DNA of 64,000 nt. Source: Escherichia phage CMSTMSU. Shown here in pieces: positions 1 to 64,000 of this stretch. The notes beneath the pieces were generated by a model, which worked only from the letters and a program-made list of their open reading frames with translations, had not been told where the DNA came from and made no database searches. The position numbers were made by a program, and so were the translations under genes. Numbering within the stretch: position 1 is the first letter of the stretch; each line of letters begins with the position of its first letter. The stretch lies in the sequence record MH494197.1; one strand, written 5' to 3'.

Positions 1-249
1 CTTCCCAATGCACACGAATGCATTCAGTGAGAAGATAAATGTATACGCCATTACCATTAATTGACCAATAAAAGATAATTCAATATTATTCATGTTATCC
101 TCGTTTGCGGTATTTGATGCTTTGGTGCATTCTCTGAAAATGTGGAACTAATACATATTGTACGGTTTGCCAAATTACCATCAGATTATGGACAGCACCA
201 CCGAGTAGACCAAACACTACACAGATAATTGCCAGTACTGGATCACCAT

Positions 250-465
250 CTACCATACCCCATTTGAATATATGTAAAATCCATACAGTGATAAGTAGTA
301 ATAAACTAATCCAATACGTAGTAAAAATCCTGCATGTAATTCATAGTCATCAGCAATTTCATCGTATACGGTTTCCAAGAAGGATACACAGAAGAACTTG
401 CCAATAATAACAATTGTACTAATAAACAACATAGCAGTTAATATAATAAGTGCAATTTCCATCAC
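250..465 (-). CDS. small hydrophobic membrane protein
   Basis: 71-aa ORF, strongly hydrophobic; no recognisable motif. Confidence 0.4.
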   Translation of the reverse strand: MMEIALIILTAMLFISTIVIIGKFFCVSFLETVYDEIADDYELHAGFLLRIGLVYYYLSLYGFYIYSNGVW

Positions 466-526
466 ATCCCTCGTTTACGCTTTTGATTGCGTCTAAATTC
501 GGTTAGCCCACGACTAATCGGTGGCA

Positions 527-775
527 TCAGACTACATAAAAAATAACAGTTGTTGGCAATAACATGAAATCAATCATAGCTGTATCATCAGGTGGATCAC
601 ATACCAAATAATACAAACAAGTAATACTAATAATGGTTGACCCAATAAAAGGAATACAAAATTCTTTTATCTGTTTTTCAACATAATCAAACATCTTCAG
701 TACAAATAAAAATCCAACCCAACACATAATAAAATAGAATGAATACAACGTGTAAATCAATGTTAAGATATCCAT
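527..775 (-). CDS. small hydrophobic membrane protein
   Basis: 82-aa ORF, hydrophobic throughout. Confidence 0.4.
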   Translation of the reverse strand: MDILTLIYTLYSFYFIMCWVGFLFVLKMFDYVEKQIKEFCIPFIGSTIISITCLYYLVCDPPDDTAMIDFMLLPTTVIFYVV

Positions 776-907
776 TAGTACCTCGCATCAGGAACTTTAG
801 CACGTAATTTATGAACGACTGGGAACAACAACAAACTTACATATGCAATAGTTGAACCCCAATAGAATACTAATATAATTGGTTCACCATTGGAACGGAA
901 CCCTCTA

Positions 908-1453
908 CTAATCATTGAGTAGTGAATAATAGGCATAAACATCGCCATAAAACCATGCGTGTAATTTTAATTGCAGCATGTTATCAGAGATGAATACTGA
1001 AATTGGTCGTTTGAAGAACCACATCAGAAAGTAGAATCCAGCACTAAGAATATAGTACATAGTACTAACTTTCATATACCACGGCAGTAAGTGTAAAAAT
1101 ATTCCATCATTCCTCCGGTATCTTGTTTCGAAGTTCAATCATAACACAACAAAGTTTAATGGCCAAGTAAAAACTACACATATCATACCCAATGTACCGT
1201 AAACTGCGGAGAATGCTGGCAGTACCTTTCCTGTGAGTGTTGCTACAATACATGCTATCAATGTTGATGCAAACAACGATTGATTAATGAAAGAATTCAT
1301 AAAATCTTCACCATTACGCTTATAGAATTGTCGTTTAAAATACCATCCTAGAAACATAACTACCCAAAATGTTACATAACCTGTTAGAATAATCCCTGCA
1401 ATTGAATGTGCAACAGAACTACTCTTTAAAAACTCAAGATAAGCTTCAATCAT
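908..1453 (-). CDS. integral membrane protein with in-frame TGA at 1139-1141
   Basis: ORFs 1139..1453 and 908..1138 share one frame, separated only by TGA; GGAGA RBS before ATG at 1453; second part starts with TTG and has no RBS. Confidence 0.45.
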
Positions 1454-1456
1454 TAG

Positions 1457-1775
1457 AAATCTCCACGAATTTTTGCTCTACCATTAATGATGAGATTAAA
1501 CAAGTATATCAGCACCCAAATTAGTAATCCAAGGAATACAATATATTGTGATATTGAGTTCAAGTGAGGATTAGCACAATAAATTAAGTGTGCGATAAGA
1601 CCAACAATTGCAAACATACCTTGGATAATAGTGAAAAGAAGTAGTGAAATGTTTCCATCAGGATACAGTTTGAAAACGATTTTCTTTTTAAAATACCATA
1701 GTACTACAACTAGTGCATGATAAAAGAAAAACCAAACAGATAAATCAAAGTAATACTAAGCATTGTATCTGAATT
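1457..1775 (-). CDS. membrane protein, frame-disrupted near N-terminus
   Basis: hand translation: ~105 hydrophobic codons ending TAA that overlaps next ATG; initiating ATG lies in another frame. Confidence 0.3.
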
Positions 1776-1856
1776 AAAAACTCAAGCATATCGTATCTCC
1801 GGTGGTGAATATTAAGTTATAGTACTACACTATGGTAGTACTGTCAATACATGTAA

Positions 1857-2626
1857 TTAAATTTTCTCAAGGAACATGTTTTCTGCCATTGACTCCCAAT
1901 CATATGGAAATTTATTATACAGACCAGCGATCAGTACTGGCATACGCAGAGAAGGTGAACGCAGCTTTTCTTCGTTGTTCAGCATCCAGTTTAAGATAGC
2001 TTTACAACCATTTTTATTAACCCCATTGTTCTCAAGAATATTAGTCTTGTTCATGATGTTCTCAATGTGAATCATAACTTCTTCGTTAGTGAACAGTTGA
2101 AGATCAACAAAGATACTACGAGTAATCAGTGCATCAATGTGTGGTGCTAAACTGCTTTTACCTTTAGCAATCTGTGACAGGTTTTGTTCGTCAGGAAGAT
2201 TACCTTCCCACGGAATTCAAACTGCTTAGGAATACCCTGCTGTTCCGTACTTCCCAGAAGTTGCATAAGATACAACCCGCTTCTCTGACGTGTCCAACAC
2301 GGCTTTAAGTAAATCAATATTGGTTTCATCACTGAAGATATCAACGTCATCAAGTAACAGTACTGATGCGGCATGACGTGAACGATACAGTGCTTCGTAC
2401 AGACCCATAGTGGTTACTTTACCGCTGATCTTTTGTAGTCGATTTCAAAGTTATCATCAGCTTTCTGCAAACGCTGGTCAACGTTGTAAGTTTTTCCAAC
2501 ACCACCTTTACCAGATACAATCAGGGAATTGATTGAATTAGCTTGGGTATCAAGTAAACATTCCAAAGCTGCCATCATGCTGTTGAAGTTCTTTTCGATT
2601 TGGATTGCTTTCTCTGTACGGGTCAT
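1857..2626 (-). CDS. P-loop NTPase (AAA-type ATPase), frame-disrupted
   Basis: Walker A SGKGGVGKT, Walker B LLLDDVD, sensor-like VIFLTN; spread over ORFs 2414..2773, 2226..2408, 2147..2374, 1857..2075; true start MTRTEK near 2626. Confidence 0.6.
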
Positions 2627-2654
2627 GTCTTTATCCTCTTGAGTTGATGAAATG

Positions 2655-2690
2655 ATTATAGCAAAAGGGCTGACTAGTGTCAACCCTTTT
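2655..2690 (-). promoter_or_regulatory. hairpin-embedded sigma-70 promoter (terminator-promoter cassette)
   Basis: minus strand GGGTTGACacTAGTCAGCCCTTTTGCTATAAT, then GAGGA RBS and ATG of ATPase gene. Confidence 0.6.
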
Positions 2691-2813
2691 GTTTTAGATA
2701 ATTTGTACTTCATCATAGATCTTGCACGATTTGCTTTCCGGGTTATTTGTAAATTTATACCTAGTGGAATCAAGAATTATTTTAAATCTTCTTTCACATA
2801 GTACTCATATAAT

Positions 2814-3011
2814 TTAATTACTTTTGTATATTGAATCACATTGTCTACGCAATAGTTTATAGTATGCTTTACCACGAGGAAATAGTTTACGTGTATGTTC
2901 TCCTTTTCCCCACGGTCCTAAATATGTTTTACGCGTGTCGTGATTATTAAAGTTATTTGATACAGTTGATTTTGTACCAATCGGATCTTCCTTACTAAAA
3001 TAGATAGACAT
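2814..3011 (-). CDS. hypothetical protein
   Basis: 65-aa ORF, basic. Confidence 0.35.
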   Translation of the reverse strand: MSIYFSKEDPIGTKSTVSNNFNNHDTRKTYLGPWGKGEHTRKLFPRGKAYYKLLRRQCDSIYKSN

Positions 3012-3039
3012 TATAAAGTTCTCTCTTCACTAAGTTTTT

Positions 3040-3746
3040 GTATTAAACTATTTCGGTAGCTCCATACTTAAAGTAAATTTCCTTAATCATTTCAAGATTA
3101 TGGATGCTTGTAGTTTCAGACCAACCATCCTCCATCAATTCACGTTCAATAATACCTTTCGTATTATGGATTTTAATATTTTCAGTTTGAAACAGTTTCT
3201 TACATTCAGTTTCGGCAGCAATACAATCAACTGGATTTTCAAATTTAAAAGAGCTAATACGTTTTATATCATAATAACATTTTAAGTTTTGTTCATATTC
3301 ACGACGACCGAGGATTGTTTCAATTCCATATTTTAGCCCAATATATTCACCTGCATTACATATACCACTAATATATGCAATTTTTGATTGCGATGTGCCT
3401 TACGAGGATTGCCACATCCACGCAAATGTATAGATGGTGTTTGCCAGAATTCATCACCACTTTCTGGATCAATAATACACACATTAGTACGGGCATCAAT
3501 ATACTCTACTTTACTGTAATCATATTGTTCATCGTGAATTTCGTTAGCCCTGTTGATAAATTCATCAATTGACATTTTATTTTTCAGGCCAGTTGATATA
3601 TTAGCACGATCATTATTACCACATCCCATCAAATGTGATGATGGTGTTTGCCAGAATTCACCATATACTGGATCTATAATACATACCTTAGTACTGTTGT
3701 TTACGTATACGACCTTACTATAATCATACAGATTATCATGCACCAA
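3040..3746 (-). CDS. repeat-module protein (two YDYSKV...C-I-I-D-P-x-x-G-E-F-W-Q-T-P modules), frame-disrupted near 3330
   Basis: ORF 3333..3746 holds two ~60-aa internal repeats; reading continues in another frame to ~3040. Confidence 0.5.
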
Positions 3747-4615
3747 ATTGGCCTTCTCGATAAATTCATCAAGTGTTAAGCGTTTACTCTGTGCCGTTTT
3801 TCAAAACCACGGATTGGGTTTCCATGACCTTTCCAATGGTAGATTGGTTCTTGCCAGAATTCACCATATACTGGATCTACAATACATACCTTAGTCCATG
3901 CACCAGTATACTCCACTTTACTGTAGTCATATAAATGACCATGTACTGCACGAGAACGTTCAATAAAACTTCGTTGGTGAATGTTTTATTTACTGAAGTT
4001 CCTATACGCCCACGTTCCATGTTACCATGCTTGGATTTTAAATGGTCATATGGCGTTTGCCAGAATTCACCATACACTGGATCAATAATGCATACTGGAG
4101 TTTTACTATTAACATATTCTACGTTTGAATAATCGAACGTATTTCCAAAACGTTCGATAGCTTCAGCTATAAATGTTTCAGTTGTTTTTGATTTAAGTTT
4201 TTACCATTTTCAATGGCACGTTGTGGGCTACCTGCACCTTTTAAATGGGAGCTGGGTTCTTGCCAGAATTCACCATACACTGGATCAATAATACATACCT
4301 TAGTGCTATTATTTTTATAAACAACTTTACTATAATCATAGAGGTTGTTATGAACTTTTTCTGCTCGTTCTATAAACGTTTGGGTGGTTAATTTGCCAAC
4401 ACCTGAACGATATGGATTCCTGACCGCGAATGTGATGTGACGGAGTTTGCCAGAATTCACCATACACCGGATCAATAATGCATACTGGTTCTTTAGCTTT
4501 TACATACACTGCTTTTTCGTAATTATAGAGATCACCATGTACATTTCGTGCAGCAATTAAAAAGTTTCTTGGTCGGTAACACGCATTTTCTTTATCCCTA
4601 GTACGTTTCATTTCG
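3330..4615 (-). repeat. tandem array of at least 5 copies of a ~40-codon coding module
   Basis: motif YDYSKVVY..KVCIIDPVYGEFWQTPSSHL.G.G recurs in ORFs 3333..3746 (x2), 3877..4077, 4167..4475, 4348..4611 in different frames. Confidence 0.6.
4167..4611 (-). CDS. repeat-module paralogue(s), two overlapping frames
   Basis: ORFs 4167..4475 and 4348..4611 each carry one module; RBS and ATG at 4611. Confidence 0.4.
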
Positions 4616-4621
4616 ATAGAG

Positions 4622-4656
4622 CTATAATAGCAAAGGGCTGACCGAAGTCAACTCTT
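4622..4656 (-). promoter_or_regulatory. degenerate hairpin-promoter cassette
   Basis: TTGACTTCGGTCAGCCCTTTGCTATTATAG upstream of ATG at 4611. Confidence 0.45.
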
Positions 4657-4863
4657 TGATATGATAATATAATCATTCCATAAATTATATATATTGTTTT
4701 CAACACAATCATCATCGCTTAATTCTATAATTGACGAGATAAGTTCTGATAAGGTTTGTGTGTTCAAAACCGTATCACGATGTCTCAACCACCATTTCAT
4801 GGTGAGTGTTCGGATTTTGTACGGATTGTTTGAAAACTTGTATCTAGAAGTGTCAAGTATCAT
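4648..4863 (-). CDS. hypothetical protein
   Basis: 71-aa ORF. Confidence 0.35.
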   Translation of the reverse strand: MILDTSRYKFSNNPYKIRTLTMKWWLRHRDTVLNTQTLSELISSIIELSDDDCVENNIYNLWNDYIIISKS

Positions 4864-4875
4864 TTTAATCTCTAT

Positions 4876-5310
4876 TTACTTAATCATCTCGGTATAGTAC
4901 TCAGGTAACTCAACATCAGTAAATTTATACCACTTAGGCTTCATTTGGAGCTTCTCAATCAAGCGTTCACGAGACATTTTAATCTCTGAATCAGATGGTA
5001 CATAGTCCGCAAAACTCCGCAGGAAGCCGCTAATGTCGTTTAATTCAATGTTTTGAATCTTCATACCACGACGCAAACATTCGTTAACAATTTCAATATG
5101 ACGCTTCTGTAAGTACAATAACTTGTTGTAGAAGAATGTTACATGACCTGAACCTAACAGGTAAGTACTGTTAATTTTGAAATCACGTACACGCTTACGT
5201 GCTTGAACATGTTTTTGTACAGCACCAAATACACGTGGAAGTTCACGATATTCAGCCATCAGATGTTGGTCAGCAAGTTCTTTAACGTGTACTAAGTTAA
5301 TGCGGGTCAT
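4876..5310 (-). CDS. denV: pyrimidine dimer DNA glycosylase / endonuclease V
   Basis: [31 protein letters not shown]... closely matches T4 endonuclease V as recalled from memory; ATG at 5310 after GAGGATGAA RBS (track ORF starts at TTG 5367 and reads through the promoter hairpin). Confidence 0.85.
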
Positions 5311-5337
5311 GTATTCATCCTCTCGTCTTGATGAAAT

Positions 5338-5374
5338 AATTATAGCAAAAGGGCTGACCGAAGTCAACCCGTTT
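5338..5374 (-). promoter_or_regulatory. hairpin-embedded sigma-70 promoter
   Basis: GGGTTGACTTCGGTCAGCCCTTTTGCTATAAT: -35 TTGACT, 17-bp spacer, -10 TATAAT, UUCG tetraloop hairpin. Confidence 0.65.
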
Positions 5375-5720
5375 TGAAAGGATTTTTAATGGTTTTCGTA
5401 CTGTATGTATTTTGCTTTGTAGTTCTTCTTCCCACAAAACATTTATATTATAAACTAAATCATTGTAGTCACTGTTCACAAAGATAAAATCATACTTCTC
5501 ATTAAAAGTATGAGAAATCAATTTCATTTTCATAAGTATTATTGAACTTTTAAATTTATATGTTTCTTTTTCTTCTCCAGTTTTTGAACTTTGTATATTT
5601 TTATAAATTCCATGAATTCATCATTGGTCATTGTTTCAGCATCCAACAATACCCAACTTCACAATCTCATACCCGTCCAGATATCCGTAGGAACACTCAG
5701 GTGTTTCATAAGATGAACCA

Positions 5721-5972
5721 TCATAGATGCCCGCATTGGCTTTTGGAATTCTCAAGCAATCGTTGCAGTACTGATACGTCATCAAGAACGTAATACAAGT
5801 TAGCATATAAATCCGTTACAATACAGTACTCCAACATGTCAAATGTATCAATCGAAATTTCAACCTTAGCAAATCGTTTCTTTTCTTTATTATACAATGC
5901 GTACATATTAATCTCCATAATCAAGTTTAACCAACTTACCACACAGATACCCAAAGTTTTCTGGCTTCGCAT
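5721..5972 (-). CDS. hypothetical protein
   Basis: 83-aa ORF. Confidence 0.4.
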   Translation of the reverse strand: MRSQKTLGICVVSWLNLIMEINMYALYNKEKKRFAKVEISIDTFDMLEYCIVTDLYANLYYVLDDVSVLQRLLENSKSQCGHL

Positions 5973-6011
5973 CTGAATAGAAGAAGTCAGTACTCAACTC
6001 TGAATCCAATG

Positions 6012-6323
6012 CTAAAGCACACAACTCCACCCAAAATAAACCCTATGTTGTACTGGCTTACAACGTTTCTGTACAGTTACTAGTCCAGTACATGATGACC
6101 ACAACGTAGGGCAGATACCACTATCACTACGCTTGGAGTACTGCATCCAAGAACGTTCATTGAGGTTAGCTATCATCCCTGTTAAGAATAGCTTCCAACT
6201 TTTAAAGGTTGGAATCTTGATAGCATATTCCCCAATGAGTATGACAGTTCGTGTTGCACCTTTCAAATCTATATTCATATTTTTAATTAGAAGAACACAA
6301 ACCAAGTCCAGAATAAATTCCAC
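6012..6323 (-). CDS. hypothetical protein
   Basis: 103-aa ORF. Confidence 0.4.
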   Translation of the reverse strand: MEFILDLVCVLLIKNMNIDLKGATRTVILIGEYAIKIPTFKSWKLFLTGMIANLNERSWMQYSKRSDSGICPTLWSSCTGLVTVQKRCKPVQHRVYFGWSCVL

Positions 6324-6538
6324 ACTACAAATAAAGACATAGTGGTTTTATGTACAATATCAGCAGTACTGGTCCATCCTCCACCGTGTCCTATTCCATT
6401 TATGAATAGAACTAAGAACAAGATACCATTTACTACAATAGTACATAGTAAGTACACAAACACATTCCATGCAAGTTCAGGAGATACTAACGTAAATGGT
6501 AAAACAATTAGTAGTATTAGAACTAATAAAATTTTCAT
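6287..6538 (-). CDS. small membrane protein
   Basis: 83-aa hydrophobic ORF. Confidence 0.4.
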   Translation of the reverse strand: MKILLVLILLIVLPFTLVSPELAWNVFVYLLCTIVVNGILFLVLFINGIGHGGGWTSTADIVHKTTMSLFVVWNLFWTWFVFF

Positions 6539-6569
6539 TTATCGCCTCACTTAATTAACGTGACAATTA

Positions 6570-6746
6570 GTACGAATCAGATTCCCAGTACTCGATTGCT
6601 TCTTTCAGCAATTCTTTAGCACGTTGTTTTGCAATGCGAGCGGGTAACAGATATGTGTACATTAACTGACGCTTCACTTCATTCAGTGAAAGCTGTTCAT
6701 GGTACAGTGCATCCATCAGTCGATTACGAGTACGTAGTTTCATATA
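6570..6746 (-). CDS. small basic protein (58 aa)
   Basis: hand translation MKLRTRNRLMDALYHEQLS...; below track size cutoff. Confidence 0.35.
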
Positions 6747-6754
6747 AGTTATCC

Positions 6755-7309
6755 TTATTTCAAAGAATCATAGTAAGCAGTGTCAAAGATTGGAGTCATA
6801 ATAACATAGTCAATACGGTCAATGTAAGTTGAACTCCACATTTCTGGTTTGTCATAAAATTGACGCTCGCGTTCATTCATACGAGTCAGTACTTCTTCCA
6901 ATTTACTACGTGAAGCCATCAATGTATTACGCGATCCATAAGTGAAGTACTCAGTCCATTGATATTCATATTCAGTACTGATAGATTGAATAGTACCATC
7001 TTTGAAATGAGCTAAGGCATATCCTTTCTCTACAAAGTTATCAGGTGGAAGAACACCATCTGGATTAGTTTTCAATGCTTTGGTTAACTTTTCTTTAATT
7101 TCAGTTAACGTGCATACTGAACGAATGTTCTTCAGGTTTGATACTTGAAAATCACTGTACTTTCCAAAGAAAAATACACGCCAATCTTTAGGTTCATTAT
7201 CAGATACGGTAATATTCGGATGATGGGCGAGTAAACGAAGAAGGCCAGCTTTGTGACCGTTAATGTAGATCTCATGGATGTGGTTAGCAGTTTTCTTAAA
7301 AGTAATCAT
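6755..7309 (-). CDS. hypothetical protein (184 aa)
   Basis: long intact ORF; GAGGAA RBS; preceded by consensus promoter. Confidence 0.7.
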   Translation of the reverse strand: MITFKKTANHIHEIYINGHKAGLLRLLAHHPNITVSDNEPKDWRVFFFGKYSDFQVSNLKNIRSVCTLTEIKEKLTKALKTNPDGVLPPDNFVEKGYALAHFKDGTIQSISTEYEYQWTEYFTYGSRNTLMASRSKLEEVLTRMNERERQFYDKPEMWSSTYIDRIDYVIMTPIFDTAYYDSLK

Positions 7310-7354
7310 GACAATTCCTCGATTGTGGGGATGAGAAGTTCATCCCTTGATAAA

Positions 7355-7381
7355 CATTATACAGTACTGAATGAGTTTGTC
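7355..7381 (-). promoter_or_regulatory. sigma-70 promoter, TTGACA-N16-TATAAT with CAGTACTG in spacer
   Basis: minus strand TTGACAaactcattcagtactgTATAATg. Confidence 0.65.
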
Positions 7382-7384
7382 AAC

Positions 7385-7762
7385 TCAAAATAAATTCATT
7401 TCATGTGCGTATTGTGGTTCAAGATGCGATAAGTTTTTGAAGCTTTCTTTCAACTCAGCATCATCTACATACACCGTGCGTACATTCCCCATAGTGAAAC
7501 CTACCCACACAGTCATGTCACCAGTCCCTAAGCGTGGCATTGATAGCGAACCATCAGGTGAAACATCAAACGCTACACTGAAGTCATCAGTAACAACGTC
7601 TGAACCATTTTCGAGAATAATACATCCACTATCTTTAAGCTTCTGAATGTGGATAGCAGCCTCTACAGCACGTTTGAAGTTATAGTAAGACTCTTTATCC
7701 TCAAACATTGATTGTTTAATCAGACGCTTGTTTAGCTCGGTTACTTTGTGCATTTGACGCAT
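7385..7762 (-). CDS. hypothetical protein (125 aa)
   Basis: intact ORF. Confidence 0.6.
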   Translation of the reverse strand: MRQMHKVTELNKRLIKQSMFEDKESYYNFKRAVEAAIHIQKLKDSGCIILENGSDVVTDDFSVAFDVSPDGSLSMPRLGTGDMTVWVGFTMGNVRTVYVDDAELKESFKNLSHLEPQYAHEMNLF

Positions 7763-7792
7763 TACTTATCCATCTCCCACAGTTGTAGAATT

Positions 7793-8017
7793 TCATAAGA
7801 GCCGGTGGTGCTGGATTCCTGATCTCAGGAATTGAGTACTTTTAGGATTACCACCAGCATTAAATTCGTCAAGTAATGATTCCAGTTCGCGACGATCCTG
7901 AACAACATAAACACAATCACCTGAACCTTCTTCGAGAATCATTTCACTTCCTGCACAATCCCATACTGTTGAGATACATAGAATCTCTTTTGTATTTTTA
8001 TTACGCAATGCAAACAT
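7793..8017 (-). CDS. hypothetical protein
   Basis: 74-aa ORF. Confidence 0.45.
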   Translation of the reverse strand: MFALRNKNTKEILCISTVWDCAGSEMILEEGSGDCVYVVQDRRELESLLDEFNAGGNPKSTQFLRSGIQHHRLL

Positions 8018-8025
8018 AGTAATCC

Positions 8026-8229
8026 CTATCGATTTGGCATTTTATCTCGTAATTTCACAAGATAATCAATCACGGTACATCCTGAAATAAAGGTAATATA
8101 AGTACTGAAAAATCCTACCAGAATAAAGGCAACAAGCGTACTCCCATTTGGTTCTTCAGCTTTAATACCAATGATACCATCAGATGCAGTGAAAAATGTA
8201 GACATAAACGTTAGACAGATGTACATCAC
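8026..8229 (-). CDS. small membrane protein
   Basis: 67-aa hydrophobic ORF. Confidence 0.4.
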   Translation of the reverse strand: MMYICLTFMSTFFTASDGIIGIKAEEPNGSTLVAFILVGFFSTYITFISGCTVIDYLVKLRDKMPNR

Positions 8230-8369
8230 TAATAAGAATTCATGTTCTAATGACGGATAAAACGGTCAAAAGTTTATAAAATTTAAAGTACAGTAGGAGT
8301 ATACCAACAAAGGCATAGAAAGTAAACAGTGTTGTTATGATATATGATATTAAATTTAAATTATACATC

Positions 8370-8660
8370 TCAACGCTCCGGTAGATTATCACGTAATGTT
8401 TTGATTCGATTATACAATTTCATTGCTACATTCCCAAATAAACCAGAACCCATTACTAAAATGTATGCGATGATCATAGTAATAATTACAATAGTACCTA
8501 GACTGTAATGTACTGCACTGATACCCATTATTGTTTCTACAATGATGTGAGCAACAGAAATCACCAAAAGTACTACTACAATTGGATGATTTGGATACAT
8601 TCGGTTAAACAATGTTTTGTACTTAAAGAAGTACAGTACTCCACCAAATAAGAAGTACAC
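8370..8660 (-). CDS. membrane protein
   Basis: 96-aa hydrophobic ORF. Confidence 0.45.
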   Translation of the reverse strand: MYFLFGGVLYFFKYKTLFNRMYPNHPIVVVLLVISVAHIIVETIMGISAVHYSLGTIVIITMIIAYILVMGSGLFGNVAMKLYNRIKTLRDNLPER

Positions 8661-8719
8661 AATGTAGATTGATGCAACGGCATAAGCAAACGCATTAGTG
8701 TAAAAATCATTATCAATCC

Positions 8720-8983
8720 TTACTTTTCAGGGATTTTATTACGCCACTCATCGATGCGATGAAGCAGTTTAAAGAGCAAAAATATTGGAACTGTAGCTAT
8801 CATAGTAGCAATTGTTAGTAATGTCAACACCGATACGAGATTTAATTCGTCCGTACTATATCCACATACCAGTGCTTCAATTATCCCCACGTACATGCAC
8901 AGAACATCAAAATGAAATTGGTGCATCGTAGTATATGCGTTGATACAAGGTCGTGTATCGGAAGAATGCAATAATGTAACCAA
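8720..8983 (-). CDS. membrane protein
   Basis: 87-aa hydrophobic ORF. Confidence 0.45.
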   Translation of the reverse strand: MVTLLHSSDTRPCINAYTTMHQFHFDVLCMYVGIIEALVCGYSTDELNLVSVLTLLTIATMIATVPIFLLFKLLHRIDEWRNKIPEK

Positions 8984-9063
8984 ACATGTAATACACCCAA
9001 ACTAACGATACTATATAAAATGATACCTTATTAATTAATTCAAAATGATGTTCCATTTTACCC

Positions 9064-9366
9064 CTACATATATTCTAAGAATAATGTATTAGCTTCGTCT
9101 ATGTTCTTAAGATAATACATGTAATACAGATTTGGTTGTCCGTCTTTTGAACTCAAATCAAAGTACTTTAAACTATGCACCTTCATGACAAAAACAAATA
9201 ATGACTTAAAACCAATCTCACCGTACTTAATAAACAGTTCATCTAAATGAATGTAACTCTTAGTTTCAGATAATTCCTTCACATCAGCTTCAATTTCTTG
9301 TAAGCGAAGTTTACCGATTAAGTTTTCAAATGAACGCATGATCTTGTTCCTTATGCTGGTACACAA
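9064..9366 (-). CDS. hypothetical protein
   Basis: 100-aa ORF. Confidence 0.45.
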   Translation of the reverse strand: MCTSIRNKIMRSFENLIGKLRLQEIEADVKELSETKSYIHLDELFIKYGEIGFKSLFVFVMKVHSLKYFDLSSKDGQPNLYYMYYLKNIDEANTLFLEYM

Positions 9367-9520
9367 TTTTTTATAATGAATACACGTTTCATGAATGAAC
9401 TTTCATATACGTACTTCAGTTTACCATTTTCACGCATACGATGAAACACATCTTTACCGCTAGTACTCCATGTTGAACCAGTCTCTGCATCAACATTGTT
9501 CATTACACCAGATGTTACGT

Positions 9521-9763
9521 TTACCCGTACTTGAAGCTAAAGGTACTACCTTCTTCTACCAGAGGGATTGGTGTACTACGTTCATGTTCCAGTACAAGTT
9601 TACTGCCGATGATGTTGTACGAAGTTATCTTGCATTTTAAAACACCCATCTCTTGTGCAGTTGGGTAATTCTTCTCAAACAAATCAGATACTTCATTTGC
9701 ATAACAAACTGAACTAATCATAAGAAGTAATGAACTGATAGAACGGAAAATAACTTTTAACAT
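9521..9763 (-). CDS. secreted small protein
   Basis: N-terminal signal-peptide-like segment; GGAGG RBS; promoter cassette upstream. Confidence 0.55.
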   Translation of the reverse strand: MLKVIFRSISSLLLMISSVCYANEVSDLFEKNYPTAQEMGVLKCKITSYNIIGSKLVLEHERSTPIPLVEEGSTFSFKYG

Positions 9764-9789
9764 GTTTGCCTCCAGTAGTTGATGAAATG

Positions 9790-9826
9790 ATTATAGCAAA
9801 AGGGCCGACCGAAGTCAACCCTTTTC
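9790..9826 (-). promoter_or_regulatory. hairpin-embedded sigma-70 promoter
   Basis: GGGTTGACTTCGGTCGGCCCTTTTGCTATAAT. Confidence 0.65.
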
Positions 9827-9842
9827 TTTTATATTTTACATG

Positions 9843-10440
9843 TCATGTCTGGTTTTGGCTTTTCATTCTTTGGCTTTTCAAATGGATTTGGCTTAGGGAC
9901 TTTTTATCTTTGTCATCTTTAGCTTTCTTTTTGTTTTCTTTTTTATCCGATTTGTCAGCTTTGTCTTTCTTATCTTTTGAATCTTTGTCAGCTTTAGATT
10001 GTGGTTCCTCACATACAGCAGCTTTTGGCTCCGGCATATCACATGAGTTATCCACAGGTTTAATGAACTCTTTACAGTTGTAGAAGTATAAACTTTCATT
10101 GGTAGTAAGATTGTGGAATCTAAAGGTATTTTCACCATTAGTATATACTTTCTTAGTACTCTCAATATCATTACACATTGCAACCGTGTCACCGGAATTC
10201 ACGCTCGATACCTATTACATCCGACTTACGTTCAGATAGTATTCCAGACGTATATCGATCTTTGTTATCAAATGCATTGAACCCTATAGTTTTATTATTG
10301 TCATGTACCAATCCTCTAGTGTAAGACTTCGTATAGAACTCACCGTTTCTAAACTCCTGTCTAGCAATGGAGCACTGGTATTCAGTACTATAAACTATAT
10401 CAGTAAACAATACAAGTGAAAATAAAACATATTTAAACAT
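9843..10440 (-). CDS. secreted protein with Lys/Asp-rich C-terminal tail, frame-disrupted near 10195
   Basis: signal peptide MFKYVLFSLVLF... (ORF 10189..10440) continues into ORF 9843..10202 ending in a KDKKDKADK low-complexity tail. Confidence 0.45.
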
Positions 10441-10464
10441 TGCATTACCTCTTATAAAACCCTC

Positions 10465-10502
10465 AACAATATTTACAAAAGGTTGACCGAAGTCAACCTT
10501 TT
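10465..10502 (-). promoter_or_regulatory. hairpin-promoter cassette variant
   Basis: AAAAGGTTGACTTCGGTCAACCTTTTGTAAATATT; perfect palindromic stem, weaker -10. Confidence 0.5.
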
Positions 10503-10849
10503 AAATGTTTATTTTTATCTTTTCCAACACCACGGTCGTACTCTTTGAATGAGTTATCAAGTGTAGTTAGTGCATACTCATATGCTTCTGGTGATTCAAT
10601 GTCAACATCATCTGCACCATTTACTAAATCAGCCCACGCCTTTTGAAGTTTACGAGCATTGTTACCAACATTATCTTTAATCCAACTAATGTTTTGTTGA
10701 TACTTTTACTATCAGCACCTGCTTTTTACCAATCTCGGATATCCACATCATTAGCTTTTGAAGTTCATGAATTGATTTATCGGTCATTTCAAGATGTTCT
10801 TCTTCCATACCTTCGGAATCAGATGAACTAACGTCAATTCCATGTTTAG

Positions 10850-11955
10850 CTAATAGTTTACCAAGTTCAAAGAATGCAGCTTCAGCAGGAAGTCATAACC
10901 TTTCTCTTTGTAGTTATTCCATGCACTATCAAACTCGTCAACAAAACGGTTAGCATAATCTGGATTTTTAACTAATGCTTTATATACTGCCATTGCATGT
11001 TCAAAACCTTCTTTATCTGACCCAAACTCTTCCATCTCAGGACGATGAATGTATCCATCCATATCAACGGTATCAGGTAGATCTTCTTGCTCAGGCTCAA
11101 CATCTTTCTGTTCAACTGCACCTTCTTCATCTGCACGCTTTAGATAACCATCTGGTGTTACCTTCTCACCATGTTCGGCTTCATACTTTTTCATAGTGTT
11201 GAATGCAGCATCCATAGCTGTTACGAAGCGACTTTTCTCACCTTGTACATAAGATTTAAGTGCACTGTTAACTGCATCTGATACGAGCTTAACCTTATCG
11301 TCTTTACCTTCTAAACGGTTTTCAAGTTTAGCCAGTACATTCTTGACTTGCTGGGCATTAGCACGGTCTGCTTTACCAATACTATCAAAAGTTTTAAGAA
11401 TACCATCAAGACTTGCTTCACCCTGTTCAGGTTCTTTGGAATCTTCTTTGTGTGTACCTTCAAGTGCACGCATGATAGTACTGAATACTTCAGTAGGTTC
11501 AGTGCTCTTATTACCTTTCATTGCATCAAGTACAGCTTGTGCTTTACCTTTGAGTTCTTCTTTAGGAACTGCCTGTAGTGCTTTGACAATACCCTGAATC
11601 AACTGTGGTTTGTTAGCAAAGATCTTACCTAAGTTATCAGATAACTCTTTAACAGGGTTAGCTGCTTTAGGAGCTTCTGGTTTTGGTTCTTCTTTAGGAA
11701 CTGCTTGTTCTTTCTCAGCACGTTCCATATCAGCAAGGCGTTGTTTCTGTGTTGCGTTAAGAAGACCTAATGAGTTAACATAACGTAGCTTTTCTAGCTC
11801 AGTCATGTTCTCAGTACTCTTAACTTCACCTGCTTCTGCGTTTGCCTTACCAGCTAAACCTGTCCCTTGATTACGTGAACCACGTGACCCTGTCCTGCTT
11901 GGTAGCTATTTTGACGACGATTGCGTTCACTCCATTTATCAGAGTGACCTGCCAT
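10850..11955 (-). CDS. acidic charged protein (318 aa core), N-terminal extension frame-ambiguous
   Basis: intact ORF 10850..11806; Gly/Ser-rich upstream reading in two other frames (11807-11955) suggests a disrupted N-terminus. Confidence 0.6.
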
Positions 11956-12034
11956 GTTCCCGCCATTTTTATCAGTAAATTGACGGCATTTGATTTCTCT
12001 CCATAGATTTCATATTGTTTATTCTCTATGACTA

Positions 12035-12079
12035 TATTTATAGTATAAAGAAAAGGTTGACCGAAGTCAACCCTATTTT
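12035..12079 (-). promoter_or_regulatory. hairpin-promoter cassette
   Basis: GGTTGACTTCGGTCAACCTTTTCTTTATACT followed by TATAAATA. Confidence 0.5.
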
Positions 12080-12094
12080 CACTGTACTATACCA

Positions 12095-12421
12095 TTAGTA
12101 GTTACAGTCAGCTTTCGCTGTGAATGTTTTACTTTCTCCGCGTTGTGTGGTGATTCGTCCGAGTAAAGTAGTTTTGTCAATAGTCATTGTAGTTAGTACT
12201 GGAACATTACCTTCAAAGTCAATAGCTTTGAAATTGTAGGTGGTTTCATTCTCCACTACACTTGGACCAAAGAGTTCATATGTGTTGATTTCAAGTGTGT
12301 CACCATCCGAACGCATCAGTGTACAGTCCAGATTAGGAGTAGCCAGTACAGGGAAAGCCAAACACATCATCATTGCAATAATTAATTTCATTTCACTTCT
12401 CCTGTTTTTTCTTAGGATCAA
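12095..12421 (-). CDS. secreted/periplasmic protein
   Basis: 108-aa ORF with signal-peptide-like N-terminus MKLIIAMMMCLAFPVLA. Confidence 0.55.
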   Translation of the reverse strand: MILRKNRRSEMKLIIAMMMCLAFPVLATPNLDCTLMRSDGDTLEINTYELFGPSVVENETTYNFKAIDFEGNVPVLTTMTIDKTTLLGRITTQRGESKTFTAKADCNY

Positions 12422-12502
12422 CCAATGACCAAATGAAGAATCCGAGAATTACAAGTACCCACAGAATCATGATAAAGAAAGCAAACAGTACAATAGTATT
12501 TG

Positions 12503-12649
12503 TCAAAAGAAATACAATAGAATGTTCGACCCAATACTACATACAATCAATGCAGCTTCATGTTTAACAACACGAATGGCTGTAATGAGTGCGGGAAGAA
12601 ATCCGACAAATAACAGTACTAACGCATATAGTGATAATGTTTCAGCCAT
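12503..12649 (-). CDS. small membrane peptide (~48 aa)
   Basis: hand translation MAETLSLYALVLLFVGFLPALITA... Confidence 0.3.
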   Translation of the reverse strand: MAETLSLYALVLLFVGFLPALITAIRVVKHEAALIVCSIGSNILLYFF

Positions 12650-12657
12650 GATATCCC

Positions 12658-12771
12658 TTATTTGGTTTGTTCAGCACTAGGTGTATTGATATAGGTGTCA
12701 ATTGAATAACATACTGTACCCACTACAACAGCAGCGATTAGGGCAGCGATGATGAATTTAGTACCTTGCAT
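12658..12771 (-). CDS. small membrane peptide (~37 aa)
   Basis: hand translation MQGTKFIIAALIAAVVVGTVCYSIDTYINTPSAEQTK; directly after promoter cassette. Confidence 0.3.
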   Translation of the reverse strand: MQGTKFIIAALIAAVVVGTVCYSIDTYINTPSAEQTK

Positions 12772-12814
12772 AATTTAATACCTCACGTTGTTTGTATTTT
12801 GTATCACTTGATGA

Positions 12815-12857
12815 AAATATTATACGACAAAGGGCTGACCAAAGTCAACCCTTTTAA
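12815..12857 (-). promoter_or_regulatory. hairpin-embedded sigma-70 promoter
   Basis: GGGTTGACTTTGGTCAGCCCTTTGTCGTATAAT. Confidence 0.6.
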
Positions 12858-12936
12858 TTATTTTTAAACTTATGTTTTTCGCCTTCAATAGAGTTCACGA
12901 TGTCATCATGAATCTTGCGAAGGTTATGAGTTTTCT

Positions 12937-13239
12937 TTAGTGCTTCATGTAGTGCACGGAATGCTGCGTGTACTGTTGCCTTGAAGTGCTCTTTAGAGTC
13001 ACTTTAAGTTTCTCAATGATATCACGTACATAAATTGGATGTTCTTCAAATACACGATTCAATTCATGGCCTAGTGATTCTAAACTGAAAGCTTTTTCGC
13101 GTGAAGGACGATCATGTGCAAGACTTTGGTCAGGCTTTAGTAGACCTAGTGAATCAAGATACTTATGCTTATGTGCATTATCAATTCCAGAAATATCCAC
13201 ATCATGCGATGGATCTTTCTTATTCCATTTATCAACCAT
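12937..13239 (-). CDS. hypothetical protein
   Basis: 100-aa ORF. Confidence 0.45.
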   Translation of the reverse strand: MVDKWNKKDPSHDVDISGIDNAHKHKYLDSLGLLKPDQSLAHDRPSREKAFSLESLGHELNRVFEEHPIYVRDIIEKLKVTLKSTSRQQYTQHSVHYMKH

Positions 13240-13371
13240 TTCATACTCCTTAAAGAGATAAATTACTTTAATATTTATACTTCATGTGCTGTTTATTTCT
13301 ACAGACACTTAAGATTATATCACGTAAGAAATGGTTGTCCCAAAGTCAAATCAGTACTGTTTAAGTTCTGA

Positions 13372-13800
13372 ACTGAAGATAAAGGAATCCATATCTTCTA
13401 GTGTTAACTTCAAGTCCGGTGTGTACTTTAATATCACACATTCAGGTTTCTTAATGGCAGCTTGATAGGCAGCAATTGCCAACTGTTGAAGCTGCTCTGG
13501 CGTGTAGTTCATGCGTTCTGCATTGAATACGATGTTCTTAATATCACCACCGGCAGCTTCTCGAACTCACGCATAACAGCAGCCATCACATCATCAGATG
13601 TATTCTTATAAGCCCAATGAGGTAGTTGCATAACGTCATAAATCTCGCCATTGTCGTTCATAAGAGAGATCCATTTTTACCGTCCGATGAACTAAACAGA
13701 CGACCTTTAATAGCAATGTTCTCTACCAAATTAACAAAGGCAAATATGTCTTGCTCATTTAGCTCAATGCTATTAACGTTAATCCAACCCATACTACATC
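13372..13800 (-). CDS. hypothetical protein, frame-disrupted
   Basis: hand translation joins MGWINVNSIELNEQD... with ...GEIYDVMQLPHWAYKNTSDD... across a frame change. Confidence 0.35.
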
Positions 13801-13805
13801 TCCAG

Positions 13806-14240
13806 TTATAAATCACGAACGACATTCATTAAACACAATTTGGGCTTTATCGCATTCAAAACCCATATGCATTCTTTGTAAGTTGCTATTATAGCATCTA
13901 AATGCTCAGTTACAATGCTTTCTTGAAAATATTCTTCTTCATTGAGCTTTGCTAAATTAGTCACATCACATGTAGGTACTATAGTTCTGGATTGTACACC
14001 CATTCCATTATTGATATTGGTAAAATGTAAAATTTGTACTTCACCACACCGTTATCTACACTTATGATACATGTCAAATGTTCCAACTCAGTTAGTTCGG
14101 TATTACAAGTGACATGGATGAATCCAGCATTATAGGCTCTATAATCATCTACTAATATCTCAAAATCATTACGTTCAAATATAAGTGAAATGAGTTTGTC
14201 TTGTGGTTTAACCTTCTGAAATTTTAACGAATTTACGTAT
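13806..14240 (-). CDS. FQxS-motif family protein, frame-disrupted
   Basis: ORF 13806..14003 carries NEEEYFQESIV; upstream reading continues in another frame. Confidence 0.4.
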
Positions 14241-14375
14241 GATACTTTAATCTTAGATGAAATTATCTTTTACTAAGTGCAGTTAATTCTTCTTTAGCCT
14301 TAAAAGTTAAAGTTATAGGTCTAAATCTAGAACTTTTGTTCTTCTTTGATACTTTGAACTTACCTTTTCTATTCA

Positions 14376-14666
14376 TTAATTAAACCCCACATAAAGTAAA
14401 AGGGATGGCATATTACCAACCCTATATCTTTTATTTTTAATAGATTCATAAAGCAGAAACAACCAAATAAACATTGATGAACAAACTACTACTGGGATTA
14501 ATGTAAATTCAGTAAAGAATAAAAGTATTCCATAAGTTAGTATGCAACATAAGTTTACGTACATAATTGCTTCTGCATTTTTATTTTTCATTTTATATGC
14601 AATGAATGTTGGTGACCACATTACCAAAAATGCAAACAACGCACATATGATGATTATAGTTTCCAT
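14376..14666 (-). CDS. membrane protein
   Basis: 96-aa hydrophobic ORF. Confidence 0.45.
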   Translation of the reverse strand: METIIIICALFAFLVMWSPTFIAYKMKNKNAEAIMYVNLCCILTYGILLFFTEFTLIPVVVCSSMFIWLFLLYESIKNKRYRVGNMPSLLLYVGFN

Positions 14667-14746
14667 ATTACACCTCCGTAAAATAATGTTCTGTACTGCT
14701 ATTATTTACAGAGAATATCTGAAAAATTGATCTGATCAATTTTTAG

Positions 14747-14959
14747 TCACTTTACAATTTGAATCTTTTTGTACTGAACAATCACATTGTTCTTAAGGAA
14801 GATGATGGTCCCATAGGAACCTTGGGCTGCAACTTCAACAATATGGTTCTTATATGTTTCAGTATATCCTTCCATCTCGTTGATACACACTACATGATAC
14901 TTTGGTTTAGCACATACAACAGTACTCAAGAATAGCAGTACTAGTACTAGATATTTCAT
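14747..14959 (-). CDS. secreted small protein
   Basis: 70-aa ORF with signal peptide MKYLVLVLLFLSTVVCA. Confidence 0.5.
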   Translation of the reverse strand: MKYLVLVLLFLSTVVCAKPKYHVVCINEMEGYTETYKNHIVEVAAQGSYGTIIFLKNNVIVQYKKIQIVK

Positions 14960-15009
14960 TTTATTACCTTATAAACAAGAACAGGAATCCTTTTACGGAT
15001 TCCTATAAT

Positions 15010-15303
15010 TTAGTCCTTTAATGTACCATTGTGTAAACGATTATACACATCATTGCGACGCAACTCAACAATATCTTCAGCGTACTTCATTGTAAACGCC
15101 CATGCTTTTGGATGCACATTAAGCTTCATACGAATGCGATTCTTCATCAATTCACCGCTTAGGCGAACAAACTCATGAACACCACGACTTCCGTACTCTG
15201 AAATCAAATCATTGATGTACATGTTGCGAAGGGTTTCGTCTGTACATTCTTTAACCATTTCTACGTCTGCCACGATGCTTGCATTTACTGAAGTACTGAT
15301 CAT
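15010..15303 (-). CDS. hypothetical protein
   Basis: 97-aa ORF. Confidence 0.5.
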   Translation of the reverse strand: MISTSVNASIVADVEMVKECTDETLRNMYINDLISEYGSRGVHEFVRLSGELMKNRIRMKLNVHPKAWAFTMKYAEDIVELRRNDVYNRLHNGTLKD

Positions 15304-15349
15304 TTTAAGTTACCTTATTTGAATTGGACTGTAATTTTATCACCTTCAA

Positions 15350-15577
15350 CTACGAACTTACAGTCGTAGCGACGGCCATATCCATGTACATATGCTCAGA
15401 ATACCACGGAACATCAATCTCAGGATGCTCTGCGTATTGTAGCACTTCACGGTCACCAACAGTAGTGATGACAAAGGAATGTTCATCTCTCGCAAAACAA
15501 CTCAGCACCGGTGAACGATTGACAAACTCAGTGTCGTTACGCAAAGTAAAACCATTGTATTGTAATTTAAGCTTCAT
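15350..15577 (-). CDS. hypothetical protein
   Basis: 75-aa ORF. Confidence 0.45.
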   Translation of the reverse strand: MKLKLQYNGFTLRNDTEFVNRSPVLSCFARDEHSFVITTVGDREVLQYAEHPEIDVPWYSEHMYMDMAVATTVSS

Positions 15578-15591
15578 GATTATCCTCTAAG

Positions 15592-15840
15592 TTAATACCA
15601 TTCTTTTAAACCATCAAGTTCGGCTATGTGAGTAATTATAACACAGATAACACTCAGGTCAAGCATTATTTGCTCATAATTTAATTTTATTCTATCATCA
15701 TTGTATGCTCGAAAAACAACATCAAAGTCAAAGTAGTTATCGTTTTCATCATTCATTGGAATGATTCTATATCTACGTCTACCATCATCATTGAATACAG
15801 TCAAACACTGTTTGAATTTCTTCATTAACTGTGTAGTCAA
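15592..15840 (-). CDS. hypothetical protein
   Basis: 82-aa ORF. Confidence 0.45.
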   Translation of the reverse strand: MTTQLMKKFKQCLTVFNDDGRRRYRIIPMNDENDNYFDFDVVFRAYNDDRIKLNYEQIMLDLSVICVIITHIAELDGLKEWY

Positions 15841-15927
15841 TGCATTGTAATATGCAACATCATATTGTGTACAACGTGGGTCATTGGGTAGATAAAACGA
15901 TACAAATTTTTTAATTCTATTTGAGTC

Positions 15928-16245
15928 TTATCCATATACAGCCTCATGTATTACTCTTTTACTTTGGCGGTACTCATCCTTTGCTTCTTTCACTGACATG
16001 ATACGAACCAGTTTAGCACTACCACAATAGTACTGAACCTGACTACGACCAATGTCAACATGACTATCAGGAACTTCATATACTGATACAGCAAACCCTG
16101 CACGATGTAATTTACCCAAGTCCATAGTAAAGAACTTAAACAAATCATTCAAACTCTGACAGCCAAATGCCCAGCCACGTTTGATTGAATAGATTCCATC
16201 TTCAGTTGGTTCTGGTTGGAATTGCGAAGGCGTGGTCATGCACAA
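15928..16245 (-). CDS. hypothetical protein
   Basis: 105-aa ORF. Confidence 0.5.
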   Translation of the reverse strand: MCMTTPSQFQPEPTEDGIYSIKRGWAFGCQSLNDLFKFFTMDLGKLHRAGFAVSVYEVPDSHVDIGRSQVQYYCGSAKLVRIMSVKEAKDEYRQSKRVIHEAVYG

Positions 16246-16391
16246 ACGGTCAAATCCATTTTTAGTACTGTATCGTGAAGAGTACCGTGCGAACGGACCT
16301 ACTGTTTTGCTGGATCTAAGTTAGGTTCAATATAACTGAATTTAAGTTCAAAACGATATACGTACATAATTAAAATCCCAGTATTTGATGA

Positions 16392-16434
16392 AATAATTAT
16401 AACAAAAAGGCTGACCGAAGTCAACCTTTATTTT
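16392..16434 (-). promoter_or_regulatory. hairpin-embedded sigma-70 promoter
   Basis: AAGGTTGACTTCGGTCAGCCTTTTTGTTATAAT. Confidence 0.6.
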
Positions 16435-16642
16435 GAAGTTCTTGAACTAATTGTCGTACTTCTTTGATGTTACGACACTGCTTTACAGTGAAGTAATCAT
16501 ACTTACGACCATAGGTTCTTGGATCATCACCTTCCATATACTGCTGCACATCAAAGATTTGTAAGTAGGGATGCTGCATAACACGAATGTTACCACATTG
16601 ATAAATCAACATATGTTTAGTCCTCATATTTACACAAGCCAC
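16421..16642 (-). CDS. hypothetical protein
   Basis: 73-aa ORF. Confidence 0.4.
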   Translation of the reverse strand: MACVNMRTKHMLIYQCGNIRVMQHPYLQIFDVQQYMEGDDPRTYGRKYDYFTVKQCRNIKEVRQLVQELQNKG

Positions 16643-16965
16643 CGAATGTTGCCTGTTTTGCTGCCTTACGCATCATCACAAGTTTAACATACTGTTCGCC
16701 ATTACTATCTTCATATACATCAACTTGAAGAAATGCAAGCATATTGGGATCAGTATCGTTCGAGTACTGCGTAAAACTAATGTCACCTACGGTATGTTCT
16801 TTAACAAAATTATACACTTCACCGTCGATATAAACGATAGTATGGTCATCGCTATCACCTTGGTAAATGTGTTTAATATCACCTTCAGTACAGACTAGTC
16901 CGTAATGGTTCTGCATAAGACATACCACATATAATCATACAAACAAAAACAAAATTACTTTCATG
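16617..16965 (-). CDS. secreted protein, frame-disrupted at N-terminus
   Basis: signal-like MKVILFLFV... in one frame, body (ORF 16617..16928) in another. Confidence 0.4.
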
Positions 16966-17018
16966 ATTTGTTTCCTTTGGATAAAATGGATTTCTTCACT
17001 TTGTACTGCTTGTAGTTA

Positions 17019-17342
17019 TTATACCAAACATCGGTTACATAAATCAAGTACCAAAGTGATGGATATAATGATAGACCAATAAAACTGAAAAATACTTGTA
17101 TTAATAAAACCAATACAGTGCAGTGTAAATGCAACGATTAGAATACCAATCGTAATCATACTAGCTGAATATGGTACACTATCAGATGCGAACCATGAAT
17201 CAACCTTACTAATTAAAGTATACTTTCCAGTACTGACAGCATAAACAATTGCTGCTATACCAAATAATGCCATTGAAATAGTTATTACTGAGTTAATAAG
17301 AATCGGAGTAATTAATACATAAAGCATTACATCGTTTATCAT
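17019..17342 (-). CDS. membrane protein
   Basis: 107-aa hydrophobic ORF. Confidence 0.45.
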   Translation of the reverse strand: MINDVMLYVLITPILINSVITISMALFGIAAIVYAVSTGKYTLISKVDSWFASDSVPYSASMITIGILIVAFTLHCIGFINTSIFQFYWSIIISITLVLDLCNRCLV

Positions 17343-17525
17343 TTGTTATACCTTACAGTTCACAATGAATATTCAATTTATCAATGTCCTGATCGCGTTT
17401 ATTCGACGAATCTTGATAAATGACTATGTAAATATCCCCATCCTTTGTCTTGGGGTCCACTATCAATATTACATTTGCTATTATACCAGCATCTGATTTA
17501 TATGTCGATACCTTTTTATTCCCAA

Positions 17526-17747
17526 TCAAACTCTCGGCCTGAAACGGTAAACCTCATCATCTACGACAATATTGTTTCCATTTTGTGGGTCATTAGAAAG
17601 TACATGCCATGTTCCATCGTTTCCCATACAATCAAGGTAAGCAGGTACGGCTGTACTGAACCTTGAATAAAGCATGAATACTACAAACACCATTATCATT
17701 CTTATATATTTTTTCATTATAACCTCTAACGAGCAATACTTCTGCAC
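17526..17747 (-). CDS. secreted small protein
   Basis: 73-aa ORF with signal-like N-terminus. Confidence 0.4.
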   Translation of the reverse strand: MQKYCSLEVIMKKYIRMIMVFVVFMLYSRFSTAVPAYLDCMGNDGTWHVLSNDPQNGNNIVVDDEVYRFRPRV

Positions 17748-17794
17748 ATATTATTTGTACAGAAGTATTTAATACTATTAGAGACTTTTGAACG

Positions 17795-18121
17795 TTACTT
17801 CTTACTAGTTAGTTTATCTTTCAAGATATCAACCCAAATGGAAACTTTACCAGCAAACAATGCATTAGTAAACCATACAATACCAACAATGTTCTCAACT
17901 AAATTCATAATTGAAACAAATGGTCCAATTGGTAATACAAAACTTACTAACCATGACAGTACTGAAATAAGTACTACAACGAAGAAGATTCGTGCAATGG
18001 GTGAGTCTAACATAAACAACTCACGAAACTCATCACGCTCGGTTTCGTCTTTAATGAAGAATTCGAAAACCATAACCCATAACAGAATTAGAGCAGGAAT
18101 TGAAATTAGAACTGATAACAT
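17795..18121 (-). CDS. membrane protein
   Basis: 108-aa hydrophobic ORF. Confidence 0.45.
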   Translation of the reverse strand: MLSVLISIPALILLWVMVFEFFIKDETERDEFRELFMLDSPIARIFFVVVLISVLSWLVSFVLPIGPFVSIMNLVENIVGIVWFTNALFAGKVSIWVDILKDKLTSKK

Positions 18122-18168
18122 GTTTTATATCCTCAAGTTTAAGTGTTAAGTTTCAGACTACAAGAACC

Positions 18169-18196
18169 ATTATACAGTACTACAAACGTTTGTCAA
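18169..18196 (-). promoter_or_regulatory. sigma-70 promoter, TTGACA-N16-TATAAT
   Basis: TTGACAaacgtttgtagtactgTATAATg. Confidence 0.6.
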
Positions 18197-18422
18197 CAGG
18201 TTTTTCTTCAATAAGCATAAGATAACTGAAGACGAATAGTAATACAGATGCCATGTCAATAACCGTAAAGTTCACGGGAATGATAATAGACACTAGAACG
18301 AGTGCCACGTTTAGCAAGAATACCGTAGTGATATCCACCAGCTTTCGTTTAGTGGCTACTGCTACTAGTGTAGGGTAGAACATAAACAATAATGCGACTA
18401 CAAAACTCAATACTAGATACAT
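18180..18422 (-). CDS. membrane protein
   Basis: 80-aa hydrophobic ORF. Confidence 0.4.
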   Translation of the reverse strand: MYLVLSFVVALLFMFYPTLVAVATKRKLVDITTVFLLNVALVLVSIIIPVNFTVIDMASVLLFVFSYLMLIEEKPVDKRL

Positions 18423-18804
18423 TTCTTTTCACCTTAAGAAAATTATAACATAAAACAACCTCAACATCTGGCTCATCATACAAGTACTCAAAGCGTTCTT
18501 TACTACGCTTAGTACCGATGTACTCACCATTCTTATGCCAACGCCACCCACCACTCTCTGGTTGGTCAGACTTCAGTACTGGATGATAGCACAAGACAAT
18601 TTCTTCTGGACCTTCAATAAGGTTCTTGTACTTCGTCAAAATCTGTTCAAGCGTATCTGCTACACCATAAGATGGGTGCATAAGATAAGACTCAGGGCGT
18701 GCACGACCACTTGGTAGAATGTCATCAGTACTATTAAAGATAGCACGGAAGTCTTCTGACGTGTATAAACTTCCATCTTCATGGATCATGGGATACTCAT
18801 CCAC
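18349..18804 (-). CDS. hypothetical protein (151 aa)
   Basis: long ORF; C-terminal ~25 codons overlap ORF 18180..18422 and may be a frame artefact. Confidence 0.5.
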   Translation of the reverse strand: MDEYPMIHEDGSLYTSEDFRAIFNSTDDILPSGRARPESYLMHPSYGVADTLEQILTKYKNLIEGPEEIVLCYHPVLKSDQPESGGWRWHKNGEYIGTKRSKERFEYLYDEPDVEVVLCYNFLKVKRNVSSIEFCSRIIVYVLPYTSSSSH

Positions 18805-19310
18805 TACATCATAATCAGTGAAGTGTTCAATCGCATGTCCGGTCTGTAACCTGCGAGGATACCTGTATGTTTCGTCTGTACAATAGTCATAACAGATGTA
18901 CTATTGTTTACATTAGGATCATGAATTTCAGCCCAAAAGGATGATGAGGATCAAATGTAGCATTAACTAAAGTACAATCACCAATGTAGTCGAAATTAGT
19001 TTCTTTAAAGTTTAAAGAAACACCACGCAATGCCCAATCAGGAGAAGTGATGAAATTAAGATTAACTAACATAGTATCCTCAGTTGCGGTTGTTTTGATA
19101 CAGTTATTATATCAAAGACGTGTCAATTTGTACAACATTTATTGTAACTATTTCGTACATAAAATCAATTGCATTGAACTCTGCATACCACTCTACAATC
19201 TCACAAGCAGCATCAACTTGGTTTTCGCATTAACACGTCTGGCATAGGTGCTGCTCATTTTGAATCTACCATATTCATAGACATTGTAGACACCATGACA
19301 CCACCACATT

Positions 19311-19529
19311 TTAGTCATTAATGCTAGGCCATACAGTGAATTGTAAGTTCTGGTATTCGAATTTACCAATATCATTCTTCTTACGGAATGATTCTTCAAC
19401 CTGAATTTCTGCGTCGTACTGACCATCGGCCTTTACTACGTACTTAAAATTTTCTACATGTGAAAAACGATACCCGTCTCCGTCTTGCTTGGATACTTGA
19501 ACTGACCCTTCAACTAGATATAAATTCAT
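19311..19529 (-). CDS. hypothetical protein
   Basis: 72-aa ORF. Confidence 0.4.
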   Translation of the reverse strand: MNLYLVEGSVQVSKQDGDGYRFSHVENFKYVVKADGQYDAEIQVEESFRKKNDIGKFEYQNLQFTVWPSIND

Positions 19530-19558
19530 TTGTCATTCTCCATCATATTCAGTGAGTA

Positions 19559-19753
19559 TTACACTATGTACTGTTTCAACATAGCGTTGTGTTTTGGTGT
19601 GTTGTACTTAGTTACTTCATCAAACAATTTAAATAGTGCATGTGTTGGACTTAATGCACGAACAAACACATCAATCTTCTGTACTTCTTTCTTATAGCCA
19701 CGTACATTATTAAACTCAGACACATGCTCATAAACAATGTAGTAACGATTCAT
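19559..19753 (-). CDS. hypothetical protein
   Basis: 64-aa ORF. Confidence 0.4.
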   Translation of the reverse strand: MNRYYIVYEHVSEFNNVRGYKKEVQKIDVFVRALSPTHALFKLFDEVTKYNTPKHNAMLKQYIV

Positions 19754-20007
19754 ATATTAAGTAGTTCCATAAATTCATCGATCAAGGAAGTTCTAATGCA
19801 CATAACAAATTCAAAATCAACATCGATAGTATCGAGTAGTTTGAACAACTTTGGTACATTTGGGTCATTCAACTGGAAGTTATGAATCAAGCTCTGTTGA
19901 AACACACTTTCTTCAGTACTGTAATCAATAACAAAATATTCAGCTACACGGTGGTGAATAAACATCATATAATATCTGACGTTTATTGTGTGTTTCTGAA
20001 CCGACAA
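19750..20007 (-). CDS. FQxS-motif family protein
   Basis: motif TEESVFQQSLIHNF. Confidence 0.5.
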   Translation of the reverse strand: MSVQKHTINVRYYMMFIHHRVAEYFVIDYSTEESVFQQSLIHNFQLNDPNVPKLFKLLDTIDVDFEFVMCIRTSLIDEFMELLNI

Positions 20008-20261
20008 TATATAAGTTCTATTTCATACGAACCTGCCGAGGATCTATCATAAAACACAATTTCAGTACTGATTATTTCACTACCATCACTTCGTTCATGA
20101 AAACATACATCGGCATATCGTTTACCATTGGGCTTCAAAATCTCATGAGTTGTTTTACCATAACATTTATCAGTTTCAATGTGAATTTTGTCTTGATATT
20201 CAGAACGTCTTACATCATTTCCACGATTAAACAATAAGATCAACAACTCATTAATATCCAT
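19983..20261 (-). CDS. hypothetical protein
   Basis: 92-aa ORF. Confidence 0.45.
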   Translation of the reverse strand: MDINELLILLFNRGNDVRRSEYQDKIHIETDKCYGKTTHEILKPNGKRYADVCFHERSDGSEIISTEIVFYDRSSAGSYEIELIYCRFRNTQ

Positions 20262-20515
20262 TATTTCGCCTCGATAACCTTAAGGTTAACAAAATCACCT
20301 TTTACTTTCATGCATTTGAATTCAGTGCGAGTTTCATCCCCACTATCGCGAGGCCAATGAGTAGCAGAGTAGCACTGGTCAGGCGTTTTATATACACCTT
20401 CACCAATAGTACGAGTGATCTCACCATTGGTGAGAACTACTGCGAGATATAAAGTAAGCATGGGAATTCCTATAAAATTTATTAATAATAATAGCACCCA
20501 AACCAAGTACTGCAA
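20261..20515 (-). CDS. membrane/secreted protein
   Basis: 84-aa ORF, hydrophobic N-terminus. Confidence 0.4.
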   Translation of the reverse strand: MQYLVWVLLLLINFIGIPMLTLYLAVVLTNGEITRTIGEGVYKTPDQCYSATHWPRDSGDETRTEFKCMKVKGDFVNLKVIEAK

Positions 20516-20610
20516 TAATTGAAGATACCCACATTACCGCATTCACTGCACCAGTAAGTTCTTTATCAAACTCCTGCACTTCTTGCGGTAATCTTCCCAC
20601 TCTTTGTTAT

Positions 20611-20826
20611 TCACACTGCCACTCCTAATAGGTCGGTAGCTTTCTTCAGTACTACGTCAATTGTTTCCAGTACTGCACCTTTGTGTTCAATTGATACAAT
20701 ATTATTATAAGTATCAAGGTCCAAGTACTCCATGTATTCAGTTTTGAATACACGAACATCAGTACTAGTGATTTTAATATCACAACCTTTATCCCAAATA
20801 ACCTGCATCATTTCATTGGTAGTCAT
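20611..20826 (-). CDS. hypothetical protein
   Basis: 71-aa ORF. Confidence 0.4.
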   Translation of the reverse strand: MTTNEMMQVIWDKGCDIKITSTDVRVFKTEYMEYLDLDTYNNIVSIEHKGAVLETIDVVLKKATDLLGVAV

Positions 20827-21083
20827 TATTCAACCTTATCATAAACAAGTTTGTGTGTGCTTAGTACTTTGTTGAGATGTCGGGCATTCATATACATACA
20901 ATCGCTCTGACGTTTTTCCCAACCACCACAGATACGACCTGATTGTGTACATATTTCATACTCGTTAATAAAAGACTTACCTGTGAATGTACAATCCTGA
21001 CGAACTAAGTCTTTTGCACTAAACCTGCCGTCATCATTACATGCTGTAAGAAACATTGTACAGAATACAAAGACCACAGTCAA
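20826..21083 (-). CDS. putative lipoprotein
   Basis: N-terminal MTVVFVFCTMFLTAC lipobox-like. Confidence 0.5.
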   Translation of the reverse strand: MTVVFVFCTMFLTACNDDGRFSAKDLVRQDCTFTGKSFINEYEICTQSGRICGGWEKRQSDCMYMNARHLNKVLSTHKLVYDKVE

Positions 21084-21460
21084 TAGTTTTTAATCATTGA
21101 ACATCACCCCAACGGAAGCCCTTCATATAATTCAAATTCACCTCAACTAGTTCATGTGTTTTGTACACCAAATTGAGAGAGTTTTTGTAACATCACCGGT
21201 TCAGATTCATAATTCACACAATACCCTTCGATTCGGAGAACATTGTTAGTCCATGACTCCACTCAATCCAAATTTCATTTGGATAATAAACCATATCTTC
21301 GTTGAACGTATGGAATTGGTCCATTGGTAAGTGACCTTCAACTTCAATTACTTCAGCACTTCGTGCCAGTTTTCAAGCTTGTACTTTATTTCAGCAAGAA
21401 ATTCTTCATTATTCAGACGAGTTAAATCACCTGCTACACGTGTTGTATCAAGGCTCATTG

Positions 21461-21706
21461 TTATTCTCCATGAATTACGGAAGTGTTGATTCGTGTTTTA
21501 CCGCTAGTGTATCCAGTACTTGTATTTGCATTAGGACAATAAACTGTATACAAGGTTACGTCAGCACCGTCCTTTTGCATACGATAAATCTTACATCCGG
21601 CTTCTTTTAATTCAGTCGGGAGAATAAAATCACTTGTGCGTTCTTTGGTTGAAGCATCACATGCAGTGAGTAAAAATGCGACGAGTACTGCTACGATATA
21701 TTTCAT
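21461..21706 (-). CDS. putative lipoprotein
   Basis: N-terminal MKYIVAVLVAFLLTAC lipobox (LTAC); start overlaps stop of upstream gene. Confidence 0.55.
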   Translation of the reverse strand: MKYIVAVLVAFLLTACDASTKERTSDFILPTELKEAGCKIYRMQKDGADVTLYTVYCPNANTSTGYTSGKTRINTSVIHGE

Positions 21707-22014
21707 TAACGAACCTCCACTTCTTGAGAAAGAGCATGAGTCAGTGCATTTGAATTCGAACCATTCATTTCACGCTGACATACAAACATAATGGCATCTT
21801 GTACTGAACCTGCGATTTCATACTCACGACCTTCTGGATCAGTTACCAGATGTTCAACGATACAACCACCTCTCAGTACAGAAGCACCAGTACTTACACT
21901 AATTCTGTAACCTAAGAAATCAAACTGCATACATGCGTCAGTAGGTTTCATCCAATAACCGCTGTTTTGATTCAAATCGATGATTACAAAACCTTGAGTG
22001 TTAGTTTGAAACAT
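21706..22014 (-). CDS. hypothetical protein
   Basis: 102-aa ORF directly downstream of consensus promoter. Confidence 0.55.
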   Translation of the reverse strand: MFQTNTQGFVIIDLNQNSGYWMKPTDACMQFDFLGYRISVSTGASVLRGGCIVEHLVTDPEGREYEIAGSVQDAIMFVCQREMNGSNSNALTHALSQEVEVR

Positions 22015-22106
22015 AGTTAATTCCTCATTTAATTTAAAGGGCGGGAACGCAGTGACGAGTACGATTATGCTGTCTTTCCTTTCACTGCATTCCCTTTGAT
22101 ATAAAC

Positions 22107-22134
22107 ATTATACAGTACTGATATCTTATGTCAA
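22107..22134 (-). promoter_or_regulatory. sigma-70 promoter, TTGACA-N16-TATAAT
   Basis: TTGACAtaagatatcagtactgTATAATg. Confidence 0.6.
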
Positions 22135-22230
22135 GTATTAATCACCAAAAATCATCAGATACCCAAACCAACCCACACAGATGACTAAGCTAACAATACC
22201 AAAGATAATCTCTAAAGTCATGTTACATCC

Positions 22231-22431
22231 TTAATCAATGATTTTATATTCACGATGACCATAGAATCCAGCCTCAAGGATGCGATTACCGTCAGCATCT
22301 TCTAAATCCCACCCACGGGATGTTTCGGCAATAATAGTCATGATGTGACCTCTTGGGAAAATTCCACTCAAGGTGGATACATCCTCAAGTAATTGAACCT
22401 TCTTACCAACATTCGAATTTGATTTAAACAT
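22231..22431 (-). CDS. hypothetical protein
   Basis: 66-aa ORF. Confidence 0.4.
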   Translation of the reverse strand: MFKSNSNVGKKVQLLEDVSTLSGIFPRGHIMTIIAETSRGWDLEDADGNRILEAGFYGHREYKIID

Positions 22432-22635
22432 ACTTTACCCTTATTCGTTGATTACGTCAAGTACTTTGTCCAGTTTCTTACCAATACTATCCTTTGGTTT
22501 ATCACTATTCTGGAATACATTAGTACTGCAATACTCAGGACGGGTATTAGGAAACTTCTCGTTCATCCGAGTGACCATATACACCAAGAATGATACCTAC
22601 GATAAGAATGATGATTTGCATGATATATCCTCTAA

Positions 22636-22917
22636 TTAAATTACATACGGTTTATAGTAATGAATCTCGTTTGCGATTGCAGTGAAAACTTTATTATTAA
22701 ATCTTTCACCATAATCACGAAGTGATTCACCTTCTTCGCTTTCAATGAAGTAATTATATACTGGTAGACGTGCGGTGTCAACACCTATAAATGATTTCAT
22801 GTAAATTTGTACTAAACGATTCATTCCTTCATTTAAGCATTGCACCTCAAAGTGCTTGATACCTTTGTCTAAGTGTTTGAATGCATTCATGATACCACGT
22901 TTAAAATCACGCTGCAT
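22636..22917 (-). CDS. hypothetical protein
   Basis: 93-aa ORF. Confidence 0.45.
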   Translation of the reverse strand: MQRDFKRGIMNAFKHLDKGIKHFEVQCLNEGMNRLVQIYMKSFIGVDTARLPVYNYFIESEEGESLRDYGERFNNKVFTAIANEIHYYKPYVI

Positions 22918-23428
22918 AGTACTGAATAGATTCTCAGGAACACTGTAATAGGTGACATTGATTTAAGAATGTATGTATCTTTAGCATTCTTAATATACTC
23001 AATAAAGCAGTAGTTAACGTCAGGCTCGATAGAACGATCAGCGTTATGATACCAGTGTTTAAACTCACTGTACTCAGCGAACTTATGCTGGCGTAATGCG
23101 TTACAATCTTCACACAGTGCAGTCATGTTCTCTTTATCATTACCGCCCTGAAGACAGTCCAGTACATTATGGTCTAACGTCATGCGTACAAGGCGTTTCC
23201 TTTAAGTACATAAGGTCTGAATTTATAACGGTCTTTAGTACTGTGTTTATGTAAAGTGAATACCACATTGGATTCACCACAACAATCACATTTAAAGCCA
23301 TCACGTGACATTACATGAATGAGTTTTCGAGTATTTGGGCCGAACTCAGATTTAGTAATGTTGCCAACAATTTCTGATGGGTCGTAGTATTTTGAATTCC
23401 GGCGAATCAATTCATCTATAGTGCTCAT
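22887..23428 (-). CDS. HNH endonuclease (two overlapping frames)
   Basis: CDCCGES...HKH in ORF 23180..23428 plus DHNVLDCLQGGNDKENMTALCEDCN in ORF 22887..23183: two Cys pairs and His-Asn-His arrangement typical of HNH nucleases. Confidence 0.55.
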
Positions 23429-23480
23429 TTTATATTATTCCTTCTATGTTACAACCTATAATTATTTTTGTAACTTCGAT

Positions 23481-23654
23481 AACTCTTACCAAATGGTATC
23501 CGTGAAAAAGTTAAAACCATACATTTGTGCTAATGCATCGGCTTCAGATTTTGCACGGATACATGATAGATATAGTTCTCGTATATCGTCATCCAACGAT
23601 GCTTGTTTCTCGTCATTGATAACAATAGAACGAATCTCAAAACGAACACCATAA
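23481..23654 (-). CDS. small protein (~57 aa)
   Basis: hand translation MSYGVRFEIRSIVINDEKQ... Confidence 0.3.
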
Positions 23655-23928
23655 CTCATTTAGTTTGTCCAACAATTAGTTTCTCTCTAGTATTACTATT
23701 GTAACACCACATTAATTCTTCACCAACTGTTCTAAGTGAAACGCTGTTTACTTGTTCATAAGTACTGTCACGTACTGCAATGCATTGATTCATTGAATTC
23801 ATTGGGGTGATTTGTACACCAGATTGTGGTGAAAGAGCAATAATTAAAAGATTACTGAATTCATTAGATATTCCTTAGTGGTTAATCATCCATCTCTTCG
23901 AGATGTCTGTTCGCTTCTAATACTACGT

Positions 23929-23957
23929 ATTCTACGCGAATGAATCATAACTGTCAA
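23929..23957 (-). promoter_or_regulatory. sigma-70-like promoter, TTGACA-N17-TAGAAT
   Basis: minus strand TTGACAgttatgattcattcgcgTAGAAT. Confidence 0.45.
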
Positions 23958-23959
23958 GG

Positions 23960-24455
23960 ACTTTTAATATTGACGGGATTTGAGGAAGGATTTTTCTTCC
24001 CCACATGGAGGGAATTTGACGCTGATGGTATCAGAGCTATTGCATTGAAGATTACTCATAATGAGTGCGAAAGCGGGTCATCCTGTTTCTCTCTACTTCA
24101 GTTTCATATGACGGTCTACACTTTTAAACATAGTGTATCTTCATTAAGTATCTATGCAATCAAATACTTAATGTGAGTACTCAAATTTTGGACGCAACTT
24201 TCCTGTACAAAATTCGATAACTCTCCTTAGATAATTCGTAAGGTGTTATCCTTATATGTCTATCGAGGAACCATCAGCTATCCTAACGTGGTTCTTTATA
24301 CAGCCGCATTGCCGTGAGGGGTTCAAACTATGCCCACATCTAACGGGTTTCTTTTGCTGTTCGCTACAATGAAAAGCTCATCTATCCTTTACATTTTCAA
24401 GTGAAGTAGGGGAAGATTGTCAGTACCAGTACTGTCATTGTGATTGTACATAGAT
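23960..24455 (-). other. ~0.5-kb interval with no ORF over ~30 codons on either strand; candidate structured ncRNA or decayed gene
   Basis: stops in all minus frames every 15-30 codons; locally higher GC; lies between two promoters. Confidence 0.3.
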
Positions 24456-24487
24456 CATTGTATCACCATTAATAAATTTGTCCCATA

Positions 24488-24516
24488 AAAAGGCTGACCG
24501 AAGTCAACCCTTTAAT
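24488..24516 (-). terminator. UUCG-tetraloop hairpin terminator (cassette without a good -10)
   Basis: GGGTTGACTTCGGTCAGCCTTTTT downstream of sigma-factor gene. Confidence 0.5.
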
Positions 24517-24517
24517 C

Positions 24518-25480
24518 TTAAAAATCTTCGAACTCGTAACCTTGCATCTTCACCATCTTACGCAGTCGTTCCATTGCTTCAGAGTACTTACGGTGCAATG
24601 AAGAACGAGCAGTCATGACCTTACCCTTCTCATCTTCAAAACCACTCTCAATGATTTCTCGTAGCGTTTCTGGTTCAGAATAAGAACCAATACCATGTAC
24701 ACGTTCAATCAATTCACGGTCTTTGGCAGATAGGTTACTCATCATTTCTGCAATACTTTGTACCAGTGGGTACTGACAGTTTCTACGCCTAAGTTGTAAT
24801 CAGGTTCAACTGAAGTAACAATGTCAGATAATGTACTTTCTGAATCATTACTCATTTTCATATTCAATGCTACATAAGTGTTATTGTAAGTTAGACAATT
24901 CTTAACGTGTTGAATCTCAATACCAGTCTCTTTTGACACCATCTCAGGAGTTGGGTATTTACCATGTTTCCTTTGATACTCTTCTACACAACGTTTCACA
25001 TAAATGTTATTAACACTCATATAACGTGGGAAATGCACTAGATAATTAGCATCTGCACTTTCGTTATAGATTGTCATGTACACAGTTGTTGTTGCATATG
25101 TAATGAACTTAACATTTTGGTAGTGTCGAACGTATGAATTGCTCGCATTAAACCTTCAACACCATAAGAAATCTTATCTTCAAATGGGATGAAACATGTA
25201 CACTTACGTGCAACACTTACTACCATTGGATAGTTGTAGCGAACCAAAAGGTCAATATTCTTTTCAACGTCAATACCATCACGCACTGCTTGGATGAGCA
25301 TTTCATTCGTTATCCCTTTAGGGCGAGTTAAGCTGATACCTGTTTTGGTTTCTCAAACTTGTGACCGTCATGTTCTTCTTCTTCGACGGAATCAAGAGCC
25401 TCTAATACGTTGACTTCTTCACTAGCAAAACACTCATCCAGTACTTCTTCAGAAATTGCATTTAAATCAAGCTTTTTCAC
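24518..25480 (-). CDS. sigma-70-family RNA polymerase sigma factor, frame-disrupted
   Basis: region 2-like NYPMVVSVARK...EDKISYGVEGLMRAIHTFD (ORF 25074..25301), region 3-like YPTPEMVSKETGIEIQHV (24742..25083), region 4-like SAKDRELIERVHGIG...TLREI...RKYSEAMERLRK (24518..24745). Confidence 0.65.
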
Positions 25481-25602
25481 TTACTTCTCCTAATGAATGA
25501 AATCAAAAACGGTATACATTAATATTATCATCGGTATAGATATCATGGTTATGAACATCCATGAAGGTATCAAATACCTTATCAAGAAGAGTATTATACT
25601 CT

Positions 25603-25860
25603 TCATGTACTGCTATCAAGCATGTATTCACCACCACTACCCATAAAGAATGTATAATCATTATGGAGATAATCAATCTTCTTGGTAAACTTACCCTTAT
25701 TAACGATTAAGTGAATGATGTAATCTTTTGACACAAGAACACAGTGACAACTCGCCTTGCGGTCTGGTATCACAGTCTCTTGTGAAATCAAGTATCTCAG
25801 TACTTTGTTAATTTCACTAACCTCACCGCAAGCACTAAACAGTCGGTCGTGTACATACAA
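25603..25860 (-). CDS. hypothetical protein
   Basis: 85-aa ORF. Confidence 0.4.
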   Translation of the reverse strand: MYVHDRLFSACGEVSEINKVLRYLISQETVIPDRKASCHCVLVSKDYIIHLIVNKGKFTKKIDYLHNDYTFFMGSGGEYMLDSST

Positions 25861-26416
25861 TGTTTTTGTGAAACTACACCATAACTAAGTTTTGGTTTCA
25901 ACGGGAATAGGTTCAAAATGAACGTTGCTCAGTTGATGTCACTTTTGAATCAGTAAGTAATACTCCCAAGCGTTTATCAATATAAACAGTCGTCATATTA
26001 AACCTTATCTAAAATTTATCATAGATATAATATTCTTTATCGTTGAATACATTAATTCCGGATCGAAGCGTTGAAGTGTATTCATGTATAATGAACTTTT
26101 AAATAAAAATACAATGCAACAAATTCAGATATATGCATATTCTTTTTATTATTACATAAATTCTTTAGCATTTTAATGCTATCAAAATCATCTTTATCAT
26201 ATCTGTACTGGTAAAATTATATCTATTGAACTGACACTCATAGATACGAAGTGCCATTATGTCAATACATGCTTTAGATTTACAGTACTTATTCAATACG
26301 TCATAATCACCCACACATAATGCTACAAAGATTTTATGCAAGCGTAGCTTTACCTTCAATAGTATAATAACCAAAGAACTTACTGATTAAGTAATGTATA
26401 AATCTAAGCATTGGAT

Positions 26417-26674
26417 TTAGAATTTCTCCGAAATTACCAGTGTATCATCATAGTCATCAGCAACCGTATTCAGTACTTCCAAATTACTTTCACCAGAAAT
26501 ACTTTGTACTTCGTTCAAAAGATAGTTTAGATCAACTTTAGTTACTTTTTCTGAATCAAACACACAGAAAGTCAATTCAGCGTTTGGACAGATCTTCTTC
26601 AGATTATCAGCAACAACTTGTTTGAAGTTAAAAGATGGGAAGCAACGGTTAACTGCAACGAGAATAGATTTCAT
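26417..26674 (-). CDS. hypothetical protein
   Basis: 85-aa ORF. Confidence 0.45.
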   Translation of the reverse strand: MKSILVAVNRCFPSFNFKQVVADNLKKICPNAELTFCVFDSEKVTKVDLNYLLNEVQSISGESNLEVLNTVADDYDDTLVISEKF

Positions 26675-26748
26675 AATGTTTTCCTTTTTAGCTGATAATT
26701 AAATTAGGAGCACATTGTACTCCATGTTATTGGTTAAGTCAAATACTT

Positions 26749-27000
26749 TTAGATACCGAGTGCCGAATTTAATTCTTTACGCTTATTGTATGAATCAGAT
26801 TCAATCTTACTTTTCTTGTTGAAAAGGGATTCGATATCCTTATAGATTGCTTCGATAGATTTAGTTACTACCCATTCGGATTCCTGAAGCATAGCTTGAA
26901 GACGTGCGTACTCAACTTTGATAGTACTGCGAAGTTCTTCACAAGCTTCTTCGTTCTTAATTAGTGCTTCACTAAGTTCTTTGACCTTATCGATGTTCAT
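26749..27000 (-). CDS. coiled-coil small protein
   Basis: 83-aa ORF, charged heptad-like sequence. Confidence 0.45.
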   Translation of the reverse strand: MNIDKVKELSEALIKNEEACEELRSTIKVEYARLQAMLQESEWVVTKSIEAIYKDIESLFNKKSKIESDSYNKRKELNSALGI

Positions 27001-27054
27001 AAGTTCCTTACCATTTCCCAGTTTTGATGTAATAATTATATATCTCTCAATAAC

Positions 27055-27378
27055 TCACGTCAACTGTTTTCCGTACCTTTCTCTGCCATTTTTGTGATGT
27101 GCCATTTGAGTACTGATTTGTGTACCATAAAAATGTGAATGCAAAGACTGTAATGGCTGCTGAAGTAACACTATTAGATAAAGACCAAGTTGGATGTTAG
27201 TACCTAAAATAACAATAAATGGATATAACACAATCAATCTACTGTAAGGTTCGTCTCCAGTATCACGGATAAATCCAAGCCTTTCATGATCAGTATCCAT
27301 AGTGACAATTGGACAGAACATAAGTGCAGACATAACAGCAATACCAATTTGTGCTACATTGGCAATTGTAAACCACAA
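27055..27378 (-). CDS. membrane protein
   Basis: 107-aa hydrophobic ORF. Confidence 0.45.
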   Translation of the reverse strand: MWFTIANVAQIGIAVMSALMFCPIVTMDTDHERLGFIRDTGDEPYSRLIVLYPFIVILGTNIQLGLYLIVLLQQPLQSLHSHFYGTQISTQMAHHKNGRERYGKQLT

Positions 27379-27478
27379 AGGATTTAAACCATATGAAATG
27401 TTGTTTTCAGTACAGTAATACCCAAATGTATTGATTGCACAAACTAAAAATACAAAAATACAAATCTTATTGTATCCC

Positions 27479-27754
27479 TCATTTGTTTAGCTCCGTTAAT
27501 TTTCGTTTAACTTCAAGATCATAATACTCATCAGCATATGAGTTTTGAACAGTTCTTGTATATTCCAACATAACAAACATAGAACCACACACCCACAGAT
27601 AAGTATAGTAATCAAATACAAAAGCATAGATAATACATGGTATTAAAATAAATGTAAACACAAAACTATATCTCTTAGTACCGAATACTTTAACAAAAAG
27701 CAGACGGCGGCAATCACGTGCAAATGTATGAATACATATAGAAAATATAATCAA
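27479..27754 (-). CDS. membrane protein
   Basis: 91-aa hydrophobic ORF. Confidence 0.45.
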   Translation of the reverse strand: MIIFSICIHTFARDCRRLLFVKVFGTKRYSFVFTFILIPCIIYAFVFDYYTYLWVCGSMFVMLEYTRTVQNSYADEYYDLEVKRKLTELNK

Positions 27755-27899
27755 TGAATACCATGAAATGCCCGGATTACACCTGAAACATTTACAAGTT
27801 TATGTCCGTCTGAAACCCCAGTGCATTAAGCACTGGAGCCATAACCCAATAATAGCAATAAGAAATAGATACTTTGCATTGCTAAGTGTGAACATTATT

Positions 27900-28351
27900 T
27901 CAGTCCCCATGCCTTTTAATAGCATCCACTGCGTTCTGGTCTACGACTTCCTGTTTAGTAGCACTGGTTTGTAGTTTATCAATTACATAGTTCTTAGCAT
28001 CTTTTTCAATCATAAACTTACCATCAACTAAACACCCAAATACTTTAGAGTTACGTGCTGGATATGTCCCGATTTCATCAAGAGTACGAACTTTCTTATC
28101 AACTACAATTGCTTTGATGTAACCAGTTTCCAGTACTGTAGTAATGACAGTCATTTCGATTGCAATTGGTGACTCTTCCCAGAATGCAATCCACTTGGTG
28201 AAGCTGCGATCCGGTGAATCTTTGTTGGCTTCAGTTTAATTGCACTGTTGAAAATGTACTGCTTGAATCCATCTTCAACCACTTCACTGATACTTAGGTA
28301 TCCTTCACGTTCTTCTGCGTTGCGTTTGAATTGAGTAGCTAATACGTCCAT
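27900..28351 (-). CDS. hypothetical protein, probably one gene across two frames
   Basis: ORFs 28151..28351 and 27900..28154 abut with a frame change. Confidence 0.4.
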
Positions 28352-28404
28352 CGTTAAATCCTCTTGTCAGTTATTGCGGTACGAAGCTATTATACTGCCA
28401 TTTA

Positions 28405-28716
28405 CTATTTGGAGTCAACACATTTCAACAAGTATTTTTCTATGTATCTTATATGTGATGGTGGTAACAGTAAGTTTTCGTATCTAACCCTGTACACACT
28501 ACAATCGCCTAGATGAAAGTGACTGGTAGGATACAAGTCAGTTCTAATACTAACACGTTTACGATTATCAGTAAAGTTAATTAATGATTTTGGATTGTTA
28601 TTAGCATGAGTTCTTACAAAGTATTCAATTTCATTGAGTGCTTTTTCGTCGTATACATACTTGTCAAACACACCTAGTGTAAAGTACCTTGGATGGTACA
28701 TATATGAGAATAACAA
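28405..28716 (-). CDS. hypothetical protein
   Basis: 103-aa ORF. Confidence 0.45.
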   Translation of the reverse strand: MLFSYMYHPRYFTLGVFDKYVYDEKALNEIEYFVRTHANNNPKSLINFTDNRKRVSIRTDLYPTSHFHLGDCSVYRVRYENLLLPPSHIRYIEKYLLKCVDSK

Positions 28717-28843
28717 TGCAGGAATATACTTCTTTATCCTTCGTGTTTTGCAATAGCTGACGCATATGCAAAATGTGATGCATCAGAGAAGATGTTAAGA
28801 AAAATGAAATATGACACTAATAAACCTAGAATCAGCAAAAGTG

Positions 28844-29307
28844 TCATTCAAAACCTCTGTATTTTTCATATACTTCAACACATTCCATGATCTTGTCATC
28901 ATCGGTCATGTCATAACCCTGAAGAAATTCTTCTTTATCAACCTTAGCAGCCATCATGTCACCATCCGAGATCCTCGAATCATAGAATGTGTACATATCT
29001 TTATAGTACTGCTTGTTGTGCTGTTCATCCTTAACCTTAGCATACCCAGCACAAAACGATGGCGATTTGACTACATTCCATTTATGCTTTTTGATAGGCT
29101 TATCATTAGCATGTTTTTCACGGTATTGCTGGCGGTAACGTTCACGCATCTCAGGCATGTATTCTTCAGCAGTACGTTTTGGTTGGGCTTTCCTGTTCCA
29201 ATCGTCTTGATTGTTTGACGCTGGTCTTCCGCATGTGCTGGTGCAACAAAGCAGGAAGTACTGAATACAACAGCAGTGATTACTAGAAAGTGTTTAAACA
29301 TAATCAA
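28844..29307 (-). CDS. secreted protein, frame-disrupted
   Basis: signal peptide MIMFKHFLVITAVVFSTSCFVAPAHA (ORF 29071..29307) continues into ORF 28844..29158. Confidence 0.45.
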
Positions 29308-29893
29308 ACCTCTTTTACAATAATGTCGATTTGCACAGGAATAGCAATCTCACTGTTGCATGAATAAACATCTGCACAGTACTCAATATCTAGTACTTCA
29401 TAGTATTTTTCAAAGCCACAGATTGTAAGATTCAACGTAGCACCAATAGCTGGCAATACGGGAAAGGATAAAATGCAATTTTAGAATTAAATTCTTCATT
29501 AATATCTTGATATACAGTTGCTTGAATCATAATGGTAACTCCTGAAGTGGTTTAATAATACTCAGTACTGGGTGATTTTCAATCATTGGTCGCCCGTACA
29601 CCTGTTAGCACAACTGGAATCGAACTAATGTCTTTTACATAGTTGAATCCCTCAAATGTGAATTCTTGCTTTTTCTCATTATACAATACCCACAGAATAA
29701 CGTCAGCTTTTTTCTGTATATTTTTAACTGTCGAGTACTAACACATGGTCCAAAGTCGGTCCACGATTTGTACTTGATACCTTTCACTTCAATTCTTAAG
29801 TTGTTTACTTTGATATCACATTCCCCATCACGTCCATCACTTTGGAACGCTGGATCGATGTTAAGTGCAATACCTGAATAGTTTTCAATTTCA

Positions 29894-30157
29894 TTAAAAG
29901 TACAAATGACGCATGTTCACATACCATACCAACAAAATGACTGTGAGCGTGATTAAACCCATACGGCGATTTGCAGGTGCAAGAATTTTATATCGTTCGG
30001 ATTTCTCAATTGCTTTAGCCATAAAAGAATCAGCTTCATCTTTGTATAGCTTAACAGTCATTTTACCATTTTTCAGTACTAAACGTTTTTCTACAACACT
30101 CATAAAATCCCTTATTGATATTCCATTTAAGTATACGTCAAAACACAACTCAGTCAA
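29894..30157 (-). CDS. hypothetical protein
   Basis: 87-aa ORF. Confidence 0.45.
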   Translation of the reverse strand: MTELCFDVYLNGISIRDFMSVVEKRLVLKNGKMTVKLYKDEADSFMAKAIEKSERYKILAPANRRMGLITLTVILLVWYVNMRHLYF

Positions 30158-30159
30158 GG

Positions 30160-30195
30160 TGCTTTTTACCTATCTAGAATAAATACGTTATAATA
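30160..30195 (+). promoter_or_regulatory. plus-strand promoter candidate
   Basis: TTTACC-like -35, TATAAT -10, then GGAGG RBS and ATG at 30217. Confidence 0.4.
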
Positions 30196-30216
30196 ATTAT
30201 ACCAATGGAGGGATGA

Positions 30217-30489
30217 ATGTCAAGATCGATTGCTGCTGCTGGACGATATAAGTTCGGTGAATGTGGTTATATAGTCGATGGTGCAATTCTCAACGATGGG
30301 ACTAAACTCAAAAATGTTCGAATCTATCGTCAGAGAAGCCATAGATTATATGATTTACTTGATCCTGTAAGTAATGTAATTTATCGTAAAGTACAAATTA
30401 CAACAAAGGATATACAAGGATATCAATTAAACTACAACAAAACTAATGACCAAATCCTAAGTGAAATAAGAAAGAACTCTTTTTCGTAA
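30217..30489 (+). CDS. hypothetical protein (90 aa)
   Basis: GGAGG RBS 6 nt upstream; one of only two credible plus-strand genes. Confidence 0.6.
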   Translation: MSRSIAAAGRYKFGECGYIVDGAILNDGTKLKNVRIYRQRSHRLYDLLDPVSNVIYRKVQITTKDIQGYQLNYNKTNDQILSEIRKNSFS

Positions 30490-30590
30490 GAGGATACTCA
30501 GATGCTAAACTTGAATCAGATCCTACTGGGTTTGTTTATAAGTTTCTTTTGCACAAAACAATTCTAGGTAGTTCACAAACACTATATAAT

Positions 30591-31373
30591 ATGTACACCC
30601 CTGAATGCGGGATTATAGATAGAGATATAGACAACATCCTTATGTTCCCAACGTTCGTAGGTGATGATTTGGTAGGTGGTCGCCTATTCAACGCAGGTTC
30701 AGCCATTGATACAACTGGAATGCGTATTACCGTTATACTTCCTGACGGAACCGAGTACTTCACAACTGAAATAATTGATGATGTTTTTAGTATTCCAGTT
30801 GATCCAATTACTCAATCCGGTAAAGGAACCATCATACTCACTTCTGACATATATAATACCAAAACTATTGAATTTGATATACTAGAAAGCGGCGAAGATA
30901 TTGACTTCGTTACTTCAGTACTTCTATCTCAGTTTGAGTACACGTCTGATGGTATGTACATGGCAACTGTACCAGCTACTGTGCATGAACGTGGTGAGTA
31001 TCTTGCTCTACAAGCATACAGTGGTGATTTATTCCAAATTGGAGTAGACCTCATTGTAGATCCTAGCGGTAATATTACTGTGTACCAAACTGATGATGCT
31101 CCAATCTCATTGAGTATTATTGGTAAAACCTTACACACCACTCCATATCACAACACGTATACTGATAGTGATTGGGTAGATGATGGTGATTCTATGTACA
31201 CACTGTCCATTCCTGCCAGTGAACATGGTAAAATCCTCCCACAAGTTCAAGTCTATGCTGAAGACAATCACGTTGTACTAAGTGAAGTTGAACTAGATGC
31301 CGATGATAATGTTGTATTAAAAGTTGTTGAACCATTTGGCTGTACTGTAGTCATTGTTGGTTATAACGCATAA
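30591..31373 (+). CDS. acidic protein (~260 aa), function unknown
   Basis: track ORF 30549..31373; ATG for MYTPECGIID at ~30591; followed by hairpin terminator. Confidence 0.6.
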   Translation: MYTPECGIIDRDIDNILMFPTFVGDDLVGGRLFNAGSAIDTTGMRITVILPDGTEYFTTEIIDDVFSIPVDPITQSGKGTIILTSDIYNTKTIEFDILESGEDIDFVTSVLLSQFEYTSDGMYMATVPATVHERGEYLALQAYSGDLFQIGVDLIVDPSGNITVYQTDDAPISLSIIGKTLHTTPYHNTYTDSDWVDDGDSMYTLSIPASEHGKILPQVQVYAEDNHVVLSEVELDADDNVVLKVVEPFGCTVVIVGYNA

Positions 31374-31377
31374 CAAA

Positions 31378-31404
31378 AAGCCACTACATTGTAGTGGCTT
31401 TTCT
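31378..31404. terminator. rho-independent terminator between convergent genes
   Basis: AAAAAGCCACTACattgtaGTGGCTTTTC, A/T runs on both sides. Confidence 0.65.
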
Positions 31405-31439
31405 TTATCTATATCTTATTTGAAGTTTTACGTAGAACT

Positions 31440-32126
31440 TCTTCCAGTGTTTGTTCTGGATTAGCAATTGCAACAGTGTAAATCAAATCTTTGAATGCCT
31501 GTACTGCTTGCTCAGTTGCTTCTTTACCGAAGTTAGCTGAAATACTGCTAAACATATTTTCAGCACGTTCAGAACTAATTAGTTCATTAACAAAGGTATC
31601 AATCTCTTTTTGAGTTGACCAGTGGTCATGTCACCAATTAGCATTTCATCAACTTCTGGCTTTTCATCAGTACTAACACGTACATTTGTAAAACCAAATA
31701 CATCATCCAGTGAACCAAAACTATGTTTAACTTTAGTAACAATAGATGGCTTAGTGCGTTCTACTGGTTCTTCTTGTTTCTCTTCAGAATCAGTACTTGA
31801 TTCGTATGGCTTGTGAACATATGAGTGAGAACGTCATCAATGTTTTTAATCATACCTTCAACACGTTCTTCAGTTTTCTTAGTAACTTCTTTGAATGCTT
31901 GCTCAAGTAGACGATCTTGAACTGTAGTACGTACATCACCAACAACACCACGTAATTTTTCATTACACTGGTCTAGAATTGATAATAGTTCACCACTTTT
32001 AATTTTGTCAACCAATAAATCAAGGTCAGATTTAACTTCAGGTTTCTTCTCAATACCATTTAGTAAGCTGTTAAGCTCTTGAGCACCCTCAATCGCTTCT
32101 TGATGACTGGTAAATTGAACAGGCAC
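31440..32126 (-). CDS. hypothetical protein, frame-disrupted at C-terminus
   Basis: ORF 31761..32126 (121 aa); reading continues in another frame toward ~31440. Confidence 0.4.
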
Positions 32127-32238
32127 ATCAACACCATCTAGAACGATATTGAGTACTTTACCATCTACATAAGCGTAAGAGTAAGATTCTTTTTGAAGGA
32201 AATGGTTTTGAAGAAAATGTTGCTCATATTGTTACTCC

Positions 32239-32580
32239 TTATTTCCCAGATGCTGGGTATGTTTTAAACATATAGTGACATTGTACTAAATCATTGAATT
32301 TCAATCCAAAATCTTTAGTACCCATCAGTGTGTGATAAAAATAATGTGAAATCTCATTGGTTTCTGCATCTTTAATATAGATACCGAACTCGGTACAGCA
32401 GAACTGAACGACTTCATTATAACCTACTAATTTCGAAACAACAAGTACTTGATCATAAGAATTTGCATCAAAACGAATGATATACATATCTTCAGTTTCA
32501 GGATGCACAATCATACCACCACGTGAAATTATTTTGACAAAATTCTCGCTCAAGTACTGAATTGTTGAACTCATGTCCAT
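32239..32580 (-). CDS. hypothetical protein
   Basis: 113-aa ORF. Confidence 0.5.
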   Translation of the reverse strand: MDMSSTIQYLSENFVKIISRGGMIVHPETEDMYIIRFDANSYDQVLVVSKLVGYNEVVQFCCTEFGIYIKDAETNEISHYFYHTLMGTKDFGLKFNDLVQCHYMFKTYPASGK

Positions 32581-32904
32581 CTACGACTCCTTGCGTATAA
32601 CACGTCCTGTTAAGTGCTCGTCTGCACAGAACTTCATTATAAATGCCTTAAGATAGAAGTTGTCTAAGATGCGGTATGCTTGCTTCTTCATAACAACTTC
32701 CTTCTTTTCTACATCTACAATTATATCATGTTCTTCATGAAGTTCCGGATCATTTTGTAAGTTTGGAAATTTAGTACGCTCATAACCACCTATATCCTCC
32801 ATTTCCCATAAAATTCCAATCGCTACTGAAAGATCATGGTGAATTTGAAAATAGCCATTTGCAGCAGTGTAGATATAACCATGCTTGGTTATTGCATAAC
32901 CCAC
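32581..32904 (-). CDS. hypothetical protein
   Basis: 107-aa ORF. Confidence 0.5.
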   Translation of the reverse strand: MGYAITKHGYIYTAANGYFQIHHDLSVAIGILWEMEDIGGYERTKFPNLQNDPELHEEHDIIVDVEKKEVVMKKQAYRILDNFYLKAFIMKFCADEHLTGRVIRKES

Positions 32905-33093
32905 TTCTTACTCTCGGAATGCATCTCACGCTTCAATGCATATGGTGAGCGGGTAGCTTCTCTGGCTCTGGCTCACGGTTTTCGTTGTAAATCTCTTGTT
33001 CGATTCTCAACGCTTTATGATATGAGTATACATGAATTAGACGACAAAGTACAATAGTAATGCAACAAATAATTGTAAAATATATCAGATTAA

Positions 33094-33513
33094 TCATTTC
33101 AACCTCTGCATAGAAACGTACTCGTTGATTGCATCAACTAAATCATATCCAGACATCACCGTATCATTGATGGTCACATTGTACTTTTTACGAACTTGTG
33201 TACCATCTGTTTTACTGTATAGTGATCCATCTGGTTGAATTGCTAAAGTATTGTTTAGAATAAAATCAAACATTTCTTCTTTTGATAGATTTACAGTACA
33301 GGTGTCAATATGATCAGTACTTACCAATTCACGAGTATGTTTAACACCGTACTCGGTGTGTTCACCTACACTACGATGCAATACCTTTAACTGCTCCGCT
33401 GCTGTCTCTTCGTCATAGACATGAATAGTTTCAGTACTGTATAAAATATCTTGAATATTACCAGTACTTACTTCTGTCCATGTATCTTTGAAATGTGTTT
33501 TGATTGTTTTCAT
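33094..33513 (-). CDS. hypothetical protein
   Basis: 139-aa ORF. Confidence 0.55.
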   Translation of the reverse strand: MKTIKTHFKDTWTEVSTGNIQDILYSTETIHVYDEETAAEQLKVLHRSVGEHTEYGVKHTRELVSTDHIDTCTVNLSKEEMFDFILNNTLAIQPDGSLYSKTDGTQVRKKYNVTINDTVMSGYDLVDAINEYVSMQRLK

Positions 33514-33524
33514 ATTATCTCGTA

Positions 33525-33974
33525 TTAGTTATATGAAGTGAATAGATCAATACTTTCATCATCTACACTGATTAATTTACCAGTTGAACTAACAAACACA
33601 ATATTACCACCGGTGAGTTGAACACGCTGGTTTACTGAATATTGATCACTAAGGTTATAATTAGCCCATTCAACTACATAACGCTGTTCAACACCATTAG
33701 TATCATAAAGATAAACGTGTGTAACATCACGCATTTTTAAACGGTCTAACAGTGTAGAGTTATCCATGAAATCCGATGGTGTATCACTACGCAATGCAAT
33801 ACCGAACTCACCAATACCAGTACTAATAGTTAGACCGTTGGAAAAACGACTACAAAGAGTTTTCTCGTCAGCAATATGCATCCATAAAACATTCTTTACA
33901 TCAATCTCAATGAACTCACAATTTTCAAAAACTAAACCTACTTTAGAAACCTTACCATTAAATTGCATCATCAA
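33525..33974 (-). CDS. hypothetical protein
   Basis: 149-aa ORF. Confidence 0.55.
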   Translation of the reverse strand: MMMQFNGKVSKVGLVFENCEFIEIDVKNVLWMHIADEKTLCSRFSNGLTISTGIGEFGIALRSDTPSDFMDNSTLLDRLKMRDVTHVYLYDTNGVEQRYVVEWANYNLSDQYSVNQRVQLTGGNIVFVSSTGKLISVDDESIDLFTSYN

Positions 33975-33977
33975 CTC

Positions 33978-34406
33978 CTATTTTTTGTATTTTAAAATAA
34001 AATCTCTTGCTGCTTTCATAAGTTTAAATGGAATAGCTAATTCTTTAACAGTACTATCCATGAAATGTTCTTCTTCTGTATCATAGAATGTTGACGTGTA
34101 GTGTTCACAATCATCAATTCTATCCCAGATACTTGGCGTGTCAGCAATAACAGTGATTTGTTTATCAGTTTTGGTATGTGCCGCATGTACCGTAAATCCA
34201 ATATCACCCGTTTCAACACGAATTACAAACGATTTATCAGATATATAGCTCAACCAGCAATCTTTACCGAAGTATACAGTACTGTGTTTCTTCTCAAATG
34301 TATTACTGTTTTCAAGTACATCAATGACAATATCAACCTCATTATCACTTAAAATTTTATTCATATCATCTTCCTCGTAGGTTTCTGGCAATTTCAAATA
34401 TACCAT
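33978..34406 (-). CDS. FQxS-motif family protein
   Basis: motif DTEEEHFMDSTVKEL. Confidence 0.5.
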   Translation of the reverse strand: MVYLKLPETYEEDDMNKILSDNEVDIVIDVLENSNTFEKKHSTVYFGKDCWLSYISDKSFVIRVETGDIGFTVHAAHTKTDKQITVIADTPSIWDRIDDCEHYTSTFYDTEEEHFMDSTVKELAIPFKLMKAARDFILKYKK

Positions 34407-34770
34407 TTATGTTGTCAACTGACAATCCACACATATCGTATAATGTAGATAGCTGAAAGAACATATCTTCATCTATAGTAACATGTTCAATCTGCATTTG
34501 CAAGAGCACTTCACCAAGAAAATGATCGTATGTTTGTATCTTAAAAGAATCATAATATATATCAATGAAGAATTTTGGCACACCATAGAACGAAACGACA
34601 AGTACAATGTTGTCAGAAGCTTCACATGGAACACTCAATGTATTTTTAAATGAACGGTATTCAAATGTGTACGGGTCTACGTCACATGTATAGAATGAAC
34701 TACACCCTTCAGAAAATATTACACCATTTTCAATTAGCATAGATAGTGTATGTGGTGGAATTTTCAACAT
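34366..34770 (-). CDS. FQxS-motif family protein
   Basis: motif IDEDMFFQLSTLYDM. Confidence 0.5.
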   Translation of the reverse strand: MLKIPPHTLSMLIENGVIFSEGCSSFYTCDVDPYTFEYRSFKNTLSVPCEASDNIVLVVSFYGVPKFFIDIYYDSFKIQTYDHFLGEVLLQMQIEHVTIDEDMFFQLSTLYDMCGLSVDNINGIFEIARNLRGR

Positions 34771-35053
34771 TTAAATGTTTATCCTTTATTTTGTTGTACG
34801 TTTTATGTAGTACACCACAAATATAAAATAATTTACTTAGATTAGAATAACTTATGTTAGTTAGATCGTATACGAAATTTAGTTGCATGTACATATCTTC
34901 AGTTAAATCATACAACGATTCATCCACATCAATTACGATTTTGTGCGTGGTATCAATCTCTACTTTATTAGGCCACATATCAATAACATAATCATTACCA
35001 TGTTTTTCAGATATGGAAATGAACACATTATCGCTTTGTTCTAAAAACTCCAT
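34730..35053 (-). CDS. FQxS-motif family protein (divergent)
   Basis: motif TEDMYMQLNFVYDL. Confidence 0.45.
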   Translation of the reverse strand: MEFLEQSDNVFISISEKHGNDYVIDMWPNKVEIDTTHKIVIDVDESLYDLTEDMYMQLNFVYDLTNISYSNLSKLFYICGVLHKTYNKIKDKHLNVENSTTYTIYAN

Positions 35054-35211
35054 GTATCCGTTAAGAAATGATCCAGTTATTATCTCATATTCACCAGAAT
35101 AATACGTTGTTCTGGACTCAAATGCATTAAAAATATAAAACGATATGTTTGGTTGATATACTCATCCATTAAACTAATAACTTCTTTATTCATTACATTA
35201 ATCCCACAAGA

Positions 35212-35242
35212 AAAAGGCCGATTCATAATGAATCAGCCTTAA
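35212..35242 (-). terminator. rho-independent terminator
   Basis: hairpin GGCCGATTCAT/ATGAATCaGCC followed by T-run on minus strand. Confidence 0.5.
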
Positions 35243-35429
35243 GTATAACACAGTAGAAGTAAAATGTCAACTTCTAAAATACAGTATCAAAGAGGAATAA
35301 AAAGATACTGTTAGAGGGTAATGAATATAATGAACCATGAGGGTGATATCATTATACTTTAAAAGAGTGATAGCTTCTAGACAAAAGGAGGAATTCAGTA
35401 CCGACTAGAAGCTATCCGGTTAAACGATT

Positions 35430-35633
35430 TCAGTACTGAATGTTTAGTTTAGGATGAGTATGTCCATCTTCGATTTGCTTTAGAATCGAGTCGCGGATCT
35501 CTACTGCACCCTGATAACTGTATTTATCGTTCGGAACTACCCATGTATATTCACCATCAGTGGTTTTAAAATCAATACATGGATTGTCTCTGTATTCAGA
35601 TGCAATGATTGAAATAACATGCAATGAATTCAA
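35430..35633 (-). CDS. hypothetical protein
   Basis: 67-aa ORF. Confidence 0.4.
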   Translation of the reverse strand: MNSLHVISIIASEYRDNPCIDFKTTDGEYTWVVPNDKYSYQGAVEIRDSILKQIEDGHTHPKLNIQY

Positions 35634-36039
35634 TGAATGATTTGTATAAGGATAATTGTTATTGTCTCGGAACGTGAATGTTTTAGTTCATCAGGTGCAA
35701 CAATAAATTCCATTATTCATCCTCGTACTTCTTGAATGGTGGAACATCTCCATTGAAGTCTTTGCACATCTTAGTTGCACGAACTTCAGTATTGTTGTGG
35801 TAATTTTTCTTAAATTCATAAGAAACATAATTACGAATACCGTGTATGAATAATAGCAAGAACCAATGTACGACCAAATAAGCATAACAAATTCAAAACA
35901 TATTAAGCTCCGAGTTATGGATTAATCAAACGACACATACCAACTATAACATTTATCTCTTCTAATGTCAAGTCACCAATGTCATTTATCATTGAGTACT
36001 GGAATAATGACTCTTCTGTGTACTCAAAATCACGTACTG

Positions 36040-36273
36040 CTATAAAATTGGCTCCTTAGAAACATCTAATGTTATCTTAGCCATTGTACTATATAAATCA
36101 AATTGATACAAAATATTAGGAGAAGTATATGCTATGTATAAATTATTAGATTCTGATGGATGTACCAGTGTGAATACATCATAACATAATATTTTTATGT
36201 TAGGATCATCAAAATTACCAGTATGAAGATTCTTACGAACATCTTGCATTATACGAGTTATTAAACTAGTCAT
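36040..36273 (-). CDS. hypothetical protein
   Basis: 77-aa ORF. Confidence 0.4.
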   Translation of the reverse strand: MTSLITRIMQDVRKNLHTGNFDDPNIKILCYDVFTLVHPSESNNLYIAYTSPNILYQFDLYSTMAKITLDVSKEPIL

Positions 36274-36565
36274 TAAAGGGATTTGGAACCTCTTCTGGAA
36301 TCAATCTTTGAACTTTAAGTATAGCTTTAATGTCCTCAAATGTCAATCCATTTAGATCGTTTACGAGACAGTACTGGAAGAATTTTTCTTCAGTATCTAT
36401 ATCGTCAAAATTCAATTCAATTCCAGTGTCATAATAATCACTATTTACATTAGCAATTCTGATTTTAACTCGTTCAAAATACACATCAAATGAATAAAAA
36501 TGATCATTGATTTCATAACCAAGAAAAATATTAAAACATTTACTCAAATCAGTGGTTTCGTTCAA
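36266..36565 (-). CDS. FQxS-motif family protein
   Basis: motif DTEEKFFQYCLVNDL. Confidence 0.45.
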   Translation of the reverse strand: MNETTDLSKCFNIFLGYEINDHFYSFDVYFERVKIRIANVNSDYYDTGIELNFDDIDTEEKFFQYCLVNDLNGLTFEDIKAILKVQRLIPEEVPNPFND

Positions 36566-36697
36566 ATCGTCATCATAGCAAAAACTCTAACTTCACCAAT
36601 ATCTTTTAATTGTACATCATGTAGTGACCATGCGTTGTTTTTAATACGTAGTTCACCATTTTAACAATGTTGTATTTCATAGTGTACCTTTATTTTG

Positions 36698-36770
<73 letters not shown>

Positions 36771-36773
36771 TGA

Positions 36774-36856
<83 letters not shown>

Positions 36857-36907
36857 AGAAGTAAGATAACCAACAAGTCTCCATACTCTTTCGCATTGAG
36901 GGGAGGC

Positions 36908-36968
<61 letters not shown>

Positions 36969-37020
36969 GCCAAGTGTCGGCATAGGTGCAGCACTATAAA
37001 GTTCTTCAAGCTGTTTGGCA

Positions 37021-37110
<90 letters not shown>

Positions 37111-37112
37111 TA

Positions 37113-37237
<125 letters not shown>

Positions 37238-37256
37238 GCATACTCGAAGTACCTCT

Positions 37257-37294
<38 letters not shown>

Positions 37295-37313
37295 AACTGA
37301 ATACTTACATCCC

Positions 37314-37348
<35 letters not shown>

Positions 37349-37400
37349 ATAGGCACACACGGAACTGCTTTATAAGCTACTGAATCGGGAATCACAACCT

Positions 37401-37660
<260 letters not shown>

Positions 37661-37724
37661 TAATACCCGCTAGTAGTTTAAGTCTGCGGCGTTGAAGACA
37701 CCAAGTGAAGTCTTACCACGTAGT

Positions 37725-37964
37725 TTAGGTGAAATGACATATTTTGTCAATTTCTTTTACCGTACCAGTGATTGAATTCGTCTTCAGTAACATGTGGGTT
37801 CTGGAAATCGTATTCACGTTTCTTATGAAGTTTTTAGCTTGTTCTGCAATCTTAGTTCGTTGATCTTCTGGAATGTCGAATGTATTGTTACGTTTGCACC
37901 ATTCGTGCACTAATGCTTCCAGAAGGAACTGTTCAGTTTCTTTGACTAGAGTGATTTTAGTCAA
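37725..37964 (-). CDS. hypothetical protein
   Basis: 79-aa ORF. Confidence 0.4.
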   Translation of the reverse strand: MTKITLVKETEQFLLEALVHEWCKRNNTFDIPEDQRTKIAEQAKNFIRNVNTISRTHMLLKTNSITGTVKEIDKICHFT

Positions 37965-38075
37965 GCCTTTTCGATGTTCATATAATCATCGACATATCCA
38001 TTCCAAATAACAATCTCTGGATTGCCGTCAATCTCTTGAAGCATTTTGATCAAGTCATTCTTTTCATTTAAATTC

Positions 38076-38321
<246 letters not shown>

Positions 38322-38341
38322 AAGTATGCCATATTTGTTTC

Positions 38342-38527
38342 CTATGAAATGAATGTAGCGTTAATTCCCATTATAAATGCAAATATACCAAACAATATCA
38401 GACCGATTGGTACAAAGATCATAGATCTATTTCCATGTTTCGATAAAAATCGTTCAACTGTAATTAAACGTATTGATATCGGAACCATTATAATAATATA
38501 CAATATTGAAAGAATTAAAAGTTGCAT
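38342..38527 (-). CDS. small membrane protein
   Basis: 61-aa hydrophobic ORF. Confidence 0.4.
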   Translation of the reverse strand: MQLLILSILYIIIMVPISIRLITVERFLSKHGNRSMIFVPIGLILFGIFAFIMGINATFIS

Positions 38528-38556
38528 TTTAATTTCCTATTGTAATTTCGTTTTTG

Positions 38557-39352
<796 letters not shown>

Positions 39353-39711
39353 TCACCAACTTTAATTAAAAAATGGATGGTGACGCTTTTAAACGCCGCT
39401 GTTAATTCAGCTTTATAACCACCGTTTTAACTTGCCTTTCGGCTACCTTGACGTGGTGCGTACAGGCTACTAAAAGCAACTACTGTAAACATATTTCCAC
39501 GCCTTACCCTTTTAAATAAAAGTCCATCCGGTTTTCCAGTTTGGTGAAGGATAGTCACCTCTAGTTTAAACCTGCTAGTCAAGTAATAATTGCCTATCGT
39601 CCAATTATCAAACCCGTCTAGGTTAACATTCACCACTTCCTAGAGTACCAGAGATCTTGTTCTGGATTGCATCGACGTAACTTACACCATATACGTCTGA
39701 TTGTGGAATTC

Positions 39712-39745
<34 letters not shown>

Positions 39746-39805
39746 TTTACAAATCTGGACGTTCATCTTTAAACATATTAATCTCCTTGGTACTGAACTA
39801 TTTAT

Positions 39806-40218
<413 letters not shown>

Positions 40219-40235
40219 CTTTTTATTCATCGGTA

Positions 40236-40273
<38 letters not shown>

Positions 40274-40287
40274 TTAAATATGCTTTG

Positions 40288-40322
<35 letters not shown>

Positions 40323-40387
40323 AGAATCTAATGGTAGATAATAAGGATTCCACTTTATTTTTGGCGTTTCATCCACTCTTCATGTGT

Positions 40388-40557
40388 CATATTCGTACCA
40401 GTAGTTCAATTAAGTACATTTCATATGCTGGATCGTTGATAAGTTTATCATACAGATGTGGCTCTGAAATGAATTCCCAATGATACTTTAGCCATTTACC
40501 GATACCCGAATATCTAAAATTAATATCATTCATCCATTCTTCATGTGTCATTTTCGT

Positions 40558-40561
<4 letters not shown>
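40388..40561 (-). CDS. MTHEEW-family small protein, copy B (~55 aa)
   Basis: hand translation MTHEEWMNDINFRYSGIGKWLKYHWEFISEP...; stop overlaps ATG of a truncated third copy. Confidence 0.4.
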
Positions 40562-40712
<151 letters not shown>

Positions 40713-40735
40713 GGTTTAACCTTTAATTAAAATTG

Positions 40736-40814
<79 letters not shown>

Positions 40815-40818
40815 ATTT

Positions 40819-40934
<116 letters not shown>

Positions 40935-41019
40935 ATAGTCTGTTCCAATATTTATGATTCGGTTTCGGGATTAAATTTTATAAATTCATCTTTATGTTCA
41001 TCTTCAATTGCAATATCTT

Positions 41020-41241
41020 CTACGTCTTCAGGCCAGATTGTGGTGTCCCTTGGTAGAAGCGATAGTTATCGAATTCTGCACTACGTGTTCTTCCCTGTTC
41101 CCAACCAATAGTACAGTCATGATATACATCACCACTACGTGTACGAATGCTTATTGAGTCTTGTGTTTCATAAAGAACGTCAATGCGTGTGTTACGATTT
41201 GTATTGAATTTTTCAAAATGCATAGTAATCCCCAATAACAA
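41020..41241 (-). CDS. hypothetical protein
   Basis: 73-aa ORF. Confidence 0.45.
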   Translation of the reverse strand: MLLGITMHFEKFNTNRNTRIDVLYETQDSISIRTRSGDVYHDCTIGWEQGRTRSAEFDNYRFYQGTPQSGLKT

Positions 41242-41244
41242 TTG

Positions 41245-41463
41245 TTATTCTTGTGGTTTAGTTACACCAACACCAATAATACTTTTAATATCAATATGGA
41301 TATTAGCAAGTTCATTACTGTCAAACGGGTTAGTTTCAGTTACAACAACAGTGGTGTCATTAACTAAAACTACTGAACCTTTTACACGGTATCCCTGAAG
41401 GAGTACTTGTACATTGTCACCAGCGTTTAATGAGTTAATAACTTCTAATAGAGTAGATTCCAT
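41245..41463 (-). CDS. hypothetical protein
   Basis: 72-aa ORF. Confidence 0.45.
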   Translation of the reverse strand: MESTLLEVINSLNAGDNVQVLLQGYRVKGSVVLVNDTTVVVTETNPFDSNELANIHIDIKSIIGVGVTKPQE

Positions 41464-41473
41464 TTTATTTTCC

Positions 41474-41671
41474 TTACGGTTTACTATTTTTACGTTTTTC
41501 TGATTCGGGTACAGTTTTCATTTCACCAATACATAGTTCCATGATGAGTACACCTTTGTCATTATAACGTACTACATCTTCAATGTCAAAATGTCTCGCA
41601 CTATGAACAACTTCAATACATGCATCATCGGGATATGATTCCAATAATGCTACAAGTTCTGCTTTAGTCAC
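41474..41671 (-). CDS. hypothetical protein
   Basis: 65-aa ORF; GAGGAA RBS; promoter upstream. Confidence 0.45.
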   Translation of the reverse strand: MTKAELVALLESYPDDACIEVVHSARHFDIEDVVRYNDKGVLIMELCIGEMKTVPESEKRKNSKP

Positions 41672-41684
41672 TTTGGATTCCTCG

Positions 41685-41819
<135 letters not shown>

Positions 41820-41821
<2 letters not shown>

Positions 41822-41999
41822 ATCAATTATAATTAGGTGTTTCATTTCTTCAGTACTGAAGAATAAGCTATCACTGATCCTGTTACCATTGGAATCTACT
41901 ACATAATATATATTACCGTATTTCACCACTTCAATTCCATCAATTTCAATACGTGGTAACATGCGGATAATATCATCAGCACCGTACACTGATGACATA
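41820..41999 (-). CDS. small protein (~59 aa)
   Basis: hand translation MSSVYGADDIIRMLPRIEIDGIEVVKYGN... Confidence 0.3.
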
Positions 42000-42039
42000 A
42001 AACTTTTGTAGGATTAATAATTACTCTCATACTATATCT

Positions 42040-42213
42040 TCTATTTCCTAATTGCAAGCTCATAGATGAACCAGTGATTACTATCCGCATCAAGTACAAA
42101 TGATTTGAAAAGTTGTTTATCTTTTAACACATCATAATGACCTTGGCGTATACCAAAACCAAAAGGATTATGTTTAAATTTTAGTTCATCTAACCATTCT
42201 TTGTGTGTCATCT
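42040..42213 (-). CDS. MTHEEW-family small protein, copy D (~57 aa)
   Basis: hand translation MTHKEWLDELKFKHNPFGFGIRQGHYD... Confidence 0.4.
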
Positions 42214-42380
42214 TATTTTGTCCATGACTGCTATACTAAAATATGTACCAAAATCATCACAATTGATGATGTTGTTATAGTACTCGATTGTTACGCAATG
42301 ATATATACAATTCAAGCTTAAAATAGTATATATCTGCTGCATTTATATTATAGTGTAGATTAAACCACTCATCAAATGTC

Positions 42381-42716
42381 TTAGGCTGCATTATATTTAT
42401 CTTTATAAAAATCCATGATTTTAGTCAACAGTACTGCAATCGTATAATCTAAATCAGGATAAAGTAAATTGTACTGAAATTCTTCCTCTACACTATAGTT
42501 TGTGGTGCAGTACTGATAGTCTTTATAACCAATGGAAAAATGGTTAGGATACAATGTACAACGAAAACGATATGCTTCATCTGTCATATAATCATTGTAT
42601 TCAACACAGAAGTATAGTGATTTGGCATTTAATTCAATAAGCTCAACGAAACCATCAGGTAATGAATGGTTATAAATTACTGAATCTTCATTAAACCATT
42701 CATAGTATTTTTCCAA
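42381..42716 (-). CDS. FQxS-motif family protein (divergent)
   Basis: motif VEEEFQYNLLYPDLD. Confidence 0.45.
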   Translation of the reverse strand: MEKYYEWFNEDSVIYNHSLPDGFVELIELNAKSLYFCVEYNDYMTDEAYRFRCTLYPNHFSIGYKDYQYCTTNYSVEEEFQYNLLYPDLDYTIAVLLTKIMDFYKDKYNAA

Positions 42717-42802
42717 AAATCACTAATGGATACATCCAGACTTTGTATAGGTGGAGTAATGACAATTTGAACTTCGTTATTCATTTCGACCCTTACTATA
42801 TT

Positions 42803-43153
42803 TCACGTATGGGCTATCATACAGATCATAACTTTTTGTGCACGTTCTTTTCGGCGTTCATACATGATTCTATCATACTCTTTAGCTTTCTGATTTGCTT
42901 CATTATACAATTTTAAAATTAGCAAAAATGCATCAAGATCGGGATAGTTTGCTGGATTGATAGTACTCAGCATAAATCGTTCTTCTTCAGTTCTAGCTAA
43001 GTCAAATTCATACTTAATAGTTTTATACCCACTCCATTTATATATATGCGTTACTTTATTAGTAAGTACATTATATTCAACGAAGTCAGTACTACCATCA
43101 AGTACACGAGTAATCTTAATAGATGTACCAATGACAATCTGTACAGAACTCAT
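42803..43153 (-). CDS. FQxS-motif family protein
   Basis: motif TEEERFMLSTINPANYPDLD. Confidence 0.45.
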   Translation of the reverse strand: MSSVQIVIGTSIKITRVLDGSTDFVEYNVLTNKVTHIYKWSGYKTIKYEFDLARTEEERFMLSTINPANYPDLDAFLLILKLYNEANQKAKEYDRIMYERRKERAQKVMICMIAHT

Positions 43154-43267
43154 TTCTGAAGTTTTAAAGTAAAAATGTTATTACGGCGAAGATTAACTTC
43201 TCGATCTCCAATGCGAACATGCTTAATAACTTCCATTAATGGTTCTGGGACACCACGAATCGGCATG

Positions 43268-43834
43268 TTAGTATTCCTCAACAACGGTTAGGAATCTATC
43301 CCAACCAGTATAAGTGAAATGATCAAAGTATTGTTTTTCGCCACCTACCATATATACTTCAATTAAACCGTGGTCGAAATAATTTTTGGTTTTAACTTCA
43401 GTTACAATTGCTTTATGTCTGAAACCATTATAATCAGTATATGTTACAATATCGTGAATTTTGATATTATCAGGTGTATAAGTGTTGGCGTTATTATTGA
43501 GAACATGAAGATGATGGTCTACGATTTCTTTACTGGAAATTACCCCAAATATGTTACCAGAAAATACTTTATTACCATTACAGGTCAATGCCCAGCCATC
43601 ACCAACTTCAATAGATTCAAATACATAATGTGTGCAAATTTTAGATACATCTGATGTATCCCAGTAATCACCATCAAGATTGGTGAATTTATAAACAGTT
43701 TTGAGTTTTTCGCCATCAAATGAAAGCAATGATACTCCGATAACAACCGTTCCGTCTTTAAGAATAATATTAAATTTATTATTTGTATTAAAGTATGCTT
43801 CTGACTCAGATGAGTTGAATTTAATAAAGTTCAT
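43268..43834 (-). CDS. hypothetical protein (188 aa)
   Basis: long intact ORF. Confidence 0.65.
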   Translation of the reverse strand: MNFIKFNSSESEAYFNTNNKFNIILKDGTVVIGVSLLSFDGEKLKTVYKFTNLDGDYWDTSDVSKICTHYVFESIEVGDGWALTCNGNKVFSGNIFGVISSKEIVDHHLHVLNNNANTYTPDNIKIHDIVTYTDYNGFRHKAIVTEVKTKNYFDHGLIEVYMVGGEKQYFDHFTYTGWDRFLTVVEEY

Positions 43835-43997
43835 ATGTTCTCCTTAGTAAGTCATAGTATTATATCAGAGTTTCATTGCACTTACCAGCATGTTTTCATA
43901 ACTTCTGTGATGTAAATCATTTTATCTTTTAGTTCATAAGGGATGCAAATTTCACGGGCTTAACGTTGTGTTCTTTTGAAACTCATCCTCTTCGGAA

Positions 43998-44270
43998 TCA
44001 GCCGTAAAATGGATGCGTCACAAAGTTATCATCAACTGGACGATTATGTGGTTTCATTAATGCATCATGATTGACAAAATAATAAGCATCAATATCAGGA
44101 CGGAAATACAAACAATCAACCTTAATGCACGGGTGTAACCATAAGGACAAAGAATATGTTATTTGGTTACCAATTTGTCTTGGACCAGATGCAATTGTAT
44201 TGATGTTATTTTTATCTTGTACCATTTCATAAATGAAATCTATCATTTCACGTAGTTCAGATTCAGTCAT
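43998..44270 (-). CDS. hypothetical protein
   Basis: 90-aa ORF; AAGGAA RBS. Confidence 0.5.
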   Translation of the reverse strand: MTESELREMIDFIYEMVQDKNNINTIASGPRQIGNQITYSLSLWLHPCIKVDCLYFRPDIDAYYFVNHDALMKPHNRPVDDNFVTHPFYG

Positions 44271-44282
44271 TTTATTTCCTTA

Positions 44283-44307
44283 AAAAATACCCAGTACTAG
44301 ACTGGGT
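44283..44307 (-). terminator. rho-independent terminator
   Basis: hairpin TACCCAG-tctagta-CTGGGTA followed by TTTTTT on minus strand. Confidence 0.6.
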
Positions 44308-44486
44308 ATAAAGTAATGTTCAATCAGATTTCTTTTCGTAATCTGCAAAACAGTCAGGATTGTTGCACACAGTGAATCAACTGCTGCTGCGTTTTCATCA
44401 AGGGATTTCGCTAGTTCTTGAATCTCTTGAAGTTTTACTACTAAGTCAATTTTTGATTACTCATTACTTCTCCTATTGAATGTATT

Positions 44487-44792
44487 TTAGATGTTAATTT
44501 TGATACCAGATAGATCCAGTACTTTACGTATAGTAGGTTCTGGTTCAGGCTGAACAACCTCTTCAGGCTCTTGTACTGGAATCTTTGTGTTAATATTTAG
44601 ACCATCTTGAAGAATTTCAGGGATAATTCCATGCTGCACATCATTGTACATAGACACAACAGTTTCTGCACAAGATAACATTTCACGAACTTTAAACTGA
44701 TATCCTTGTGGTAAATCTTTGATGATTTCCATAACATCTAATAACTTCGTTTGTACATCAATAAGAATACTGTTTGATTTATCTGCGTCCAT
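44487..44792 (-). CDS. hypothetical protein
   Basis: 101-aa ORF. Confidence 0.5.
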   Translation of the reverse strand: MDADKSNSILIDVQTKLLDVMEIIKDLPQGYQFKVREMLSCAETVVSMYNDVQHGIIPEILQDGLNINTKIPVQEPEEVVQPEPEPTIRKVLDLSGIKINI

Positions 44793-44831
44793 TAATCCAA
44801 CTCCACTACGTTATTTTTTTCTTTGTATTTA

Positions 44832-45281
44832 CTACAGTGGGTGAATCATTTTTGTCACATCACCTCGTAATTTCTTTTCTAGTGCGATGATACGCTTTAA
44901 TGTCTTAATTGACGGTCGTTTCTTTGTTAGCTCGGCTTTTGCTTCAGTATAATACTTTCGGATATATCCATATGCATAATACTTAGAACCAATAAAAATT
45001 TCAGCAACGGCTGGCTGATAACTCATTTCGTACCCATTAATGTCCACGGGTGATGCATAAAATACAATATTTGTATTACACGAAGAAATTTTAGCAACCA
45101 GTAAGTTAGCTTCAAGTTTATTCAAAATCAACGTAGTGGTTTCTTCTGCCTCGTCACTGTACTGCATAGCTGACATTAGAAGTTGAAAGGACTTGAAGTA
45201 ATTACTACCACTGATTACCGTATTGAAGATTAAGCCCAATGTAATCAGTACTAGTGTACCAAGACATATAAACAAAACCAA
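44832..45281 (-). CDS. membrane-anchored protein
   Basis: 149-aa ORF with N-terminal hydrophobic segment. Confidence 0.55.
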   Translation of the reverse strand: MVLFICLGTLVLITLGLIFNTVISGSNYFKSFQLLMSAMQYSDEAEETTTLILNKLEANLLVAKISSCNTNIVFYASPVDINGYEMSYQPAVAEIFIGSKYYAYGYIRKYYTEAKAELTKKRPSIKTLKRIIALEKKLRGDVTKMIHPL

Positions 45282-45358
45282 TATTCAACACTCATTAATA
45301 TATCCTCAGTTTGTATTTTATTAAAAGCCCCATCAACATTGATGAGGCAGGAAATCAA

Positions 45359-45568
45359 TTACTTACGGTTTGCTTTACGCAGTTCAGAAAGTTCTTCTTG
45401 TAGACTTTTCTTCCATGCAATTAGATGAGCAAAACGGATTGGCCTTGCACCAGTACCGTGAAATACTGCGAGAGCTTCTTCAGCTTGATGAATCTGGAAC
45501 TGAATGTAGTTCACAGTGCGGTCGAAGTCGGTGATATCTAGTACTTGTGCGTTAGTTTCTTTAGCCAT
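45359..45568 (-). CDS. hypothetical protein
   Basis: 69-aa ORF. Confidence 0.45.
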   Translation of the reverse strand: MAKETNAQVLDITDFDRTVNYIQFQIHQAEEALAVFHGTGARPIRFAHLIAWKKSLQEELSELRKANRK

Positions 45569-45704
45569 TTTAATACCCTTTTATTTCTTTTTATGAAAAA
45601 CCCTCATCATTGAGGAATGGTTTGCATTTTACATCTGCCGATAATATACATTATATCATACTTTTCAGCGTTGTCCCAAAAATTAATTATTTTTAGAACA
45701 AATT

Positions 45705-46037
45705 TCACGACTGGTAACTCTGTTTCGTTTGATTCGGATTCATTATATCCGTTCTTCGTGAGAACGTCAATAACTTTTTAGAATCGATTGTAAATTTATC
45801 AAGTTCAGTATAACGATAATAACCAATGGTCTGACTGAACTCATACTCACGACGCTGACGGCAACATGTTTGTGTTTCTGACATAATTGCATTGATTAGA
45901 TAATAAGATTCAGTACTATCATTGTTTGGTACATAAATCTTACCATCAAAATGAATCACTTCATGCTTATTCATACAGTGAGTTAATCTCCGATTGAAGA
46001 ATTGAAATAATTTCCTTTTGAAGACCTGTAATTTCAC
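45705..46037 (-). CDS. hypothetical protein
   Basis: 110-aa ORF. Confidence 0.45.
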   Translation of the reverse strand: MKLQVFKRKLFQFFNRRLTHCMNKHEVIHFDGKIYVPNNDSTESYYLINAIMSETQTCCRQRREYEFSQTIGYYRYTELDKFTIDSKKLLTFSRRTDIMNPNQTKQSYQS

Positions 46038-46234
46038 TGTTCAGTGAGGATAAACGTTTGGTCAATGCCATAAACTGTTTAGCGTCTTCTTTGGAACGGT
46101 CGTTACGAACTTTATCGGAACTCCAGTTAGCGTATGATTGCTCATCTTTTTGTTAAGAATGTCCCAGTCCAAACGGACTAGTTTTCGTTCTTTCTTAAGT
46201 TCGCTTAGGCGAGATTTCATTTCTTCTTTAGTCA

Positions 46235-46441
46235 TTACAAGGTTCCTTTCATAAAGTCAGGGATAACGATTACGATAGAAGGATTATACTCCACATATCC
46301 ATTCTTTGTCAATAGACTTTTGATATCAGAAATAACATTATCATGTTGTTCCATATCTTTATCGCAGTGAATTTCCAATTCTTTTAGGAAAGGTTGTTTA
46401 ACTGAAATTGATTGGGTCAGTGTTTGAATACGCTGCATCAT
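46235..46441 (-). CDS. hypothetical protein
   Basis: 68-aa ORF. Confidence 0.4.
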   Translation of the reverse strand: MMQRIQTLTQSISVKQPFLKELEIHCDKDMEQHDNVISDIKSLLTKNGYVEYNPSIVIVIPDFMKGTL

Positions 46442-46649
46442 ATCAATTGGATCAGACTGAACTCATTACCAACATAAAGTGTGCCAGATGCATCCTTTTC
46501 AAGTAAGACTTCTAAAATTTTCATTTTGTACCCTTTAATGTACCAAAATTACGTAGAGTAAATCCGGAACTGGGAAATATACATCACAGTCAATGTCAGG
46601 ATTAATTGTCACTACCTCATTACACATTATATCACGAATCCACTTCCGT

Positions 46650-46997
46650 CTACGATTTTTGCATTAAATCGTTCCATTCTTTTCGTTCAATAACATATGT
46701 GTTAATCAAACACAAGTCATGACCACGTTTCGAAATATAACCAAGTACTACATCATTGTGGACAACACGTATAGTAACTTTTCCAATTCGAGTTCCTCGT
46801 ACTGCATTAGTACTAGTATCGTCGTAAATCAGTTCTATCCTAAGTGAACCATTAGATATAAGAGTTGTGGTATATTTTGAAACCATATTCTCAATTTCTT
46901 GAGTTAAATCGTCTCGGTTAAGGTACTCAAACACCGAATATGTCAACTCATTTGCATCCAAATATTGGACTGTTGGAAGCTGGGCAACCATATCCAA
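46650..46997 (-). CDS. hypothetical protein
   Basis: 115-aa ORF. Confidence 0.5.
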   Translation of the reverse strand: MDMVAQLPTVQYLDANELTYSVFEYLNRDDLTQEIENMVSKYTTTLISNGSLRIELIYDDTSTNAVRGTRIGKVTIRVVHNDVVLGYISKRGHDLCLINTYVIERKEWNDLMQKS

Positions 46998-47061
46998 AGA
47001 TACAGGTTCTATGTATATTTTTCAATATCAGATGTTTTGACGAATAGATACCCTTCTAGCG

Positions 47062-47352
47062 TCATTGAACTAACAATTTCCGCATAATAAGAGTACAGAT
47101 AAAAACATTCGTCTCATTCGAATCAGTTTCTACCCAAACCTCTGGCTGTTTCATCTCATATTGTTGTAGAATTCGTTGTGTAAACCCAATGTAAAATCCA
47201 AGATTAACATCGGATTGAGTTTCAAATGGATTAAACATCAAATATGGATATTTGTCAAGATACTCATTGAACTTACGCTGGGTATCTCTATCACAATCAA
47301 TGATGTACTTTCGGAATTCAGAAATAATTACTTTTTCCAATGACATAATCAA
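47062..47352 (-). CDS. hypothetical protein
   Basis: 96-aa ORF. Confidence 0.5.
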   Translation of the reverse strand: MIMSLEKVIISEFRKYIIDCDRDTQRKFNEYLDKYPYLMFNPFETQSDVNLGFYIGFTQRILQQYEMKQPEVWVETDSNETNVFICTLIMRKLLVQ

Positions 47353-47546
47353 TCCTCACGATGCATATAGTACATAAACATCGCCAACCATATGCAGAAT
47401 CCCACGCAACGAAGAAACAGATCAACTGTTGGGTCTGTACCACCATTAACTTGGTAAACGATTACTGGGATTAAAGAAATAGCAATAGACACTGTACATA
47501 AGATGAATGCAACAAACACCTCAAACATAAACTTAATCGTTTCCAT
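47349..47546 (-). CDS. small membrane protein
   Basis: 65-aa hydrophobic ORF; start overlaps upstream stop. Confidence 0.45.
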   Translation of the reverse strand: METIKFMFEVFVAFILCTVSIAISLIPVIVYQVNGGTDPTVDLFLRCVGFCIWLAMFMYYMHRED

Positions 47547-48117
47547 TATTATCCTTCAATGTGTAGTGTAGTACATCTAAAAAGTTATACATTGATTCAT
47601 TACGCATAACCTTGATTGTTAAATTACCACAACCCAACATACGTTTGAGGCGACGCTTCACAGCAGTTAAATCATGAGAACTATTTGTGTACAGACCATT
47701 AACCTGTCCGAACAGTAGGAACATGAAGAATGTAATCATAATTCATTAGTAAGCGTTGATTATATTTCTTTAATGCTTGCTTGTATTCTGAAATATTTTC
47801 AAAGAATGTACAATAACGGTCATAACGATTCATTTTATTCAAAATTGAAATACGAAAAGCGTTACCACTATTCCAATCATCTTCAGTTGGGTTTGGGTTG
47901 ATATGTGCCATGTTAGCTGTACTATACCCACCACTTGTGAAAACTTCAGAATATCCATTCTCAAAACATACAATGTTGCTTTGTGTCCTCGGAATTCTTT
48001 ACGGTACTTTGACAGAACTTGAATGTGATTACGCTTGGACTTGTACATTTCGTAACCTTCATAATCGCCACTGAATTCACAAATTTTATCAACACCAGCC
48101 ATTTCGTATATCCTCAT
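47533..48117 (-). CDS. hypothetical protein (~195 aa), spread over three frames
   Basis: ORFs 47839..48117, 47699..47911, 47533..47739 overlap serially. Confidence 0.4.
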
Positions 48118-48633
48118 TTGATTAATATAGGAGTATTATACATACTCCATTTTCATGTGTCAAGCTTTATAATACGGAAGACTTTTCACTAAAGATTCTG
48201 ACGTATTATTTTTACCCATGTACTACCGTTGTCATTGGATACATATCCAATACCATTAACAAACTTACGCATAATACCAGTAAAAATATTAGTATACACC
48301 ATTACTCAGTATCCTTTGGTTTAGAATGTAAACCATACTTTTCATCATAACGATCATAGGTAGTGCCATTAGTACTAGTTTTGATGCTTTCGGTGCGATT
48401 GATTGGTTCGATTTTGACACCACGATAACCAATCTCTTCTTTAAATTGTTCCCATGATTCACGTAGACTCATTTTAGTCCCTTTTTGTTATTTCATACAC
48501 TCACGTAGGTCAATCTTTTCAACTGAACCACCGAGTACTAGATAGTGAAAATTAGAATCTTTGTTTGCCATATTCAAAAGATCTGCTTTCTGTTGAAGCG
48601 TAAAGCGTGAAGTACTGTTACGTACTGGCATAG

Positions 48634-48828
48634 TTACTCCTTAAAGTAGATATCACGAATTTGCTTAATCATCTCTAACTCTTGAAGTCCTATCATACCA
48701 AAGTTTTCTTGTACTGTCAACTGTTGGAAGTACATTTCCTCTAAATTATTATAAGGAATATCCACTAATGATAAAGGTACTCGTTCTTCACTGAATGCCA
48801 GATCTTCAACTAAATGTTTTATAATCAT
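48634..48828 (-). CDS. FQxS-motif family protein
   Basis: motif NNLEEMYFQQLTVQENF. Confidence 0.45.
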   Translation of the reverse strand: MIIKHLVEDLAFSEERVPLSLVDIPYNNLEEMYFQQLTVQENFGMIGLQELEMIKQIRDIYFKE

Positions 48829-49207
48829 AACAGTAAATGAATCTTTTGTATATGAAATTTGTAAAACGTTTGGTTAGTAGTGAACATTGTGTTTGATGGA
48901 TGGAAACCCATTTCAACAAATACTGTATCTTTATCATTATGTGTGCAATATGTACATCTTGAATTCGCAAGAACTTTAGATTTTGGGTAATAAAATCACC
49001 CAGCAACTTCTGTCGTTTCCAGTCCTCATATACAACTGGATGCTTAACCTTCTTCAAACGGTGCAGTACTGTCATAGTTTTTCCAGTCCAATGAATCGAA
49101 ATCGATTTGTTCAGGGTTATCAACAGCGACAACTCGTGCATTATGAAGAGTTTCAAAGTAGCCGTTCCACGGTGTTCGTAATGGAACTGTCACATCGCCA
49201 ACTTTAA

Positions 49208-49453
49208 CTAAGAATGAATATTCTGGTGATATTGGGTCAAACCACTCTTTTGTTTAGCATTTTCGACGATGGTTTCGTGTTCTTTTGTATAGCAATTATC
49301 TTGCTTCATATAAAACACCCAATGCTCTTTTAGGCACTGTAAAGCAGCAACTGCTTCCTCTTTAGAAGACCATTGAATATCAATTGTATTAAGAACGTCA
49401 TAACAATTTTCAGTATCACCTGTAGTGTAATGTACTTCAATGCAGTATTTCAT
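49208..49453 (-). CDS. hypothetical protein
   Basis: 81-aa ORF. Confidence 0.45.
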   Translation of the reverse strand: MKYCIEVHYTTGDTENCYDVLNTIDIQWSSKEEAVAALQCLKEHWVFYMKQDNCYTKEHETIVENAKQKSGLTQYHQNIHS

Positions 49454-49487
49454 TATTCAACACCTTTTAGTAATTTACAAATTTCAA

Positions 49488-49907
49488 TCATATGATAATA
49501 ACATGTATTCCAAAATTGCCCAGTAGTACTACCAACATCATGCACAGTACTTTGTTGGAAAACATATTCATCATTGAACAACTTTTAATGTCATCAATGT
49601 AAAATTCTGGTTTTGAATCATTATTGTATTCAATACTCGTTTCACCATCTGGATCAAGTGAAATTGATGATATGTCGTGAATTCCTATCGGATTTGTTGG
49701 ATAAATTCTCAACGTAAGAGGATAGAAGTCTGGATCGGTTTCATATGTATATTCGATTATGTAATTACCATCTCCAGTGATTGAGTTATATTTAAATGTA
49801 GGTTCAAATACATTATGGATATTATAGCCTAGTTTATTCATCTCGTTAAGATGTAATAATATTTTATGTAAAGTCCCTAATACATGAATCAAATTATCAA
49901 TTTTCAT
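49488..49907 (-). CDS. hypothetical protein
   Basis: 139-aa ORF. Confidence 0.5.
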   Translation of the reverse strand: MKIDNLIHVLGTLHKILLHLNEMNKLGYNIHNVFEPTFKYNSITGDGNYIIEYTYETDPDFYPLTLRIYPTNPIGIHDISSISLDPDGETSIEYNNDSKPEFYIDDIKSCSMMNMFSNKVLCMMLVVLLGNFGIHVIII

Positions 49908-50007
49908 TTACGATCCTTTGAAAAGTTCAGTTTAAAAGTTTTACCAAATTCCATTGTAGCTTTACCCAGATTGTTAATATTTTCTTTCAACATTTCTTGC
50001 ATCTTTC

Positions 50008-50205
50008 TCACACTTTCATTCCGGCTTCTTCTTCTTTGCGGAGGATTGGTCGCAATCGTTCCTGAATATCGTTGAAACGTGTATTGAGTTCAACCAATGA
50101 TTCATATGTGAAATCTTTCATGTCGATGATAGTACTTCGTTGAAAGAATTCTTCTTCGGATAAATTACTTAAAATGATTTTATCACTACCAATAGATAAT
50201 GTCAA
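50008..50205 (-). CDS. FQxS-motif family protein
   Basis: motif LSEEEFFQRSTIIDM. Confidence 0.45.
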   Translation of the reverse strand: MTLSIGSDKIILSNLSEEEFFQRSTIIDMKDFTYESLVELNTRFNDIQERLRPILRKEEEAGMKV

Positions 50206-50481
50206 TTCATCATCTTGATTTTTTTAATTACAATACGTACAGGTGATTTTATAGTAATGTGAACATCATGATTATTAAAAGTTTCAGTTTTGTTTGACGT
50301 TCTGAATTGTAGTCTTCCGGTTAGTGCGTGTACTGGCATTGGGTTCTTTTACCAGTAATAACATCTTCCCACGAATCAAGGATATTATTAATAATTTTAA
50401 CATAAGGAACTGTCATATATGCACCTATGAAAAATCCACGCATAGCGTGGATCTGTAATTAATCGAGTATAGTAACTTCAA

Positions 50482-50988
50482 TCAAACGAATTTCGATGAA
50501 TTCGTTTTCAGTTTCCATGATGAACCTAATTTCTTATTAAGTTCAGTTTTAACATCACTTTTAAATTTTCCCATAGTATTAGGAATAATTTGTTTGGTTA
50601 GTTTATCGTAACCACAATAAAACATAGGTTTCTCCCTTCGAGATATTAGCTGAACAAAATCCTTTGGATATGCAGGTATATTATGCATCACTTCATGAAT
50701 GCACTCAGTACTTGAATCTTGTACTTTGTACATTACATTAAGTTTACCTTTGAAAGTGCCAATCATATCAACAATAATACCTTTACCGGATTTAAGTAAA
50801 GTTCCATTCTTTGTATGAGAACAATAGAATACCTCATCACCAATATTAGGATAGTACAAATTAAATTCTAATTCTTCCTTTGATGACTGACGTTGAAATT
50901 TCATTACACGTTCAGTATAGGTGGGGTAGTTCTTCATGTTCAAAAGAATATCTCTCTTAGTAAGTGTGATATAACTGGCATAGTCCAT
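50482..50988 (-). CDS. hypothetical protein (168 aa)
   Basis: intact ORF; start overlaps methyltransferase C-terminus. Confidence 0.55.
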   Translation of the reverse strand: MDYASYITLTKRDILLNMKNYPTYTERVMKFQRQSSKEELEFNLYYPNIGDEVFYCSHTKNGTLLKSGKGIIVDMIGTFKGKLNVMYKVQDSSTECIHEVMHNIPAYPKDFVQLISRREKPMFYCGYDKLTKQIIPNTMGKFKSDVKTELNKKLGSSWKLKTNSSKFV

Positions 50989-51798
50989 CCATTCCCAAGC
51001 ATTTTGTATGCTTGTGTCTTACTAGACACTTTAAAGAAATCTACAGGAATACCCTGTAATTTACAACATTCTACTACACTTAAGTGTCTATAGTCAATAT
51101 TTCTTTTACCATTCTCCAATAGATATTGACGATTAATCGTTGGTCACGAAACACCAACTGTCGTCTTGATTTATTAAAGTACTGGTTACAATCACCACCC
51201 TTAAAATAGTTAGCATCTATACAGTACGAAGCGGTTCTGTCAGTGTACCAACCATCTTCAATGATATCTTGAAGTTTAGGGCATTTGATAATGCAGGTGG
51301 TATAAAAAGCTTATCAGTACTGCACCAGTAGTATCTCTGCCTGAAGTGAGGCGTATAATGCTGGGAATTTATCAGTACTGGTGTGATTCCTAAAATACTA
51401 TTAATGTATTCTTTGAAATCTTCCTTCATTTTAACATTCTCGAACAGAAATTGCAAGTTTGGATTTACACTTTTGATGTGCTCAAAAATATCAACCATAA
51501 CCAAAAATAACTGTCCACGTATATCATTCAAGCCACCTTGCTTACCAGCAACAGACCGAGCTTGACATGGGAATCCTCCCATGAGTAAATCTATCTTATC
51601 CCACTCAATATTCCATTCTTTCCACTTAGTCACATCACCTAACTGGATAATATCAGGAAAATTCTCGGAAGATTCAGCAATTGCGTACTTGTCAATTTCA
51701 GATGAGTAATATTTTTCAACTGGAATACCTGCATCTGCCAATGCCATATATCCAACGCTCATTCCATTAAAAGTGACAGTACTCTGATAGGTTTCATA
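50940..51798 (-). CDS. DNA (cytosine-5)-methyltransferase, frame-disrupted
   Basis: N-terminus MKPIRVLSLL (motif I region), GGFPCQ (motif IV) and ENV (motif VI) in ORF 51217..51762, C-terminus ...ECCKLQGIPVDFF...MLGNGWTMPVI (motifs IX/X) in a third frame. Confidence 0.65.
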
Positions 51799-51849
51799 TA
51801 AAATCCTTTTATATTGTTAAGGTACTATAATACATTATAGCATCTTATT

Positions 51850-52436
51850 TAGAAATCTTCCAGACTTTTTCATCGCACCATCGAGAAGTACAGATGATCG
51901 CAGATGCAAGAATTGAAGCACTGGCTCGACCACCACCAAGTAAGTACTGGCTAATGACACCAATCATATTGAAGACTTTATCATACTCAGCAAGGAGTTC
52001 AAAATCCTTCTTCCAACATTGATATTCTTCTTCAGTAACATTAAACTCATCACCAAGTTCATTTAAAATCTTTTAAGTACTGCACGATGTTCACTCATCT
52101 GATTCCCCATATCGTTCGTCGTAAAAATCATCATCACGGTCCAATGGTTCTTTTGGTTTTCTGCCATATATTTCCTCACATGGTAAATGTATTATCACCA
52201 TCCATATCTTCATCTGTAGCTTCAGCTAAGGTCTTAATCGTTAGCAATTCACGCTTCACGTACAACATGAAGACCTTTTCATAATTACCGAACATCATCT
52301 CAGGTGACATGTAATTCTCCGTTACAATGACGATTGGACGGCCCTGTGACAGCATACGAAACATAGTACGGTATTTGTCAAAGGTGCGAAATTCATCCAT
52401 GTTCATCATGTGGCGTTTACGAACTACTTTAGTCAT
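51850..52436 (-). CDS. hypothetical protein, frame-disrupted
   Basis: ORF 52176..52436 (86 aa) with downstream continuation in another frame. Confidence 0.4.
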
Positions 52437-52450
52437 TTTGATACCTTTAG

Positions 52451-52711
52451 TTAATTGAACTCGATTTCTGGATAATGATTATAGAACATCTCACGTACTG
52501 CGTCAAGCTGTTCTTTAAATTTCTCAATGTCATCAAGAGTTAGTACAGTGTTACTAACTGTACTCAACTGAAAAAGTGCCTCTTCAGTACTGTTTTCTGA
52601 TAAATCAAATGTACATGATGAATCATCTGTTATAATATTATCACATATTTCAAATGTGTCAATATGAACATCATTGAGTAGATCACCACTATAATCATTA
52701 TATATGAACAC
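52451..52711 (-). CDS. FQxS-motif family protein
   Basis: motif STEEALFQLSTVSN. Confidence 0.5.
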   Translation of the reverse strand: MFIYNDYSGDLLNDVHIDTFEICDNIITDDSSCTFDLSENSTEEALFQLSTVSNTVLTLDDIEKFKEQLDAVREMFYNHYPEIEFN

Positions 52712-52907
52712 AAAAATGTATGATGGTTTTTATCTCAGTTTCTGACTCATAGGCTACCAAATCATATGTTACGTAACATTTAAAGTCAGGTGAATCGTAT
52801 TCCATAGATACAATTCCTATATCACGATATTGATTCGCTTCACTGATTAAATCCGGTATAGGTGTAATACTAAGTAAATGGAAAAACTGTCCGGATTTAG
52901 CATTTGA

Positions 52908-53351
52908 TTACCTTCGGTTTTGCTCTGTGATATCAAACATAGATAGAACGAAATCATTTAGCTTTTCAACACAATTGATTATAGTGCTTAAATCAGAATA
53001 ACTAACTGTTAAATTTTTAACAAGAGATTCCTGAAAGTATCCTTCTTCAGTTGAGCAATAACTCACATTTGAGATAGTCTCATAATGTATATCTTTGCTT
53101 GTTTTACATGTTATAATTTCTATTATATCCGATGTTGTGTTATATAATAATATAAATGTTGTTGTTCGTGAATTCTTATTGTAAAATGCGAGTTCAGTGC
53201 TGTCATATGTTTTCTCAATAAGAACATTGTACTCTTCCGAAAACGATGTGGAAATTCTAATTATCTCTTCTGGATCAGGAACATAAGAGCCATCAAATTT
53301 ACAAGACAATGCAATTTCAAAATGATTTTTTATTTCATCAATTTTCATCAT
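52908..53351 (-). CDS. FQxS-motif family protein
   Basis: motif STEEGYFQESLVKNL. Confidence 0.5.
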   Translation of the reverse strand: MMKIDEIKNHFEIALSCKFDGSYVPDPEEIIRISTSFSEEYNVLIEKTYDSTELAFYNKNSRTTTFILLYNTTSDIIEIITCKTSKDIHYETISNVSYCSTEEGYFQESLVKNLTVSYSDLSTIINCVEKLNDFVLSMFDITEQNRR

Positions 53352-53382
53352 AGCTCACCATTTAATTTGCTATTTACATATT

Positions 53383-53742
53383 CTAATGCTTTTTAACAAT
53401 GCCAATTTCGGTAACTCCTATTACATTTTTCTCGATTAACGACAATTGAAATAGTTCATCTTCCTCAATATCAATACTATGGGTTCTTGACCAATAATCG
53501 TTGAAGTCATATGCATATCGTATTGTATTTTCTTTAATATCAAGTACCAATATAACCATACCATCGTGTAGGTATGTCAGTGTTTTTCCGTATATATTAA
53601 AAATTAACCTATCTGGTGTACCCAATGGAAGATGAATTATATTTTGTGTAGTTCCAACAATAACAAAATCATTATCTATATTTTTATTCAAGTCACCTAG
53701 AATGTCATATATAGTAGTCATGTTAATCTTGACCCTCAGCAT
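53383..53742 (-). CDS. FQxS-motif family protein
   Basis: motif IEEDELFQLSLIEKN. Confidence 0.5.
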   Translation of the reverse strand: MLRVKINMTTIYDILGDLNKNIDNDFVIVGTTQNIIHLPLGTPDRLIFNIYGKTLTYLHDGMVILVLDIKENTIRYAYDFNDYWSRTHSIDIEEDELFQLSLIEKNVIGVTEIGIVKKH

Positions 53743-53757
53743 TTCTGATGATTCGCA

Positions 53758-53988
53758 TTACTTCTCTGGATACGTTGTATACTTTTTATAGTACTCAAAT
53801 GTAACTGAACCAAAATCATTAACAGTACTATCCATGAAGAACGATTCTTCGGTGCAATACACACCAGTAATTGAAACATGCTCTTGATGGAATTTAGCAT
53901 CTTTCCAGTAACGGAATTCGAAAATAAATTGACCGTCATGACCGACCCTACAACACTCAGCACGGTCACTGTCTACGCAGCAAATCAC
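53758..53988 (-). CDS. FQxS-motif family protein
   Basis: motif CTEESFFMDSTVNDF. Confidence 0.45.
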   Translation of the reverse strand: MICCVDSDRAECCRVGHDGQFIFEFRYWKDAKFHQEHVSITGVYCTEESFFMDSTVNDFGSVTFEYYKKYTTYPEK

Positions 53989-54138
53989 AATATCCCTTTC
54001 GAGTCATACCAGATATTTCCAATATTTGTTTCAATAACTGCATAATCAATTTTTGTAGAATTGGGAATTACACCTTTTTGCCAGTACTAGACTGGTATTA
54101 TCAATATCCAGTAAACTTACCATATCAACTCCCCACTA

Positions 54139-54534
54139 TTACTGTGTTTTAATTTCTAACAATTCACTATACATCTTCTTCAATTGTACAATATCTTCAT
54201 ATAAAATACCACCCATATCATCAATCAAAGAACGTTGGAATAGTGATTCATCTGACTGTATCGTGTCCAAATCAGAAATTTTCAATACTGTAACTGGGTT
54301 TAGGGTGTTTACAATAAGTTTGTTTGTGTATGGTATGTATGTGATCTTGATATTCATTTCCGAATCAAGGGCATACAACCTCAAAACAGACAAATCACCA
54401 CAAAGTTGGATTTTTGGTTCATCAAACTCATCAGACCACCACATAGTACTAGTCATATAATTGACGTGTTGGTTCAAATGTGATATATCCAAATCGAAAT
54501 AATATTTTAGTTCATTGTGTAAATCTAAACTCAT
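54139..54534 (-). CDS. FQxS-motif family protein
   Basis: motif QSDESLFQRSLIDDM. Confidence 0.5.
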   Translation of the reverse strand: MSLDLHNELKYYFDLDISHLNQHVNYMTSTMWWSDEFDEPKIQLCGDLSVLRLYALDSEMNIKITYIPYTNKLIVNTLNPVTVLKISDLDTIQSDESLFQRSLIDDMGGILYEDIVQLKKMYSELLEIKTQ

Positions 54535-54589
54535 AAATTTATCCTCTATGCATCATTATCTTACAGTGTAGGATAAACCCACGATAATG

Positions 54590-54838
54590 TCAAGATGTGA
54601 ATTGCTTATACCAGTGATACAGTTCTTTCAATTCTTCAGTACTGAATAGAACATCTTCAATCGTTGTTTGTTGGAAGTGGTAATCTTCGTTTAAGTACAT
54701 TGAAATATTTTTATATACTTTTCGATTACATTTCCCAAGAAATGATGTTCTTTTGGATGTATATTCAATAAATGTTAACTTATCTAATTCTACATCCAAT
54801 GACAATTTCATACAGTATTCAGTATCATCTACGTACAT
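54590..54838 (-). CDS. FQxS-motif family protein
   Basis: motif NEDYHFQQTTIEDV. Confidence 0.5.
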   Translation of the reverse strand: MYVDDTEYCMKLSLDVELDKLTFIEYTSKRTSFLGKCNRKVYKNISMYLNEDYHFQQTTIEDVLFSTEELKELYHWYKQFTS

Positions 54839-54993
54839 AAGTTTATTTGAATAACAATCAACTGTGATATATTCTTTATGTGAGAATTGGTATATACCAT
54901 TAAATTTTTACCATTTGTACTTCTGAATTTTTCAAGGTAATAAGAGAGTGGTTTAGATATTGTACTACCAATAGTATTATTCATAGAACCTCA

Positions 54994-55019
54994 AAATTTA
55001 GACAAGAAAAATGCCCCGA
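54994..55019 (-). terminator. rho-independent terminator
   Basis: GC-rich hairpin GCCCCGA-agg-TCGGGGC followed by T-run on minus strand. Confidence 0.6.
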
Positions 55020-55139
55020 AGGTCGGGGCAGTACGAAAAAGATTTTGTACAAAAAGGGAATAATACAATAAAATAATAACGCATCATTATTATGTAAGGG
55101 AGGAAAGTAACATGATAATGTTAACCATTACTGGTATAA

Positions 55140-55687
55140 TTATTTATCATTTAATTCTTTTAATTGAGCTTGTATATCACCAGAAAGTTTACGGATTTTC
55201 TTGAAACAGTAAACACTATCATCAAGTTCAAGTTCTAGGCCGTGTGTGATTGCATAAAGCATTTCAGCAAGTACTAGATCCTGACGCATCCAGTTACCAT
55301 TCTTATAGGTTGTCATTACACAATAAGGACAGTGGCTGTTTCCGGTTTGTTTACCGAACACAGATTGGATTGTATCATGCTTGAAACCCACAAAGATTGG
55401 TTGATCTTGTTGATTTCAGCTACTACGTCCATTTGTGCACCAGTGTTGATTGCAAACACTTGGTCACCGTTCTCGGTTTTGTTAATGTTTAGTTCAATAT
55501 CACTACCAAGTTTACGAACAGCCAATGTATAAAGTAGGATTTCATACATATCATAATTGGTTGTTTCGCCATTTGGTGCAGTTACATCGAGACTAACACC
55601 ATGCATTTTAACTTCAGTACTGAATCCATCTTTATCTGCTAGAAAATCAGTGATTTGTTCAGTTAGGATTTTAATTTGGTCAATCAT
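55140..55687 (-). CDS. hypothetical protein (~180 aa), two frames
   Basis: ORFs 55316..55687 and 55140..55391 overlap with a frame change; contains SHCPYC. Confidence 0.45.
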
Positions 55688-55711
55688 TATTCATATCCTT
55701 ATGTTGGAAAA

Positions 55712-55735
55712 GCCCCCATTACGGAGGCTTTTGTT
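55712..55735 (-). terminator. rho-independent terminator
   Basis: hairpin AAAGCCTCC/GGGGGCTTT with flanking T-run. Confidence 0.45.
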
Positions 55736-55742
55736 AATCTAA

Positions 55743-56170
55743 TTATAGGGAAGCTTCGTATTCAGCTACAATGTCAACCATCTCATTGACAAAGTTGATG
55801 TGGTCATGAGTTACAGTACGGAAATCATAAACCAGTGATTGTTGGAAGAATACGTCTTCAGCCAGATTACCTTCAAAGTTCAGGTCGATGTTTTCTTCAT
55901 CGTTGGTTGGAGCAACTTTGATATTTAGTTGATTTTCATCAACGACCAATTTCACTACACAACCCAATGCAATCGCCAGTACATAGGCAGGTTTCTTAGC
56001 TGCTTCAGAACGGAATGGAGCACGTAGTGCAAATGGTGCTGCTAATCTCATCATTCAGTTCTTTATATTTAACGTTAATCATCAGTTCTTCAATTTTGAC
56101 GCTCTCGATTACACGACCAGTTTCAGCAGCGAAGAAAGAGTGGTTACGGATAGTTTGTTCGATATTCATG
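55743..56170 (-). CDS. FQxS-motif family protein, frame-disrupted N-terminus
   Basis: motif LAEDVFFQQSLVYDF in ORF 55743..56054; N-terminal MNIEQTIRNHSFFAAETG... in adjacent frame. Confidence 0.45.
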
Positions 56171-56362
56171 TGTTATTCCTTATATAGATTGCTAAAGTTA
56201 CGAAGATTACGGTTTGCTTTAAACTGTTTTAAATCACCAAATCTATCATCAACGATAAAAGTGGCAGCCTGTTTTGATTGGCATATTGTACAAATCAACA
56301 TACCCTGTATTGTATACTCGGTTGAACAATTTGTACAGTACTTTTTTCATAAAGTTCAGTAC

Positions 56363-56698
56363 TCATAAAACCTTCACATCAGTACGTTTATCTCTTTCTT
56401 CTTTCTTTACCTCATCGGAGCGGGTATCTTCTAATTGTAACACAACTTCTTTCAGAATGTCAACATCAATCATTGCTTCTTTGTATTGAAAGTCGTTTAC
56501 GCCGAAAATATACTTCAATGCAACCCATACACGTTTGTACCATTTTAAGAAAGGATTCAAACGCATACTCACCAGACATTGACCAAGTTTATCATCTCCA
56601 TGTTCTTGTGTCAAGTCAAATTGTGAAATGTGAACACAATGTTCCGTATTATCGCCACAACTACAACGTACTATAAATTCTTTGCTGTCTTTGCTCAT
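56363..56698 (-). CDS. hypothetical protein
   Basis: 111-aa ORF. Confidence 0.5.
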   Translation of the reverse strand: MSKDSKEFIVRCSCGDNTEHCVHISQFDLTQEHGDDKLGQCLVSMRLNPFLKWYKRVWVALKYIFGVNDFQYKEAMIDVDILKEVVLQLEDTRSDEVKKEERDKRTDVKVL

Positions 56699-56833
56699 AC
56701 TGGATAAGCCTTCATAAATTGTTTTAGAACTCCAAACTTAGAAGCACTGTAATCATACTGATAACTTAGCTCACGTTTATCATTCATTCGATAAACCATA
56801 TGATTGTTTGGATAACCTATTCTAACAGGTTTG

Positions 56834-57127
56834 TTAGGATTTGCAAAAAATTGCCCATTCTTTTACAGGAAAAACGTTTTCAGATAACATCTTCACATCT
56901 TTACTGTAATACTTCATTGCTTGGGTACAGTGCTTGTAATCTTCTGCACTCAGTTCTTCACACACAACACTGTGCGTTTCAGTACTGGATACCCATGACT
57001 CTTCTTCATAATATAAGTCAATTACATCTTCTACTGTATAGCTATCAGGTAAATCATAATATACCCAATTACTAAAACCAGAGCTTACACCAACTCGAAT
57101 TCGATAGTACTTCATATTTTTTATCAT
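56834..57127 (-). CDS. hypothetical protein
   Basis: 97-aa ORF. Confidence 0.5.
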   Translation of the reverse strand: MIKNMKYYRIRVGVSSGFSNWVYYDLPDSYTVEDVIDLYYEEESWVSSTETHSVVCEELSAEDYKHCTQAMKYYSKDVKMLSENVFPVKEWAIFCKS

Positions 57128-57348
57128 CCGATTTTACATAATAGTAACATACAATGCAGTGAATTACAAGAAGAATAATTTCTACTACATTCAGTGCCAC
57201 AACATGCCCTTGTGGGACCGTAAGTGACAATAACAACATTATAGTAGGTATTACGAATATTGTCCATGTTTTTTCATTTTATTTCCTTAATGTAGGCAAA
57301 TGGTAAAAATACAACCTCTACACGGAAATGCAGTTGCGAGTGCATCAA

Positions 57349-57765
57349 CTATAGATTTGTTTTATTACATTGCCATACTTTTGTAACTTTGTGTTGGAAT
57401 ACCTTGCCATCTTTTACTAACCAATACATTTGCATTTTAACAGTACAGTTATCAGATGGTATTAGTAAATCTTCCATATCATATGAATTAAAGATTCTCT
57501 CGTTCATATAATCTCCTAGTGAAAAAGCCAGATTCTTTCTTATATATTCGGCGACACAATCAGTAGTTTGTGTATTTGTGAATGCAACAACTTCATTCGA
57601 TACACCATTCCCATTACACAATGGACAAATCCCCATATACTTAGGTGTTGGAACTGTATCTAGTTTATATTTCCCTGAAGATATCATGTATTGTTGTGGT
57701 AATACATCCAAAGAAATAATATAATCTTCATCGAATTGCTTACAACATACCCAACATTTACTCAT
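57349..57765 (-). CDS. Cys-rich putative zinc-binding protein
   Basis: 138-aa ORF with CWVCC and CPLC motifs. Confidence 0.5.
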   Translation of the reverse strand: MSKCWVCCKQFDEDYIISLDVLPQQYMISSGKYKLDTVPTPKYMGICPLCNGNGVSNEVVAFTNTQTTDCVAEYIRKNLAFSLGDYMNERIFNSYDMEDLLIPSDNCTVKMQMYWLVKDGKVFQHKVTKVWQCNKTNL

Positions 57766-57961
57766 TGTGGTTCTCCTTCAAAACAATTCTTATATCTTCG
57801 AATGTTTTAACAAACCAGTCATGTTCATCAGATACATCAACCACCTTCCCACCATAAACATAGTAATGATAGAAGGGTAACTTACTTTTCCTCAATCGTT
57901 CAGCAAGTTCTGGGTTTTGAAATATCTTAGCACATATTGCATCCGGATACGAGAAATGCAT
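57758..57961 (-). CDS. hypothetical protein
   Basis: 67-aa ORF. Confidence 0.4.
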   Translation of the reverse strand: MHFSYPDAICAKIFQNPELAERLRKSKLPFYHYYVYGGKVVDVSDEHDWFVKTFEDIRIVLKENHNE

Positions 57962-58237
57962 TCGGGTGTCATTTCAATACGGTCGTGCATATACTTGTTC
58001 GCCGCTGCTTTGCAGCAGCACCGACACTTTTCTAAGATCATCATGTTTCTGGCCTGTTAAAACCAAAAATAAAAAGTTTCTACCGATGGGAACCAACCGT
58101 AGGGTTCTAAGGTAAAACTATGTGACGAAAAGTTAGATAGATCCCTACCTAACTTAGTTTTAGCTTTACTATAGATATTAATGTGTCTGTATCCGTCATC
58201 AGTAGGGTCAATATAGTTAAATGACTCTTCAGGAAAT

Positions 58238-58597
58238 TCAAACATAATTACTCTTCTTCACCAGATGGTGTACCACGTAGTTTATCAAAATCAACCCAAA
58301 TGCCATGCTGGTTTTGAAGCGACATTTCTCATAGTACCAGCTATAGTCTGTTTCAACACCGGAAATTGAACGAACACTACAGTCATACATATTGTATAAA
58401 TGTGTACGTACAATGAATGTTCCGATAAGAAGAACAAACACAACAATACCAGTACAGATCTTTGGATGATCCATAATTAGGTCCAACACAGAACTGGTTT
58501 CAGTACTATCCATTTTACTACGACCGATGGCAACAAATTTCAGTACTGCTAATGATACCAGTAATGAAATAACAAGAACACTCAAATAAATTAGCAT
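58238..58597 (-). CDS. membrane protein
   Basis: 119-aa ORF with several hydrophobic segments. Confidence 0.5.
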   Translation of the reverse strand: MLIYLSVLVISLLVSLAVLKFVAIGRSKMDSTETSSVLDLIMDHPKICTGIVVFVLLIGTFIVRTHLYNMYDCSVRSISGVETDYSWYYEKCRFKTSMAFGLILINYVVHHLVKKSNYV

Positions 58598-59163
58598 ATT
58601 TAGACTCCTACACCAAAACGTAAAAGGATGTTATTAACAAACACAAAATCAAATGGAGACTTTGGTTCAGATACCGAGTACTGAAAAGTTTCAGTGGCAA
58701 AATTTTCCCTATTATGCCATGTTGATGAATCGATTAGTAATTGTTTATCACCAATTGACGTTGAATGTAATGGGACGTGTGCTGATGAATTTATGGAATA
58801 CGCATTTAGTTTTCCTTGTTCATCAAATGTAACACAAAGGTAATATCTCTTCTCAACATCAGGGAACGCTCTTTAATATACGAATATATTGATTCATTCA
58901 AATCATCATCATCCCTTGTCTTAGAACCGAGAACTTGAGCAAAAGACAAATGACGTTTAGGTTGGATCGTTCCGGTCTTTTAGAATGAATTCTTTGGTTA
59001 AGTAAAAGTTATTGTGTTTTACCTCAATATTAACAGTTTTGAAGTTTGTGATTTTATCATATACGTTCCTAAAACTGTTATATCCCATGTACTAATTTCC
59101 TGCATCGTTGCAGTAACTAGTTCTTCTAGTTCTTGGATAAATGGCAAATCGTCTTGATTAAAT

Positions 59164-59718
59164 CTAATCACAGTTTTCATATACCTTTTTCAAATTCATG
59201 ATTTCAAGAAGACTATATTCTTTTTCACTAATCAAATCTTCAGTGAGTGCTTCTGGTTCGGTGTTACAATACAACTTCCCATTAATGATAACATAACCAT
59301 TGCTAAGATACAACGCACTCATTATCTGTTGGCCTTCTTTAGCATTGACTGCTATACCAGCATTTGTTACAACAAGCCCATTGTTTGCAAATGCTGATGT
59401 TAGTTCTGACCATTCAACTGATATTAAATCACGATAGTCTTTTGATACTTTTATATTAACAATACAAGCAACTCTTGTAATAGATGGAGTACTAATCGTA
59501 TACATCTGTGGGTGTTGGTAGTTTGAGTTATATGTTTGTGGTGTATTAACAGCAGTTCCTGAATTCGGAGTTGTTGGCATAATTACTTGATCCATATTTG
59601 GAACAGCCGTTCTTAGTGATGCAATACGCCCAGTTTCATCCAATTTCAAAACTAAACGATGAGTTTTATCCTCAGAGTGATACGGGAATAGACCACCGGA
59701 ATTCATATTTTGAAGCAT
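59164..59718 (-). CDS. hypothetical protein (184 aa)
   Basis: long intact ORF. Confidence 0.6.
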   Translation of the reverse strand: MLQNMNSGGLFPYHSEDKTHRLVLKLDETGRIASLRTAVPNMDQVIMPTTPNSGTAVNTPQTYNSNYQHPQMYTISTPSITRVACIVNIKVSKDYRDLISVEWSELTSAFANNGLVVTNAGIAVNAKEGQQIMSALYLSNGYVIINGKLYCNTEPEALTEDLISEKEYSLLEIMNLKKVYENCD

Positions 59719-59797
59719 TTTAATTAATTCATAAGTATTTTTAAAAACATAATAAATCCTATAGAAAATGGGAGTACAATGTACTCCCAGATTTAGA

Positions 59798-60350
59798 TTA
59801 TAGTTTAATTACTTCTTGGATACCAGTATCCATTGCTTTCTTAGTGCGTGTATCAGAAACTACTGTACATAAATGTTCAATATTTTCACTTGGGAATGTG
59901 TTAGTATCAAGAATTTTGGAGTTCCAGAAACCTTTACGGAACTTAGCATAATCAGTACACTGGTCAATTTTCATTTTCTGAAGATTGTTGAACTGTGTAC
60001 GTCCCGACTCGATAGTTACCATAAGTTCTTGATAAATCTTAGGATCGAGATTAGGAACCTGTTGTTGAATCTGTGACATCACAAACTTCTGGTCAACACC
60101 TTCACGACCTTTAAAGTATGTTTCGATGGTTTCTTTCAATGCATCCTTATACTTATCAGAAACTTGTACTTTTTCTTGAATGACAAGAGTGTATTTACTT
60201 AGTTGACTTTCTGATGCATCATAGTACTTTTAATATTACCTTCAAATTCAACAGCACGGTCATGTGCATCTACATACATACTAACTGAACCAATTGCCAT
60301 AAGACCGAATACAACAACAACACCAATCAATGCAATAATTTTACCATTCA
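59798..60350 (-). CDS. N-terminally membrane-anchored protein, frame-disrupted
   Basis: hand translation MNGKIIALIGVVVVFGLMAIGSV... (TM anchor) continues into ORF 59798..60139. Confidence 0.4.
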
Positions 60351-60656
60351 TAACTTGTTATCCCTCATATAAAGGCCAATGAAAATAGATACAATCAGTA
60401 ATAAAATAGAAGCACCGATGAGAACATCTTTACGTGGTTCCATTTTTACAGACAAGTACTCGAACTCTTTATTAGAGAGTCTTTCAAACTTTGTGTCAAT
60501 ATTATGCACTTCTTTTCTCAACAAGTCAAGAGTTAATTTTTCATTTAATGCATCCATTCGCATCTTAGCATGTAGTTCTTCGTTCTTCATGCCTTGTGCA
60601 AAGGAAGTGCTATCAAATTTAACAATCTTCCCATCATTATCAATTCCAAAGAACAT
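60348..60656 (-). CDS. C-terminally membrane-anchored coiled-coil protein
   Basis: 102-aa ORF ending in hydrophobic LIGASILLLIVSIFIGLY. Confidence 0.5.
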   Translation of the reverse strand: MFFGIDNDGKIVKFDSTSFAQGMKNEELHAKMRMDALNEKLTLDLLRKEVHNIDTKFERLSNKEFEYLSVKMEPRKDVLIGASILLLIVSIFIGLYMRDNKL

Positions 60657-60712
60657 AATAACATCATTCTTCTTACCACCACGCCACGAAGCGAGTGTTG
60701 CCTCAACAAAAT

Positions 60713-60934
60713 CTACGTTTTATAATCATAAACCAAAACTTGGATGTTGACTTGTTTACGTGCACCCATAGTTTTTAGTTCTTCACGCAGATACTCATCA
60801 TAACCATCTACATTATAATTAGTAGTGTTGATTACATGGTGTGTTTTATAATAGTCTACCACACTTGGGTATTCTGGTAAAGTACTAAGATATTTCTCAT
60901 CATACATTTCATGTAATTCATCAGGACTGAACAA
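60713..60934 (-). CDS. hypothetical protein
   Basis: 73-aa ORF. Confidence 0.4.
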   Translation of the reverse strand: MFSPDELHEMYDEKYLSTLPEYPSVVDYYKTHHVINTTNYNVDGYDEYLREELKTMGARKQVNIQVLVYDYKT

Positions 60935-61075
60935 TGAGTTTTATCAGCGAACAGATAGTTAATATAAGAACTTTCTGCGGCAGCATAATCCCCAATGTTA
61001 ACCTGTTGCCAGCGTGGAGGGTCATTGTACCCTGACGGTTTACTCGCTCAATCTCAAACTTCCCTACAGTACTTT

Positions 61076-61438
61076 TTACATACCAGTCAACTTCGTATGA
61101 ATAATCAAATACCTTATAGGACTCACATTCACGATGGGATTTCCCTTACTATCATAACGAGTTCTGCATTTCTCGTGCCACGTGTAATGCTTACATGAGC
61201 TTGATTGTGTACAAAACTCCTTGTGATTATATTTGGATGTTACCTGCCCATTTAGAATCTCTACATCGTACAATTGACTGTAGTTGATTGCATATGAGAT
61301 ACCAAGCACAAGAGCAGCACCAACTATACAACAACCAATATGAATCAACAGTTCTTTAGTACTGATATGCTTATCATACATGTATTTCATAACAAATACA
61401 ACGATAAGTGAAGGAATCAACAGAATAATAAAATTCAT
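61076..61438 (-). CDS. membrane-anchored Cys-rich protein
   Basis: N-terminal TM segment; start overlaps upstream stop. Confidence 0.5.
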   Translation of the reverse strand: MNFIILLIPSLIVVFVMKYMYDKHISTKELLIHIGCCIVGAALVLGISYAINYSQLYDVEILNGQVTSKYNHKEFCTQSSSCKHYTWHEKCRTRYDSKGNPIVNVSPIRYLIIHTKLTGM

Positions 61439-62130
61439 GTATTAGTCCAGTTTAAGTTTATTGAGACAATAGGAGATTTGGATAGCTTCACGTGCTGCAT
61501 CATACAGGGGTGATGTAATTCCAAACCATTAATACCACATTTTTCTACATACTTCACGAATTTAGCTAACTGCACTGACACAATCTCATCCATTTCGGTG
61601 CGAGCTTCTTCATTCAATAAACGCTTCAGGGTTCGTGCGTTTTCAGGAGCATCATATTTCCACAAATCACCAACATTCAATAGTTTTAAGTGATTAGCTT
61701 GTAAAATACTACAGTCGAAGTTACATCCATTTCCCCAAATTGAATGTTCAACCTCTTTACCATAACAATCAAAACGGATATCTTTCCAGAAATCGACAAT
61801 ACCATTAGAAGTAAAGATTTGTTTGGATTTACCATTAGGACCGTACAATTCTGGTGCAACTAGTGCCATAGTACTGGCAACTTCAGCATATGCATTAGGA
61901 TATTCCTTCTGACATGTATTCATCCAGAAATCCATTGCACCTGCATCTGATTTCAGCCCAGCGTTGACTTGTGCTTGGTATGGTAACTTAACATATACAA
62001 ATTGTCTGATATCATGTTCAGGTTTACTTGGAACAACTACTGCTGCATAATTTGGAATAATAATATCATAACCAGAGTTTTCAGGAGTACCGAGAGCTTC
62101 AATATCAACACTAACATGACGGCGTTTCAT
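61435..62130 (-). CDS. putative 3'-5' exonuclease (DnaQ-like DEDD superfamily)
   Basis: 231-aa intact ORF; VDIEALG (Exo I-like D-x-E) and GNGCNFDCSIL (Exo II-like). Confidence 0.5.
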   Translation of the reverse strand: MKRRHVSVDIEALGTPENSGYDIIIPNYAAVVVPSKPEHDIRQFVYVKLPYQAQVNAGLKSDAGAMDFWMNTCQKEYPNAYAEVASTMALVAPELYGPNGKSKQIFTSNGIVDFWKDIRFDCYGKEVEHSIWGNGCNFDCSILQANHLKLLNVGDLWKYDAPENARTLKRLLNEEARTEMDEIVSVQLAKFVKYVEKCGINGLELHHPCMMQHVKLSKSPIVSINLNWTNT

Positions 62131-62207
62131 ATTTCGTTCCTTATCTGTATATTAAAAGAGTGCGTTTCAATAAGAACATTATATTGAAAACGCACTCTTG
62201 TCAACTA

Positions 62208-63418
62208 TTACTTGTTAGCTTTTTCAGCAATTTCACGAAGAGTATCTTCAAGTTCATGAGAGAGTTTTGCGATTTCAATCTTAGCTCGCTCACGCTCTTC
62301 TTTACCTTTCTTCTCTTCAATCAGTACTGCTTCGATGCTATCGATCATTGTTTTGTGTACATTACGCAATGTTTTAATATCCACGATACCACGATTATTT
62401 GCTTTAGCAGCATCCAACATGTTAGTTGCTACCATTTTAGAGTTTACTTCGAGTAAACGGTTAGTTTCATTGTCAATCAGATTACCCAACTCATTGTCTT
62501 TACGTTGACGTTCGGAAATCAACTGTTCAGCCAATTGTGATTTCCATGCTGGAATAACAACTGATTTCAAATCCTCAAACTTAGAAACAGTGTTGAGGTT
62601 TACTTTCTTCATACTCATCAGGCGAGGACCGCTCAGTTCACACATCATGATAAGACGACGAATCTTATCTTCCTGCTTAGATAGAGCTTCACAAATCATC
62701 TTTTGCTCGGATTGCAAAAGAATCAACGTCAGGGTTCGCTTGCATTGCTACCAATTCAGCATCTTGTGCTTTGGTAACTTCTTCCAACTCAACTAACGTA
62801 TCACGTAGTTCAAAGAGATAGTTTTGTTTTCGTTGTAAGCAGTGTCTAGCCATGCACATTCCCATGCTGGCGGTTAATACCAACCTGAAGAGTGTTCATG
62901 ATTTCATCAATTTGTTCTTTACTGTTTTTGTACTGATCGCCAACTTTCTGTTTAGCATTAACAAAAGTTTTTGACCCAGCCTACGATTGATTTATCATCC
63001 TGTAGACTATCAATATCAACTGCACGAGTCAATGTCAAGATAGTAGTAATAGACTTACCGAATTCGGTATTATCATCAGTTACGTTAACTTTTGACATGA
63101 TTTCATCAGCCAAACGTCCAACACCTGCCCCAGCAGTGGTTCCGATGGTATTAATATTCTGCACAGTTAAAGCCATACTGTTGCCTTTAGTATCTTTCAG
63201 TACTGGAAGTGACTTGGACTGTTGTTCGAAGATATCAGTTGCGTCAATTGTGTGTGCTGCTGTTTTGGTAGTACGTTTGGCAGTTTTGGTTGCTTTGGCT
63301 TGTTTAACTGTTGCTTTTTCGGATTGATTTCTTTCTCGGACATTGTGTATTCCTCAGTTAATTTAAGATAGTGTTGCTCAGTGATAAACATTCTACAGGC
63401 AACACTCAGTACTGTCAA
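62208..63418 (-). CDS. PspA/TelA-like coiled-coil protein, fragmented over four frames
   Basis: ORFs 63197..63418, 62958..63176, 62689..62883, 62208..62726 abut or overlap serially; charged helical sequence DTLVELEEVTKAQDAELVAMQ. Confidence 0.4.
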
Positions 63419-63425
63419 CTACTTT

Positions 63426-63986
63426 TTACTCTTTATTTCCATACGCTAGGTTGCGAATGATATTGGCAGTATCTTCATCGACTGCTTTACCAGTTTGTGC
63501 TTGTAAACGACCTATAATCAATGGGATAGTGATAGTTTGAATATCAATCATTCGGCTCATATCAATCTGATACTGCTTACTAACACCAACAATACTAGTT
63601 TCAGTCATTGCTGTTGAAATACCCATTTTCATAATACGTTCAAGCGTTAGTTCATATTCAAATGGATCTTCCAAACGACGAATTGCATATTCACACCCAA
63701 TCTTACCATACTCAAGTTCATTTTTGATTTCACGAACTTCATCACGAATTTCAGTGAATAAAGACGTAATACCACTAAACTTGTTAGTATCGTACTTCAC
63801 GGCCTCATTCAATGCTTTCATTACTTTTGGCAAATCAGATGGTTGAACTTTGATATCTGCTTTCCCAAACAACTTCTGTGCAAAGGTAGGTTTCAACGGG
63901 AATAACTTTTCCAGTGCTGTTGTAAGGTTACCCATTAATAAACGGATATAATCACTGTGTTGTTGTAGTGCTGCGTTCAAATCCAA
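63426..63986 (-). CDS. hypothetical protein (186 aa or longer)
   Basis: intact ORF; may extend past the window edge. Confidence 0.55.
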   Translation of the reverse strand: MDLNAALQQHSDYIRLLMGNLTTALEKLFPLKPTFAQKLFGKADIKVQPSDLPKVMKALNEAVKYDTNKFSGITSLFTEIRDEVREIKNELEYGKIGCEYAIRRLEDPFEYELTLERIMKMGISTAMTETSIVGVSKQYQIDMSRMIDIQTITIPLIIGRLQAQTGKAVDEDTANIIRNLAYGNKE

Positions 63987-64000
63987 TTGTCGCTCAGAGA

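Follow-up and report, generated by a model that had tools for sequence, protein, structure and literature searches.

The interval 23960-24455 of the window, the 64,000-nucleotide stretch of Escherichia phage CMSTMSU (sequence record MH494197.1) that was analysed, almost certainly holds a member of a genuine family of structured RNA genes. To judge from its sequence, the family has not been described before and has no counterpart in Rfam. Overall, the locus is probably best explained as a stand-alone gene, on the minus strand, for a compact non-coding RNA of about 450-490 nt that would act in trans as a folded particle. A structured minus-strand ncRNA had been proposed here by a sequence-only reading, and comparative analysis of 46 non-redundant homologues gives it decisive support.

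Coding content and composition of the locus

The three minus-strand frames of 23960-24455 contain 11, 11 and 13 stops in ~165 codons each and are nowhere open for more than 41 codons, in agreement with the earlier view that the interval has no credible ORF. The sole sizeable ORF over the locus is on the plus strand (23940-24176, 78 aa), and no match to it was found in Pfam or PHROGs. Relative to WPEC5, a 97.6% identical phage, the window carries 1-nt homopolymer deletions. The neighbouring sigma-factor and HNH genes are split by such deletions, and four lie inside the interval (23990, 24005, 24015 and 24227); the window copy of the RNA gene probably contains sequencing errors in homopolymers. 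Because of these deletions the lack of an ORF cannot be trusted from the window sequence alone, and they are also what speaks for the view that sequencing errors in the assembly have broken a protein-coding gene. The lack of an ORF is confirmed by the relatives. The UE-S1 orthologue is 92.8% identical over 549 shared bases and its longest ORF is 43 aa; among the 46 family members no conserved ORF was found, the longest ORF being 34-85 aa with varying strand and frame. Most of the curated relatives annotate nothing at the locus, and the pattern of substitutions is that of a base-paired RNA. Neither an in-frame conserved ORF nor a protein-family match was thus found, and the frame-corrected protein with homologues that the sequence-only reading had set against its own proposal is absent. 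A broken gene is hardly conceivable.

The interval had also been described as richer in GC than its surroundings. The GC content of 23964-24449 is 0.389; the mean for the window is 0.349 (sd 0.028 among stretches of that length), and only 8% of such stretches are as GC-rich, a genuine if modest enrichment.

Family members and paralogue classes

The nhmmer family profile matches the RNA gene with E 3.8e-104, spanning 24417-23964. Covariance model R1 gives 124.7 bits (E 6e-27) at the gene, the single significant match in the window. A marginal model match at 43502-43633 (13.7 bits) was rejected as a second copy; it falls within an ORF of 188 aa that has a Shine-Dalgarno site.

The comparison with Rfam that had been suggested for the locus was made with Rfam 15 (4227 covariance models). 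Only 5 tRNAs were obtained for the whole window at gathering thresholds, only noise of 15-19 bits for the locus at E<=10, and for seven further members of the family at E<=5 nothing but noise, which on the RNA strand did not overlap the element. Since neither the locus nor the seven other members gave a match, the RNA does not belong to a known family. ARAGORN, run on the window for tmRNA and tRNA-like genes, found 6 tRNAs only, at 36.7-40.9 kb.

The RNA has 68-70% nucleotide identity to unannotated loci in CBB, GAP32, Serratia BF, Yersinia fHe-Yen9-04, Munch and XbC2, and is conserved at this level across the distant jumbo-phage genera Asteriusvirus, Mimasvirus, Eneladusvirus and Alcyoneusvirus and the Munch-like phages. 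Searches of public phage collections found the family only in Rak2-like jumbo phages whose hosts are Enterobacterales or Xanthomonas. A scan of IMG/VR with the 14-mer CACGGCAATGCGGC gave mostly chance matches, with 8 true loci among the 120 matches listed; longer patterns were successful. Gapped-pattern scans of bacterial genomes and metagenomes gave chance matches in GC-rich DNA and no true copy among the matches listed. Because the gapped pattern is too loose, the distribution outside phages is drawn from the E. coli, plasmid and phage collections only. Small "hypothetical proteins", which are spurious, are annotated over family loci in some genomes (e.g. WPEC5, Hallingskeid).

Each genome contains 4-5 diverged paralogues at conserved but unrelated positions with different gene contexts, and one metagenomic jumbo-phage contig has five separate loci. 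Copies of the same class in different genera (Mimasvirus, Eneladusvirus, Munch-like) have an identity of 0.82-0.89, while different classes within one genome have 0.70-0.72; the Asteriusvirus member of that class stands further apart (0.70-0.76). As read from the sequences, the paralogue classes predate the genera. The paralogues share a core and vary in the peripheral helices and in the pairing sequence of the PK1 loop strand, which suggests non-interchangeable versions.

A full-length copy was found in a defence-type island in two of 5426 E. coli genomes (nhmmer E 2.5e-99); in E. coli LR-29-1 this is the ybaA-ffs island. In this copy the unit has moved whole, promoter included. It could serve as a decoy or sensor against Rak2-like phages.

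Secondary structure and covariation

The alignment of the 46 non-redundant copies has 88 invariant columns and ~65 near-invariant ones, with a mean column identity of 57%; the roughly 90 invariant nucleotides are mostly unpaired. The model derived from these copies comprises 20 helices and three pseudoknots with 101 pairs. Under the model 95.0% of cells are paired, compared with 74% in shuffles and 36-42% with slid partners, and the covariation score is 0.544 compared with 0.18 and 0.06-0.10, respectively. Compensatory change, on both sides of the pair, is found at 78 of the 101 pairs. None of the measures was reached by the shuffles (0/500), so that compensatory pairs exceed the controls as in structured ncRNAs generally. 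RNAalifold on 18 copies gave 75 pairs, 43 of them compensatory. Covariation among the aligned copies supports at least 16 helices and three pseudoknots of the predicted fold, each pseudoknot being supported individually (Table 1).

The RNA is read from the minus strand because G-U pairs are abundant (e.g. UG:39/CG:7, GU:45, GU:31/AU:13) and would become C-A mismatches on the other strand. The comparison of folding energy with shuffled sequences, also suggested for the locus, gave z -2.2 for the minus and -2.7 for the plus strand; the signal is weak, and on the minus strand no better than on the opposite one.

Several invariant strands accompany the helices. UGAG lies directly 5' of P3, P4 encloses GAAACCCGU and ACGGCAAUGCGGC in addition to P5, UAUAAAG precedes P6, and P7 is flanked by GAUAGACAUAU and CUAAGGGAG. 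One G of CUAAGGGAG is missing in the window at 24227, probably a sequencing error. The PK2 strand 24112-24108 is part of the invariant GACCGU strand, and CGUCA follows P14. The P8 domain is peripheral and optional: 9 of the 46 copies lack it and 2 others have lost most of it. P14 is outside the formal helix count, as its 5' strand is misregistered by MAFFT; it was read directly from the alignments. The hairpin of the 3' module, P15, is CCUC/UGGG in the window and CCCC/GGGG plus GGAUGAA in the family; it is 98% paired, with changes of C/U opposite G only. The 3' module is a candidate part of the mature RNA. The sequences would also allow a long-range closing helix (5' UUGAC/3' GUCAR) and a loop contact GAUAG/CUAUC; because their strands are invariant, both are beyond the support of covariation.

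Table 1. Positions of the RNA gene, its structural elements and the adjacent signals in the window
Feature	Position	Strand	Description
RNA gene	23964..24449	-	~486 nt; 5' end inferred from -10 spacing, 3' end is the limit of family conservation
PK0 pseudoknot	24366..24441	-	ACAAUGA(C) 24441-24434 pairs with P3 loop UCAUUGU 24372-24366; encloses P1 and P2; 8/8 pairs compensatory, 84% paired (alignment A2 columns 46-53/134-141)
P1	24421..24433	-	Variable 5' hairpin AGUAC/GUACU; 5/5 pairs compensatory
P2	24382..24409	-	Hairpin with conserved loop GAAAAUGUA; 7/8 pairs compensatory
P3	24363..24377	-	Hairpin GCU/AGC; 100% of cells paired, 2/3 compensatory; loop makes PK0
P4	24300..24360	-	ACAGC/GCUGU; 100% paired, 3/5 compensatory; encloses P5
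P5	within P4, 24300..24360	-	CCGU..ACGG + GGG/CCC; largely invariant
P6	24268..24294	-	Hairpin GAACCA/UGGUUC; 6/6 compensatory, 97.5% paired
P7	24239..24254	-	Hairpin UAAG/CUUA; helix in the 46-copy model
P8	24175..24223	-	GAGU/ACUC with inner P8a UUUG/CAAA; P8 4/4 compensatory, 98.8% paired
P9	24142..24173	-	13-bp hairpin; 11/13 compensatory, 96% paired
PK1 pseudoknot	24039..24160	-	P9 loop AUUGCA 24160-24155 pairs with UGCAAU 24044-24039; 6/6 compensatory, 99.6% paired
P10	24116..24138	-	Hairpin AUAC/GUAG; 3/4 compensatory
PK2 pseudoknot	24077..24112	-	GUCAU 24112-24108 pairs with AUGAC 24081-24077 in P12 loop; 100% paired, 3/5 compensatory
P11	24046..24100	-	UGAAG/CUUCA; 100% paired, 4/5 compensatory; encloses P12 and P13
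P12	within P11, 24046..24100	-	GAGAG/CUUUC, loop AAACAGGAUGACCCG; 100% paired, 4/5 compensatory
P13	within P11, 24046..24100	-	ACU/AGU; 3/3 compensatory
P14	24022..24034	-	Hairpin; CUGAU-ACC-AUCAG in the window, GAYGM-CUAUCA-KCGUC in most copies
3' module	23964..24013	-	P15 hairpin, then CAAAUCYCGUCAR; conserved in 46/46 copies
RNA gene promoter	24457..24484	-	GGGACA-16-TACAAT; TG 24465-24464, TACAAT 24462-24457; consensus scan
Downstream-gene promoter	23929..23957	-	TTGACA-17-TAGAAT; 11/12 consensus matches; marks the end of the unit, outside the RNA
Intrinsic terminator hairpin of upstream sigma-factor gene	24487..24515	-	Self-BLAST; same site annotated "terminator" in UE-S1; outside the RNA

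The fold bears on whether the RNA is a ribozyme, which would be one form of the best explanation. An active site, self-cleaving or acting on other RNA (e.g. in processing of phage tRNA or mRNA), would then be built from the pseudoknots and the unpaired invariant nucleotides. Size, number of pseudoknots and the count of invariant and near-invariant columns are all in favour, as figures of this order are closer to those of RNase P RNA or group I introns than to those of protein sponges. P13 ends in a GNRA tetraloop in ~12 copies, which suggests tertiary docking, and these phages encode many tRNAs, six of them in the window. The Rfam ribozyme models on the other hand gave no match, even a weak one, a conserved cleavage-site signature is not available, and 4-5 diverged paralogues are unusual for a housekeeping ribozyme. 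On this balance a ribozyme is unlikely.

Promoters, terminators and gene context

The interval had been placed between two promoters, with an extended -10 element upstream of the RNA. A consensus scan gives exactly two sigma-70-type sites, both on the minus strand, and confirms the extended -10 element. Just upstream of the family members, an extended -10 TGnTAnnnT is found in 23 of the 46 copies and TAnAAT in 28; a recognisable -10 is absent from the copies of the cytidylyltransferase/Dam methylase class. In many copies a -35-like TTGAAC/TTGACA comes after the 3' module. The terminator of the upstream sigma-factor gene is a member of a repeat present at least nine times in the window according to self-BLAST.

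Three paralogue classes are co-directional with their flanks: the class of the window, located after the sigma-factor gene, the CBB_524-orthologue class and the cytidylyltransferase/Dam class, which is found directly after a terminator. The endonuclease VII/structural-gene class, which carries TGTGATATAAT and a hairpin with a T-run, runs opposite to the genes on either side in CBB, WPEC5 and Hallingskeid and is convergent with the downstream genes in Munch. A constant protein neighbour was sought across the classes and none was found. The ~265-aa genes beside two of the classes were rejected as a conserved adjacent partner, belonging to unrelated families, and so were the neighbours in the E. 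coli island, which match none of these families.

The orientation of the classes bears on a cis-acting leader, either a large riboswitch or a processive antiterminator of downstream read-through. A T5-8 run is found between P14 and the 3' module in 24 of the 46 copies, mostly directly after a hairpin and resembling an intrinsic terminator; a simple model of the gene does not account for such a run ahead of the conserved module. In a leader, hairpin and T-run would be a regulated terminator. The P14 and 3'-module hairpins vary in step within each copy, which could reflect alternative pairing, and the co-directional flanks of three classes would fit as well. The element is however not always upstream of, and co-directional with, a regulated gene: in CBB, WPEC5, Hallingskeid and Munch the endonuclease VII class has no co-directional gene downstream, the next genes converging on the RNA. 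The downstream genes are moreover not homologous between classes, and those of the window own a near-consensus promoter right behind the element. A leader is distinctly unlikely; because one class is transcribed against both neighbouring genes, the RNA is taken to be a stand-alone gene.

The dispersed copies, each with a promoter, could also be replication-origin units, several across the 350-kb genome, in which a promoter-driven structured pre-primer RNA forms an R-loop as in ColE1 RNA II or the T4 oriF/oriG type. The 3' module has a C-rich run followed by an invariant G6 run, and a G-run/C-run interaction is important in ColE1 hybrid formation; a small integrative island could profit from the origin of a helper phage. 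Three covarying pseudoknots and dense invariant loops exceed the known needs of a primer precursor, however, the T-run is upstream of the G-run in half of the copies, and no clear local GC-skew switch was seen at the locus in the composition profile. Such an origin is decidedly improbable.

Multiple copies, one of them transferred to a bacterial island, would also fit a mobile element of the kind of group I or II introns, degenerate or lacking an ORF, or another selfish RNA spread within the genome. The phages are rich in homing endonucleases, with an HNH gene two genes downstream of the RNA in the window, and some group II introns favour sites directly behind a terminator, as occupied by the cytidylyltransferase/Dam class. 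The Rfam group I and II models gave no match, though; the copies are located between genes and with their own promoter rather than within a gene, and flanking repeats and exon-like junctions are absent. The classes are old and occupy orthologous positions in different genera, so any such spread is not recent. This origin of the family is very improbable indeed.

Proposed function and significance

The stand-alone gene would be transcribed by the host sigma-70 RNA polymerase from the extended -10 promoter. The RNA would adopt a defined tertiary core, and this core would itself be the functional product, acting in trans during infection through binding or sequestration of a partner (protein or RNA), through self-assembly or through catalysis, and presumably neither as mRNA, leader nor antisense RNA. 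That the product is a folded particle acting in trans, as an RNP or an RNA-only scaffold, is mildly favoured; this step proceeds by exclusion and by analogy with other large phage RNAs. Within this estimate a ribozyme is rather unlikely.

A bolder proposal, to be held tentatively and less probable, is that of an unrecognised class of large "ornate" RNAs specific to Rak2-like jumbo phages, with a catalytic or self-assembling pseudoknotted core, 4-5 ancient non-interchangeable paralogues and an island copy as a possible decoy or sensor. As the paralogues differ in PK1 pairing and in peripheral domains, they could form a multi-component RNA machine or a panel of specificities.

RNAs that are both large and complex in tertiary structure are uncommon, and RNase P, introns, OLE, GOLLD, ROOL and raiA each opened structural and functional work. 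The RNA is present in cultivable phages of E. coli, Salmonella, Klebsiella and Erwinia already studied for therapy, and its covariation-backed fold is suited to probing or cryo-EM. The paralogues form a natural series, so that knock-outs and swaps are directly testable. That a bacterial defence island carries a copy hints at involvement in the conflict between phage and host. The Rak2-like genomes in GenBank are each short of 4-5 gene annotations.

Comparison with known RNAs

RNase P RNA and group I introns are comparable to the RNA in size, in long-range pseudoknots and in the density of invariant unpaired nucleotides, but differ from it in that the RNA is multi-copy, between genes and with its own promoter. 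The likeness of the strand ACAG..AACCCGCUU to the CR-V sequence of RNase P is presumably superficial; in the present RNA, CUUUC is the partner of GAGAG in P12, a local hairpin supported by covariation. RNase P RNA was rejected, as the locus gave no model match at E<=10 and does not show the CR-I/CR-V P4. A group I intron was rejected on position and promoter and with no match to RF00028, and a group II intron with no Rfam match and no domain-V-like hairpin among the supported helices. Resemblances to the hammerhead (GAUGAG..CGAA), RNase P and group I were checked by eye and each fails a defining feature. The most S-element-like region is in the optional P8 domain, missing from nine copies.

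The ColE1 RNA II and T4 origin transcripts are likewise promoter-driven structured RNAs of ~0.5 kb with a G-run, and several would be plausible in a 350-kb phage. The conserved tertiary structure of the RNA described here is far more elaborate, and in many copies the T-run comes before the G-run.

No transcriptome of Asteriusvirus or another Rak2-like phage turned up in the literature search. In the Pseudomonas jumbo phage PA5oct, a distant relative of the Rak2-like phages, the putative lncRNAs ncRNA001-004 were defined by RNA-seq, and transcripts of ORF-free regions make up as much as 5% of the phage reads (PMC7318152). One of them, ncRNA002, is of similar size with 451 nt (PMC7318152). The first 30 kb of PA5oct, which include ncRNA001 and ncRNA002 and leave ncRNA003 and ncRNA004 outside the comparison, showed no homology by nhmmer profile or covariance model; the PA5oct ncRNAs are an analogue at most.

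GOLLD and ROOL are large "ornate" RNAs of phages and prophages that form Rfam families and have been resolved as nanocages by cryo-EM (bioRxiv 10.1101/2024.12.08.627333). The RNA matches neither Rfam model in sequence or structure, belongs to jumbo phages of Enterobacterales with 4-5 diverged paralogues per genome, and is not beside tRNA islands, the tRNAs of the window being 12 kb off. GOLLD and ROOL are expressed as stand-alone RNAs, as the present RNA would be. In common are the phage origin, a length of several hundred nucleotides, the many helices and multiple pseudoknots, a stand-alone gene and the lack of an associated protein gene; the resemblance to GOLLD and ROOL would be one of kind, not of homology.

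Locus and conservation

The window comes from a jumbo coliphage of the Asteriusvirus type, and the 2.5 kb round the interval 23960-24455 share 97% identity with Escherichia phages WPEC5, WPEC3, fEgEco12 and Ecwhy_1. Genes in this part are on the minus strand; a phage sigma-factor gene borders the interval with its 3' end, and a series of small early-type ORFs lies on the other side. The sequence-only reading had described a GC-rich half kilobase lacking ORFs between two promoters, and had proposed a structured ncRNA. This description holds: there is no credible ORF, with 11-13 stops in each minus-strand frame, and its GC content of 0.389 is in the top 8% of equally sized windows (0.349 +/- 0.028). 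The plus-strand ORF that it named, 23940-24176, is the longest on that strand (78 aa), and a promoter scan gave two bounding sites, both on the minus strand.

Positions of features at the RNA locus, and of the E. coli copy
Feature	Position	Strand	Remarks
RNA gene	~24449 to 23964	-	~486 nt; predicted bounds
3' module	23964..24013	-	conserved stretch after helix P14; possibly part of the mature RNA
Upstream-edge promoter	24484..24457	-	GGGACA-16-TACAAT with extended -10 TG; promoter scan
Downstream-edge promoter	23957..23929	-	TTGACA-17-TAGAAT; promoter scan
Sigma-factor gene terminator hairpin	24487-24515	-	one of at least nine copies of the window's terminator repeat
Sigma-factor gene	24518-25480		split into three ORFs by deletions at 24771, 25115, 25343
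HNH endonuclease gene	22636-23428		split into three ORFs by deletions at 22939, 23201
LR-29-1 island extract (L510)	NZ_AP027515.1 3475305-3483401		RNA at extract 3881-4431

The terminator hairpin AAAGGGTTGACTTCGGTCAGCCTTTTT (minus sense) has at least nine nearly identical copies within the window's first 25 kb (other sites 2663, 4632, 5347, 9798, 10477, 12051, 12829 and 16404) and appears to represent a family of reused intrinsic terminators.

A sensitive BLASTN search of about 50,700 phage genomes with 23800-24520 matched 61 records. Outside the closely related Asteriusvirus phages, alignments of 23960-24411 at 68-70% identity were obtained for Mimasvirus (CBB, GAP32, XbC2), Eneladusvirus (Serratia BF, the Erwinia pEa_SNUABM phages, Yersinia fHe-Yen9-03/04), Munch-like Salmonella and Klebsiella phages, and Erwinia phages Kaldavass and Hallingskeid. 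The matched stretch is unannotated in most records of these groups, and the conserved core agrees almost exactly with the bounds first drawn for the interval.

Absence of a protein or a known RNA

Single-base homopolymer deletions were found in the window relative to WPEC5 (97.6% identical). The HNH endonuclease and sigma-factor genes, both intact in WPEC5, are split by them, a pattern that suggests homopolymer miscalls in the assembly and not true pseudogenes. Four indels relative to WPEC5 lie inside the interval itself, and the absence of an ORF therefore needed verification in relatives. In a set of 46 non-redundant homologues the longest ORF measures 34-85 aa and varies in strand and frame from one to another, and neither the 78-aa ORF nor two smaller ORFs matched a Pfam or PHROGs family. 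No frame-corrected protein with homologues was thus recovered, and a broken gene is less consistent with the data. In the WPEC5 and Hallingskeid records, several 30-70-aa 'hypothetical protein' CDSs from automated annotation lie on either strand over RNA copies; these are almost certainly spurious.

The Rfam covariance search suggested as a check returned only tRNAs for the whole window (Rfam 15, gathering thresholds) and only noise, with no known family, at the locus at E<=10. Seven other family members gave no Rfam match, and ARAGORN found nothing at the locus. Six tRNA genes, Thr(tgt) x2, Asn, Met, Ser(gct) and Ser(tga), cluster on the minus strand at 36697-40908, 12 kb away from the RNA gene and not adjoining it.

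Secondary structure and covariation

An RNAalifold consensus of an 18-sequence alignment (A1) contained 75 pairs, 43 with compensatory changes. Profile filtering of matches from pattern scans of IMG/VR left 59 full-length copies; the 45 of these below 96% identity were combined with the window copy in a second alignment (A2). Mean column identity in A2 is 57%, yet 88 columns are invariant, mostly in unpaired strands (GAAACCCGU, ACGGCAAUGCGGC, UAUAAAG, GAUAGACAUAU, UAAGGGAG, GACCGU, GAAACAG, AACCCGC, CGUCA). The window copy reads UAAGGAG at 24227 where all 45 others have UAAGGGAG; the missing G, in a homopolymer, is probably a sequencing error and not a variant.

A scan of all column pairs found three long-range pairings missed by nested folding. 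These pseudoknots join the 5' strand to the P3 loop (PK0), the loop of the 13-bp hairpin P9 to a strand 110 nt downstream (PK1; 6/6 compensatory, 99.6% paired) and the GACCGUUGC strand to the P12 loop (PK2; 100% paired). The full model counted has 20 helices and 101 pairs, and all helices accept the window copy when threaded. Standard pairs fill 95.0% of cells, against 74.2% in shuffles and 36-42% with partners slid 1-3 columns; the covariation score is 0.544, against 0.179 and 0.06-0.10. None of 500 shuffles reached any of the measures. With 78 of the 101 pairs changing on both sides, and covariation beyond both controls, the proposal of a structured ncRNA is supported. So is its strand, since the frequent G-U pairs (e.g. 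UG:39/CG:7 and GU:45) fit only the minus strand of the window. Folding energy against shuffles, also suggested as a check, is unremarkable for the single sequence (z = -2.2; opposite strand -2.7).

The P8 domain is optional, being absent from nine of 46 copies and mostly deleted in two more. Length varies in P1, P6, P10 and P13, and about a dozen copies have P13 capped by a GNRA tetraloop. In the UE-S1 174.5 kb copy, 56 nt of the P4/P5 region (GAAACCCGU...GCGGCU; A1 columns 132-187) are duplicated internally in tandem.

P14 (GAYGM-loop-KCGUCAR) resembles the hairpin of the 3' module (GAUGA-loop-UCGUCAR). Two positions of these hairpins change together within each copy (AUC/ACC 37:9, no exception; CAG/CAA 32:11, 3 mixed); paralogues of one genome nevertheless differ. 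The concerted change could reflect alternative pairing or a shared partner.

Paralogues and putative expression signals

The window holds a single copy, with one nhmmer profile match (E 3.8e-104) and one covariance-model match (124.7 bits; the next best, 13.7 bits, is inside a coding gene). Searches with other copies as query gave 4-5 places per genome, and one 371-kb metagenomic contig has five separate loci. The copies sort into classes of conserved genome position. Class a, to which the window copy belongs, immediately follows the sigma-factor gene in Asteriusvirus; Klebsiella phage RaK2 has a full-length, divergent orthologue (nhmmer E 4.5e-36) behind its own sigma gene. Class b adjoins CBB_524 orthologues in a putative early region (Mimasvirus, Eneladusvirus), class c separates the endonuclease VII gene from structural genes in every group examined, class d adjoins cytidylyltransferase and Dam methylase genes, and EJP2 and Hallingskeid have an extra class. 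Identity within a class is 0.82-0.89 among Mimasvirus, Eneladusvirus and Munch-like phages, the Asteriusvirus class d copy being more diverged (0.70-0.76), and 0.70-0.72 between classes of one genome. This higher identity across genera than within a genome indicates that the duplications predate the genera, with all paralogues retained.

An extended -10 (TGnTAnnnT) precedes the conserved 5' strand by a few bases in 23 of 46 copies, and TAnAAT does so in 28; class d copies start right after a terminator T-run instead. A run of T5-8 directly follows P14 in 24 of 46 copies; in most of these a hairpin comes before the run, resembling an intrinsic terminator. Further 3', all copies have the 3' module, a C-rich/G6 hairpin and then GAUGAAA...CAAAUCUCGUCAR, followed by a -35-like hexamer for the next genes. 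In CBB, WPEC5 and Hallingskeid the class c RNA runs opposite to the genes on either side of it, and in Munch it converges with the downstream genes, an orientation that counts against function as a cis-regulatory leader and points to an autonomous transcription unit.

A copy in an E. coli island

Of 5426 complete E. coli genomes two, LR-29-1 and EEC_W5, contain the RNA. Their full-length copies are identical to each other, match the profile over positions 3-453 (nhmmer E 2.5e-99) and have a TGTGATATAAT promoter of their own. The copy lies in a ~10 kb island between ybaA and ffs, along with integrase fragments, IS3, a serine recombinase and a DuOB-DUF488-DUF4326/mSLOG cluster entered in PADLOC as candidate defence system PDC-M45. 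In LR-29-1 it occupies part of a 1.4-kb unannotated gap, the remaining 0.7 kb being L510 4432-5144. The copy is most closely related to those of class c in Eneladusvirus phages (80.6% identity), consistent with capture from a phage. No copy was found on plasmids in the plasmid collection searched.

Interpretation and comparison with other phage RNAs

The results establish a new family of large, pseudoknotted RNA genes, to all appearance independently transcribed, with ancient paralogues. The folded RNA itself would be the product and act in trans, most plausibly as a scaffold, RNP or RNA-only particle; a ribozyme is possible. A primer RNA at an origin and an intron-like element are, like a leader, less consistent with the data.

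Full-text literature searches found no published description of the element. The CBB and fEgEco12 genome papers mention no non-coding RNA or intergenic element, and in the UE-S1 record two copies are partly covered by a 'repeat_region' label and nothing more. Four lncRNAs, one of 451 nt, have been defined by RNA-seq in the related Pseudomonas phage PA5oct (PMC7318152); two of them, tested with the nhmmer profile and covariance model, showed no homology to the family. In the terminal-repeat region of PA5oct, 12810-13720 is 0.9 kb without annotated features, and 13688-13814 gave a marginal covariance-model match (13.5 bits, E 0.21) that is probably noise. The family is alike in kind to GOLLD and ROOL, large RNAs of phages that likewise have no known function (bioRxiv 10.1101/2024.12.08.627333).

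Follow-up and report, generated by a model that had tools for sequence, protein, structure and literature searches.

A sigma-70-family sigma factor gene of an Asteriusvirus-type jumbo coliphage whose frame breaks are very probably assembly errors

In the sequence of Escherichia phage CMSTMSU (record MH494197.1), a gene for a sigma-70-family sigma factor is broken across reading frames, which raises the question of whether the gene is inactivated, is expressed in spite of its breaks, or is intact in the phage and damaged only in the sequence. We examined this locus in a window of 64,000 nucleotides, the whole stretch of DNA analysed here. The gene lies on the minus strand at 24518..25480, with a GTG start codon at 25480-25478 and a TAA stop codon at 24520-24518. 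The assembled gene measures 963 nt, and with one base restored at each of three sites it comes to 966 nt (321 aa).

Frame breaks in the gene and deletions across the window

A preliminary description of this DNA, made from the letters alone, had proposed a split sigma-70-family factor at 24518-25480, and four consecutive minus-strand pieces do compose one protein there. Piece 1 (25328..25480, 50 aa) is an acidic N-terminal segment with the motif MKKLDLNAIxEEVLDECF; it had no match in a Pfam profile search, and GGAG occurs just upstream of its GTG start, at 25490-25487. Piece 2 (25074..25301, 75 aa) resembles regions 1.2/2.1-2.3, as judged from alignment and from a Sigma70_r2 score of 23.5 bits for the piece alone, and alignment to PDB sigma chains showed that it comprises the core-binding helix and the beginning of the -10 recognition helix. 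Piece 3 (24742..25083, 113 aa) covers region 2.4 and region 3 and scored 45.9 bits alone against Sigma70_r3, so that the region 2-like and region 3-like readings in the preliminary description are borne out by the separate pieces. A look-up of the exact 113-aa product in public assemblies found no record of it. Piece 4 (24518..24745, 75 aa) is a divergent region 4 in which region 4.1 is well conserved. In a three-frame translation, the reading frame stepped by one base in the same direction at every break (frames 2, 1, 0, 2), and therefore the first and last pieces share one frame. The earlier reading of three ORFs with an acidic N-terminus in a fourth frame was thus right about the four pieces and their coordinates, but the N-terminus is a fourth segment and there is no fourth frame.

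The breaks were mapped by DNA alignment with BF17, WPEC3, and Turkey5, and by a BLAST search in which the BF17 gene was compared with each of the 11 relatives. In all three cases, one nucleotide of the minus strand is missing relative to BF17, WPEC3, and the other BF17-type relatives: A5 became A4 at 25343..25346 (break 1) and again at 25115..25118 (break 2), and C4 became C3 at 24768..24770 (break 3). Break 2 is located inside region 2.3, directly ahead of the sequence KFITYAT, and break 3 is located in the linker ahead of region 4. At all three sites, the Turkey5-type sequence, which is more distant, is free of homopolymer runs. One reading of this arrangement is that the sigma factor is naturally split, with separately translated region 2, 3, and 4 polypeptides assembling on the polymerase in the manner of two-subunit sigma factors, and indeed pieces 2-4 each start with ATG or GTG and roughly match sigma domains. 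However, break 2 falls within the region 2.3 helix rather than at a domain boundary, the pieces have no ribosome-binding sites of their own, and every relative encodes a single polypeptide, which makes a natural split exceedingly improbable.

A megablast search with positions 24300-25700 against GenBank phages returned full-length identities of 98.2-98.9% to eight jumbo coliphages (BF17, WPEC3, WPEC5, Ecwhy_1, fEgEco12, Turkey3, vB_Ec-M-J, and EC.P1), 96.8% to TH47, and 87% to Turkey5 and JNE01; several of the matched jumbo coliphages are classified in Asteriusvirus. The locus is syntenic in 11 relatives, and in every annotated relative it is a single CDS, usually named "RNA polymerase sigma factor." Among the 12 sequences compared, the three 1-nt deletions were exclusive to the window: the BLAST search with the BF17 gene found none of the three shifts in the 11 relatives, all of which contain one uninterrupted ORF of 963-969 nt with no internal stop, and the length changes among them are in-frame 3-nt changes only, within a Glu repeat. 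Relative to the BF17 gene, the window also has an in-frame GAA deletion that is present in WPEC3 and TH47, together with five synonymous substitutions and one non-synonymous substitution. The corrected 321-aa protein is 99% identical to its BF17 counterpart (QXN76493.1), from which it differs by one Glu deletion and one T-to-M change.

The comparison with relatives also bears on the idea that the breaks are programmed, so that frameshifting during translation or slippage during transcription, at the A and C runs, would still yield a full-length sigma factor. All three breaks do sit in short homopolymers, but none of the 11 relatives needs a frameshift; they have one extra base at each site, leaving nothing conserved to program. 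Homopolymers of 3-4 bases are, moreover, too short for efficient transcriptional slippage, and we know of no precedent for three consecutive recoding events within one gene. The genome-wide deletion pattern described below accounts for the breaks without recoding, and we regard programmed breaks as having next to no likelihood.

To place the three deletions in their wider setting, the whole window was aligned to the homologous 67 kb of BF17, of which 60.2 kb could be aligned. Over this length, the window differed from BF17 by 300 indels, comprising 280 deletions in the window and 20 insertions; 290 of the 300 were not multiples of three, and 175 occurred within runs of at least four bases. A like pattern was obtained against fEgEco12 (196 deletions vs 6 insertions), whereas the control comparison of fEgEco12 with BF17, two finished genomes of similar divergence, yielded only 27 indels (16 vs 11). 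The proportion of BF17 homopolymers that were shortened in the window rose with their length, being 0.3, 0.4, 1.2, 4.9, 32.6, 81, 93, and 100% for lengths of 1 to 8 bases. Two of the sigma-gene breaks belong to the 33% class and one to the 5% class. Most of the window deletions outside homopolymers were located at CCWGG (Dcm) sites, 30 of 33 of which had a deletion that turned CCWGG into CCGG or CCG. The deletion rate across the window was about 1 per 215 bases, and 82 of the 92 BF17 ORFs of at least 100 aa covered by the alignment were frameshifted in the window, with a mean of 1.9 frame-shifting indels per ORF.

The under-calling of homopolymers, in combination with errors at Dcm-methylated CCWGG, is a known systematic fault of older nanopore base-calling. 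Because the error profile of the window fits this description, we infer that the sequencing technology was of the nanopore type, and the deletions at CCWGG lead us to predict an older R9-type base-caller without methylation awareness. Because the deletions are window-wide, are tied to homopolymer length and CCWGG, and frameshift 82 of 92 ORFs, the breaks in the sigma gene are attributed to assembly errors. We are therefore highly confident that the phage has one intact RpoD/RpoS-like sigma gene and that its breaks arose from faulty base-calling or assembly of long-read (nanopore-type) data that were left unpolished, with no biological basis.

This deletion pattern also weighs on the view that the gene is truly inactivated in this isolate, as a pseudogene with three real frameshift mutations. 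The full-length ORF is absent from the sequence as assembled, and in the GenBank record of Ecwhy_1, which is marked UNVERIFIED, the locus is labelled as a misc_feature, "similar to RNA polymerase sigma factor," although the ORF there is nonetheless intact. However, inactivation would need three independent hits in a gene that is kept as a single copy across the phage clade, and equivalent deletions break 82 of 92 ORFs, a degree of damage that no viable lytic phage could bear. That the deletions follow homopolymer length and Dcm sites marks them as technical in origin, and the substitutions in the gene are five synonymous to one non-synonymous. Inactivation is therefore very unlikely. The preliminary description had left the gene as either mis-sequenced or inactivated; the first of these stands, given that the breaks are restricted to the window and the deletion pattern extends across all of it, and the second does not. 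The pseudogene, the programmed frameshift, and the natural split were all rejected, on the grounds given above for each. The 64-kb window is an error-laden long-read assembly, and any call of "split," "frameshifted," or "pseudogene" made in it should be taken as an artefact until the assembly is polished.

Sigma domains and DNA-contact residues of the corrected protein

The corrected 321-aa protein passed the Pfam cut-offs for Sigma70_r2 (PF04542; 37.1 bits vs a cut-off of 24) and Sigma70_r3 (PF04539; 44.9 bits vs 25.3). The preliminary description had named a search with sigma profiles after frame correction as the check on its reading, with the lack of any sigma-domain match as the result that would speak against it, and these two matches decide the matter in its favor. 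The sole PHROG match of the corrected protein was PHROG 351, "RNA polymerase sigma factor" (E = 2.8e-47), and PDB sigma chains matched it with E-values down to 2.6e-17. A phage-encoded sigma-70-family factor at 24518-25480 is supported. The RpoD_Cterm, RpoS, and SigB profiles aligned over residues 78-319 and scored far under their curated cut-offs; for the equivalogs, the scores were 95.7 vs 354 bits for TIGR02393 (RpoD_Cterm) and 82.2 vs 378.7 bits for TIGR02394. Because the RpoD and RpoS equivalog cut-offs were not reached, the labels "RpoS," "FliA," and "RpoD" given to some of the GenBank relatives are unjustified. Regions 1.1 and 1.2 were undetectable in the corrected protein.

Region 4 is more divergent. 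Sigma70_r4 (PF04545) gave no match even at E ≤ 10, either with the whole protein or with its C-terminal 89 aa, and PF04545 was found in none of 16 phage homologues. When the C-terminal 89 aa were searched alone, the best PDB match was domain 4 of sigma-S (6fi7), at a marginal E-value of 0.036; in this alignment, region 4.1 aligned well and an 8-residue insertion lay ahead of the recognition helix. The whole-protein alignments, with RpoS profiles and with PDB chains, extended through residue 319. An AlphaFold model was made for P0001, a database protein 98% identical to the corrected one, from a 19-sequence alignment. It contained three confident helical blocks (residues 51-146, 154-200, and 240-315; pLDDT of about 84-90), with a pLDDT of about 87 for the C-terminal helical domain (region 4; residues 234-314), and the N-terminal 50 residues were predicted to be disordered (pLDDT below 50). 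The best Foldseek matches of the model were chains of E. coli sigma-S and mycobacterial sigma-A taken from structures of holoenzymes or initiation complexes (E = 1.3e-10; alignments of 262-288 columns). The match to the 277-residue sigma-S chain spanned 262 columns, a column count without residue pairing and so indirect where region 4 is concerned. From these alignments and the predicted fold, we conclude that the protein follows the complete sigma2-sigma3-sigma4 layout, its sigma4 being divergent. The region 4-like label in the preliminary description accordingly fares less well than the others: it has no Sigma70_r4 match and only the E-value of 0.036 for the segment alone, but the whole-protein alignments, like the predicted fold, extend to the C-terminus.

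The traits of the family were derived from an alignment of phage sigma homologues spanning 98% down to 35% identity. The N-terminus reads MKKLDLNxIxEEVLDECF followed by an acidic tract, a feature that is conserved throughout the phage family and that cellular sigmas lack. At the W433/W434 dyad of sigma-70, the family has TT, TS, SS, or VS, and VYMTIYN or IRQTMYN takes the place of IRQAITR. The helix-turn-helix of region 4.2 contains a family-specific 8-aa insertion, G(F/Y)xDxKGK, and the recognition helix reads SRSSxHRKY where sigma-70 has TRERIRQIE. The equivalents of N383, D403, G408, F427, T429, and Y430 are invariant in the family alignment.

Residues are named here by sigma-70 numbers, under a correspondence with the aligned phage positions that we take to hold. 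With this presumed numbering, the positions of the base-flipping pockets and of core binding that are kept are N383, F401, D403, F419, K426, F427, and Y430, with conservative replacements of E420 by D and of R423 by K. The pockets for the A-11 and T-7 bases thus retain most of their residues (N383, F401, F419, K426, F427, and Y430), and in the alignment the core-binding helix of region 2.2 is also kept. In contrast to these, the residues that read the -12/-13 and extended -10 positions are replaced (W433/W434 by TT, Q437 by M, T440 by Y, R441 by N, H455 by Y, and E458 by V), as are the -35 contacts (E585 by S, R588 by H, and Q589 by R), among which R584 alone is kept. The replaced contact residues argue for a promoter specificity other than that of sigma-70 and do not indicate what this specificity may be.

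Promoters around the gene and in the relative TH47

The window contains 36 sites that agree with TTGACA-N16-18-TATAAT at 11 or all 12 positions, a consensus early promoter at 22781 among them, and all 36 are on the minus (coding) strand; shuffled sequence contained 4.65 ± 2.0 such sites on both strands. The many host-type promoters noticed in the preliminary description are therefore real in this near-consensus form, and loose sigma-70-like matches were at chance level (77 vs 80 ± 7.6). Going upstream from the sigma gene, the first strong promoter of the host type is TTGACG-17-TATAAT (11/12) at 27035..27063 on the minus strand, and a weaker site (10/12) lies on the same strand at 26742-26714. 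According to the gene order, which was taken from the BF17 annotation, the promoter at 27035..27063 probably drives an operon of small genes that ends with the sigma gene. An intrinsic terminator of this transcription unit is present at 24486..24513 on the minus strand, where an 11-bp stem closed by a UUCG loop is followed by a U-run (fold of -14 kcal/mol; z = -4.2). The U-run is 2 nt short in the window, owing to an AA deletion at 24487 relative to BF17. From the upstream promoter sites and the terminator, it follows that the sigma gene is the final cistron in a short operon made up of small genes, which appears to lie in the early region. Early expression of the gene is probable, since the block around it contains 36 near-consensus host sigma-70 promoters, every one of them on the same strand as the gene.

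Further copies of the terminator hairpin are present at 16404-16429 and 10477-10504. The stretch that follows the sigma gene is poor in ORFs, and for it Rfam searches at gathering and E-value thresholds gave only a sub-threshold match to PhrS, situated on the terminator; RNA folding downstream of the gene gave z = +0.9 for a 163-nt fold, and an RNA gene is thus unsupported there. A literature search with the palindrome CAGTACTG returned unrelated primer sequences only. Directly past the terminator, at 24457..24484 on the minus strand, there is a promoter-like site of a second class, GGGACAA-N14-TGATACAAT.

Promoter classes were also sought in TH47, whose complete 352-kb genome is unannotated and was handled with a simple ORF model. 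It contains 117 near-consensus sigma-70 sites, 109 of them on the minus strand, which are spread over 0-230 kb and scarce at 230-350 kb. The most enriched upstream 7-mer was ATAAATA, found in 26 upstream regions (13.4-fold), about half of them at 240-310 kb, and all the other enriched upstream k-mers were of the TATAAT type. The T4 late promoter TATAAATA was considered and set aside, since it occurs in just 11 copies in TH47 and the shorter ATAAATA is the enriched form. The "divergent RpoD" promoter of CBB (TGAAACG ... TATA) had no match in the window and one in TH47, on which basis the use of this CBB-type promoter by the BF17-type subgroup was rejected.

The second promoter-like class, G(G/A)GACAA-N14-TG(A/C)TA(T/C)AAT, had 11 sites in TH47, all on the minus strand, compared with 0.77 in shuffles. 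In the window it had three, at 13341, 24484, and 45677, one site of this type thus lying directly downstream of the sigma gene itself. The genes after these sites in TH47 include those for a GyrB/Toprim topoisomerase subunit, a DnaB-like helicase following a putative primase, a metallophosphoesterase (Mre11-like), and a NUDIX hydrolase; these are of the kind that carry the "divergent" class in CBB. The GRGACAA-N14-TGnTAYAAT class retains a canonical extended -10, and sigma-70 itself could read such sites. R588 of sigma-70 reads G-33. Assigning the GRGACAA class to the phage sigma through its region 4.2 substitutions is unsafe, given that the G-33 read by R588 and an extended -10 of the sigma-70 type are both kept. 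Because the class keeps the extended -10, the sigma-70 contacts for which have been lost from the phage sigma, no promoter class can be assigned to this protein.

Proposed role and known systems

The promoter layout suggests a scheme in which the host sigma-70 holoenzyme would make the phage sigma early in infection. As predicted from its retained core-binding and altered DNA-contact residues, the phage sigma may then bind the E. coli core polymerase and direct it to phage promoters unlike those of the early sigma-70 type, so acting as a switch out of early transcription; the late promoters of the ATAAATA type would fall to a separate gp55-type factor, which has been reported in relatives. That the phage sigma redirects the host polymerase to later phage promoters is suggested because its DNA-contact residues differ from those of sigma-70. 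Such a temporal switch in transcription is plausible and fits both the promoter layout and the genomics of relatives (PMC5259590, PMC7824862).

The intact gene might instead encode a substitute for sigma-70, with no switch, that reads host-type-like promoters after the host sigma has been displaced or inhibited. The phage sigma is closest to group 1 and 2 sigmas, most of its -10 pocket residues are kept under the assumed sigma-70 numbering, and the enriched upstream k-mers of TH47 are, apart from ATAAATA, all of the TATAAT type. Furthermore, AsiA-like anti-sigmas are present in some group 2 jumbo phages (PMC7824862). Nevertheless, the specificity residues for the -12, extended -10, and -35 elements are nearly all replaced and region 4.2 contains an insertion, and we consider a mere substitute unlikely. 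A further, rather doubtful possibility is that the RaK2-like phage sigma reads a hitherto undefined promoter class of its own. Candidate determinants of such a class would be the TT in place of WW, the new residues at the -12, extended -10, and -35 contacts, and the conserved 8-aa insertion in region 4.2; G(G/A)GACAA-N14-TG(A/C)TA(T/C)AAT sites are one candidate target. If this were true, transcription would follow a three-stage programme, passing from sigma-70 to the phage sigma and then to a gp55-like factor. The question of a separate promoter class concerns the phage family rather than the frame breaks, and the window adds nothing unique to it; the target promoters of the RaK2-like sigmas are a modest question for that family as a whole.

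The sigma gene itself was already known, being annotated in most of the relatives listed above and treated in comparative studies. The window is from an Asteriusvirus-type jumbo coliphage, approximately 98-99% identical to BF17, WPEC3, and fEgEco12, and the sigma factor is an expected hallmark gene, which confirms that the window comes from the early region of such a phage. Every RaK2-like (group 2) jumbo phage carries an RpoD/RpoS-like sigma of the type found here, and a tblastn search found single full-length sigma copies in 70 jumbo-phage records. Phage-encoded sigmas, including the RpoD-like type, count among the traits listed as typical of group 2 jumbo phages, a group without an RNA polymerase of its own (Iyer et al., PMC7824862), and this has been repeated for an Asteriusvirus (PMC11895373). 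In CBB, the sigma CBB_513 is located in a block of short ORFs with RpoD-like promoters, for which early expression was proposed; the DNA-synthesis genes of CBB follow a second promoter class, of divergent type, and the motif ATAAATA precedes structural genes, alongside a gp55-like factor (PMC5259590). Literature searches of general scope, which were not aimed specifically at experiments, returned no experimental work on this phage sigma family.

The nearest known counterparts are the sigma genes of the BF17-type coliphages (BF17 QXN76493.1, fEgEco12 Gp519, WPEC3, WPEC5, vB_Ec-M-J, and Turkey3), which have the same locus, the same flanking genes, and 98-99% DNA identity, and differ from the gene in the window only by the three homopolymer deletions, that is, by assembly errors. 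The other RaK2-like group 2 sigmas are more distant (59% identity for 121Q/PBECO4, 39% for RaK2/K64-1, 38% for GAP32, and 37% for CBB_513), and the BF17-type subgroup is thus strongly diverged from 121Q, the type Asteriusvirus. They nonetheless have in common with the gene described here full-length homology, a single copy, a place among short early genes, Pfam matches to r2 and r3 without r4, the change of WW to TT or SS, and the insertion in region 4.2. The "TGAAACG" -35 motif of the CBB type, in contrast, is absent here.

Among cellular proteins, the bacterial group 1 and 2 sigmas (E. coli RpoS and RpoD; mycobacterial SigA and SigB) are the best matches of the phage sigma in both sequence and fold. 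They have the same sigma2-sigma3-sigma4 order and share with it the core-binding helix of regions 2.1/2.2 and most residues of the A-11 and T-7 pockets. Unlike them, the phage sigma has replaced W433/W434 and the -35 contacts, contains the 8-aa insertion in region 4.2, and begins with an acidic N-terminus. In its predicted role, it resembles gp55/gp33 of T4 in being a phage-encoded factor that would retarget the host core polymerase, within the T4-related lineage with a gp23 capsid (PMC7824862). T4 gp55, however, is a minimal protein that has region 2 only, whereas the phage sigma described here comprises regions 2, 3, and 4, and the gp55-like proteins of the relatives are encoded by separate genes (PMC5259590).

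Sequencing errors and annotation of the sigma gene

When the window was aligned with BF17 and fEgEco12, two finished Asteriusvirus-type coliphage relatives, deletions occurred at approximately 1 per 215 nt across positions 1–64000, and homopolymers were shortened in a length-dependent manner, from 5% of 4-mers to 100% of 8-mers. Deletions of 1–2 nt were also present at 30 of the 33 CCWGG sites, and frameshifts affected 82 of the 92 ORFs that were 100 aa or longer. The error profile of the entire window is nanopore-type, and the errors at CCWGG sites also suggest Dcm-type methylation of the phage DNA. The six-tRNA gene cluster on the minus strand (36697–40908; two Thr-TGT, Asn-GTT, Met-CAT, Ser-GCT, and Ser-TGA) agreed with the tRNAs annotated in BF17 and fEgEco12.

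The gene encoding the sigma-70-family sigma factor (24518–25480, minus strand) is annotated differently from record to record among the GenBank relatives: it is labeled “FliA” in WPEC3, “RpoS” in Turkey5, and “hypothetical protein” in EC.P1 and JNE01, and it appears as a misc_feature in Ecwhy_1, an UNVERIFIED record. The fEgEco12 paper gives Gp519, the sigma factor of that phage, as absent from Ecwhy_1; contrary to that list, the sigma ORF of Ecwhy_1 is intact, with 99% identity.

ORF-poor stretch and repeated elements

Downstream of the sigma gene lies an ORF-poor stretch of approximately 650 nt (~23800–24480), in a genome that is ~91% coding. Part of it (24300–24403) shared ~87% identity with 121Q/PBECO4-type phages and Pectobacterium phage CBB, with matches in up to three places per genome. 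An Rfam search of ~23800–24480 gave no match, and the RNA fold predicted for this stretch was not unusual. In TH47, a relative with a complete but unannotated 352-kb genome, the corresponding gap contains an extra ORF of 214 aa.

The palindrome CAGTACTG, which has the extended form ttCAGTACTGaa and includes a ScaI site, occurred in 40 copies in the window (for example, at 24427–24434, 22113–22120, 39719–39726, 40196–40203, and 63407–63414) versus 0.84 ± 0.88 in shuffled sequences. TH47 contained 203 copies versus ~5 expected; these were scattered genome-wide, with 84% located within ORFs and every reading frame used. Some copies of the palindrome lay inside or adjoining strong promoters. A literature search on it found nothing relevant. 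A second repeated element, a terminator-promoter cassette, is made up of AAAGG(G)TTGACTTCGGTCAGCC(C)TTTTT and, after it, either GCTATAAT or TTATAAT; it was located at 24486–24513, 16404–16429, and 10477–10504 in the window and at 122.8–131.3 kb in TH47. The TTGACT within its terminator stem is positioned such that it fits as the −35 element for the −10 that follows.

Promoter classes

The window contained 36 near-consensus sigma-70 promoters (at least 11/12 matches) spanning 2683–63418, including 11 with a perfect TTGACA-N16–18-TATAAT. All 36 were on the minus strand, versus 4.65 ± 2.0 in shuffled sequence. The window in full looks like a single long early-gene block.

In TH47, the most enriched upstream 7-mer was ATAAATA (26 regions, 13.4-fold), and about half of the regions carrying it lay at 240–310 kb; the full T4 late consensus TATAAATA was rare (n = 11). 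These findings are consistent with the motif that has been proposed to mark late promoters in phages CBB and GAP32 (PMC5259590).

A further promoter-like motif, G(G/A)GACAA-N14-TG(A/C)TA(T/C)AAT, was found on the minus strand of the window at 13314–13341, 24457–24484, and 45650–45677. TH47 contained 11 such sites, exclusively on the minus strand (0.77 in shuffles), and topoisomerase, primase-helicase, Mre11-like, and NUDIX genes lay downstream of several of them. These sites are candidates for a “middle” promoter class; phage CBB is reported to have an analogous but different class, with TGAAACG.

Follow-up and report, generated by a model that had tools for sequence, protein, structure and literature searches.

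Cytosine-5 (C5) DNA methyltransferases share an established family mechanism: the base is flipped out, a cysteine attacks C6 and a methyl group is transferred to C5. The phage gene that we analyse here belongs to this family and is already known, being annotated in about 30 related phages, with orthologues in ~30 phage genomes that are 80–99% identical. In fEgEco12, Ecwhy_1, 121Q and EC.P1, i.e. in all four of the relatives that we fetched, it is annotated as one uninterrupted 861-nt CDS that encodes 286 amino acids plus the stop codon; the proteins of fEgEco12 and 121Q differ at 12 of the 286 residues (~96% identity), and the PHROG family of the protein is phrog_116, ‘DNA methyltransferase’. 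As for Dnmt3, Jurkowski and Jeltsch (2011; PMC3227630) considered it to be probably derived from an unidentified bacterial C5 methyltransferase, and no prokaryotic or phage sister group of Dnmt3 is named in their study. Finally, Wick et al. (2019; PMC6591954) described how default-model ONT base-callers, Albacore included, go wrong: the consensus errors fall mainly at the Dcm motifs CCAGG and CCTGG and then at homopolymers.

The stretch of DNA analysed here – ‘the window’ – covers 64,000 nucleotides of Escherichia phage CMSTMSU (sequence record MH494197.1), and in it the methyltransferase gene is interrupted three times. We conclude, with a probability of about 95%, that the three breaks arose as consensus errors in a nanopore draft of 2018 that was left unpolished, and that the gene itself is intact and codes for an ordinary phage C5 methyltransferase. 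The initial annotation, which was made from the sequence, had recognised the C5 methyltransferase but left it open whether the breaks are real. We judge them to be errors because a one-directional pattern of homopolymer loss and CCWGG damage runs through the whole window, and because the record is documented as the product of an unpolished Albacore/Canu assembly.

The identity of the gene is well supported. The initial annotation had placed it at 50940–51798, strand unstated: the gene is real and lies on the minus strand, with the end coordinate off by one base, as the ATG begins at 51797. Translation of the three minus-strand frames over positions 50900–51830 bore out the description of methyltransferase motifs that follow each other in the expected order and yet are spread over three frames (Table 1). 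The assignment to the C5 DNA methyltransferases was also right, as judged by the PF00145 and TIGR00675 profiles and by the DNMT3-like sequence and fold described below. Pfam PF00145 matches the N-terminal piece of the window gene with an E-value of 1.1e-23 (84.6 bits) and the C-terminal piece with 9.6e-10 (38.8 bits; cut-off 22 bits), E-values that place the match well past chance for both pieces, and an intact orthologue scores 117.2 bits on TIGR00675 (cut-off 100.65). A megablast search against phage records yielded 35 matches, all of them to members of the 121Q/PBECO4 (Asteriusvirus) group, namely jumbo coliphages and Salmonella phages. Eight of these records, fEgEco12 and WPEC3 among them, reach at least 99% identity, and in them the 931 bases of the query correspond to 935 bases. 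The phage of the window is likewise a jumbo coliphage of the 121Q/PBECO4 type. The window gene is the orthologue of 121Q gp91 and fEgEco12 g455.

Table 1. Features of the methyltransferase locus in the 64-kb window (positions are those of the window; residue numbers are those of the 286-aa protein).
Feature	Position	Strand	Details
Cytosine-5 DNA methyltransferase gene	50940–51797	minus	858 nt in the window
Start codon ATG	51797–51795	minus	
Stop codon TGA	50942–50940	minus	
Frame piece MKPIRVLSL	51771–51797	minus	First frame
Frame piece FNGMSVGY...GGFPCQ...ENV...FRQRYYW...PPALSNA		minus	Second frame
Frame piece PKLQDIIEDGW...DANYFKGG...RRQLVFRD		minus	Third frame
Frame piece PTINRQYLLENGK...YRHLSVVECCKLQG...GNGW...REIFF	ends at TGA 50942–50940	minus	First frame again
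Break 1	51769–51772	minus	Plus-strand A4 (gene T4) versus 5 in relatives; splits MKPIRVLSL from FNGMSVGY (motif I)
Break 2	51279–51281	minus	Plus-strand G3 (gene C3) versus C4 in fEgEco12, Ecwhy_1 and EC.P1
Break 3	51142–51143	minus	Plus-strand G2 (gene C2) versus C3 in close relatives
Motif I, F-x-G SAM-binding loop, LSLFNGMSVG			Split by break 1 in the window; F10 and G12 invariant in 66 homologues
Motif IV, GGFPCQ	51562–51579 (PCQ 51562–51570)	minus	Predicted catalytic cysteine C78; P77 and C78 invariant in 66 homologues
Motif VI, Glu-Asn-Val (E120 N121 V122)	51433–51441	minus	Invariant in 66 homologues
Motif VIII, Arg-x-Arg (R153, R155)	51334–51342	minus	Invariant in 66 homologues
Motif X, Gly-Asn-Gly-Trp (GNGW)	50985–50996	minus	G269-N270 invariant in 66 homologues
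Corrupted Dcm site in the gene	51556–51560		CCGAG in the window versus CCAGG in relatives
D63N substitution	51612	minus	Private to the window; either a real variant or a further error
Extra homopolymer loss	51807–51810	minus	Gene-strand A4 versus A5 in relatives; within the ribosome-binding region AAAAGGA, immediately 5′ of the start codon
Truncated methyltransferase ORF	51217–51762	minus	176-aa product
Orthologue of 121Q gp92	50482–50988	minus	Downstream of the methyltransferase gene; 168-aa ORF in the window

For the gp92-type gene downstream, two alternative starts are annotated among the relatives: in fEgEco12, Ecwhy_1 and EC.P1 it overlaps the 3′ end of the methyltransferase gene by 49 nt, in 121Q the overlap amounts to 4 nt and involves the stop codon only, and the ORF in the window uses the overlapping start. 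Scanning for promoters and terminators around the methyltransferase gene gave counts no higher than chance. The annotations of the fetched relatives show no restriction endonuclease next to the gene, and the enzyme therefore looks like an orphan phage methylase.

Alignment with the relatives locates exactly three breaks within the gene, each of them a homopolymer that is one base shorter in the window. The initial annotation had predicted that an extra T in the T-run would join MKPIRVLSL to FNGMSVGY, and this holds: all relatives have T5 at break 1 where the window has T4. Break 2 parts ...PPALSNA from PKLQDIIEDGW; 121Q is here of equal length to the relatives with C4, carrying an A at that position. 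Break 3 parts ...RRQLVFRD from PTINRQYLLENGK. Restoring the three bases yields a protein of 286 amino acids that differs from its fEgEco12 counterpart only at two positions, D63N and W81R. The second of these substitutions is the product of a damaged Dcm site: CCAGG at 51556–51560 is read as CCGAG, and therefore the GGFPCQAWS of motif IV turns into GGFPCQARS.

The same kind of defect is found wherever one looks in the window. We compared the whole 64 kb with fEgEco12 and WPEC3, counting indels over ~61 kb, and detected 285 deletions against 9–11 insertions in the window (~28 to 1). The loss depends steeply on run length: the fraction of reference runs that are shortened in the window is 1.3% for runs of three bases, 5% for four, 34–35% for five, 83–84% for six, 88–92% for seven and 100% for eight, and only 15 A/T runs of six are present as compared to 84–86 in the relatives. 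Among the reference ORFs that are at least 100 aa long and fully aligned, 73 of 83 have a disrupted frame in the window, and the median number of deletion events per ORF is two; with the same defect in so many ORFs, the methyltransferase gene is therefore typical of the window and nothing special. The control comparison of fEgEco12, the genome of which was Illumina-sequenced, with WPEC3 yielded just ~29 small indels; insertions and deletions both occur, and most of them pair up and compensate each other within divergent patches. The window also carries 498 private substitutions. We set these aside as evidence of error, since their clustering and their excess of transitions look like real strain divergence.

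A second footprint concerns the Dcm motif. Not one CCWGG site of the relatives survives unchanged in the window (34 of 34 are altered as compared to fEgEco12, 39 of 39 as compared to WPEC3). The window is devoid of the motif, of which shuffling predicts 34.4 ± 6.0 copies. Most of the deletions that fall outside homopolymers hit CCWGG, chiefly at the central base, with CC-GG, CC--G and C--GG as typical forms (examples of altered positions are 5731, 7802, 13550, 50021, 52891 and 58972). The sites collapse mostly to CCGG or to CCG/CGG: CCGG is found 37 times in the window as compared to ~17–21 times in the relatives, and the window therefore contains spurious HpaII/MspI sites. One-base neighbours of CCWGG are altered at 3–16%, and CCGG itself at 0–5%. 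In an unbiased scan of 4-, 5- and 6-mers just CCWGG and words overlapping it stood out (p of 1e-64 to 1e-78). Other candidate hot-spots were examined and rejected: GATC is altered at 7–11% of sites with zero deletions; CCGG, GGCC, CGCG, GGWCC, TGCA and GCAC are all near background; and for the EcoKI site AAC(N6)GTGC, altered at 1–2 of 4–5 sites, a T-run and a substitution explain the changes.

Both footprints are what the documented origin of the record would produce. The CMSTMSU announcement (PMC6256653; MH494197, reads SRP158495) describes a MinION Mk1b with FLO-MIN106 (R9.4), Albacore 2.1.3 and Canu, and a polishing step is unreported. Base-calling of the Albacore generation systematically makes homopolymers too short and miscalls CCWGG sites bearing 5-methylcytosine (5mC). 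The window combines an excess of deletions, a loss that rises with run length, errors at Dcm sites and a defect that extends beyond the methyltransferase gene with an unpolished nanopore source. For the individual breaks, we infer from the relatives and from the base rates that each is probably an error. Breaks 2 and 3, which lie in short runs (four and three bases) with window-wide error rates of just 5% and 1.3%, are each, taken alone, less typical of error than break 1, and a private real mutation in CMSTMSU is formally possible, because the strain, at ~98% identity to its relatives, is identical to none of them.

The low artefact rates of the short runs that hold two of the three breaks, and the fact that all three stand in the window sequence as given, would fit a true pseudogene, in which the CMSTMSU lineage lost the methyltransferase by three independent one-base deletions. 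We nevertheless regard such a loss as very improbable: like deletions break 73 of the 83 ORFs, and, taken literally, nearly all genes of a plaque-forming phage would be dead. The preponderance of deletions over insertions by ~28 to 1, with its scaling with run length, and the unpolished Albacore/Canu source both speak against decay, and, the breaks aside, the gene shows 99% identity to orthologues that are intact and is otherwise free of decay. Finally, the interruptions could be functional: slippage at the T and C runs could make the methyltransferase phase-variable, or its expression could be controlled by programmed ribosomal frameshifting. Break 1 does lie in a T-run early in the gene, where such a run is typically located in phase-variable methyltransferases. 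However, in the relatives one continuous frame codes for the protein, each break position having an extra base, and neither a conserved frame discontinuity nor a long slippery tract is present among the sequences fetched. Known contingency tracts are far longer than these runs of just 3–5 bases, the frame would have to shift three times in succession, and equal breaks occur all over the window. Regulated frameshifting or slippage is hardly credible on this evidence, the intact orthologues effectively refuting it. Consensus error in an unpolished nanopore draft thus remains our reading of all three breaks.

The CCWGG footprint has a positive by-product: its pattern implies that the virion DNA used for sequencing bore 5mC at Dcm sites, most of the molecules carrying it at every CCWGG. 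Nearly all E. coli have Dcm, which suffices to methylate phage DNA, and the methylation more likely came from the host than from the phage enzyme: the phage protein does not resemble Dcm, which makes the host enzyme the simpler explanation. Were the compact DNMT3-like phage enzyme itself to methylate CCWGG, fully modifying the virion DNA, the 100% error footprint would record, by accident, the activity of the same gene that seems to be disrupted. We consider this unlikely, even though all 34–39 sites are miscalled in the consensus, no other motif shows systematic errors that would mark a different phage target, and CCWGG is undepleted (34–39 sites against ~34 expected), as if protected. On the Dcm/M.EcoRII profile NF007772 the phage protein scores 20.9 bits against a cut-off of 710, with the match confined to motifs IV–VI, so it is no orthologue of these enzymes, and its target-recognition region is short and DNMT3-like. 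Digestion patterns provide a further argument. Dcm methylation prevents cutting by SexAI (ACCWGGT), and CpG methylation prevents cutting by SmaI, NruI and ClaI. According to the published fEgEco12 description, SexAI, SmaI, NruI and ClaI digests of fEgEco12 DNA gave the predicted patterns. The enzyme of fEgEco12 differs from that of the window at no more than two residues, and the digests argue against blanket methylation of CCWGG or of CpG by a near-identical enzyme. Host Dcm thus remains the preferred source of the CCWGG methylation.

Other words deserve a comment of their own. GCGC is absent from the window (0 in positions 1–64000 against 35.7 ± 5.8 expected), from the same 66-kb region of the Illumina-sequenced fEgEco12 (0 against 27 expected under a Markov model), from the sampled stretch of WPEC3 and from an unrelated 50-kb stretch of phage 121Q (0 against 21 expected). 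The absence of GCGC from all sampled stretches of the phage group did not arise from the sequencing and suggests strong selection against a nuclease that cuts GCGC, whether encoded by the host or by the phage. In the papers on this phage group that were searched we found mention neither of GCGC avoidance nor of methylation of the group, and the absence of GCGC from the sampled stretches deserves a separate look. Furthermore, GATC occurs at about half the expected frequency (113 sites for 236 expected in fEgEco12, 76 for 180 in 121Q), CGCG is scarce in fEgEco12 (10 against 25 expected), CCGG is moderately low (21 against 32 expected in fEgEco12, 16 against 29 in 121Q), and GGCC and CCWGG are near expectation.

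The C5 enzyme is also not the only annotated methyltransferase of these phages. In 121Q, gp417 (43986–44507 of the sampled stretch, outside the region that corresponds to the window), a protein of ~174 aa annotated as a DNA methyltransferase, adjoins a ribonucleotide reductase gene, and fEgEco12 Gp162 is a further small protein with the same annotation. The Sharanji paper additionally names an N6-adenine methyltransferase in the phage group; both in this paper and in a jumbo-phage review the methyltransferases are given by annotation alone. DNA modification in these phages may involve several enzymes.

The biological weight of the interrupted gene is small: the gene is already annotated in the relatives, and its disruptions belong to a known class of artefact. 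The practical value of the analysis lies in the warning. With about one false deletion per 215 bp in MH494197, the apparent pseudogenes, the frameshifts, the missing CCWGG and the extra CCGG in the window are to be disregarded. False truncated proteins derived from this record are now in public protein databases. One example is the 176-aa ‘modification methylase [Escherichia phage CMSTMSU]’ of GenBank, which is the product of the truncated ORF in Table 1: it starts at Met6, carries N63 and the corrupted QARS, and ends with a 21-residue out-of-frame tail, ALNFKISLKMVGTLTEPLRTV.

What would the repaired gene do? Since all motifs of the family are present and are invariant across 66 homologues (Table 1), its product is most likely an active C5 methyltransferase that uses SAM. 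The reading frame would be open in the actual phage and would code for a compact enzyme of 286 amino acids. By analogy with the family mechanism, the enzyme would flip out its target cytosine, Cys78 of the PCQ motif would attack C6 of this base, and the methyl group would pass from SAM to C5. An anti-restriction role, put forward in the initial annotation, is plausible in view of what is generally known of phage orphan methyltransferases.

How, then, does the locus compare with described systems? The closest are the Asteriusvirus orthologues (121Q gp91, AIT13988; fEgEco12 g455, XBS49537; Ecwhy_1, QAY00350; and WPEC3 CDS255), which have position, neighbours and the length of 286 aa in common. 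The catalytic motifs are all identical, and the repaired window protein matches that of fEgEco12 at 284 of 286 residues; what sets the window gene apart is confined to three lost bases and one damaged CCWGG site, all of which we ascribe to sequencing error. As an assembly, the window resembles the Albacore-era nanopore assemblies described earlier (PMC6591954) in its errors at Dcm motifs and homopolymers, its deletion bias and its base-caller family (Albacore 2.x). It differs in having had no polishing and coverage from short reads, and hence in its higher error rate: ~1 deletion per 215 bp, with 100% of the Dcm sites affected.

Among C5 enzymes, E. coli Dcm and M.EcoRII share the chemistry, and CCWGG is the very motif the methylation of which is implied by the errors in the window, but the phage protein has 286 aa as compared to the 472 positions of the Dcm profile NF007772. 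M.HhaI and M.HaeIII belong to the same superfamily (PF00145/TIGR00675) with the same motif order, I-IV-VI-VIII-TRD-IX-X, but have a larger target-recognition domain (TRD) than the phage enzyme, and their similarity to it, with E-values of 1e-15 to 1e-17, the latter for M.HhaI, lies mostly in the N-terminal half, and for M.HhaI in that half only. The best matches by sequence among solved structures are the catalytic domains of mammalian DNMT3B, DNMT3A and DNMT3C, which align over the full length (residues 2–282) with an E-value of ~1e-23. An AlphaFold model of the 121Q orthologue (pLDDT 93.4, pTM 0.90), used as a Foldseek query against the PDB, gave DNMT3A, DNMT3B or DNMT3C for all of the best 50 matches, with TM-scores of 0.75–0.81 at ~27% identity. 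As judged by sequence and by this model, no bacterial enzyme of solved structure appears as close to the phage methyltransferase as the catalytic domain of mammalian DNMT3A/3B/3C. The likeness extends to the size of ~285 aa, to motif I, which follows the pattern PIRVLSLF(D/N)G, and to the target-recognition region, which is short in both. At the same time, the phage protein is only ~27% identical to DNMT3, has neither the PWWP nor the ADD regulatory domain and no DNMT3L partner, and the SmaI, NruI and ClaI digests reported for fEgEco12 DNA argue against its having the CpG specificity of DNMT3. It is this DNMT3-like character of a compact phage enzyme that is worth separate attention.
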